Shown here: positions 1 through 36,239 of the stretch, piece after piece
Position numbering within the stretch: position 1 is the stretch's first letter
Layout: each line of letters opens with the position of its first letter
Origin: a virus
Lineage: Duplodnaviria > Caudoviricetes
Virus record (IMG/VR): IMGVR_UViG_3300025653_003531
Span: 1-36,239 of that record
Strand: one strand, 5' to 3'
DNA: 36,239 bases
Translations under genes and position numbers: made by a program
Notes under the pieces: model-generated
What the model was told of the DNA's origin: nothing
Databases searched by the model: none
Seen by the model: only the letters and a program-made list of their open reading frames with translations

Positions 1-691
1 AAGCCACGTCATTGACAAGTGGGAATATAAGGAAAACATGACCGGACGAATCGCTATAGATTGGGGCTTCAGGAAGCCAAGTGTTTTGATCATGGCCTAT
101 GATGAAGCGCTTGATGCAACAGTGATCTGTCATGAGATCAATCCACAGGAAGTCACAACCGACCAACTCACAACGCTGATCCTTTCCATAGCTTGGCCAC
201 GCTCGTTAAAGTCCAAAGCTCCCGGTCCTCGAATATGGATTGATACCGGAGTGGCTGACAAAGCAGGTAAAGCGAGAAACGACCAAACAGGCCAAAGCGC
301 TTTCCGAGTAATGAGACAAGATCCACCGAGAGGGCTTGGAGTTCCCTTGAGACACACCACCGACCCGATCAAGGTTGACATCTTGAATGGAGTCCAAAGA
401 CTCAAACGTGCTTTCAATTCAAAGCGCTATCTCATCACCAAAGAAGTATGGGACAAAGGCGAACGAGCGACCGGAAACAGTATTCGCAAGGCCATCCTCT
501 CTTATGCTTGGGATAACAAAGAGCAACCAAAGAAAGATGGAAGGGAAGATCCATTGGATGCATTGCGCTATGATTGCATAATGTTTAATTGGCATGAGAG
601 CGCTTTAGATCAAAAGTACAAGCCAAGAAGATCTGCTGGTGTTAGAACTAGGAATGTAAAGGTAGGGGGATCTAAGACAAGGAGCTTTTAA
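1..691 (+). CDS. terL: Terminase large subunit, C-terminal nuclease half (gene runs in from the other end of the window)
   Basis: Frame +2 is open from base 2 (SHVIDKWEYKEN-MTGRIAIDWGF). RNase H-like terminase motifs IDWGF and DGREDPLDALRY are present. Confidence 0.9.
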   Translation, partial: SHVIDKWEYKENMTGRIAIDWGFRKPSVLIMAYDEALDATVICHEINPQEVTTDQLTTLILSIAWPRSLKSKAPGPRIWIDTGVADKAGKARNDQTGQSAFRVMRQDPPRGLGVPLRHTTDPIKVDILNGVQRLKRAFNSKRYLITKEVWDKGERATGNSIRKAILSYAWDNKEQPKKDGREDPLDALRYDCIMFNWHESALDQKYKPRRSAGVRTRNVKVGGSKTRSF

Positions 692-1419
692 TGTTTCAAT
701 ACTTAGGTGGAAAAGGCCGAGTATCACGATTTCTGATCAACTACATGTCTGCAGTTCGTGAGGACAATATGACTTGGGTTGAGCCTTTTATGGGTTCAGG
801 TAAAGTTTTATTTAATGTTAAAGGCCCAAGAATTGGAAATGACATCAACCATGAATTAATTTCATTATTTAAAGCTGTTCAAAATGGATATGAACCACCA
901 GATAAAGTTACAGAAGATGAATATAATCACATGAAACATAATCAAGATTTATATCCTGATCATTTAAAAGGCTTTGTGAGCTTTGCCTGTTCGTTTGGCG
1001 GAAAAAGATGGGACAGTTATGCAAGAGGATTCAACGGCTCATCTCCTTTAACTTATCCAGAATGTGGGAAAAAAAACATCATGAAAAACAAACACAAAAT
1101 GAAAGGTGTTTCTCTATATTCTGGTGATTATAAAAAACTAACGATTCCTCCGAACTCTTTAATTTATTGTGATCCGCCTTATATAAATACAACAGGCTAT
1201 GGCTTTGAGTTTGATCATGATGAGTTTTATGATTGGTGTCGTCAGAAAGTAGACGAAGGTCATTTAGTTTTTGTTAGTGAGTATGAAGCTCCAGAAGACT
1301 TTGAATGTGTGTGGTCTAAAAAAGTATTCGTATCTTTAGAACGAAATAAAACTAACCACAAAGAAGAGAAGCTGTTTAGAGTACATAAGAAGCAAAAGTT
1401 CAAACTAATCACATATTGA
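691..1419 (+). CDS. Dam-like (D12 class) N6-adenine DNA methyltransferase
   Basis: YLGGK at the N-terminus, SAM-binding EPFMGSG, NDIN, catalytic YCDPPY and VSEY. ATG overlaps the terL stop (TAATG). Visibly more AT-rich than the backbone. Confidence 0.92.
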   Translation: MFQYLGGKGRVSRFLINYMSAVREDNMTWVEPFMGSGKVLFNVKGPRIGNDINHELISLFKAVQNGYEPPDKVTEDEYNHMKHNQDLYPDHLKGFVSFACSFGGKRWDSYARGFNGSSPLTYPECGKKNIMKNKHKMKGVSLYSGDYKKLTIPPNSLIYCDPPYINTTGYGFEFDHDEFYDWCRQKVDEGHLVFVSEYEAPEDFECVWSKKVFVSLERNKTNHKEEKLFRVHKKQKFKLITY

Positions 1420-1427
1420 GAAGAATC

Positions 1428-2252
1428 ATGGAACTGATTGAAACAAAGTTGGCCATAGTCCTTCTTGACCTTATTGGCTCGACTAGGTTTGTTCAATCAG
1501 CCGGAGCTATGAAAGCGGCTATGTGGCTTCAAAAGCATGATCGACTTACTCGCTCCCTGATCTACAAGTTTAATGGTCGAGAGATTGACCGGTCAGATGG
1601 TTTTCTTTTGAGCTTTGAGCGACCAATAGACGCTGTTAACTTTGCTTTGATCTACCAAGAAACGATTCCACCACAGATCAAACTAGGCTGTCGGATTGGT
1701 ATTCATTGGGGAGTGGTGGTTGAAGTCAAGCAAGATGAGATCTTCACCATGACAGGAGCTAAGTCAGTTGAGCTTGAAGGCATAGCCAAGAATATCGCAG
1801 CAAGAACAATGAGCCTTTGCCAAGCTGGTCAAGTCCTACTCACGACCGAAGCAATGAAAGCGATCAAGGGCCGAACCAATAGCTACACTCCTAAGAATAC
1901 AAGGTATGCTTGTGTAGGTGAATATAGATTCAAGGGAGTCCGAGAAAGTCAAATTGTTTATGCGGTCGGATCAACTATTGAATCTTTACAGCCACCACCT
2001 GGAAGCGAGAAGGTGAAGCGGATAGCAGGCCCAAAAAAGATCAAGAGTAAAGCAAGGGATAGGAAATTGAAAGAATGGCTAGTTTGGTTTGCTGTCAGAT
2101 ATTGCATGATAATGACCTTCTATGTGATCAGCGTTTCAGTTCCTGTCTTGATTGATCCACACGCTAGAAGAATGAATGGAGTTGATGACTTGTTCTTTTG
2201 GATTGATTATATAGTTGAGTTTATAACTATGTTTTTCTTGGGGGTATTATGA
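1428..2252 (+). CDS. Class III adenylate/guanylate-type nucleotidyl cyclase with two C-terminal hydrophobic segments
   Basis: LLDLIGST (first metal Asp), DRSDGFLLSF (second Asp), RIGIHWG, GIAKNIAAR (catalytic Asn and Arg), GQVLLT and FKG. C-terminal WLVWFAVRYCMIMTFYVISVSVPVLI and LFFWIDYIVEFITMFFLGVL. ATG 1428 preferred over TTG 1416. Confidence 0.88.
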   Translation: MELIETKLAIVLLDLIGSTRFVQSAGAMKAAMWLQKHDRLTRSLIYKFNGREIDRSDGFLLSFERPIDAVNFALIYQETIPPQIKLGCRIGIHWGVVVEVKQDEIFTMTGAKSVELEGIAKNIAARTMSLCQAGQVLLTTEAMKAIKGRTNSYTPKNTRYACVGEYRFKGVRESQIVYAVGSTIESLQPPPGSEKVKRIAGPKKIKSKARDRKLKEWLVWFAVRYCMIMTFYVISVSVPVLIDPHARRMNGVDDLFFWIDYIVEFITMFFLGVL

Positions 2253-2716
2253 ACGCAATAGAAGACAGACAAGAAGCCAAAGAGTTTTCAAAGGATGTCA
2301 AGGCAAGGCGTGGATGGTGGTTCTCTGTCATGTTCTTGCTGCTTATCGTTGGCCTGATCTTGTTCCTAACTTATGTCAAGATTGTCGATGAAAACAGGGA
2401 TGTCTTGGTGGGGATACTTGGTGTGATTACAGGCTCAATCTCTTCAATGGTCGCCATTGCTTCTGGTCGTGATCCATCAGAAGTGGAAGAGCTAAAGGAC
2501 AAACTAGCAAGCGCCAACTCTGACAGAGAAGCTTTGATTGCTCGTCTTCGGGATGCACAGATTCAAATGCAATTATTGAGAGAGCAGATCTTTGAACTCC
2601 AAACAGCGGTCATCGACAAGCTCTCCATCTTTAGCGGTCAGAAAGCAATCAAGACTAAGTCCACAGATCAAGTCATGTTGGATCCGACCATTGAGGAATG
2701 GATTCCTAAAAAGTGA
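2249..2716 (+). CDS. 2-TM membrane protein with C-terminal coiled coil (cyclase partner or holin-like)
   Basis: TM1 WWFSVMFLLLIVGLILFLTYV and TM2 VLVGILGVITGSISSMVAIA, then heptad-like EVEELKDKLASANSDREALIARLRDAQIQMQLLREQIFELQ. ATGA overlap with the cyclase stop. Confidence 0.8.
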   Translation: MNAIEDRQEAKEFSKDVKARRGWWFSVMFLLLIVGLILFLTYVKIVDENRDVLVGILGVITGSISSMVAIASGRDPSEVEELKDKLASANSDREALIARLRDAQIQMQLLREQIFELQTAVIDKLSIFSGQKAIKTKSTDQVMLDPTIEEWIPKK

Positions 2717-2787
2717 TTGTCTTTTAAAGCTACTCAACTTATAAGAAAAGCCTGTCGGTTGAACACGACAGAAAAACAAGGGTAAGG

Positions 2788-2827
2788 AAAAGGCCATTGA
2801 TCAAAAGTCAGTGGCCTTTTTCTTTTT
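2788..2827 (+). terminator. Rho-independent terminator, possibly bidirectional
   Basis: AAAAGGCCATTGA-tcaaaag-TCAGTGGCCTTTT hairpin with one G-U pair, followed by TCTTTTT. Confidence 0.8.
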
Positions 2828-3054
2828 AGGAGAATAGATAAGCTTACTCTCAAGGTGTTCAAGATTCTTGAAAAGAATAAAAAAAGAATAAGCTACTTCA
2901 CTCCCTAGTCCAAAAAAGCGCCGACTTTTAAAAAACCTAGAGAATGAAGTTGGATGAACATAACACTTGATTTTATACTGAACAAGCTTTTATTGATAAA
3001 TATGTGTTCAGTGTTTATAGTGTCTGTAAGCACCAATCCAATCAAGGGGCGCTA

Positions 3055-4473
3055 ATGAGCTACAATGAAACAAAAGAACGCTCACCGAAGCATATGAGAG
3101 CGCTGACACCTAGATTCACCACAAGGGGAATTACAGGAACTCAACTTGGCGGTGGAGTGATTACAGGCAAGGAGCAGAATCCACAACTGACCGGCCTTAA
3201 TTGGGTTCAAGAAGCTGAAGAAATGTTGAGAACGGATCCGATTGTGAGACGTTCTTGGCATATGCTTCGACAGACTTTGCTCTCTGCTTCTTGGCGCTTT
3301 GAACCTGGCATTGAAAACGATCCAATGGCTGACGAGTTGGCAAGATTCGCAAATGAAGCTTTTGGCTTTGATGGTTACAGTGGGCAGATGACTCTTTCAT
3401 GGGAGGATCAACTTGCTTATCTTTTTGAGTTTGTGCCTGTTGGGTATCGTTATGCTGAAGAAATCTATCGAGTAGGTCCAGACAGCAATGGCAATGTTAG
3501 AGTATGGCTTGACCATTATGCAGATCGTGAACCTAGCGCACACCAACGGTGGCTTAGTAGAGATAATCAAAACTTGGATGGTGTCCTTCAAAACGTTGTG
3601 GGCCTCACTTATGTTCCGGAGCCAATCCCGGCCAATAAGCTTTTATTGCTCACTCTCAACAAGACCGGTTCCAACTTTGAAGGAGTTGGGATGCTTAGGC
3701 CGGTTTGGTGGTGGTGGCGGACCAAGCAACGAGTATCTAATCTCATGTGTGTTGGTCTTGATCGGTGGGCTGTACCTACTCCAAAAGTAAAGGTTGATCG
3801 AAGTCAAGCTGAAGCTCTTGGTTTAACCGATGGCGACATTGACGCAATGATCAATGATGCTGAAGCTCAAGCACAATTATTCATAAGCGCTGAACAATCT
3901 TATCTTGTTGAGAATGACGCTGTCAGTTTTGACACTTACGCTGCTCAACCGAATCTTTATGCAAGTGGACCTTTGGAGATTATCACCAAGTGTGACTCCC
4001 AAATGTCAGCCGCTTTCCTTACTCAGTTTGCTGATCTTGGCAACACTGAAACAGGAGCAAGGTCAGTTGGTGAGATTCACCTTTCTGTCTTCAGAAGAGC
4101 AGCAATCAATCTTTGTGATCTTGTCGCTGGTCAAGTTAGCGGTGTTGATCGTAGAGGTGGCGGAACCATTGGGCGGTTGATCCGTTGGAACTTTGGCTTG
4201 GTCGATCCTTCTAAGCTTCCAAAGCTAACTCACACCGGTCTTGATACTGATGACTTGGCGGAATCTTTGGGGATGCTTCCCGGTCTTGTTCAAGCCGGTC
4301 TTCTCACTCCCGATGATGAATTGGAGCGAGCAATCAGAGAACGTCTTGGAGCCGGTGACCTTCCTGAAGACGCTCAAAGATCAGCGCTTGAAAGAACAGC
4401 TAGTCTTGGCGGTGGTGGTGGTGTGTCAGCTCTTGCTGAACAACTAATCAAGCGGAGAAAAGCTAATGGCTAA
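3055..4473 (+). CDS. Portal protein (DUF935 / Mu gp29-like)
   Basis: MLRTDPIVRR, NFEGVGMLRPVWWWW, GLDRWAVPTP, IITKCDSQMSAAFLTQ and ARSVGEIH are typical of DUF935 portals. Position before the protease fits. ATG 3055 follows AAGGGG. Confidence 0.88.
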   Translation: MSYNETKERSPKHMRALTPRFTTRGITGTQLGGGVITGKEQNPQLTGLNWVQEAEEMLRTDPIVRRSWHMLRQTLLSASWRFEPGIENDPMADELARFANEAFGFDGYSGQMTLSWEDQLAYLFEFVPVGYRYAEEIYRVGPDSNGNVRVWLDHYADREPSAHQRWLSRDNQNLDGVLQNVVGLTYVPEPIPANKLLLLTLNKTGSNFEGVGMLRPVWWWWRTKQRVSNLMCVGLDRWAVPTPKVKVDRSQAEALGLTDGDIDAMINDAEAQAQLFISAEQSYLVENDAVSFDTYAAQPNLYASGPLEIITKCDSQMSAAFLTQFADLGNTETGARSVGEIHLSVFRRAAINLCDLVAGQVSGVDRRGGGTIGRLIRWNFGLVDPSKLPKLTHTGLDTDDLAESLGMLPGLVQAGLLTPDDELERAIRERLGAGDLPEDAQRSALERTASLGGGGGVSALAEQLIKRRKANG

Positions 4474-6454
4474 GATCAAGAAGCGAACACAGGCCCAAAC
4501 TCCGGCACCTAAAAAAGATCAAGTGACCGGAAGCGCTAAGAATCCAAAAGGAAGCGCAAGCGGTTCTCGTGGTGGAATCGAGATCAGTGACCAAGCTGTC
4601 AAAGCTCTCCAAAACATGATCGACAAACACAATGACCAATACAAAGCCAAGTCTAAAAAGGTAGACATGGGAATGTTGAAGGCAGTGTTTAGACGTGGGG
4701 CCGGTGCTTTTTCTGTATCTCATAGGCCGGGTATGACAAGAACCCAATGGGCGCTTGCTCGTGTTAAGACTTTCCTTAAGTTGGTCGGCACAGGTGAACG
4801 GAAGAAAGCATACAACACAGATCTTGACTTGCTTCCCAAAGGTCATCCACAGCGAACCGAGAAGGAAGCCAAAGCTGAAACTTTAGCTCCGGCCAAGTAT
4901 GATCATATTGACTTTACTCCACCAAAGGGAGCGCAAGAAGCAGCAAAGCGAGCGCTTGAAGTCAGAGCAACCAAGCCACCAAGTCAAAGAGGGATGACCG
5001 ATGTTGGCATTGCTAGAGCTAGAGATCTAGGCAATGGGAAGCAACTATCTCCCGACACTGTTAAACGTATGCTCAACTACTTCACTCGACACGAAGTGGA
5101 TAAACAAGGTTCCACGTGGAACGATCAAGGAAAAGGCTGGCAAGCTTGGCAAGGTTGGGGCGGTGATGCCGGCTTTGCTTGGTCAAGAAAGGTTGTGAAT
5201 CAAATGAAACGTGCAGACGAAAAGTCAACAAGCCTTCGAGCTTATGGCGAAGCAATTCAACTCACTCACCTAAGTGAGCCAAGTTATGACATCCCTGAAG
5301 GGCTCACCATTGGGAAGCCATTCAAGACCTTAGCTCTTGGCCAAGTATCATCACGAATGAATGGTGAGAATATCGGCCAAGAAATAGATCATGAATTATT
5401 AAGCGAAATGATCCGAGTCTTTAATGAGCGCAAGCTTGCGGATCCTGTCATCATTGATTGGCAACACGCTACTTCACCTTTTCAAGGTGGCTCTCCAGCT
5501 CCTCCCGAAAGTGGAAACGCTCTTGGGATGATCGTTGAATTGGAACTTAGAGAAGATGGACTCTATGCAACACCAGCATATAACGAGCGAGGTCTTGATG
5601 TTGTCAAGTCTGCCGGCGGTGTTCTTTGGTCAAGTCCTGAGTTCTTAAACGGGGAAGTCTTTTCTCGTGATGGCGGATCCAAGATTGGTGACGCTCAATT
5701 ATTAGCAATTACTCTCACTCCCAGACCTGCTCAATCAAACGATAAGATTGGCCGGGTACTTTTAACCGAAAGGATAACATCAATGGACAACATTGAATCA
5801 TTATCTGTTGAAGAACTGCGCCAAATGCTCGTTGCTAAAGATGCTTTGGTCAAAGAACTTGAACAAAAGATGAAGGACATGATGGCTGAATCTGAGTCTG
5901 CAATGGTCGATCAAAAAGAAGAGACTATGAAAGAGGAAGAAGACAAAGCTGAAGAAATGTCTGAGTCTAAAGAAGAAGGCAAAGCTGAAAAGATGAAAGA
6001 AGACGAAGAGAAGAAAGCTTACAAGATGAGTGAGCAACTTGCTGAGTCTACTTTATTAAGTGAGGTTCAAGCGCTTCGAGAGAATAACGCTAAACTTTCA
6101 CAGCGTCTTGAAGCTATTGAAGCAGAGAAAAAAGAGGTTGAGAAACGTGAAGCAATCAACACTCTTTTAAATGAAGGCAAGATCACTCCAAGTGAGGCTG
6201 TTGTTGCTGGTAAAGCTTTCGAGCTTCGTGAGATCCAATCAGAGTTTTGGACCATGTTCAGCGAGCGACCTTCTAACAGCGCTCTTCCTTTAGTTGAAGT
6301 TGGTCATGGCGCAAGTGGCCAAGAAATCAACAAAGCTACTCTTGATCAAGAAGTCCGTAAATTAGCAACTGAAAAGTCTGTCAGCTATTCAGAAGCTCTT
6401 GACCTATTCGCTAAATCAAATCCTGACTATTACAACAAAGTATTTGGAGCTTAA
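4466..6454 (+). CDS. Mu gpI-like prohead protease/scaffold with two extra N-terminal basic domains
   Basis: Central VIIDWQH, ALGMIVELELREDGLYA, WSSPEF and AITLTPRPA (Mu-like protease). Acidic coiled-coil scaffold at the C-terminus. About 270 aa N-terminal extension. Confidence 0.82.
   Translation: MAKIKKRTQAQTPAPKKDQVTGSAKNPKGSASGSRGGIEISDQAVKALQNMIDKHNDQYKAKSKKVDMGMLKAVFRRGAGAFSVSHRPGMTRTQWALARVKTFLKLVGTGERKKAYNTDLDLLPKGHPQRTEKEAKAETLAPAKYDHIDFTPPKGAQEAAKRALEVRATKPPSQRGMTDVGIARARDLGNGKQLSPDTVKRMLNYFTRHEVDKQGSTWNDQGKGWQAWQGWGGDAGFAWSRKVVNQMKRADEKSTSLRAYGEAIQLTHLSEPSYDIPEGLTIGKPFKTLALGQVSSRMNGENIGQEIDHELLSEMIRVFNERKLADPVIIDWQHATSPFQGGSPAPPESGNALGMIVELELREDGLYATPAYNERGLDVVKSAGGVLWSSPEFLNGEVFSRDGGSKIGDAQLLAITLTPRPAQSNDKIGRVLLTERITSMDNIESLSVEELRQMLVAKDALVKELEQKMKDMMAESESAMVDQKEETMKEEEDKAEEMSESKEEGKAEKMKEDEEKKAYKMSEQLAESTLLSEVQALRENNAKLSQRLEAIEAEKKEVEKREAINTLLNEGKITPSEAVVAGKAFELREIQSEFWTMFSERPSNSALPLVEVGHGASGQEINKATLDQEVRKLATEKSVSYSEALDLFAKSNPDYYNKVFGA
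5783..6454 (+). CDS. Nested in-frame scaffolding protein (Mu gpZ-like)
   Basis: GAAAGGA-taacatca-ATG lies in frame exactly at the protease/coiled-coil boundary (MDNIESLSVEELRQML). Confidence 0.6.
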   Translation: MDNIESLSVEELRQMLVAKDALVKELEQKMKDMMAESESAMVDQKEETMKEEEDKAEEMSESKEEGKAEKMKEDEEKKAYKMSEQLAESTLLSEVQALRENNAKLSQRLEAIEAEKKEVEKREAINTLLNEGKITPSEAVVAGKAFELREIQSEFWTMFSERPSNSALPLVEVGHGASGQEINKATLDQEVRKLATEKSVSYSEALDLFAKSNPDYYNKVFGA

Positions 6455-6456
6455 TC

Positions 6457-6837
6457 ATGAATAACATCATTAAGACTTTCGTGGCTTCAGAAGCCATCAC
6501 TGAGTTCGCACTCGTTTCTTCAACCACCGATGGCAAGATTGCAATCACTGACGCGGCTACTGATGCTCGTTGTATTGGTGTTGCTCAACGCGCTTGCGCA
6601 AGCGGTGAGGTTGTTGAGGTTCTTGTTCAAGGTGAATCACGAGTGATCACAGGAACCGGTGGAATTGCAAACACTGCTTCACTTGTTATGGCTGCCGCTG
6701 ATGGAACTGTTTTAGCTCACGCTACTTCAGGAAATTACGCAATCGGCCAAATCCTTCCAAATGTGAACCAAGCTTCTTCAAGCGCTAATGATCAGATCTT
6801 GATCAAGTTCACCGGCCCTAACAATCTACTTCCTTAA
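6457..6837 (+). CDS. Head decoration / capsid cement protein (DUF2190-like)
   Basis: 126 aa, Ala/Gly-rich, CIGVAQRACASGEVVEVLVQG. Lies between scaffold and capsid. Confidence 0.72.
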   Translation: MNNIIKTFVASEAITEFALVSSTTDGKIAITDAATDARCIGVAQRACASGEVVEVLVQGESRVITGTGGIANTASLVMAAADGTVLAHATSGNYAIGQILPNVNQASSSANDQILIKFTGPNNLLP

Positions 6838-6848
6838 GGAGTTAAATC

Positions 6849-7850
6849 ATGGCTTCATCATATTCAAATCTACATCCTGTTGATCAGATCTTAACAAGCC
6901 TTGTCCAAGAAGTTGTTCCTAGTGATAATCAACTCATTGCTGACAAGGTTCTTGAGACTATCAAAGTCCCTGAGCGCTCAGGTACTCTATTAGTTGAAAA
7001 CACTCGTAATTTCATGGGCGCAGGTGCAGGCCTTGACCTTGAGCGCGCTCCCGGTTCAAGTCGTGCTTCAATCGGTGGTTTCGATCGTTCAAGCCAAACT
7101 TTCAAAGCTAAGATCTACAGCGCAAGCGATTCAATCGCAATGGAAGACATCTTTGACAGCCAATATCCCGGCAGTGAAGAAGCTCGCATTGCAAAGAAGG
7201 TTGCTCGCGTAATGAAGCTCGCTCGCGAGAAGCGCGCAGCTGATCTTCTTTTCGGTACAGCTAACTTTAACAACGACAGCGCGACCAATGAGTTCGGCGG
7301 TAAGTTCAACGCTGTTGGCGCGGAAGCTCTTAGCTACCTTCATGAGTTGAAGGACACTGTATTTGAAGCTGCTCATGGTATCAATCCAGACACCTTGATC
7401 TTTGGTCGTCAATTATTCCGCGAGTTAGCGCGTAATCCTGAAGTTCGTGGTTATGTTGGAACTAGCGCCAATGGTATCGCAAGCGGTGAGCGCATCTTAA
7501 ACGATGAAGCTGTTCTTGCTGTTCTTCGTGATGTTCTTGGTATCCCTAACATCTTTGTTGGCCAAGCTCGTCAAGACACTGCTGTTCCTGGTGCTACTAG
7601 CTCAGAGTCTTATATTTGGACAGGTGACAGCTTGTTCATGGGTATTCTTCGCGGTTCTGATGCTATCGTTCAAAAGAGCGGTAATGTGAAGGGTATGCCT
7701 GTTGCTGCTCTTAACCTATCATTTAACGATATGGTAAGCGGTCAGTATGACAGCCTAGACAAGACTCGCCGTTATGTTTGGGGTGAAGAAGTCAACACCT
7801 TCCACGCTGTTGATTCAACTCTTGGTCGTATCATCACTGATTGTCTCTAA
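6849..7850 (+). CDS. Major capsid protein
   Basis: 333 aa, strong SD (TAAGGAG), biased codon usage, REKRAADLLF and NPDTLIFG (gpE-like HK97 fold), synteny. Confidence 0.85.
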   Translation: MASSYSNLHPVDQILTSLVQEVVPSDNQLIADKVLETIKVPERSGTLLVENTRNFMGAGAGLDLERAPGSSRASIGGFDRSSQTFKAKIYSASDSIAMEDIFDSQYPGSEEARIAKKVARVMKLAREKRAADLLFGTANFNNDSATNEFGGKFNAVGAEALSYLHELKDTVFEAAHGINPDTLIFGRQLFRELARNPEVRGYVGTSANGIASGERILNDEAVLAVLRDVLGIPNIFVGQARQDTAVPGATSSESYIWTGDSLFMGILRGSDAIVQKSGNVKGMPVAALNLSFNDMVSGQYDSLDKTRRYVWGEEVNTFHAVDSTLGRIITDCL

Positions 7851-7853
7851 GAT

Positions 7854-8765
7854 ATGTTTTGTTCTTGTGGTCAACCTATCCTCCTTGCGGAGAAGGAAGA
7901 TGCTGATAAGTTAGCAGTTGAAGACTTGACTAGACAGGCCAAGAGTCAATCTGGTCCGTTGGCCACATTAACAAGAGCAAGACGCGATCAACTCAAAGCT
8001 GAGATTTCAGCGGAGAGGTCTTTTGCTTCCACACTTAGGACAGCAAGAGCACAACTATTGGAGACAGTGGAGAGCGCTATCACAGCGAGCAATCCATTGA
8101 CTCTCCTAAATCTTACTGATGAACAGCTTCTTGATTTCATCTTACAAGGTGGACTTGGGCTTGCAGTTGATGAGTTCATTGAACAGCAAGAAGCTATCAA
8201 ACAAACTGTTGAAACAGCGCTCAAAGCAGTTCAGCCCAACTTTGGGTTTGACTCAATAGCGCCACAGCTTGAGAGTATTCAAGTTGCAACAGCGCAAGCG
8301 GTATTTGATGAAGTGATTCTTCCTTCATTTAAAACAAGCATAAATGAATCTCTAAGAGATTTATTGGTTGATGTTCCTCCAAGCATTGTGATGAGCAATC
8401 TTGAAGCAAGGCTCAAAAGGTCAGAAGGAACACAACTCACAGAGGTCAAGACAAGAATTAGTCAATATGGTCGGGGAATCACAGCAGTGGCAGCCGAAAC
8501 AGCTGGTCTTGATTATTATTTATACACAGGCCCAAAAGATGGAATCACAAGGCCCTTCTGTCGACAGCTGATCAATCTTGTTGTATCTAAACAACAGATG
8601 AACAGACTCAATAATGGTCAAGGTATGTCCGTTCTCATCAGTGGCGGTGGCTATAACTGCCGGCATAGTTGGAGTCCTGTCAGTGAAGGCTTCATTGAAG
8701 CGGCCAATTTAACCAAAGCAAGTTCCAGCGACATATCCAAAGCAAACGCAAAAGCAAAGAGGTGA
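7854..8765 (+). CDS. MuF / SPP1 gp7-like minor head protein
   Basis: C-terminal YLYTGPKDGITRPFC...GGYNCRHSW metal-binding motif. Confidence 0.72.
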   Translation: MFCSCGQPILLAEKEDADKLAVEDLTRQAKSQSGPLATLTRARRDQLKAEISAERSFASTLRTARAQLLETVESAITASNPLTLLNLTDEQLLDFILQGGLGLAVDEFIEQQEAIKQTVETALKAVQPNFGFDSIAPQLESIQVATAQAVFDEVILPSFKTSINESLRDLLVDVPPSIVMSNLEARLKRSEGTQLTEVKTRISQYGRGITAVAAETAGLDYYLYTGPKDGITRPFCRQLINLVVSKQQMNRLNNGQGMSVLISGGGYNCRHSWSPVSEGFIEAANLTKASSSDISKANAKAKR

Positions 8766-8767
8766 TC

Positions 8768-9724
8768 ATGATCAAGGTAGCAACAAACGACAATTTGCTT
8801 TTCGAATGGAACGCACCAACACCAATCACAGGTGATGTCACTCTTGAAGTCTTTGGCGCTGATGCTGAAGTCAGCATCACACTCACTCAAAGCCGGTCTG
8901 ACTTATCAATCACAGCGCTAGCCAATGACAGACGAACATTGACACTAAGCGCAAGCGCAACAGCTTTACAGGCTGATCAAGTCAAAGCCTTCATCATCAC
9001 CAATGGTGATTCTCACTTTGCTGTAAAAGTCACTCGAATCGTAGACACCACAGCGATCTTGGCTGAACCATTGCCAAGAGAGATCGACCTAAGCACAAGC
9101 GCAAGTCTTCAATTCGCTATGTATTATGGAACAGTGACCACAGCACAAGTCACAGATACTTCTGGCTATTATCCTTATACTGTCAGCTATACAGCGGACA
9201 TGGGAAGTCAGAATCAATCTCGAAGCGAGAAGGGCTTGATCAAGGTCACTAATAGACCTTTTGACACCGGTCTTGATCATGATGAATTGGTCAACACTTT
9301 CGCTAATCTTGCGGACATGGTTCCAAGACGACAATCAAGTTTTGAGCCACAAATCAAGGCAAGCTTAGACGAGATTATCTTGACCATTAGAAACGCTTTA
9401 TCAGCAGACGACATCACAGAAGATGAAGTCTTTAATCCTGAAAGCTTCAAGCTTGCTCATGCTTATTGTGCATCCGCAAGAGTTTATGAACAAGCTCTCC
9501 AACTTGACGCAGCTCAAGCAATGAGAACACGTTGTGAAGAACTCATGGATAAAGCGCTCTCAACTATCTCGCTTGACTTGGATGGTGATGGAGTTGTTGA
9601 CAGTGGTGAGGAAGTCCTACCAAGAAAAGGTGGAAGCGCTTCCGACTTTCGTGCTTCTTGGCGCTGGTACTCAAAGACATCAGCTGATTCTTTCTTCACT
9701 CCAAAGAGAGGGATGAAACACTGA
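8768..9724 (+). CDS. Putative head-tail adaptor / virion protein
   Basis: Synteny, GAGGTGA SD before ATG 8768, helical C-terminal half and a DLDGDG Ca-binding-like motif. Confidence 0.5.
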   Translation: MIKVATNDNLLFEWNAPTPITGDVTLEVFGADAEVSITLTQSRSDLSITALANDRRTLTLSASATALQADQVKAFIITNGDSHFAVKVTRIVDTTAILAEPLPREIDLSTSASLQFAMYYGTVTTAQVTDTSGYYPYTVSYTADMGSQNQSRSEKGLIKVTNRPFDTGLDHDELVNTFANLADMVPRRQSSFEPQIKASLDEIILTIRNALSADDITEDEVFNPESFKLAHAYCASARVYEQALQLDAAQAMRTRCEELMDKALSTISLDLDGDGVVDSGEEVLPRKGGSASDFRASWRWYSKTSADSFFTPKRGMKH

Positions 9725-10227
9725 TGCAAGCAAGAATTGATTTAAATCTTCCAAGATCGCTTTGGACTCAAAGAGATAGTTTAGTCCTTGCTTCAAATAC
9801 TCTTGCATCAATTAAGATGAGGACAAGCAAGGGCATTGATGCAACAGGTAATCAATTTAAAGGCTATTCAACAAGGCCTTTATATGTTTTAAAGCGTGGT
9901 GCTAGACTCAAGCCAAAAGGCGGTCGTTTATCTCGAACCGGTCGAAGCGTCTTTTATCAAAATGGTTATAAACAATATAAGCATGAAAGTCGAAGACGTG
10001 GAACACCAGGAGAAAGCGCTGAAGTTGATTTGGTTCTTTCTGGAAATATGATGAACAACTTTGTTGTAAAGCAAGCGACTGTCAATGGGTTTAAATTGGG
10101 CTTAACTCAACAGGCTAATTATGGGTATAGTGTGAACATGGATCGTGAGTTTATAGGACTAACAGATCAAGAAGTTGATATTCTTGTCCGCGCTGTTGAG
10201 TTTGATTTAAGGAGAAAACTACAATGA
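9724..10227 (+). CDS. Virion morphogenesis / neck protein (Mu gpG-like)
   Basis: Basic protein with VDLVLSGNMMNNF and REFIGLT motifs. Synteny. Confidence 0.6.
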   Translation: MQARIDLNLPRSLWTQRDSLVLASNTLASIKMRTSKGIDATGNQFKGYSTRPLYVLKRGARLKPKGGRLSRTGRSVFYQNGYKQYKHESRRRGTPGESAEVDLVLSGNMMNNFVVKQATVNGFKLGLTQQANYGYSVNMDREFIGLTDQEVDILVRAVEFDLRRKLQ

Positions 10228-10688
10228 GTCAAGGCATCTTCTCAGCGCTTGAATATCTGGAAAACTCCATTGAAGCGATCAGTCCAAAAACAGATTCTCA
10301 TCATGGCTTTGTTGCAATCAATCGCGGTGGTGGCTTTACTGCCAGCTTAGAAGATAGGCCTAACTCAACAAGGTACTTTGAGCTTGCCATTGAAGGCCTT
10401 GCCATTGATGATGGTCAAGCCGGTCTTAGTGGTCGAAAGCGGTCAAGGATTCAATGCCGAGTGAGATATGACATCCCTCATGACTCAGGCTTCTTGACTC
10501 GACAAATCAATGAAGATGTTGCTGACTTAATCGACAAGCTTAAAGGTCCACAATACCAACTAGCAACAACAGGCATAATAAGCTTGATTCCTTTGCAAGC
10601 TACACTTGAAACTATACTTGATGATAGGGGTGAAGTCTTTGCTTATCTCTTGATTCTTCCTTTTGATCTTCTCTATTTGGAGTCTTAA
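10224..10688 (+). CDS. Putative tail terminator / completion protein
   Basis: 154 aa acidic protein directly upstream of the major tail gene. Confidence 0.5.
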   Translation: MSQGIFSALEYLENSIEAISPKTDSHHGFVAINRGGGFTASLEDRPNSTRYFELAIEGLAIDDGQAGLSGRKRSRIQCRVRYDIPHDSGFLTRQINEDVADLIDKLKGPQYQLATTGIISLIPLQATLETILDDRGEVFAYLLILPFDLLYLES

Positions 10689-10689
10689 A

Positions 10690-11994
10690 ATGGCAGTGAC
10701 ACACAGAAGTCTAAGCATTGCAGTTGAATCAAGCTTTGGTTCACTTTATGCATCAACAGGCCTTCCTACATCTTCGGGCCTTACTTATATCTCAATCCCT
10801 TGCGAACGTGATCCGATTGTGATTGCAGGTGAAGCGATTGTCTCAGAGCGAAATGATGCTCGTGATGGTTCTTATAATGTACCGAGTGAGCCGGACACAG
10901 TTTGGAGCGGTGGAAGTCGAGTAAGAAGACGTACAGGCTCAATCGTTTGTCGAGTTGATCTGACAACTGTTGGCAGTGCTGATGATGACTACACAGCAAA
11001 CTATCTTGGCTATCTATTAGGTGCAGGTTTCAAGACCAAGCTTCCAAGTGTTCAGAGCGACACAGTGACAGCTGTTGACGCTAACACATACACACCAACA
11101 AGCGCTCCAGCCATCACTGATATTGGAACTTTGATCAGCACTTCAATCAATGGTCGTGCTGAATACTCTGCAATTACAGATAATGCAGATGCAAGCAGTG
11201 ACGTGACAATCTCACCTGCTTTATCTTCAAGCTCTTACACTTCGGTTCGTGGCCTTCAAACTTGGTACACTCCAAGCCGAACCAATACCGGAGACTATGA
11301 AAGCTCTGTTTCATTCAAGATCGAAGGTGTCAACTTCTTATCATACGCATATGGCTGTGTGATGGAGAGCTTGAACATCACTCTTGATAACGGTCGCTTA
11401 ATGGCTGAGTTCACTTTCCAAGCAGCATACATCACCGATGATCATGCAAGTGCCACCGGTCCTGTTGAGCCAAGCTACAACACAGGCGCAGCTCCTTTAT
11501 TTAGAGGTGCTTATGTTGTGGTATCTTCAAGCGCTCCTAGCTCACTCACAAACGCAACAAGCGGAGACAAGCTTGGAAGAACAGCGCTTGATTGTGAGGA
11601 CTTCAGCTTGACCTACACAAACACTTTGACACCTATGGGCCACAGCAACAGTATCTTGGCAATGTCTGACATGGAGATCAGCGATGTTCAAGTTGAGCTA
11701 TCTCTGACTTTGTCAACAGTGAATACAACTATTGCAAATGACTTCTTCAATAGAACAGTTCGCCAAGTCTTAGTTGGTACAGGCCCACAAGGAACCGGTC
11801 AAGGTTGTGCAATCATGCTTCCTGCTGCAATGCTCACAAGTGATCCATCGGTTTATGATGTTTCAGGGAATGACATTGTGAGACAACAGCTTAATTATGT
11901 TCAATCAAGATATGCTGGTGACTTCTCCACAACTGCTTATGAAGCAAACGCAGGGAACTCTCCATTTAGACTTGGTTTAGGAATTGGTGACTAA
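10690..11994 (+). CDS. Major tail (tube) protein
   Basis: Ser/Thr-rich beta protein (SIAVESSFGS, YGCVMESLNITL, FSLTYTNTL) upstream of chaperone and tape measure. ATG 10690 follows GGAG. Confidence 0.75.
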   Translation: MAVTHRSLSIAVESSFGSLYASTGLPTSSGLTYISIPCERDPIVIAGEAIVSERNDARDGSYNVPSEPDTVWSGGSRVRRRTGSIVCRVDLTTVGSADDDYTANYLGYLLGAGFKTKLPSVQSDTVTAVDANTYTPTSAPAITDIGTLISTSINGRAEYSAITDNADASSDVTISPALSSSSYTSVRGLQTWYTPSRTNTGDYESSVSFKIEGVNFLSYAYGCVMESLNITLDNGRLMAEFTFQAAYITDDHASATGPVEPSYNTGAAPLFRGAYVVVSSSAPSSLTNATSGDKLGRTALDCEDFSLTYTNTLTPMGHSNSILAMSDMEISDVQVELSLTLSTVNTTIANDFFNRTVRQVLVGTGPQGTGQGCAIMLPAAMLTSDPSVYDVSGNDIVRQQLNYVQSRYAGDFSTTAYEANAGNSPFRLGLGIGD

Positions 11995-11995
11995 A

Positions 11996-12508
11996 ATGGC
12001 TTTAAGCTTCTTAACTAGCGCGGATCAAACACTTGAGATCGTTATTACTAGTGATTCCGGTGTGAAGGCAACAGACGAACAAAAAGCAAAGTATATTCAA
12101 AGCGGTGACTTGAATGACTTGGAGTCTGTGAGTGAGGATGCAACTCGATTCACAATCAAAGCATTGTCACCAAGCGAACGTGAAGAAGCTGAAGTCAGAG
12201 CAGGCGCGTACACTCGAAGCGAGTTGGGGCGGATGCTTTGGGTGGAAGCGCCAAGCGATTCAAAAGCAAGGGCTGTCTGGCATCACAATCTAACAGATGA
12301 TGAACGTGAAGCAATGGCCAATTATGAAGCCTACTTGAACCGAGTTTATAATGAAATGATCATATCTTCATTGACTCACATTGACAATGAGGAAGCGAGC
12401 ATTGACAAAGTCCAACTGATTCGACCAGAGTCCGCAAGGATCAAGGCAATCTCTGAACTTGTCGCACATATCCAAAGAATCAGCCTGTTAGGCATTGAGG
12501 GAAAATAG
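11996..12508 (+). CDS. Tail assembly chaperone (gpG-like)
   Basis: Between tail tube and tape measure. Ends GAG GGA AAA TAG on a slippery heptamer. Confidence 0.82.
   Translation: MALSFLTSADQTLEIVITSDSGVKATDEQKAKYIQSGDLNDLESVSEDATRFTIKALSPSEREEAEVRAGAYTRSELGRMLWVEAPSDSKARAVWHHNLTDDEREAMANYEAYLNRVYNEMIISSLTHIDNEEASIDKVQLIRPESARIKAISELVAHIQRISLLGIEGK
12499..12505 (+). promoter_or_regulatory. -1 programmed ribosomal frameshift site G GGA AAA
   Basis: X XXY YYZ heptamer in the correct phase just before the stop. The -1 frame is stop-free from here to 12936. Confidence 0.88.
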
Positions 12509-12936
12509 CGCTGGCCTCTTCGGTTTGGCTTAGTCATTCGAAGGGGCGAGCTTGGTCATGTGAACAATGCCAAGCCAAGCAAGGATTAAGGAAGCTTCGT
12601 GGGAACTGTGGTGGAGCTTTTAAAAAAGGCTTGCCTATGCTTCAGACAGATGAAGAAGGGTATTACTTGCCAGGTTATCGAGTGGCTCCCGATTGTGGTG
12701 AAGACTATTCAGATTTAAAGATTCGATCTTGTCCGGTCGCTTCATCAAATAAGCTTGCTTCAATTATTCAAGCTTATCATAGACACAGAGCCGGACTTGC
12801 TGAGATAACACATACATATCCAAATCCAACTTGCGCTCTACTTGAAGCCGTTGACGTGCTACACTCAAACACAGAAGAAGCGCATTATAGAACACAAGAA
12901 CGCATGATGAAAGAAGCTCACAATGGCAACAAATAG
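12505..12936 (+). CDS. gpT-like extension of the tail chaperone (translated as a G-T fusion)
   Basis: The -1 frame reads IALASSVWLSHSKGRAWSCEQCQAKQGLRKLRGNCGGAFKKG and continues into ORF 12631-12936. Confidence 0.8.
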   Translation: MALASSVWLSHSKGRAWSCEQCQAKQGLRKLRGNCGGAFKKGLPMLQTDEEGYYLPGYRVAPDCGEDYSDLKIRSCPVASSNKLASIIQAYHRHRAGLAEITHTYPNPTCALLEAVDVLHSNTEEAHYRTQERMMKEAHNGNK

Positions 12937-15064
12937 AAGAATTGAGATTGATGTTGTTTTAAATACTGAGCAAGTTGATCAAGGCTTCCAAGAGATTGAG
13001 CAAGGCGGAAAAGATCTTGGCAAGACTTTCACCGGTGTTGGTGAGACTTTTACCGGTGTTAGTGGTGCAATAACTAGCATGGGTGATAATGCAACTCAAA
13101 AGCTTGGTGCTGTTGGTCAAACAGCTCAAGGTGCTATTAGTTCACTTGTTGCGCTCGGTCAATCTGCTCAAACTGCCGGAACAAGCTTTAGCGCTTTGCT
13201 TGGTCCTATTGGCTTAGTTGGTGTTGCAGTTTTTCAAGTGGCTAAAGCTTGGAGAGAATACCAAGATGAAGTCAATGGAGTTAATGTTCGTCATGATGCT
13301 TACATTGCTTCGGTTAGCGAATTAACTTCAGCGCTTGAAGAGTTGGCCACCTATCAAGTCAAGCTTAATAAAGCTGAAGTTGAACGATTGCAAAACTTAA
13401 GTATGCAAGCGAAACTTGATATTGAATCAGCTCAAGAAATAAGAGAACGGAATGCTGCTATAGATAAGCGAATCTTTAGACTTGATATAGAGATTAAACA
13501 AGCTAAAGAACGATTGAAAATAAATAAAGAATTACTAACTAGTCAAAAAGGTTCAATAGCATCTTCAAGAATGATTGAACAAGCTGCTTTATCTTTAGCT
13601 CAGGCACAAGCTGAGATTGAGAAAAAAGAACAGACTAGATTGTATTTAAGTGAGAAGCTAAAGCGTAAAGAACAAGAAGCAATCGAACTTGGTCAAAAAG
13701 GTGCAAACAACTTTGCTAAGTTTGAAGCTGAAAAAGAGAGACTTTTAAAACGATCTCCAAAGCTGAGAGGTGAGCAACTTAATGCTGAAGCTAAACTTCT
13801 CGAAGATGCAGCGCTTGAACAATTAAAGCTCAGAGAGAAAACAGAACAAAATCTGACAAACATTGCAGTTATTCAATCTAATCGCAGAATCAGAGAGATA
13901 AGAGCACAGGAAACACTTAGCCAAGAAATCAGAGCAAAAGCTATCAAGTCCGAAGAAGAGCGCTTGATGCTTGAACTTGCTCAGATTCAAAAAGATGCTC
14001 AAGTTAAAGCGCAACAAGAACAAGCAAAACGAAGAGCAATGGCGGCAGCTTATAGAGCTAAACGATTAGCAGAAGAGAGACAAGCCGAAGCTGAACAAGC
14101 TCAAATTAGAAATCTTGAAATTGCTCGTCTTCAAATCGTTGGTGTTGAAAAAGAAACAATCTTAAAACTTCAATATGAGCAAGAACTAAAGCTAGCTGGA
14201 GATAATGATAGAAAAAAGATTATTGCTCAATTAAGATACAATAATGCAATCACTCAGCTTGAACTTGATAGGCGCAAAAAAGAAAAGTCTGAATTAGAAG
14301 CAAGGCAAAAAGCCGAGCAAGAAAGTTTAAGAATCAGACAAGAGCAAATGAAAGCTTTCATGTTTGATACTGAAGAGTTTAATGCTCAACAGATTAAAGA
14401 CCAAACACAACGAGAGATTGCTTTACTTGATTTAAAATATAAAAGAGAGATTGAGCTTAATAAGCATACTCAAGAAGAGATTACAGAGCTTCAACGTAGA
14501 CAAACAATAGAGCGTCAAAAAATAGTTAATCAATCAATCAATGCTCAAATTGAAAAAGTGGGAGAGTTCGCTAGTCAATATGGCGCTGGTCTTGTAGAAG
14601 CTGCTTATGCTTCACTTTTATTTGGTGAGAACTTCAAAGAATCCGTTGGAAATATATTGATCTCACTTGGTCAACAAGCAGCGGTTCAAAGTCTAATGGA
14701 GACAGCAAAAGGAACAGCAGCTTTAATTCTCAATCCTGCAACAGCTTCAAATCACTTTGTTGCGGCTGGTTTATTCGCAGGTGCAGCAGCTTCGGCTGGT
14801 ATAGCAGGTAAAGCAATGGGCGGTGGTGGCGGTGGTTCAATGGCCACAGCTTCAGCCGGTGCAACTTCTCCAACAGGCACACCACAGACAGCGACCACAC
14901 CACAGCGAGAGCAAGCGGAAACATCAAGCATGGTGTTTAACATCAACTTTGGTGGCGCTGTCATCTATGATACTCAAAGAGCAGCTGAACAAGCTCTTGC
15001 GGATCGAATCACTAACCTTCAGAATACTCGAAGACGTGGAGCGCCAAGAAGGGGGGCCATGTAA
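12923..15064 (+). CDS. Tape measure protein
   Basis: 713 aa. N-terminal IEIDVVLNT, Gly/Ala helical repeats, long coiled coil, C-terminal FNINFGGAVI. Follows the G/T chaperone. Confidence 0.88.
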   Translation: MATNRRIEIDVVLNTEQVDQGFQEIEQGGKDLGKTFTGVGETFTGVSGAITSMGDNATQKLGAVGQTAQGAISSLVALGQSAQTAGTSFSALLGPIGLVGVAVFQVAKAWREYQDEVNGVNVRHDAYIASVSELTSALEELATYQVKLNKAEVERLQNLSMQAKLDIESAQEIRERNAAIDKRIFRLDIEIKQAKERLKINKELLTSQKGSIASSRMIEQAALSLAQAQAEIEKKEQTRLYLSEKLKRKEQEAIELGQKGANNFAKFEAEKERLLKRSPKLRGEQLNAEAKLLEDAALEQLKLREKTEQNLTNIAVIQSNRRIREIRAQETLSQEIRAKAIKSEEERLMLELAQIQKDAQVKAQQEQAKRRAMAAAYRAKRLAEERQAEAEQAQIRNLEIARLQIVGVEKETILKLQYEQELKLAGDNDRKKIIAQLRYNNAITQLELDRRKKEKSELEARQKAEQESLRIRQEQMKAFMFDTEEFNAQQIKDQTQREIALLDLKYKREIELNKHTQEEITELQRRQTIERQKIVNQSINAQIEKVGEFASQYGAGLVEAAYASLLFGENFKESVGNILISLGQQAAVQSLMETAKGTAALILNPATASNHFVAAGLFAGAAASAGIAGKAMGGGGGGSMATASAGATSPTGTPQTATTPQREQAETSSMVFNINFGGAVIYDTQRAAEQALADRITNLQNTRRRGAPRRGAM

Positions 15065-16263
15065 TGCCATTAAATAATCCAGCGCCAAACTTTGGGCTTT
15101 TAACTTCCATTGATATGACCGGCCAAAGTGGGGAGACTATCTTCACTCGCTCCGGTGGCAGTGATGTGGACCTTCCAAACTATGCAAGCGGTCAAGGCTA
15201 TTATGAGGATATGCTTTTCTTCTTGAATGGTCGGGGAGTTGATGCAAGCTTCAAAGCTGATTATCAACTTAGCCTTGCCACCTTTGGAACATCTTGGGCG
15301 ATGACTATCAACGAAGACGACAAGGTGACTATCACTTCGGATGTTCAATTCAAAGTGACATCAACCGGAAGTGATGATCCTTTTGGTTTTGGCACTTCAA
15401 CACTTGTGGCCAGCTTGGTTGGTTCTGACTATGTGTTGAGCGCTCCCAATGATTGGGCTAGGGGCTTGATTGATCTTGATGATGTCAGCTATCGCATTGA
15501 TGAGTCAGGCGGATCAAATACTTTTAATATCCCAAGCATTAAAAGCGATGTTCAAGATGTGACTTGCTTTATTCGCGGTTATGATGAAAGCGACTCAGAC
15601 AGCTTTGGATTAAGCTCACTTCAAGCGCTTGATAATACTGCTCAAAGCTCAACTGACATCACTTGGACTTTAACCGATCAAGGTTATGTTCAATGTCATT
15701 ATAGGACTAGCTTAGGTGATATAACATGGAGCAACACAACGATCAGAAACTTGCTAGGATTCACAGGGGAAGAATCACCGGTCACCGATGGTACACACTC
15801 CCGAATCACATCAACCCACAAGAGTCATGGGGTATTACTTCCCTCAAGACCTTATCAGAATCACCACCTAAAAGCGGAGAACATGAGCCAAAGCCGGAGA
15901 AAGATCGGTGGCGGTTATGTCTCAAACTTCATCGGCTCTTATGTCACATCCATTCTAAGATTCGATCTTGATGCTTTGCTTGATCAAGTTGACGACTATA
16001 AACACTTTATAAATAACTTCTTGCCATTGGTGGGGAGTGGCGAGCGTATCAACTTTTATCAATCTTGGGGGGACTCCCGGAGAGCCTTGACATCTAGCCA
16101 AGTTAATTCGAGTCAACCAAGCTATGATCTTTTATATACTTCAGAAGATAATGGCGCTCTTGGTCGAGTGAGAGGAAGCTTGACAACTTCCGACTTCGAT
16201 TTGGCCTATCCAACTCGATTAAAAAGAAGAGTACCGGTGAACATGGAGATTGAACACCTATGA
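15064..16263 (+). CDS. Tail protein (distal-tail position)
   Basis: 399 aa, Ser/Thr/Asp-rich, coupled to the tape measure stop. Confidence 0.55.
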   Translation: MPLNNPAPNFGLLTSIDMTGQSGETIFTRSGGSDVDLPNYASGQGYYEDMLFFLNGRGVDASFKADYQLSLATFGTSWAMTINEDDKVTITSDVQFKVTSTGSDDPFGFGTSTLVASLVGSDYVLSAPNDWARGLIDLDDVSYRIDESGGSNTFNIPSIKSDVQDVTCFIRGYDESDSDSFGLSSLQALDNTAQSSTDITWTLTDQGYVQCHYRTSLGDITWSNTTIRNLLGFTGEESPVTDGTHSRITSTHKSHGVLLPSRPYQNHHLKAENMSQSRRKIGGGYVSNFIGSYVTSILRFDLDALLDQVDDYKHFINNFLPLVGSGERINFYQSWGDSRRALTSSQVNSSQPSYDLLYTSEDNGALGRVRGSLTTSDFDLAYPTRLKRRVPVNMEIEHL

Positions 16264-17327
16264 GCAACTCATATACAACACCACCGACTTTGGTTGATCC
16301 AAGTAGAGTGACAGCTGGATTGACATTGAGGACCACAGAAATCTCCAAACTTGGAGAGCTTCAAAATTATGCTTTTGCTCATGGTGGTTGTGTGGATGCA
16401 GTGGCTCAAGCTTGGGGGCCTGCTGTCTTTAGAGTAGATGCAACAAGTCCAACAGATGTCTGTGAGTGGTATATCCCAAGACCAAGCAATCATCACAATG
16501 TGTTCAAGCTTAGAATAGCTTGTCACCGAACAGCTTCAGGAAACAAGATAGGCGGAAGAATTACCTTTCCTTTATCTGCCAATAGTTATGATGCAGATAT
16601 AGCCATAACGGATTCAACAAGATACAGTTCAGCCTTTGAAGAATTAAGTATCTCAGTGACAGCTTCAGAGAATGAGCTTTTTTGTAAGCTGACTTTGTTT
16701 GTCGAATGTGTCAGTGGGTATGTTGAAATATCCAATATCAATGGCAGTTGGACTTATATCAGTTCACCTTTATCAACCGGAGTTCTTCAGCAAGGTTCGA
16801 ACACATTTATACCACAGGGAATCAACCGACTTGGCGCTGATCGACCATTGAGCGCTCGCTTTGGTGTAGAGACATTGAGCAACATCACTACATTGAGGAA
16901 GAGAGGAAGAACTCTTTTAAATTGGTCGGGAGCTTTTGACTTTGTGTCTGGAAGCACCGGACCGGCTAAAGGTTTAGGAACTTTCGAATCTGACTTGATG
17001 TTTTCTATTGTCTCCTTGTTTGGCGGAATGAACCAACAGGAGGATCTTGATGTGGATGTCTTCATCAATGTTGAGAATTATGTCAGCGGTACTTTTGAGG
17101 TTGAAATCTTTGGGTATAGATTAGCCATTGTTCAGAATGGCTGGAATAGATATGGCCTAAGCTTGAGGCTAAGTGAATTAGAGAGATACAGCCGAGACTT
17201 TAGACTCTCTATGTATCAAGTCGGCTTGATGCCAACAGCAAGAAATCAAGAGATCTTACTTGGTGATGATAACCGAATCACTTCAAGTCCGGTTTATATC
17301 AAGGGCCTGTCGATCATAGGAGTTTAA
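16260..17327 (+). CDS. Putative tail protein
   Basis: 355 aa beta-rich ORF, ATGA-coupled within the tail operon. Confidence 0.5.
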   Translation: MSNSYTTPPTLVDPSRVTAGLTLRTTEISKLGELQNYAFAHGGCVDAVAQAWGPAVFRVDATSPTDVCEWYIPRPSNHHNVFKLRIACHRTASGNKIGGRITFPLSANSYDADIAITDSTRYSSAFEELSISVTASENELFCKLTLFVECVSGYVEISNINGSWTYISSPLSTGVLQQGSNTFIPQGINRLGADRPLSARFGVETLSNITTLRKRGRTLLNWSGAFDFVSGSTGPAKGLGTFESDLMFSIVSLFGGMNQQEDLDVDVFINVENYVSGTFEVEIFGYRLAIVQNGWNRYGLSLRLSELERYSRDFRLSMYQVGLMPTARNQEILLGDDNRITSSPVYIKGLSIIGV

Positions 17328-17328
17328 A

Positions 17329-17937
17329 GTGTTAATTCCAACAGGATATAAAAGCCTTCCAAATGAGCAAGGTTGCTACAATAACCAAGTTCTTTTTGGT
17401 TCAACTGTCAGCCAAATGGCTAGCGCTTTAGCTCAACTGACTCACTGTAAGTTCTTAGCTCAAGCTCATTATCATATTGGTCAGCCTTGCTTCACTGCTA
17501 TTGGTGGAAGACAAGGAGCAAGCACACTATATAAAGATGTTAGTCAATATAATCTCATGTATCAGACAACACCTTTAAGCAGTCACTTAGCCTTAATTGT
17601 TCAATGTAGATCTTGGGGAGATCCCAATGTGAGCAGCTACTTTGATGTTGAGTTGAGGAACACGACAAGCAACAGCTACTCAGGAACTGTTTTAGATTAT
17701 GGAATCAGATTCCAACAAGGATCAGACTTGACCGGTGGATCCTTCGAAACCTTTACAGCTTTTACAGGTAGCGAGTTGATTGAAGCGCCAACGAATACAA
17801 CACCAGACTTTCCAAGACCTTTGTTTGTGCCAAGCGCTAATCGTGGCCAACTGTTAAATCTGAGATTTGACTTTAATTATGTTGAAGCCTTTACTATTCA
17901 TATATATGACTTGTTAATTCCAGAGGTGACTCCATGA
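17329..17937 (+). CDS. Putative tail protein
   Basis: GTG start after AGGAG, within the tail operon. Confidence 0.5.
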   Translation: MLIPTGYKSLPNEQGCYNNQVLFGSTVSQMASALAQLTHCKFLAQAHYHIGQPCFTAIGGRQGASTLYKDVSQYNLMYQTTPLSSHLALIVQCRSWGDPNVSSYFDVELRNTTSNSYSGTVLDYGIRFQQGSDLTGGSFETFTAFTGSELIEAPTNTTPDFPRPLFVPSANRGQLLNLRFDFNYVEAFTIHIYDLLIPEVTP

Positions 17938-20900
17938 CAATAACAAAAGAACATGGTCGGAGAATCTTTGCTCTTCAAGTCAGTGGCCTTGAATATCGTT
18001 ATCACAGCACCACACCACCAAACACAACGAGCCTTGATGCTAATATAGCCACAAGTATTCCATATATAGATCAAGAAGGTATCTCGACAGTTGGGGCCTT
18101 TAGCGCTTCGGTTGATCCAAGTGGTGGAATAGGTCAATACTCTCCGGTTTCTGTCACTCTCCAAATAGATCGTAAAGGTGGACTTGGAGATCCCGGAGTA
18201 ATCTTTGGAAGGTGTGGCGCTCGAAGCGCTTCCAAAAGAGCTCAAATCATAGACGATATAACAAGACAAGATACATTGATCAAAGTTGGTACTGATCTGA
18301 CCGGCTTGACCTATCCTAGACTTTTGCATATTGGTTCTGAGACTATCCGAGCTAGTAGCGCCACAAGTTCAACAATCACAGCAACTAGAGCACAAGGCAA
18401 CACTACACCACAGTTCCATACTGTGAGTCTTGAGGGCTCTTTTGTTCCAGAAGTTACGACAGAGCTCACGACTTTTAGAGGGAGAAGAGCCAAGCTTTTT
18501 ATGGCTCATCAATATCCTGATGGAACAGTGAGTGATTATGTGGAGATCATTAATGGCTTTATTGAGCAAAGTCCGATCATTGAAGCCGGTGATTCAATAG
18601 CCTTGTCAATTGTTCCGTTGACAGCTTTGATTGATACTGAACTCGCTGACAAGATCAATCAGACTCGACTCCTTCAAGGTTATCATTATTATGATGGTAA
18701 TTATGGAAGCGCTATAGAGTACGCGCTTGGACTCAGTTATGATCCTATTAATCAAGAGCCTGTTCTTTATCCAGATACAAGCTCAACAATCACAGCAAAT
18801 ACTTTCAATGCTGTCATACTTTCAAACTATGGCTCCGAAGATTATCTTGCTGACTTTGACACTTCTCTTCCAAGTGGTCCTGATCGTGATGAATATATTG
18901 GAAGCCATCCGCGCTACCCTAAATTAAAAAAGTTTGTTACTGCAAACTTGGCGACAGATGGAGTCTACCCAACAGCAACAGCTTATTCATTGAGCTTGAA
19001 TGGTTATGTGATCAATGCTGACAGCTCTCCAAGCTCAGCCTTCACAGCTGGAGAAATCACAAATGCAGGCTTCTTCAAAATCACTGTAAACAGATATGAA
19101 CTAAAGCAGCATGAACTTGGAAACCAAGAAGTCAAGCAATGGCCAAAGGTGATCAATGATGTTTTAGCTAGTGATGGACCAAGCTCAACTCAAGGCTTTA
19201 GTGGTGGCTTTGCTCAATGGAGATTAAATGCTGATAATATCATCCGAGCAAGTAAATTAAGCAACTCACCTTTTGCTGGAAAGGTCGTTCTTTGGAATGG
19301 CTACAATGGTTTTGTAAAGTTCAAAGAGCATATTGAAAACCAATATGGCTCAGCTACTCCAAGAGCTTTCACAGCCAATGGAACAAATATCAATTATCCA
19401 CCAGGTATTGGTTTATATTATCCTCTTGATCTTGGAGAACAAGAAGATCCATTTTATCCCGATCAAGGTGACAAGTTTATTGAAGTGACAGCATCAACAC
19501 AACCAAGAACCGGTTTCTTTGGTCTTCGTGATCTTGCTAAAGCTTATTATCAAAACTATGAATCAAAGATCTTAGTTGAAGGCTCTCTTGGACTCCCAAC
19601 GACAGCCACAGCCGGTGAAACTTATGATGTCACTGTCTTATATTATGATCGACAAAGCGAAAGCACAAAGCGCCAAACTTTCCAAGTGACCCATGAATCT
19701 ACTGTTTCCTTTGGTGGTTCGACAGTTGGCCGAATCTTACACATTGCTGATTCAAACAGCTTCTCCAATAATGTCAGCTTTGCAGATTGGCAAGACTCAG
19801 AAAGAGTTCTGATCTTTAGAGGTAGCCAAGTCATTGAAGACAACGCTGGCCAAATCATGCTTAAGCTCTTAGAGAGTGGCGGCGGAAATGAAATCAATGG
19901 AGACTATGATCTTCTTGGGCTTGGTTTAAATATATCAAGCACTGACATTGATGAAGACAGCTTCTTGGCTGTCGGTGCTTCTTGTCCTTTTGTTTTCACT
20001 GATCAGTTTGCCGGTGATGGCTCAAGCTTAAGAGACATCTTTGACAGCTTGCTAAAGCTCATGGGCGCTTGTCTTGTTATGAAGCGAGAAGAAGCCACAG
20101 GGAAAAGCAGATTAAGCCTTCAGCCTTTGGGAGCAGAGAGAACAGCCGATTCTTCATTGACCATTGAAGCCGGTGATTGGCTAGCTGATCAGCCTCCACA
20201 TTGGGACATCTATGAAGATATAGTCACTCAAATCAAATATGAGTTTGATTATTCAGCGGAGGAAGACAGCTACCTAAGCGAAGTCATCTTCAACAATCAA
20301 GAAGCAATCAATCGATATGGCGGAGAGCGCAGTAAGATCACTCTTAGTCTTCCGGGAGTAAGCTCAAGAGACTTTGGGCGCAATGCTGGCGATAACTTTA
20401 ATTTCTTTCTTCCAAGCTCATCAAGAATCTTCAATATACTCTCTAATCCATTAAGAGTTTGGAGAGGGTCCATCGGTACAGGTTCAAGCGCTTTCTTAGA
20501 TGTTGGCTCTTATGTGACAGTTAGCTCTCCACACTTGCGAGGATATAGCGACTCATATGGAGTGACCAATGGTGTTGGTATGGTTCGCTCGATCAATCAA
20601 GAGCTTATGAGTGAAGGTTGTGAGATTGAACTTTTAACAACCGGCCTTGCTCCTGTTGCTTGGAACGCTACAGCACAAGTCAGCTTTATCCCAACAACTA
20701 CAAGTGTTCTTGTTGAAACAGATTCTTTTAGTAGAAGTGATGTCGATGATGTCAGCTTCTTCAAAGTTGGTGATGTTGTTGACTACCTTCCACAAGGAGA
20801 TCATGACAACGCAATCACAGGACTTGAGATTCAAAGTATATCTTCAAACACTATCACTTTTACAAGCTCTCATGGTATTTCTACAGTTAAAGGAACTTTA

Positions 20901-21008
20901 GAGCCAACAACATATGCGAACGCTAGCGCAGATCATCAAGCAGATGCTTACTTGGCAAATGCTAGCAACGTGATCAACACAACGACCGAAGCACAGGAGT
21001 TTTCTTAA
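17934..21008 (+). CDS. Large tail-tip / hub protein
   Basis: 1024 aa. IGSETIR...TITATRAQGNTTPQFH segment and EAINRYG hub-like motif. Synteny. Confidence 0.62.
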   Translation: MTITKEHGRRIFALQVSGLEYRYHSTTPPNTTSLDANIATSIPYIDQEGISTVGAFSASVDPSGGIGQYSPVSVTLQIDRKGGLGDPGVIFGRCGARSASKRAQIIDDITRQDTLIKVGTDLTGLTYPRLLHIGSETIRASSATSSTITATRAQGNTTPQFHTVSLEGSFVPEVTTELTTFRGRRAKLFMAHQYPDGTVSDYVEIINGFIEQSPIIEAGDSIALSIVPLTALIDTELADKINQTRLLQGYHYYDGNYGSAIEYALGLSYDPINQEPVLYPDTSSTITANTFNAVILSNYGSEDYLADFDTSLPSGPDRDEYIGSHPRYPKLKKFVTANLATDGVYPTATAYSLSLNGYVINADSSPSSAFTAGEITNAGFFKITVNRYELKQHELGNQEVKQWPKVINDVLASDGPSSTQGFSGGFAQWRLNADNIIRASKLSNSPFAGKVVLWNGYNGFVKFKEHIENQYGSATPRAFTANGTNINYPPGIGLYYPLDLGEQEDPFYPDQGDKFIEVTASTQPRTGFFGLRDLAKAYYQNYESKILVEGSLGLPTTATAGETYDVTVLYYDRQSESTKRQTFQVTHESTVSFGGSTVGRILHIADSNSFSNNVSFADWQDSERVLIFRGSQVIEDNAGQIMLKLLESGGGNEINGDYDLLGLGLNISSTDIDEDSFLAVGASCPFVFTDQFAGDGSSLRDIFDSLLKLMGACLVMKREEATGKSRLSLQPLGAERTADSSLTIEAGDWLADQPPHWDIYEDIVTQIKYEFDYSAEEDSYLSEVIFNNQEAINRYGGERSKITLSLPGVSSRDFGRNAGDNFNFFLPSSSRIFNILSNPLRVWRGSIGTGSSAFLDVGSYVTVSSPHLRGYSDSYGVTNGVGMVRSINQELMSEGCEIELLTTGLAPVAWNATAQVSFIPTTTSVLVETDSFSRSDVDDVSFFKVGDVVDYLPQGDHDNAITGLEIQSISSNTITFTSSHGISTVKGTLEPTTYANASADHQADAYLANASNVINTTTEAQEFS

Positions 21009-21673
21009 TGCCAACTAAAGCAGAACTTGAGCAACAACTTGACGATCTAAAACATGATCTTAGACGCAGTGAGCGAGCATTGAATCAAGCTAGACTCGAT
21101 TTAGAGCAACTCGACACAAATGCTTACACTCAGAGTCATACAACTCCAGCTTTGTCTCCACAGACAAGACAAGCTCTTGATCGTGCCTATGCTGAGTGGG
21201 AGCGCGTTGTCGTTGATCCTGATGCAAGAGTTGATACTTATTGCAAGAGTAGAGAGGGCGCTGGATGGTCTTGGCAAGCTGACTATACAAAGAACGGCCA
21301 ATATGCTTGGTGTGGATTCTTTGCTGCTTTCTGTCATACAGCTGTCAAGTTCCCAATTCGCCAAAAAGTTATGCCTAGCTGTTATCGACTTTATAAAAAT
21401 TGGTCTAAGACATCGCGATCAATAGAGCATGGTAAGGTTGCTCCCGGTGATATTGTCGTTGTGTATAGTAGTAAGCGAGCGCTTCAAGGCGATCACATTA
21501 CTCTTTGCATTGACAACTCAACTGTTAATGAAGGGTACATCACGACCATTGAAGGAAATGCTCATGGGACTCTTGGGAATGGTGAATATGGCGAAGGTGT
21601 AATCAAGCGCCAGCGTAAGTTCTCTGAGTTCGCTCATGTCTATAGACTTCTAGGTGAGGACTTCGATGAATAA
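21008..21673 (+). CDS. CHAP-family cell-wall hydrolase (endolysin) with N-terminal coiled coil
   Basis: AWCGFF (catalytic Cys), PGDIVV, DHITL (His) and TIEGN. Confidence 0.82.
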   Translation: MPTKAELEQQLDDLKHDLRRSERALNQARLDLEQLDTNAYTQSHTTPALSPQTRQALDRAYAEWERVVVDPDARVDTYCKSREGAGWSWQADYTKNGQYAWCGFFAAFCHTAVKFPIRQKVMPSCYRLYKNWSKTSRSIEHGKVAPGDIVVVYSSKRALQGDHITLCIDNSTVNEGYITTIEGNAHGTLGNGEYGEGVIKRQRKFSEFAHVYRLLGEDFDE

Positions 21674-21881
21674 TCAAACGATGACCGATAAAGCCGGCGG
21701 TCGAAAAGCTTTAGCTTTTTATGCTGCTCTTGCCTGTTGCTTCACTCTCGCTTTGCTAGACAAAGCACATACTGAAGTTCTAGGATTGATTGATACGTTA
21801 TTCTTTATCTATGCCGGCGCGAATGTCATGGCCAAGCGTCAACCACAAACCACAGAAACAAAGGGGAAAACAGATGAGTAA
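21666..21881 (+). CDS. Putative holin (2 TM)
   Basis: GGRK-TM1-TM2-YAGANV with a charged tail. Overlaps the endolysin. GAGGA SD. Confidence 0.65.
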   Translation: MNNQTMTDKAGGRKALAFYAALACCFTLALLDKAHTEVLGLIDTLFFIYAGANVMAKRQPQTTETKGKTDE

Positions 21882-22260
21882 ACTTGGAGTTCAGAATCCT
21901 ATTTCAGCCGGTCAATACATGGGCGGTTATTCAGCAACAGCAGTGGCAGACACAAATTGGCACACATTAACATCAAGCGACTTTGTTTGTCCGATTACTC
22001 AAACAGCTTTTGCTGATGGTCTTAAGTTTGCCTTTTTAGAAATCCGCAACGGAAGCACAACACTCGAAGCACATTATAAGCTTAGAGCTGCCGATGCTCC
22101 AACGGATGGAAAGACCAATACTGATGGAGTTATTCCGATTCAAGGTGGCGGTTCGGCTGATATTCAAGGCCTTGCTGATGGGAACTTGGTCACATCAATC
22201 GCTTATGCTAAAGCGGCCGCTGGTGATACCTTCACAATCACAGCTGGCTTCAATAAATAA
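21874..22260 (+). CDS. Hypothetical virion protein
   Basis: ATG 21874 after AGGGG. 128 aa Ala/Gly/Thr-rich beta protein before the fibre gene. Confidence 0.55.
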   Translation: MSKLGVQNPISAGQYMGGYSATAVADTNWHTLTSSDFVCPITQTAFADGLKFAFLEIRNGSTTLEAHYKLRAADAPTDGKTNTDGVIPIQGGGSADIQGLADGNLVTSIAYAKAAAGDTFTITAGFNK

Positions 22261-22270
22261 GGAGTGAATC

Positions 22271-24292
22271 ATGGCAATTAAATCTTTTGGATTCGCAAGC
22301 GCAGGCGGTGGCGCAGGAACTGACAATCTTGATGATGTCACTTCAAGAGGAGCCACAACCACAAACGCCATCACAGTTGGTGGAGTCACTATTGGAACCG
22401 AGTACAGTCTTCCAACTCTCGATGGTTCAGAAAATCAAGTTCTCCAAACTAACGGAACCGGGACTCTAAGCTTTGCAACTTTAGACTTCACAGGTGGCCT
22501 TGAATACAAAGGCGCTTTCAATGCAACAGCAGGAACTCCAAGCCTTCTCAATGCCGAAAAAGGTGACTTCTATATCATCGACACAGCAGGCACAATTTAT
22601 GGGCAGACTTGGGCTGTCGGTGATCACTTGCTCATCAATGAAGACATGGGTGGCACAATCACCAATAGCAAGATCGACAAGATTGATAATACAGATACAC
22701 CGGCAAGCGAGACAGTGGCTGGAGTCATTGAGATCGCGACCAATGCCGAAGCGACAGCAGGCACAGCGACCGACAAAGCTTTGGTTCCAAGCAATATCAG
22801 TTCACTTGACTTGTCAGCGATGGACAATACAACAAGCGCTTTTATTTCAGACATCACAGGTGAGAGCCTTAATGATCTGAGTGATGTAAGCTTCACAGCC
22901 GGAGCAGGTATTGACAACTATGTTCTGACCTATGACAACGGAACATCAACTTGGGGAGCTGAAGCAGTACCAAGCGCAACACCGGCAAGTGAAACAGTGG
23001 CTGGAGTGATTGAGATTGCTACGAACGCAGAAGCCGGAGCAGGTACAGCGACCGATAAAGCTTTGGTTCCTAGCAATATCAGTTCTCTCGATTTGTCAGC
23101 AATGGACAACACAACAAGCGCTTTCATCACTGTCGGTGACATCCCAACAGCAAGCCACAGCACAGCAGGTATTTTAGAGACTGCTACAAATGCAGAAGCA
23201 ACAAGCGCGACTGCTAATGATAAGATTCTGACTCCTGCCAATCTTAGCCATATTGATCTAAGCACCTTTGACAATGATTCAGGATTCATTTCAAACATCA
23301 CAAACGAGAGCCTTAATGATCTGAGTGATGTGAGCTTCACAGCAGGCGCAGGGATTGACAACTATGTTCTGACTTATGACAACGGAACTAGCTCTTGGGG
23401 CGCGGAAGCGGTTCCCGGTGGAAGTCCAGCAAGCGAGACAACAGCAGGCATCATCGAGATTGCTACGAACGCGGAAGCGACAGCAGGAACAGCAACAGAT
23501 AAGGCGCTAGTTCCAAGCAACGTTTCATCACTCGATTTGTCAGCAATGGACAACACCACAAGCGCTTTCATTAGTGACATCACAAGCGAAAGCCTTAATG
23601 ATCTAAGTGATGTATCATTCACAGCCGGAGCCGGAATTGACAACTATGTTCTGACCTATGATCATGCAACGACATCTTGGGGAGCCGAAGCAGTACCAAG
23701 CGCAAGTCCTGCAAGCGAGACAACAGCTGGTATAATTGAAATTGCGACCAATGCGGAAGCGGGTGCAGGAACAGCAACAGACAAAGCTTTGGTCCCAAGC
23801 AATATCAGTTCACTCGATTTGTCAGCGATGAATAACACAACAAGCGCTTTTATCTCAAACATCACAAGCGAAAGCTTGAACGATCTGAGCGATGTAAGTT
23901 TCACAGCAGGCGCTGGTATTGATGGTCATGTGCTTACTTATGATAACACTGCTAGTGAATGGCAAGCGGTAGCACCCGCAAGCGGTGCAAAGCCTAATAT
24001 AACATCAGTAAGCACGTCTCAAACTACTGACTATACAATATCAACAAACACCGGAATAGAAGAAATATTTTTAATTGATTCTGGTGCATCTATTAATGTG
24101 AATCTTCCGAGCGCAAGTACTGTTGGATCGGGATATAAGTATGTTATTAAAAATCTATCTAGCTCATATACTTTAACAGTAGATGCGAATTCAACTGAAA
24201 CTATAGATGCTAGTTTAACATATCAGCTTAATGTACAATACCAAGCTTTGACTATTGTTAGCGATGGTACATCTAGCTGGTATATTATCTAG
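22271..24292 (+). CDS. Tail fibre protein with internal repeats
   Basis: LDDVTSRGATTT N-terminus, ASETxAGxIEIATNAEA and LNDLSDV repeats, C-terminal VNLPSAS...ETID...LTIVSDGTSSWYII domain. Strong SD. Confidence 0.85.
   Translation: MAIKSFGFASAGGGAGTDNLDDVTSRGATTTNAITVGGVTIGTEYSLPTLDGSENQVLQTNGTGTLSFATLDFTGGLEYKGAFNATAGTPSLLNAEKGDFYIIDTAGTIYGQTWAVGDHLLINEDMGGTITNSKIDKIDNTDTPASETVAGVIEIATNAEATAGTATDKALVPSNISSLDLSAMDNTTSAFISDITGESLNDLSDVSFTAGAGIDNYVLTYDNGTSTWGAEAVPSATPASETVAGVIEIATNAEAGAGTATDKALVPSNISSLDLSAMDNTTSAFITVGDIPTASHSTAGILETATNAEATSATANDKILTPANLSHIDLSTFDNDSGFISNITNESLNDLSDVSFTAGAGIDNYVLTYDNGTSSWGAEAVPGGSPASETTAGIIEIATNAEATAGTATDKALVPSNVSSLDLSAMDNTTSAFISDITSESLNDLSDVSFTAGAGIDNYVLTYDHATTSWGAEAVPSASPASETTAGIIEIATNAEAGAGTATDKALVPSNISSLDLSAMNNTTSAFISNITSESLNDLSDVSFTAGAGIDGHVLTYDNTASEWQAVAPASGAKPNITSVSTSQTTDYTISTNTGIEEIFLIDSGASINVNLPSASTVGSGYKYVIKNLSSSYTLTVDANSTETIDASLTYQLNVQYQALTIVSDGTSSWYII
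22700..23975 (+). repeat. Modular coding repeats A-B-A-A'-B-A-B-A-B' in the fibre gene
   Basis: A is about 48 aa (ASET...DKALVPSNISSLDLSAMDNTTSAFI). B is about 43 aa (ESLNDLSDVSFTAGAGIDNYVLTYD...WGAEAVP). Copies differ mostly at synonymous sites. Boundaries approximate. Confidence 0.92.
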
Positions 24293-24303
24293 GAGTTTAA
24301 AGC

Positions 24304-24777
24304 ATGAGCTATCGTTGCAAAAACCCTAAGTCTACAGTGCTGATTCAGTTAAGCGCAGATGGAACACAAACAGCGGCTTCCGATGGTGATAAAGTATTAT
24401 TTCCAACAAAACTCACAACCGGAAGCGATGGAGTCAGTGTTTCTGCCGGTGTAATCTCACTTGATAGTTCAAGGTCTTACTACATGAGTGTTCATGTAGA
24501 TGCTAATAGGCCATCTTCAAGTAGTGATATAAGCGCGGAATGGTGGAATGATACAACATCAACAAAGCTAGGCCCGAGTGATGGAGCTTTTGAAGCTCGA
24601 TGGTTGCCTGGTAATCCCAGCGGAGGTGCTCCATATTATAACGGGTCTACGCTTGGACAGTTAACGTTAGTGCATCCAAACCATGATATTAGTGTTAGAA
24701 TTAATCAATTGGGAAGCGGTAATACACTAAACATCAGTGAATACTTTCATTTATACATAATTGAAATCGACGATTAG
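24304..24777 (+). CDS. Fibre-associated beta-sandwich protein (C1q/BclA-CTD-like, tentative)
   Basis: AGGAG SD. Pattern VLFP...GVSVSAGVISL...YYMSVHV. Confidence 0.55.
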   Translation: MSYRCKNPKSTVLIQLSADGTQTAASDGDKVLFPTKLTTGSDGVSVSAGVISLDSSRSYYMSVHVDANRPSSSSDISAEWWNDTTSTKLGPSDGAFEARWLPGNPSGGAPYYNGSTLGQLTLVHPNHDISVRINQLGSGNTLNISEYFHLYIIEIDD

Positions 24778-24787
24778 GAGGCGCTTT

Positions 24788-25201
24788 ATGAGTTATGATC
24801 CGAGCGAAGGAGGGGGGGTAGTTTTTAGCGCATATTTAGCCACAGCTTCAACAGCTCTTCCTTACATAACTACCGGTGGGAGCTATACTTTTTCGTGGGA
24901 CAGTGCGAATCAAGCTTGCTCTATTGTTAATAATACTGTCGTTTGTAATCATTATGCATCAACTGCAACTTGTGATTTAGCAACAAATGCAACTCCGACA
25001 ATTAACGCTTTTGCGTATGGTTATAAGTACTCTGAATACACAGGCAGTCATTTATACAATGCATATGCAAAAGGTGACGATAATGCTTGGGGAGTGCATC
25101 GAGATACTAACGAGCTAGTCACTGACACAAAAGTAATTTATCACCTGAACGGCTTTCGAAATATCAACGGATTAGATCAATTTGCTGGAGTGATAATATG
25201 A
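24788..25201 (+). CDS. Fibre-associated hypothetical protein
   Basis: AGGAGG SD before ATG 24788. Tyr/Thr/Asn-rich. Confidence 0.55.
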   Translation: MSYDPSEGGGVVFSAYLATASTALPYITTGGSYTFSWDSANQACSIVNNTVVCNHYASTATCDLATNATPTINAFAYGYKYSEYTGSHLYNAYAKGDDNAWGVHRDTNELVTDTKVIYHLNGFRNINGLDQFAGVII

Positions 25202-25653
25202 CATATTTAGCAAAACCAAAGTCAAATGTGAGAGTTGATTTGCTTGTATTCAATGGACTATCTAGCGTTTCAGTGGGTACAATTTTTACAGTTAATGACA
25301 CTCCCAAAAATACAACTGCCGTGATAAATGCGTCGGGTCATATTGTTTTGCATGATCAATCGAGTTGGAGATTAGAAGCTAATTGTATGTGTCAATACTC
25401 GACCACAAGCGCAAGCTATGAAGCGATCTGGTGGTGGTATGATGGAACAAACAATTTAGGGAATCGCGGAAGGATGAGCAATGCAAGTAATACACAACTG
25501 AGTCGCGGTTCTTGTTCTCTTTTATTAAGATCTTCGGACATTACTAATACAATCACAATTTATCCTAGAATTAGTAATTTATCCGGCTCTCCTAATTATG
25601 ATGGTACTTATACTCCCTTACCTCATGTCAGAATCTACGAAATACCGAATTAA
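25198..25653 (+). CDS. Fibre-associated protein, apparent paralog of 24304-24777
   Basis: Shared MxY..PKSxV start, WW.D.T..LG core and HxxIxEI end. Confidence 0.55.
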   Translation: MTYLAKPKSNVRVDLLVFNGLSSVSVGTIFTVNDTPKNTTAVINASGHIVLHDQSSWRLEANCMCQYSTTSASYEAIWWWYDGTNNLGNRGRMSNASNTQLSRGSCSLLLRSSDITNTITIYPRISNLSGSPNYDGTYTPLPHVRIYEIPN

Positions 25654-25657
25654 AATA

Positions 25658-25954
25658 ATGATTGAACAACTATTAACAAACCGAGATCAAATTCCCTATG
25701 TCATCGCTTGCGCTTGTATCGTCTTGGCTTTGGTCGTTGGCTATATGTTTGGCCACCAAGATCCAGCGGTCGTTTGTGCTGACTATATTGTCAAAGAGCA
25801 TGAAGCGACAGAGAAAGCGCTGAAGCTGAATCAAAAGCTTACCGAGTGCAAGATCACCAAAGTTGGGGATGCTGTTATTGATTGTCAAAAAGTCTGTGAT
25901 GATCAGACAAGGAAAGCGCTTGAGAACTTCAAAGCGATCACTTGTGAGGATTAA
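25658..25954 (+). CDS. Membrane protein with N-terminal TM and Cys-containing helical region (spanin-like candidate)
   Basis: IPYVIACACIVLALVVGYMFG TM followed by a helical segment with five Cys. Confidence 0.55.
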   Translation: MIEQLLTNRDQIPYVIACACIVLALVVGYMFGHQDPAVVCADYIVKEHEATEKALKLNQKLTECKITKVGDAVIDCQKVCDDQTRKALENFKAITCED

Positions 25955-25957
25955 GCG

Positions 25958-26410
25958 ATGAGTTTTTTTTTAAGCATAATTGTCTTCCTCACTCCAATCG
26001 CTCCGTTAAGTGATATACCACCAACTTCAATTTGGCTTGGAAAAGGTATTCCGATCATTCAAGGTGAGAAGCTGAAGCCAGGTGATGAGATCAAAACGAT
26101 CAAGATGGCCTTGTCAGTTTATGACTTTGTGAGACTTAAGGGAGCGCTTGAAAGCTCAACAGATCTTTGTCAATGGGCGATTGAAGAGTCTGTCAAAGAG
26201 TGTATGCATGGAATGAAGACTCAGTTGGACATTGCGATAAATCGTGAGTCTAGTCAGGTTGAATTGATCCAAGCTTATGAGCACAGATTGAAGCAAACTG
26301 AAACAGCATTGAGCGAAGCGGAAAAGTATAATAAAATACTTTTATATGTTGCCGGTGGTCTTGCTATTGTGTCAGCTTCAGCAACAACACTCTTTTTCAT
26401 AGGGAAGTAA
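25958..26410 (+). CDS. Exported or membrane protein with coiled coil and C-terminal TM
   Basis: Hydrophobic N-terminus, coiled coil, ILLYVAGGLAIVSASATTLFFIGK. GAGGA SD. Confidence 0.6.
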   Translation: MSFFLSIIVFLTPIAPLSDIPPTSIWLGKGIPIIQGEKLKPGDEIKTIKMALSVYDFVRLKGALESSTDLCQWAIEESVKECMHGMKTQLDIAINRESSQVELIQAYEHRLKQTETALSEAEKYNKILLYVAGGLAIVSASATTLFFIGK

Positions 26411-26412
26411 TT

Positions 26413-26715
26413 ATGGACAGCATGAATCCGATAGATGTTGGTCAACTCTTAGCCTTAGCTGCTTTTTGGTACTCGACCACCAAAGACAAGGCTCAAAAGT
26501 CAGAAGAGCTTGGTCGGATGAAGCAACAGATCGCAACGCTTGAAACAAAGAGTGTTCAAGTGGATAGTCAGTTGAATGATATTAATACCAAGCTCAATCA
26601 ACTCATGGAGTCAAATGCTAGGCTTGAAGCTCAAATGAGATTGCTCCTTGGAAAAAAAAACCTTAAGTTTGTCGACACTCCCATGAGCTTTGCTAGTGGT
26701 ACTTATGAAGGCTAA
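26413..26715 (+). CDS. Small membrane-anchored coiled-coil protein
   Basis: VGQLLALAAFWY followed by heptads LGRMKQQIATLETK...LNDINTKLNQL. Confidence 0.6.
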   Translation: MDSMNPIDVGQLLALAAFWYSTTKDKAQKSEELGRMKQQIATLETKSVQVDSQLNDINTKLNQLMESNARLEAQMRLLLGKKNLKFVDTPMSFASGTYEG

Positions 26716-27151
26716 ACACCTTCAAGTAAGAATCAAGCAATGTGACCTCATAGCGTCAAGCTCTCCTTGTCCAAGAAGGAAAGTGGGCGCTGTAATCGTT
26801 GATCCTTCAACAAACGTGATCATAAGCGAAGGCTACAATGGAACACCAAGAGGATCGACTAAGGCGCTTTGTGGTGGCTCAACTTGCAAGCGAATCACTG
26901 ATCACATTGTCAGCGGAACTCAAAACGATATTGGATGCCACCATGCTGAAATGAACGCTATCCTCAACGCTACAAGGACCGGCAATTCTACTCTTGGGAA
27001 GTGGCTCATTGTAAACTGTGATCCTTGCCTTATGTGTGCAAAGGCCATTCATCACAGCGGAATAGTCAGAGTATATTCACCAAATATAGGTGGCGCTGGT
27101 CTTCACTATCTCAAAGAGAATCAAGTTGAGACTTTAGTCATTGAAGCATAG
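26705..27151 (+). CDS. dCMP deaminase
   Basis: SPCPRRKVGAVIV, GYNGTPRG, HAEMNAI and PCLMC zinc deaminase motifs. Confidence 0.92.
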   Translation: MKAKHLQVRIKQCDLIASSSPCPRRKVGAVIVDPSTNVIISEGYNGTPRGSTKALCGGSTCKRITDHIVSGTQNDIGCHHAEMNAILNATRTGNSTLGKWLIVNCDPCLMCAKAIHHSGIVRVYSPNIGGAGLHYLKENQVETLVIEA

Positions 27152-28231
27152 ATCAAAGAACTCATTGACCTTGCTCCAATCATTCTTCTTCATATAGGTG
27201 AGAAGCTTCTTTGCTTCATTCATGTATTGCTCCGGTACTCGATTCAATTCAGTGACTAGCTCAGCATAAGCAGGCTCATTAATTCGCGGGCCATAGATGT
27301 TTGGCGGACAATCAGCAAGTACAGGATATTGAGCAACAAAGCCAGCATGAACACCTTGAACAGCTTCATCATTGTCATGCTTCCACCAATCTTGAAGATC
27401 AGTCCAAGCTCGTCTCAAGACATCATGTTTGATAAAGCTGTAGAAAGCATCTTCCAACTCTTCAGGATTCATGTCAGCAGGATCAAGCTTTTGACGATTC
27501 AAGCGACCTTGAGCTTCCTCTCTTGAAATGTTGTGCTCGTCAATCACTTCCCAAAACTCTTGCTCACTCCCAAAGGACCAAACTGTTTTCACTTCAGTTT
27601 TTTTTGGTGCTTCTTGCTTTGGTGCTGGTTGCTTTGGAGCTTGCTTTGGCGCTTGTCGTTGTGGCGCTTGCTGTTGTGGTGCTGGTGGACGAATCTCTTC
27701 ACCGAGTGAGTCAGCGCTGATCTGTGCTCGTTCATCATCACTCATCTTTGTGTTGTCTGCAATCTCATCCGCTGAGTAAATACCGCTAACAGCATCCGGG
27801 AACACAGCACGAAGGCCCATAGTCAAGACACGAGAGCGCAACATCTGCAAGGGCATTTGTCGCCAATTTCGATTGTTTGTAAGTCCTTGAGCTTGAGCCA
27901 TCTCGATTGTATAAACGAAAGTATGGACAATGTCAGCCGGTTCATCTGTGCGAGCAAACTCCATCGTACATTGTTGAGCGGTCCAAGATGAGATTCGCAT
28001 GAAGCGGACCAAGCCAGAGTTGCGACAAATACCTGCCATAGCATCAGCATTAAGTGAGGGCTTACCGCGCAGACAAAAGCTTTGAGTTTGAACAAGACCA
28101 ATATCGCCATTGAAGTGATGACCAAAGGCAGCATGACAACGGACAAGATCTTGAGCGCTGTTGTTGTCGAGTAGTTGAGCGATTTGAATGGCTTCGTTGA
28201 TGTCTTTTGGAATATAGATTGATTTATACAT
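27134..28231 (-). CDS. RecT/Red-beta-like ssDNA annealing recombinase
   Basis: GKPSL, AQAQGL...NWRQMPLQML..R...LRAVFPDAVSGIYSADE, a P/Q linker and a C-terminal domain. ATG 28231 after AGGGAG. Confidence 0.75.
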   Translation of the reverse strand: MYKSIYIPKDINEAIQIAQLLDNNSAQDLVRCHAAFGHHFNGDIGLVQTQSFCLRGKPSLNADAMAGICRNSGLVRFMRISSWTAQQCTMEFARTDEPADIVHTFVYTIEMAQAQGLTNNRNWRQMPLQMLRSRVLTMGLRAVFPDAVSGIYSADEIADNTKMSDDERAQISADSLGEEIRPPAPQQQAPQRQAPKQAPKQPAPKQEAPKKTEVKTVWSFGSEQEFWEVIDEHNISREEAQGRLNRQKLDPADMNPEELEDAFYSFIKHDVLRRAWTDLQDWWKHDNDEAVQGVHAGFVAQYPVLADCPPNIYGPRINEPAYAELVTELNRVPEQYMNEAKKLLTYMKKNDWSKVNEFFDLCFND

Positions 28232-28257
28232 AGTGTTTTCTCCCTGAGTTGTTTTGA

Positions 28258-28557
28258 TTAGTAGTGATAGTTTTGATGTGGTGGTTCTTTGTAGTTTATT
28301 GCTTTTCTTACCTTTGGTCTCCAATCATCAAGGTTCTTCTCACACCAAGAACGAATGTTTGGATAGGTTGGCTTGGCATTAATTAAGTATTTTTTCTTAG
28401 TGTAGCTCATGCCATCCTTGATAATGTTGGCACACTCATCAGCTGGAGCATATCCAAATTGACCATGAGAGATTGCCACCCAAATGACCGGAATGATTAA
28501 AAGTAAAGCGAAGCATCCAACGATTAGATCGTCTTTGATTGTTTTGTCTGGAGTCAT
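28258..28557 (-). CDS. Small hypothetical membrane protein (starts MTPDK)
   Basis: AAAGGA SD. TM LIVGCFALLLIIPVIWVAI. Confidence 0.7.
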   Translation of the reverse strand: MTPDKTIKDDLIVGCFALLLIIPVIWVAISHGQFGYAPADECANIIKDGMSYTKKKYLINAKPTYPNIRSWCEKNLDDWRPKVRKAINYKEPPHQNYHY

Positions 28558-28767
28558 GTCAGTGTTTCCTTTGATTAGTTTCTTCTTAAGATTTCGTTTT
28601 TAATAGCTGTTAAAAGTTTCCATTCGTCAGAACAAAAATTGTGTGGAGCTTCCCAAAGCTTAGTCCAAAGCTTGTTTTGGATTTTATTAAGCTTTTCATC
28701 ATTAAGAAGGGCACAAATTAGAGCGAGTTTTTTGTCTGGAGTCATGTCAGTATTCCTTTGATTAGTT
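28542..28767 (-). repeat. 38-39 bp direct repeat at two consecutive gene junctions (28542-28580 and 28730-28767)
   Basis: Minus strand AACTAATCAAAGGAA(AC/T)ACTGACATGACTCCAGACAAAA. The copies differ by one substitution and one indel. Confidence 0.92.
28575..28745 (-). CDS. 56-aa hypothetical protein (starts MTPDK), absent from the ORF track
   Basis: Hand translation MTPDKKLALICALLNDEKLNKIQNKLWTKLWEAPHNFCSDEWKLLTAIKNEILRRN. AAAGGA SD. Fills the gap exactly. Confidence 0.72.
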   Translation of the reverse strand: MTPDKKLALICALLNDEKLNKIQNKLWTKLWEAPHNFCSDEWKLLTAIKNEILRRN

Positions 28768-28938
28768 GTTTAGTGATTGAGCAGCTTCTTTGTCGAGTTC
28801 TGCATTGAGTTCTTCTTCGTATTGAGCAACGTCATCTTGCTCTTGCTCTTGGTCGTCATTCTCTGCGTTATAGATGTCAGCAAACTTGGCGCGGTGTAAT
28901 TCGATTCTCATTGCGATTGATAGTGTCGTAGTGTCCAT
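28762..28938 (-). CDS. 58-aa highly acidic hypothetical protein, absent from the ORF track
   Basis: Hand translation MDTTTLSIAMRIELHRAKFADIYNAENDDQEQEQDDVAQYEEELNAELDKEAAQSLNN. TAAGGA SD. Confidence 0.72.
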   Translation of the reverse strand: MDTTTLSIAMRIELHRAKFADIYNAENDDQEQEQDDVAQYEEELNAELDKEAAQSLNN

Positions 28939-28950
28939 GTCAGTTAGTCC

Positions 28951-29151
28951 TTATAGGAAGTCTTTTGGTTTATAGGTCTTTGAGAAGGTCATTTGATTGG
29001 CAAGTTCTGCGAGCTTAGTTGCAAGCTCTAAACTTGGCTTTGCATGGTTATTGATGATCTTTGAAAGATATACTTGGTTAGTTCCAGCTTGCTTGGCAAG
29101 AACACCAAGCTTTACTGATTCTTTGAGCTTCTTTCTTTTTTTTGGATTCAT
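28951..29151 (-). CDS. XRE/Cro-like HTH regulator
   Basis: LAKQAGTNQVYLSKIINNHAKPSLELATKLA. TAAGGAG SD before ATG 29151. Confidence 0.85.
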   Translation of the reverse strand: MNPKKRKKLKESVKLGVLAKQAGTNQVYLSKIINNHAKPSLELATKLAELANQMTFSKTYKPKDFL

Positions 29152-29189
29152 ATTGAACTCCTTTAAGTCAGTGATGAACATGAACAAGG

Positions 29190-29270
29190 ATTAACAGGCT
29201 TAAAAAACATAGTCAAGTTTTTTTATCTATAAAAATAATTATAGACAAGTTGTTTCTGTGATGATAAATC
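29190..29270. promoter_or_regulatory. Divergent promoter region with candidate operator
   Basis: AT-rich gap between divergent operons. TTGACT (minus, 29211-29216) and TAGACA (plus, 29241-29246) are -35-like but their -10 boxes are imperfect. Palindrome TCTATAA-N5-TTATAGA at 29226-29244. Confidence 0.5.
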
Positions 29271-29306
29271 TAGCTTACTCTATATATGCAACAAGGGAGA
29301 ACTGAC

Positions 29307-29924
29307 ATGAATGAAGGACAACTCACTGACTTAGTCATGGAGCGCACAGATATTCCACCAATGGCCAAAATCGTTTTGAGAGCAATCATCAGACGCGTTG
29401 ATTGGAAGACATGGACAAGCAAAGAAGGTCACAAAAATGTGAGTACCAGAGAGCTTGCTAAGCGCTGTGGAACATCCTTGCCAACTGTGATCAAGAGCAT
29501 TGCTCGACTTGAGAAGGCCGGCTTGATTGAGAGAGACTTTTTCAAAGCTACCAAAACACAGGCTCCACCGATCAAAGTGAATGTTGAAGCTATCCTCAAA
29601 GGTGCTAAAGAAAGTTTAGCAGGGGGTGCTAAAGAAAGTTTAGCAGGTGAGCTAAAGAAAGTTAAACAGGGTGCTAAAGAAAGTTTACCTCAAGGTGCTA
29701 AAGAAAGTTTAGCACTATCAATAGAGAGCAATAGTTATACAATAAAAAAACAATATATAAATCCATCCTTATCACTAGGCCAAGAGTGTATTGAGATTTC
29801 TGCTTTGAATGAAGATGCTAAAGACTGGGGAGTTCGTAATTCTGAACTATGGGCAGATCATTATGTAAATGATCTTATTATAAATCTTCATAACCAAACT
29901 GACATTGACACTGACAAGGACTAA
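29307..29924 (+). CDS. Replication initiator (lambda O-like, winged HTH) containing the origin
   Basis: STRELAKRCGTSLPTVIKSIARLEKAGLIER wHTH, internal iterons, followed by a DnaC-like gene. ATG 29307 after AAGGGAG. Confidence 0.85.
   Translation: MNEGQLTDLVMERTDIPPMAKIVLRAIIRRVDWKTWTSKEGHKNVSTRELAKRCGTSLPTVIKSIARLEKAGLIERDFFKATKTQAPPIKVNVEAILKGAKESLAGGAKESLAGELKKVKQGAKESLPQGAKESLALSIESNSYTIKKQYINPSLSLGQECIEISALNEDAKDWGVRNSELWADHYVNDLIINLHNQTDIDTDKD
29601..29765. repeat. Origin of replication: five iterons plus AT-rich tract
   Basis: GCTAAAGAAAGTT at 29604, 29628, 29651, 29673 and 29697, then AATAAAAAAACAATATATAAAT. Confidence 0.82.
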
Positions 29925-29927
29925 ACC

Positions 29928-30851
29928 ATGAAAAGCTTAGCAAGCGAAGTTCACAAGATCACTCGACACTTAGAAGAGTTCAAACGATTACGAGCCAATA
30001 TGCCAAAGGCTGAGAAGCCAAAGGTCGAGTTCAAAGACTTCAGGCATCTAAACCATGACAATCTCGAAGAGAACGAAATGATCCATCCGGCAGCCGCTTT
30101 CTTCAAAACTAAAGAGATTCCATACTGTGGTCGATGTGGTGAAGGATTCATCTATTCAGTTTGTTCACTTGGCAATCGTACAGCAACAATCTGCAAATAC
30201 TGCGAGCGACCAAGAAGAAGACTCAAGAAGCTCAATGACCTTCAGCTTCCCTATGATGCAATAGGGATGCATCTTGGTCGGTATGAATTCGACACTCAAG
30301 AGCAATTTGAGCGAGTAAGAAACCTTGTGACTTGGATGAACACTCCCAAAGATCAGCGCGGTGATGTATCTCCAAGCCTTTATCTTTGGGGAAGTCCAGG
30401 CAATGGCAAGACAAGTCTCCTTTATGCTTTGGCTAAGCAAGCTGTCTTCTCTGATCATCGAGTCATGTTCACAACTCACACTCAACTGATTGATCAGATC
30501 AAACGGACCTTCAAAGGCAAAGACGACAATCCTCTTGATCATTGGCTTGCTAACACTGACTTGCTTCTCTTCGATGAGTTTGGCGGAATTGGTGGAGGCG
30601 CTAACATGACAGAATGGTTCAAGGCCACAACCATTGACATCATCCAAAGAATCTACGAGCGATGGGCAGCAGGAAAGCTAAGCATTGTCATGACGACCAA
30701 CTTGACTCCTGAAGAGCTATTCAACAAAGCTCTAAACCGAAACAAGGCCGGAGCATCCAGACTTCAAGCAATCTTCAAGAAGCCGATCAAGATGCAAGGA
30801 AGAGATCGACGTGGTGATGATGGAAATCTTTCTGATTGGGGAGTGAGATAG
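29928..30851 (+). CDS. DnaC/IstB-like AAA+ helicase loader
   Basis: CxxC...CxxC zinc region, Walker A GSPGNGKT, Walker B LLLFDE, MTTNL and GRDRR. Confidence 0.9.
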   Translation: MKSLASEVHKITRHLEEFKRLRANMPKAEKPKVEFKDFRHLNHDNLEENEMIHPAAAFFKTKEIPYCGRCGEGFIYSVCSLGNRTATICKYCERPRRRLKKLNDLQLPYDAIGMHLGRYEFDTQEQFERVRNLVTWMNTPKDQRGDVSPSLYLWGSPGNGKTSLLYALAKQAVFSDHRVMFTTHTQLIDQIKRTFKGKDDNPLDHWLANTDLLLFDEFGGIGGGANMTEWFKATTIDIIQRIYERWAAGKLSIVMTTNLTPEELFNKALNRNKAGASRLQAIFKKPIKMQGRDRRGDDGNLSDWGVR

Positions 30852-31026
30852 TTCTTGCAAGTCTGATCAATCTATGTCTTGATGCTCGTCCCTAGTGAGC
30901 CAAATCTTTTTTTATTTTTAAACTTAGTGTGTAAAAACACTTTTAACTAATGGTTTAATAATGACTAATGAGCCTCAGAGACTTGTCTGGCAAGCTAGGG
31001 ATTCTTTTTTTTCTTTGTTGCTTTTC

Positions 31027-31056
31027 TTGTTTACTTATCGTTTACTAAGTAGACAA
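31027..31056. promoter_or_regulatory. Inverted repeat, candidate RHH operator
   Basis: TTGTTTACTTA-N8-TAAGTAGACAA with one mismatch, abutting the SD of the RHH gene. Confidence 0.5.
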
Positions 31057-31067
31057 AGGAGACAATT

Positions 31068-31262
31068 ATGGAAAACAAACCAATGTCATTTAGAATTAGT
31101 GTAGAACAAAGAAAGATACTTGATGCCATTGCTCGTGATGAGCAAAGATCCTCTTCCTCTGTAGCACGAATCTTAATGGAGATTGGCCTTGAAGAATATC
31201 AAAAAGCTAAAGCAAGAGCTGGAGCAAGCTCGAATCTACTTCAACTTCTGGACCGAAAATAG
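31068..31262 (+). CDS. Ribbon-helix-helix (CopG/Arc-like) regulator
   Basis: MSFRISVEQRKILDAIARDEQRSSSSVARILMEIGL. AAGGAG SD. Confidence 0.8.
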   Translation: MENKPMSFRISVEQRKILDAIARDEQRSSSSVARILMEIGLEEYQKAKARAGASSNLLQLLDRK

Positions 31263-31377
31263 ACACCTTCCAACAGCTGCCGAAACAGCTGACTACTTCG
31301 CAGGCCGATTATCCAAACTTAGGAAAGAAATAAAAGATGTCGAAGACAAGCATAAACATAATTCAGATCTTGGGTGA
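31189..31377 (+). CDS. Possible overlapping small helical protein
   Basis: GGAG lies 7 nt before TTG 31189. The ORF spans the RHH-SSB gap but overlaps both genes. Confidence 0.35.
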   Translation: MKNIKKLKQELEQARIYFNFWTENRHLPTAAETADYFAGRLSKLRKEIKDVEDKHKHNSDLG

Positions 31378-31696
31378 TGTCGTTGAAGCTCCAACAATGG
31401 AACAGAATCAATACACTCAATACCTAAAGCTCAAAGTCCGGACCGTTGAGAAGTTCCCAAGCAAAGGCGAGCAAAAGCAACAAATTGAGATTCATGAGCT
31501 TCGAGTCTTTGGCCAGCTTGGTCGATTCATGAGCGATACAACTCATCAAGGCGACACAATCTATTGTGAAGGCGCTCTCAAGAGCTTCGACAAGAAGTTC
31601 TATATTAACGTTAAATCAATTCAAACGATCATCAAGGCCAATGGCCTTCTTCCTCCTGAAGACGTAGATCGTAGATACCCACAAAGGAAAGTTTAA
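31337..31696 (+). CDS. ssb: Divergent single-stranded DNA-binding protein
   Basis: INIIQILGDV..P, EIHELRVFGQLG and GDTIYCEGALKS follow the SSB OB-fold pattern. Confidence 0.7.
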   Translation: MSKTSINIIQILGDVVEAPTMEQNQYTQYLKLKVRTVEKFPSKGEQKQQIEIHELRVFGQLGRFMSDTTHQGDTIYCEGALKSFDKKFYINVKSIQTIIKANGLLPPEDVDRRYPQRKV

Positions 31697-31713
31697 ACAA
31701 AAGGAACACTGAC

Positions 31714-33684
31714 ATGACTATAATGACTAAAATGGAAGACAATAACGTTGTCGAAGGACTGCACCGAACTTATGAAAACATGGATCCTTGCCAATATGTT
31801 CGAGAGATCTATCAAAACAGCGTTGAAGCCGGTGCGACAGACATCCGCTTCACTTTGGATAAATTAGCCAAGAAAGTTCTTGGTGTTGAGCGCGGAGTTG
31901 GGATTGATAATGGACCAGGTATTCCAAAAGATAAGATCAAAGACTTAATCAATAAAAAGAACAGTTCATCCAAGAACACCAATGGACCAGACCAAAACTT
32001 TGGAGTTGGCCTAAAGGTCGCTGCTTTACCAAGAAATCAATATGGCTTGATTGTCATGTGCAGAACCAAAGAGCAACCAAAGGGCTTCATGATATGGCTT
32101 TGTTATGACTTTGACCATGATGGGAATCTTATTGCTGGAACAAAGGCATTGACTAGTCTTGAGCAATGGAATGATTACAATGATGGAACGATCAGTGAAC
32201 TTGTTCCAAATGATTTAATTGACTTCCAAGAGATTCAAGATGCTCACTATGATTCTTTTACTTTTCATGGAATTGATTGGATGTCTTGGTGGGATGCCAA
32301 CAGTGAGAACGAAACGGGGACAGCTGTCATCCTTTGTGGCAATAGCAATAAAGGAGATGAAAACACTTTCAATCATCTAATCTATGAAGGTAAATCTTTT
32401 TTACAATCAAGATATTTAAAATATGATGTTCGGCCTATCTTTGGGCGTAGATCAAACACTGCAAAGCAAAACATAACTCATAACACAATCTATGATCCTT
32501 TATCAGTGTTGAGTGAGTTCTATGCTGAAACAGGAACAATCACATTTAAATCTTGGAAACTTCATTATTTTGTCCGGACAAAACTTGAAGATCATGGCGG
32601 AGAGAAAACAACAGCTTTAATTCATAAGAAGTTTAAAGAAATCATCTTATATAAGAATGAACTTTATGGAGATTACACAAGCCTTCATCCATTAAGCATA
32701 GCAGCACAAAGGAACTCTTGGGGGATCTTTTACAAGAGTGTTGGCGATCGTGTCACTTTGATCATTGAGCCACCAATCTACAATAAGAGAACAGGAAAAG
32801 GAGTCTATCCAAATGAAGCTCGCTCACAGCTTTCTTGGAAAGATTCAAAGGATGCAACTCCGGTTCAAACTATTCCGCTTGATAAACTCAAAGCTCACTT
32901 CATTAAGAATATGCCAGAATCAATTCGACAGTTAATTGAAGACGAGCATACTTTAGAAATGAGTGAGTATAAAAAAAGCAAGGTGGCCGAAGAATTAAAT
33001 CAATGGCTGTCTATTCCAAAGGACAAGCGCAAGTCTAAGAGTGGCGAAGGTCTTTTGATTGCGGATCCAAGAGGAACTTTAATTGGCGGACTTCCAACCG
33101 GTGATCTTTTCTCGAATCTCAAAGCTGGTCAATCTGACAGTTCTTCTAATTCAGGCAACAGTAAAGACAAGACTAAGAAAGAGCCAACAGAGGAAGAACT
33201 TAAAAAGAAGGAAGAAAAGCGCAAGGCAAGAGAGCAAGCCGAAAAGAAACGACAAGAGCCACCAACAGTGACATTTCACAAACAAAGTGAGGATCAAGCT
33301 GAAGAATGGTTCAAGCGCAATGGCCAATGGCAGGTTGCTTTCTATGAAGAGCCGGGAGCCAATGGACAAGGTAATCTCTTAAGGATCAATCAAAACCATG
33401 ATTGTTTTTGGGGATATATGAACCTTGTTGAAGATTGGCTCAAAGCAAAAGGTAAGAAGATGCATAAAGCAGAAATCTTTCAACATATAGTCAGACCTTT
33501 TTGGGAAGACTATGCTCCTTGCAAGATTCAACACGCTAAAACCATTCAAGCAACAAAGCGAGATAAAGATGGCTTTGCTCCTGAGCGCTTAACCTTTGCT
33601 TTCTATGGTGATATTCACTTTTTAAAACCTTTAATCCATACCTATTATAAGCAATTTGAAAAAGGTAATGTTGGCCAATGTTAG
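31714..33684 (+). CDS. GHKL (MORC/MutL/Hsp90-like) ATPase
   Basis: REIYQNSVEAGA (N box), IDNGPGI (G1), NFGVGLK (G2) and GTAVIL (G3), a charged linker and a C-terminal INQNH domain. Confidence 0.82.
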   Translation: MTIMTKMEDNNVVEGLHRTYENMDPCQYVREIYQNSVEAGATDIRFTLDKLAKKVLGVERGVGIDNGPGIPKDKIKDLINKKNSSSKNTNGPDQNFGVGLKVAALPRNQYGLIVMCRTKEQPKGFMIWLCYDFDHDGNLIAGTKALTSLEQWNDYNDGTISELVPNDLIDFQEIQDAHYDSFTFHGIDWMSWWDANSENETGTAVILCGNSNKGDENTFNHLIYEGKSFLQSRYLKYDVRPIFGRRSNTAKQNITHNTIYDPLSVLSEFYAETGTITFKSWKLHYFVRTKLEDHGGEKTTALIHKKFKEIILYKNELYGDYTSLHPLSIAAQRNSWGIFYKSVGDRVTLIIEPPIYNKRTGKGVYPNEARSQLSWKDSKDATPVQTIPLDKLKAHFIKNMPESIRQLIEDEHTLEMSEYKKSKVAEELNQWLSIPKDKRKSKSGEGLLIADPRGTLIGGLPTGDLFSNLKAGQSDSSSNSGNSKDKTKKEPTEEELKKKEEKRKAREQAEKKRQEPPTVTFHKQSEDQAEEWFKRNGQWQVAFYEEPGANGQGNLLRINQNHDCFWGYMNLVEDWLKAKGKKMHKAEIFQHIVRPFWEDYAPCKIQHAKTIQATKRDKDGFAPERLTFAFYGDIHFLKPLIHTYYKQFEKGNVGQC

Positions 33685-34541
33685 ACCAGTACAAGATCAA
33701 GATGTTGGCCATCCAATACAAGATGCTTGGCTTCACCAATAAGCAAATAGCAGATACTTTCAATCGCTATGGCTTGGTAACTCCAATCAAGAAAAGGCCC
33801 TATAGTAGCGTTGCAGTTTCAGAAATGACCAAAGGCATCAACAACAGATCAGGCAATTATTCAAAGCCAAAGAAAGAAGTAAACATGAGCAAGATTTATC
33901 ACGAAGGAAACGGAACAGCTCAATTGATTGACTTTATGGGAAGCGATAAGCGCGTGGTCGATGCTGCCAGAGTAAGCTTCCTCAAAGATGATCATGCAGA
34001 GTCTAAGCTAACAGATCGAGACAAGAAGCTCATCAAGTTCTTAGCAGCGCATAATCACACTTCACCTTTTGAGCATTGCCTAGCTACCTTTGTTCTTAAA
34101 GTTCCTTTGTTTGTTCGCTCTCAAATTATGAGACATAGAACATTCTCATACAACGAAGTGAGCAGACGATACACTTCAGAGCAGATCGACTTTTGGAAGC
34201 CGGACACCATGAGAGGACAGGCTAAAGATAATCTTCAATGCTCAGAGGGAACTGTCGAGTCAAGTGAAGCGGACAGCATCTTCAAGGTCGCAACAGAGTT
34301 TAGTTTTGCAAGTTATCAGCAACTTATTGAAGCCGGTGTCTCTCGTGAAATTGCTCGCGGTGTGTTACCACAAAGCACCTACACGACTTTTTACATGACC
34401 GGAAATCTTCATAATTGGATCAAGTTCATCAAGCTTCGTGATCATGAACACGCTCAACCGGAAACAAGAGACATCGCTCAACAGATCAAGAGAGCGCTTG
34501 AAGTCTGCTTCCCAAACTCTATGCAAGCTTACTTTGATTAA
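33678..34541 (+). CDS. thyX: Flavin-dependent thymidylate synthase with a 69-aa N-terminal extension (core starts at 33885)
   Basis: AARVS, HTSPFEH, RHRTFSYNEVSRRY, EIARGVLP and LRDHEHAQPE. Confidence 0.95.
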   Translation: MLDQYKIKMLAIQYKMLGFTNKQIADTFNRYGLVTPIKKRPYSSVAVSEMTKGINNRSGNYSKPKKEVNMSKIYHEGNGTAQLIDFMGSDKRVVDAARVSFLKDDHAESKLTDRDKKLIKFLAAHNHTSPFEHCLATFVLKVPLFVRSQIMRHRTFSYNEVSRRYTSEQIDFWKPDTMRGQAKDNLQCSEGTVESSEADSIFKVATEFSFASYQQLIEAGVSREIARGVLPQSTYTTFYMTGNLHNWIKFIKLRDHEHAQPETRDIAQQIKRALEVCFPNSMQAYFD

Positions 34542-34545
34542 ACTT

Positions 34546-34719
34546 ATGAGTGATTACATTCAAGATGGTGAGCGCTATCAAAAGCGCTTGGCTTCCAAAA
34601 AACGATGGCGAGATAAAAACAAGGCATATATCAAAGCTTATTATTATTGGTATCATTGGACAGTGACCAAGCCTGGCATTATCCAAGTAGACAGGCCAAA
34701 CATAAAGGACTTCAAATGA
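34546..34719 (+). CDS. Small basic hypothetical protein
   Basis: Fills the gap after thyX and is ATGA-coupled to the next gene. Confidence 0.5.
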   Translation: MSDYIQDGERYQKRLASKKRWRDKNKAYIKAYYYWYHWTVTKPGIIQVDRPNIKDFK

Positions 34720-35087
34720 ATGATGAACACTTAAAACACTTTTGTCTTGAACTCGACCAACGTGGATTCTCAATCAATGAGATTCAAAAAGCTATCATAA
34801 GCAATCATAACATGGTGCTTTGTTTGGAAGATGTTGAAGGTCTATTGCGTGATGCTAAGAATGAACAAGGCGAACAAAAACACGCACACGCGAGGGAAGC
34901 TAAGGTTTTGAAGGCTCTTTGTGAGATCAAGCAAAGGCTTGTTCATACTGATTGCTCTCCGCTTCAAAGAGAAAGTGAAGCGCTTTATCAAACTATATGG
35001 TCCGTAATCGGAGAACATTATGGCTGGAACAAAGAAGAAGACATCGAAGACACCGAAGATCAAGAGGAAGACCAAAGTCCAAATTGA
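34716..35087 (+). CDS. Hypothetical protein with acidic tail
   Basis: ATG 34716 after AAAGGA. Helical, with QRGFSINEIQKAI possibly part of an HTH. Confidence 0.6.
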   Translation: MNDEHLKHFCLELDQRGFSINEIQKAIISNHNMVLCLEDVEGLLRDAKNEQGEQKHAHAREAKVLKALCEIKQRLVHTDCSPLQRESEALYQTIWSVIGEHYGWNKEEDIEDTEDQEEDQSPN

Positions 35088-35493
35088 GCGAGAGAAGAAG
35101 CAAGAAGCTCTCTTGGAGAACATAAGAGCAGGAATGTCCATTGGCGCTTCATGCTCTCAAGCTGGTGTTGGTCGCACAACTCACTATGATTGGTATGACA
35201 AATATCCTGACTATGCTGAAGAGGTTGATGCTGCCATTGGCTTCTCTGAAGCTGTCATGCTTGCCAAGCTTGATCGATGCATTGACGACAAGATGGATTG
35301 GAGAGGCTGGGCTTGGAGATTATCAAAGCGCTTCCCTGATCTTTATGGCGACATGAAGCAAATTGAAATGAATGTCAGCAACAAATCCGATGGATCCGAA
35401 GAAGTTCTCAGCATGATGAAACAGCTAGAAGCACAGGTCCAAAATAAGGAAAGCCTAGTCCATAATTCAGGGGAGAACTCTGAAGAGGACTAG
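35020..35493 (+). CDS. terS: Terminase small subunit
   Basis: HTH GMSIGASCSQAGVGRTTHYDW and DWRGWAWRLSKRFP. Directly upstream of terL. Confidence 0.82.
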   Translation: MAGTKKKTSKTPKIKRKTKVQIEREKKQEALLENIRAGMSIGASCSQAGVGRTTHYDWYDKYPDYAEEVDAAIGFSEAVMLAKLDRCIDDKMDWRGWAWRLSKRFPDLYGDMKQIEMNVSNKSDGSEEVLSMMKQLEAQVQNKESLVHNSGENSEED

Positions 35494-35551
35494 GCCATCA
35501 CTGACATGAATACTTTGACAAGAAGTATCGAGCGGAAGACTAAATCATATT

Positions 35552-36239
35552 ATGACAGAAATCAAACTAAATCCTTTACAGCTTGAAATCATCAAAGGCA
35601 TCACTCGAAAAGACAAGGTAATAGCAGCGCGTTGTGGATGGGGTTCCGGCAAGACTTCAGCGCTTGTGTTCTCCATCCTATACCTTGCCAAGACTCGACC
35701 GGGAACATCTTCCTTGTTGGTCACTGACACAACACCAAGATACAACTCTGTCTTGATGCCAGAGATGGAGAAGTGGTTGAGTCCTCTTGGATGGACTTAT
35801 AACCACACTATGAAGCAGTGGACCGACCAGCATACAGGGAGTCAAGTGTGGTGTCGCTCTTACTTCCGACCGGGAACAAGAGAAGCAACTCATAATCCTC
35901 TTGAAGGTCTTAACGTAACAAGCGGAGTCTGTCTGATTGATGAATGTCAGACACTTACGATGGAGGTTGCTCACAAAGCGCTTGGTCGTCTTCGTGCTGG
36001 TCCGAGTCCGATCTTGATCTTGGTGGGTCTTCCGGTCGTTGATGCTTGGTGGGTTAATATGGCGGAGAGTCAAAACATTGCTCCCTTGTTCTTCAGCTCT
36101 TATGTCAACCAAGACAACCTTGCTGATGAATGGTTTGAAGCAACCAAGATGCTTCCACCGGATGAGCGAGAAGCCATGATCATGAATAAGCCAAAGCCAC
36201 CGAGCGGATTGATTTATTCAGAGTTCACCGAAGCGAGCC
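35552..36239 (+). CDS. terL: Terminase large subunit, N-terminal ATPase half (runs off the end, absent from the ORF track)
   Basis: Hand translation MTEIKLNPLQ (Q motif), CGWGSGKT (Walker A), LEGLN, CLIDECQ (Walker B) and ALGRLR. Open to the last base. Confidence 0.92.
   Translation, partial: MTEIKLNPLQLEIIKGITRKDKVIAARCGWGSGKTSALVFSILYLAKTRPGTSSLLVTDTTPRYNSVLMPEMEKWLSPLGWTYNHTMKQWTDQHTGSQVWCRSYFRPGTREATHNPLEGLNVTSGVCLIDECQTLTMEVAHKALGRLRAGPSPILILVGLPVVDAWWVNMAESQNIAPLFFSSYVNQDNLADEWFEATKMLPPDEREAMIMNKPKPPSGLIYSEFTEAS

Follow-up and report, generated by a model that had tools for sequence, protein, structure and literature searches.

A phage-encoded class III nucleotidyl cyclase paired with a two-helix membrane protein between the terminase and portal genes

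Between the large terminase subunit (terL) and portal genes of the phage studied here lie a gene for a nucleotidyl cyclase and a gene for a small membrane protein, which raises the question of whether the two act as one unit and to what end a phage would make a cyclic nucleotide. Phages are known to degrade or sequester the cyclic nucleotides of their hosts. The stretch of DNA analyzed (the window) is a whole phage record of 36,239 bases (CheckV 100%). The 5′ half of terL (35552-36238) and the 3′ half lie at opposite ends of the window and adjoin without a break in relatives (L001, for example), which makes the record a circular permutation opened within terL. The genome also encodes portal, capsid, tape measure, tail fibre, CHAP endolysin, RecT, initiator, DnaC-like loader, SSB, ThyX, and terS proteins, and no integrase or repressor family was found among the 40 proteins scanned against Pfam and PHROG. 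The best-matching public sequencing runs are labeled freshwater metagenome, 17 runs contain at least 0.86 of the record's words, and run X1 covers 30 of 30 bins of positions 600-3300, so the stretch is real. The phage collection searched contained neither a cultured relative nor a cultured phage with the cyclase/two-helix pair; its matches to capsid and portal reached only 24-30% and that to SSB was weak. A portal search confined to 401 genomes of one phylum (that of G122) gave a single match of 42% on a 7-kb contig on which neither cyclase nor partner is present. Features of the locus are collected in Table 1.

Table 1. Coordinates of features at the terL-portal interval of the window
Feature	Position	Strand	Basis or detail
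terL, 3′ half	2..691	+	PHROG 5653
Dam-family adenine methyltransferase	691..1419	+	PF02086, TIGR00571
Cyclase ORF	1428-2252	+	274 aa from ATG
Class III nucleotidyl cyclase catalytic domain (~residues 1-200)	1428..2027	+	alignment, profiles, model
Cyclase basic linker, predicted membrane helix (214-242), short helical tail	2028..2252	+	model helices, hydropathy
Partner, 155 aa	2249-2716	+	two predicted membrane helices (~23-43, 50-71), coiled-coil-like helix 76-128
Small hairpin with T run	2751..2772	-	z -4.3; terminator scan gave 1 against 1.3 expected by shuffling
Intrinsic-terminator-like hairpin	2784..2827	+	hairpin 2784-2824, T run to 2827
Conserved pre-portal block	2963..3030	+	8-bp inverted repeat (2977-2984, 3005-3012), sigma-70-like site (2993-3021)
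Portal	3055..4473	+	PF06074, PHROG 113

The preliminary description of this locus had read the first gene as a class III cyclase with both metal-binding aspartates and the catalytic asparagine/arginine pair, and profile, structure, and conservation bear this out. The protein passes the Pfam Guanylate_cyc model (PF00211; 23.4 bits against a cut-off of 21.9), and its predicted structure (pLDDT 84) has the class III fold, with LipJ as the best structural match (rmsd 1.9 Å over 166 aligned residues) and CyaB, trypanosome cyclases, and Cya2 among the other top matches. An in-frame TTG at 1416 lies upstream of the ATG, and the closest relatives correspond to the 274-residue protein. Residue roles were assigned by alignment to LipJ and Ma1120 (trypanosome cyclases were also aligned) together with general class III knowledge: D14 and D57 bind metal, N122 and R126 are the transition-state pair accompanied by R89 and K169, and D54, K112, E115, E117, and K121 line the pocket. 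D14, D54, D57, R89, K112, E117, G118, K121, N122, R126, and K169 are invariant in 113/113 distinct viral cyclases, and R55 and E115 are kept in 110 of them. The enzyme belongs to class III by fold and residues, and to judge from those residues it appears catalytically intact. The five closest cyclases give dN/dS values of 0.028-0.061 and the four closest partners 0.023-0.048 (the misaligned row L021 was left out, and pairs with saturated dS were excluded); both genes are under purifying selection, with dN/dS of 0.02-0.06. The tail behind the catalytic domain contains one well-conserved hydrophobic helix (above 1.6 in 81/94 relatives), and a second helix is hydrophobic in 14/89. With a basic linker first, a single conserved hydrophobic helix next, and a variable tail at the end, the protein probably has its catalytic domain anchored on the cytoplasmic side.

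Among solved structures, the mycobacterial compact class III cyclases Rv1900c/LipJ (1ybt, 1ybu) and Ma1120 match best (Foldseek E 1e-13; Z 22.6 and 18.3), but they share only ~25% identity with the phage enzyme, carry Asn or Lys rather than Asp at the first specificity position, and are soluble domains in other architectures. A cyclase gene in aquatic phages has a precedent in the adenylate cyclase carried by pelagiphage curli (T8SS) clusters (PMC9599517); as described there, and compared by description only, that gene differs in lying in a histidine kinase/FecR/curli cluster, with no two-helix partner mentioned in the portion consulted. BFVD holds unrelated viral cyclase models of 11-19% identity. 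A long-branch subgroup of cyclases from low-GC large phages (L287:2734-3582, L288:2889-3752, and L290:2578-3471) has altered pocket positions 55 and 115 with the catalytic residues intact, likely making it a specificity variant; these loci have genes inserted before the partner and a small two-helix gene upstream on the opposite strand. In some large phages, Cys-rich mini-proteins are encoded directly 5′ of the cyclase (L017:5749-5994, L034:5721-6014, and L290:2397-2606); they are absent in the window.

The Atlas cluster containing the cyclase has 1722 members, 99% of them viral. The nearest cellular proteins (115) are cyclases of 800-1400 aa fused to TPR, kinase, or STAND domains, including TIGR04510, and cellular kin were found at 79 genome loci in many phyla. 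Of the 63 domains placed in a tree, the 31 from phages all fall on one side of a branch supported by 100/100; the tree is midpoint-rooted only and thus silent on the direction of transfer. By this tree the phage enzymes form a phage-only branch beside the TIGR04510/XC_0250-type cyclases. The catalytic domains of the two groups are 35-45% identical and share the motifs EID[KR][ST]DG and AKxxExEGxxK, and the TIGR04510 type likewise has a membrane helix after the cyclase domain; D54, K112, E115, G118, K121, and R126 are common to the phage cyclase, most of the 115 long proteins, and L285, an XC_0250-type protein. In contrast to these 800-1400-residue proteins, the phage protein has 274 residues and lacks any TPR, kinase, or STAND part, and it retains the catalytic Asn, which is mostly replaced in cellular kin (by P in 87/115). 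Its TIGR04510 score is 147 bits, against more than 400 required, with only profile positions 7-204 of 814 aligned, and on this measure it lies outside TIGR04510 proper (putative peptide modification system cyclase). The genomic setting differs as well: the phage-type partner occurs in 0/79 bacterial cyclase loci, and the bacterial neighbor is a cNMP-GGDEF protein. A GTDB scan for phage-type cyclase motifs returned 60 pattern matches, 0 of them confirmed. L178, considered as a short cellular cyclase, was rejected as a broken TPR-type gene among IS elements.

Class III enzymes usually carry Lys/Asp or Glu/Cys at the specificity positions, and the phage pocket fits neither pattern. It is noncanonical, being acidic at both specificity positions and with a loop one residue short. 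TIGR04510 members occur in 31/121 genomes of one order, among which L285:1453-3945 (genome G105) matches 6/6 residues numbered in the report on XC_0250 of Xanthomonas campestris with offset 0, and L282 matches 5/6. L285 adjoins a cNMP-binding/GGDEF gene, as XC_0249 adjoins XC_0250 in that report (PMC3770947), and its domain is 37% identical to the phage domain, with D54, K112, E115, E117, K121, and R126 in common. Residues 1-220 of XC_0250 were reported to convert GTP to cGMP and not to convert ATP (PMC3770947, for which no retraction notice was found). Because the L285 pocket is like that of the phage enzyme and XC_0250 is reported to convert GTP, cGMP is the best guess for the product; by this analogy, which goes back to a single report, GTP is the probable substrate at somewhat better than even odds. 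ATP is unlikely to be the substrate, an inactive enzyme would be less likely again, and a pyrimidine nucleotide is the least expected. In L285, the first metal-binding Asp aligns to D28 and the Asn/Arg positions correspond to P141/R145, and the assignments of D41 and L157/A161 in PMC3770947, so far as they are given in the part consulted, disagree with the alignment made here. For the immune cyclases, the Pucsar preprint names Glu118/Lys195 in PucC and Tyr50/Asp94/Arg97 in BcPycC as specificity residues.

The cyclase had also been described as coupled through ATGA to a gene for a two-helix, coiled-coil protein, and the ORFs indeed overlap by ATGA at 2249-2252. The hydrophobic helices of the partner have Kyte-Doolittle values of 2.7 and 2.2, and its model is all-helical, with helix 76-128 long. 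A fold search with this low-confidence model (pTM 0.32) gave no match at E <0.001 and is uninformative. That the genes co-occur in related phages, on which the preliminary description had made its reading depend, was found in two surveys. Both genes are present in 112/121 distinct loci (the start-codon gap was resolved in all but 15 of the 112), and the 9 others all break off within 73 bases; seen from the cyclase, the partner is in the locus of 111/113 distinct cyclases, with both misses at contig ends. When loci were instead selected by portal (the best 80 of 457, of which 60 span terL to portal, near-duplicates included), both genes were present in 58/60, neither in 2/60 (L297 and L342), and single loss was never seen; the pair is thus near-core in this phage group. 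The same order recurs in phages of 64-275 kb with different neighbors. Genes can be inserted between the two (Dam in L053; 1.2-1.5 kb in L287-L290), so translational coupling is not essential. Dependence is one-way, in that the cyclase is never seen without the partner and sisters of the partner exist without a cyclase. A complex prediction for cyclase plus partner scored 0.00, a result that gives no verdict and counts neither way. In RNA runs X18, X19, and X22, pieces from relatives span both genes, as contigs that do not demonstrate transcription. A literature search, judged from its search results, found no paper on the pair; the cyclase/two-helix pair is a real, widespread, and undescribed phage module.

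In L297, whose portal is 95% identical to that of the window, the first nine cyclase codons run straight into the spacer ahead of the terminator, as if one deletion had removed both genes. The scar (L297:6783-6865) contains a 5-base stretch common to both ends, read by eye, which suggests an origin from microhomology; a defective genome or an assembly artifact could also account for L297. The L297 and L342 records are 46% and 44% complete, and absence of the pair there refers to the locus.

The partner clusters are viral only, and mean column identity is 63% in 27 diverse members. A profile search of 1.84 billion representatives yielded 121 partner matches in three tiers. In tier 1 (at least 200 bits), a cyclase is in the locus of 97/97 partners, partly by construction, the profile having been built from such proteins. 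In tier 2 (100-200 bits), with a positive control run, a cyclase is in 0/15 loci and 0/3 complete genomes; most of these are sister phages, with terL and portal ~62% identical to those of the window. The sister phages L440, L444, and L445 (G528-G530) have 36 kb, 55-64% GC, and terL inverted relative to portal; in them the partner gene closes the replication operon and there is no cyclase. In tier 3 (110-140 aa), a cyclase is in 0/62 loci, and 11 of 24 representatives (from 139 loci) directly flank an endolysin gene (Peptidase_M15, Amidase_2, or GH19), a count that covers 52 of the 97 neighbors listed and has no background rate beside it; in the other 13 no adjacent endolysin was seen. The sole PHROG relative of the partner, PHROG 9990, is of unknown function. 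Proteins of this kind in lysis cassettes share with the partner the two-helix core, an NxD loop motif, and the coiled coil after it, and differ in being 110-140 aa long, without a cyclase and often beside endolysins. From this survey, the partner arose from a membrane-protein family associated with lysis, existed before the pairing, and is itself no known nucleotide receptor.

The preliminary description had allowed that the partner might prove a plain holin. Lysis-associated ancestry stands, with the endolysin neighbors of the short relatives; a plain holin does not follow, as ~18 kb separate the partner from the CHAP endolysin gene of the window (~19 kb in the sister G528) and no holin family was found in the Pfam or PHROG tables for 27 partner members. 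Four of the 11 endolysin cassettes also contain a GTA_holin_3TM gene over the cut-off, so the short relatives may well be something other than holins. The pair is not a named holin system. L021 has an endolysin gene directly 3′ of the pair.

The pair had been called an insertion between terL and portal. It does lie in that interval; the call missed Dam, and "inserted" is misleading, with Dam in the interval in 6/60 loci and the pair in 58/60. Dam is an optional insert outside the module: its gene has a GC content of 34-37% versus 43% for the window, and contigs in runs X1 and X18 join position 690 to 1428 without it. The slot also takes ThyX and dCMP deaminase genes. Downstream, the terminator proposed to close the pair holds up: the plus-strand hairpin has a z of -5.3 (0/200 shuffles) and is kept in 6/6 aligned relatives, and a simple terminator scan did not pick it up. 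It would close a terS-terL-cyclase-partner transcript. The minus-strand hairpin, poorly kept in relatives, is a possible antisense terminator. The noncoding block before portal is nearly invariant in 6/6 aligned relatives, is kept in L342 too, and is likely the promoter or operator of the structural (late) operon; the promoter scan by itself was not above chance (3 found, 4.3 expected). The pair thus ends the replication-packaging gene run before a promoter-like block of the structural genes and would presumably be transcribed with that run.

We favor, at a probability of about 0.4, the reading that the pair is one membrane module whose cGMP, made in the course of lytic growth, adjusts host physiology or the timing of lysis. 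The membrane-anchored cyclase would be expressed from the replication-packaging transcript, is predicted to dimerise, and would make cGMP during lytic growth, and the two-helix partner would anchor and gate it by physical contact. In the cellular kin the membrane helix is followed by sensor modules; the phage enzyme has lost these and gained a fixed membrane partner, which would stand in for them. The targets of the cGMP would then be cNMP-binding regulators of the host or the lysis control of the phage itself. What in this goes beyond pairing, conservation, and ancestry we infer, and linkage by itself is silent on which protein controls which. The lysis-timing branch is weakened by the distance of the partner from the endolysin, and slow evolution with near-core presence is more in keeping with a conserved physiological target than with an arms race. 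A variant that we hold possible but doubtful makes the partner a lysis-family membrane protein that came to serve a captured guanylate cyclase as its sensor: the phage would read the state of the host membrane (e.g., superinfection or depolarisation) and answer with a cGMP pulse that sets the time of lysis or reprograms the host, the module having been acquired once and now being common to 36-kb siphoviruses and jumbo phages.

An unlikely reading makes the pair a nucleotide sensor for lysis, the partner being a holin or antiholin gated by an NTP-binding cyclase domain with little or no diffusible product. The partner family flanks endolysins (11/24), an endolysin directly follows the pair in L021, and the partner is older than the pairing; however, N122 and R126 are invariant, as expected of an enzyme, the GTA_holin_3TM genes already present in 4/11 cassettes mean that short relatives need not be holins, and further candidates for lysis genes lie at 25598-26715. 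All three of these encode small membrane or coiled-coil proteins, one of which weakly matches an Rz-like spanin (E 0.0024); they may form a lysis cassette ~4 kb from the CHAP endolysin (21008-21673).

The architecture had been likened to bacterial Pycsar, a class III cyclase next to a membrane effector, and this analogy is not supported on comparison. What is shared is a stand-alone class III cyclase adjoining a membrane protein. No PADLOC family matches either protein at E up to 1 (2023 library, without Pucsar models); no PycC sequence is among the 8 PDB matches at E up to 10; and Pycsar cyclase structures score lower against the model (7r65, Z 16.4; 8jsf, 15.9; 8jsz, 15.2) than LipJ, CyaB, Cya2, and others (20.3-22.6). 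By profile and structure rank the phage cyclase, whose kin are of the TIGR04510 type, lies outside the PycC clade, and it has a membrane tail. The partner has two membrane helices and a coiled coil, whereas the effectors named in the Pucsar preprint are three-helix pJV1-spdB3 or CNBD-TIR proteins; among the families shown for 27 partner members there is no PycTM, cNMP_binding, or TIR match. The phage pair is moreover viral, near-core, and slow-evolving, and it belongs to neither Pycsar nor Pucsar.

A Pycsar-like role in superinfection exclusion or against competitors, in which a second phage triggers the cyclase and the cyclic nucleotide opens a two-helix pore, is accordingly rather improbable. 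Cyclase and membrane protein do share one operon; SLATT_fungal, a two-helix effector of nucleotide-signaling systems, is weakly matched by 26/27 partner sequences (best E 5.5e-5, which may reflect the two helices only; the window partner scores 17.4 bits, below the cut-off of 26.5); and some members of the cellular clade are STAND NTPase fusions, which the Pucsar preprint assigns to an immune clade. Against this, the partner has no cNMP-binding domain and sisters without any cyclase, PADLOC is silent, the slow evolution and near-core presence differ from the long branches of immune cyclases in that preprint, and with no integrase or repressor family among the 40 proteins there is no evident lysogenic state to protect.

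Counter-defense genes are usually patchy and fast-evolving. We give as little weight to a counter-defense role, in which a decoy or competing cyclic nucleotide would jam host nucleotide immunity or spoof Panoptes-type surveillance and the partner would only anchor or stabilize the cyclase. The slot that accepts Dam, ThyX, and dCMP deaminase genes would suit such a role, cGMP is now an antiphage messenger according to the Pucsar preprint, and bacteria use decoy nucleotides (Panoptes, as described in the part of the literature consulted); the pair, however, is near-core and slow-evolving, and cGMP would activate rather than jam Pucsar effectors. That two independent genes travel together by linkage only is very improbable: sisters of the partner function alone and insertions between the genes are tolerated, but the order is the same in 36-kb and 64-275-kb phages with different neighbors, and 60 loci contain no single loss and 2 joint losses.

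If the favored reading of a cGMP-making membrane module is true, many aquatic phages make their own cyclic-nucleotide signal with a phage-only, near-core, conserved cyclase and a dedicated membrane partner. Both genes are small, and their natural variants run to hundreds (721 and 1551 proteins); the natural knock-outs L297 and L342, the cyclase-free sisters, and L287/L288/L290 are material for comparing product and wiring. The pair would in addition offer a second way into the XC_0250/TIGR04510 cyclase clade, which has been little studied.

Elsewhere in the window, Rfam gave no match, and the motif TGAACA occurs 52 times against 36 expected (1/100 shuffles as high), scattered inside genes. The replication operon includes a 656-aa GHKL/HATPase_c_3 ATPase (31714-33684), which we take to be MORC-like and which varies among close relatives and is present in sister phages. 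The head protease/scaffold protein (4466-6454) has an N-terminal DUF5824-like extension, and similar short domains are free-standing in L021. The tail-fibre protein (22271-24292) contains about four long internal repeats.
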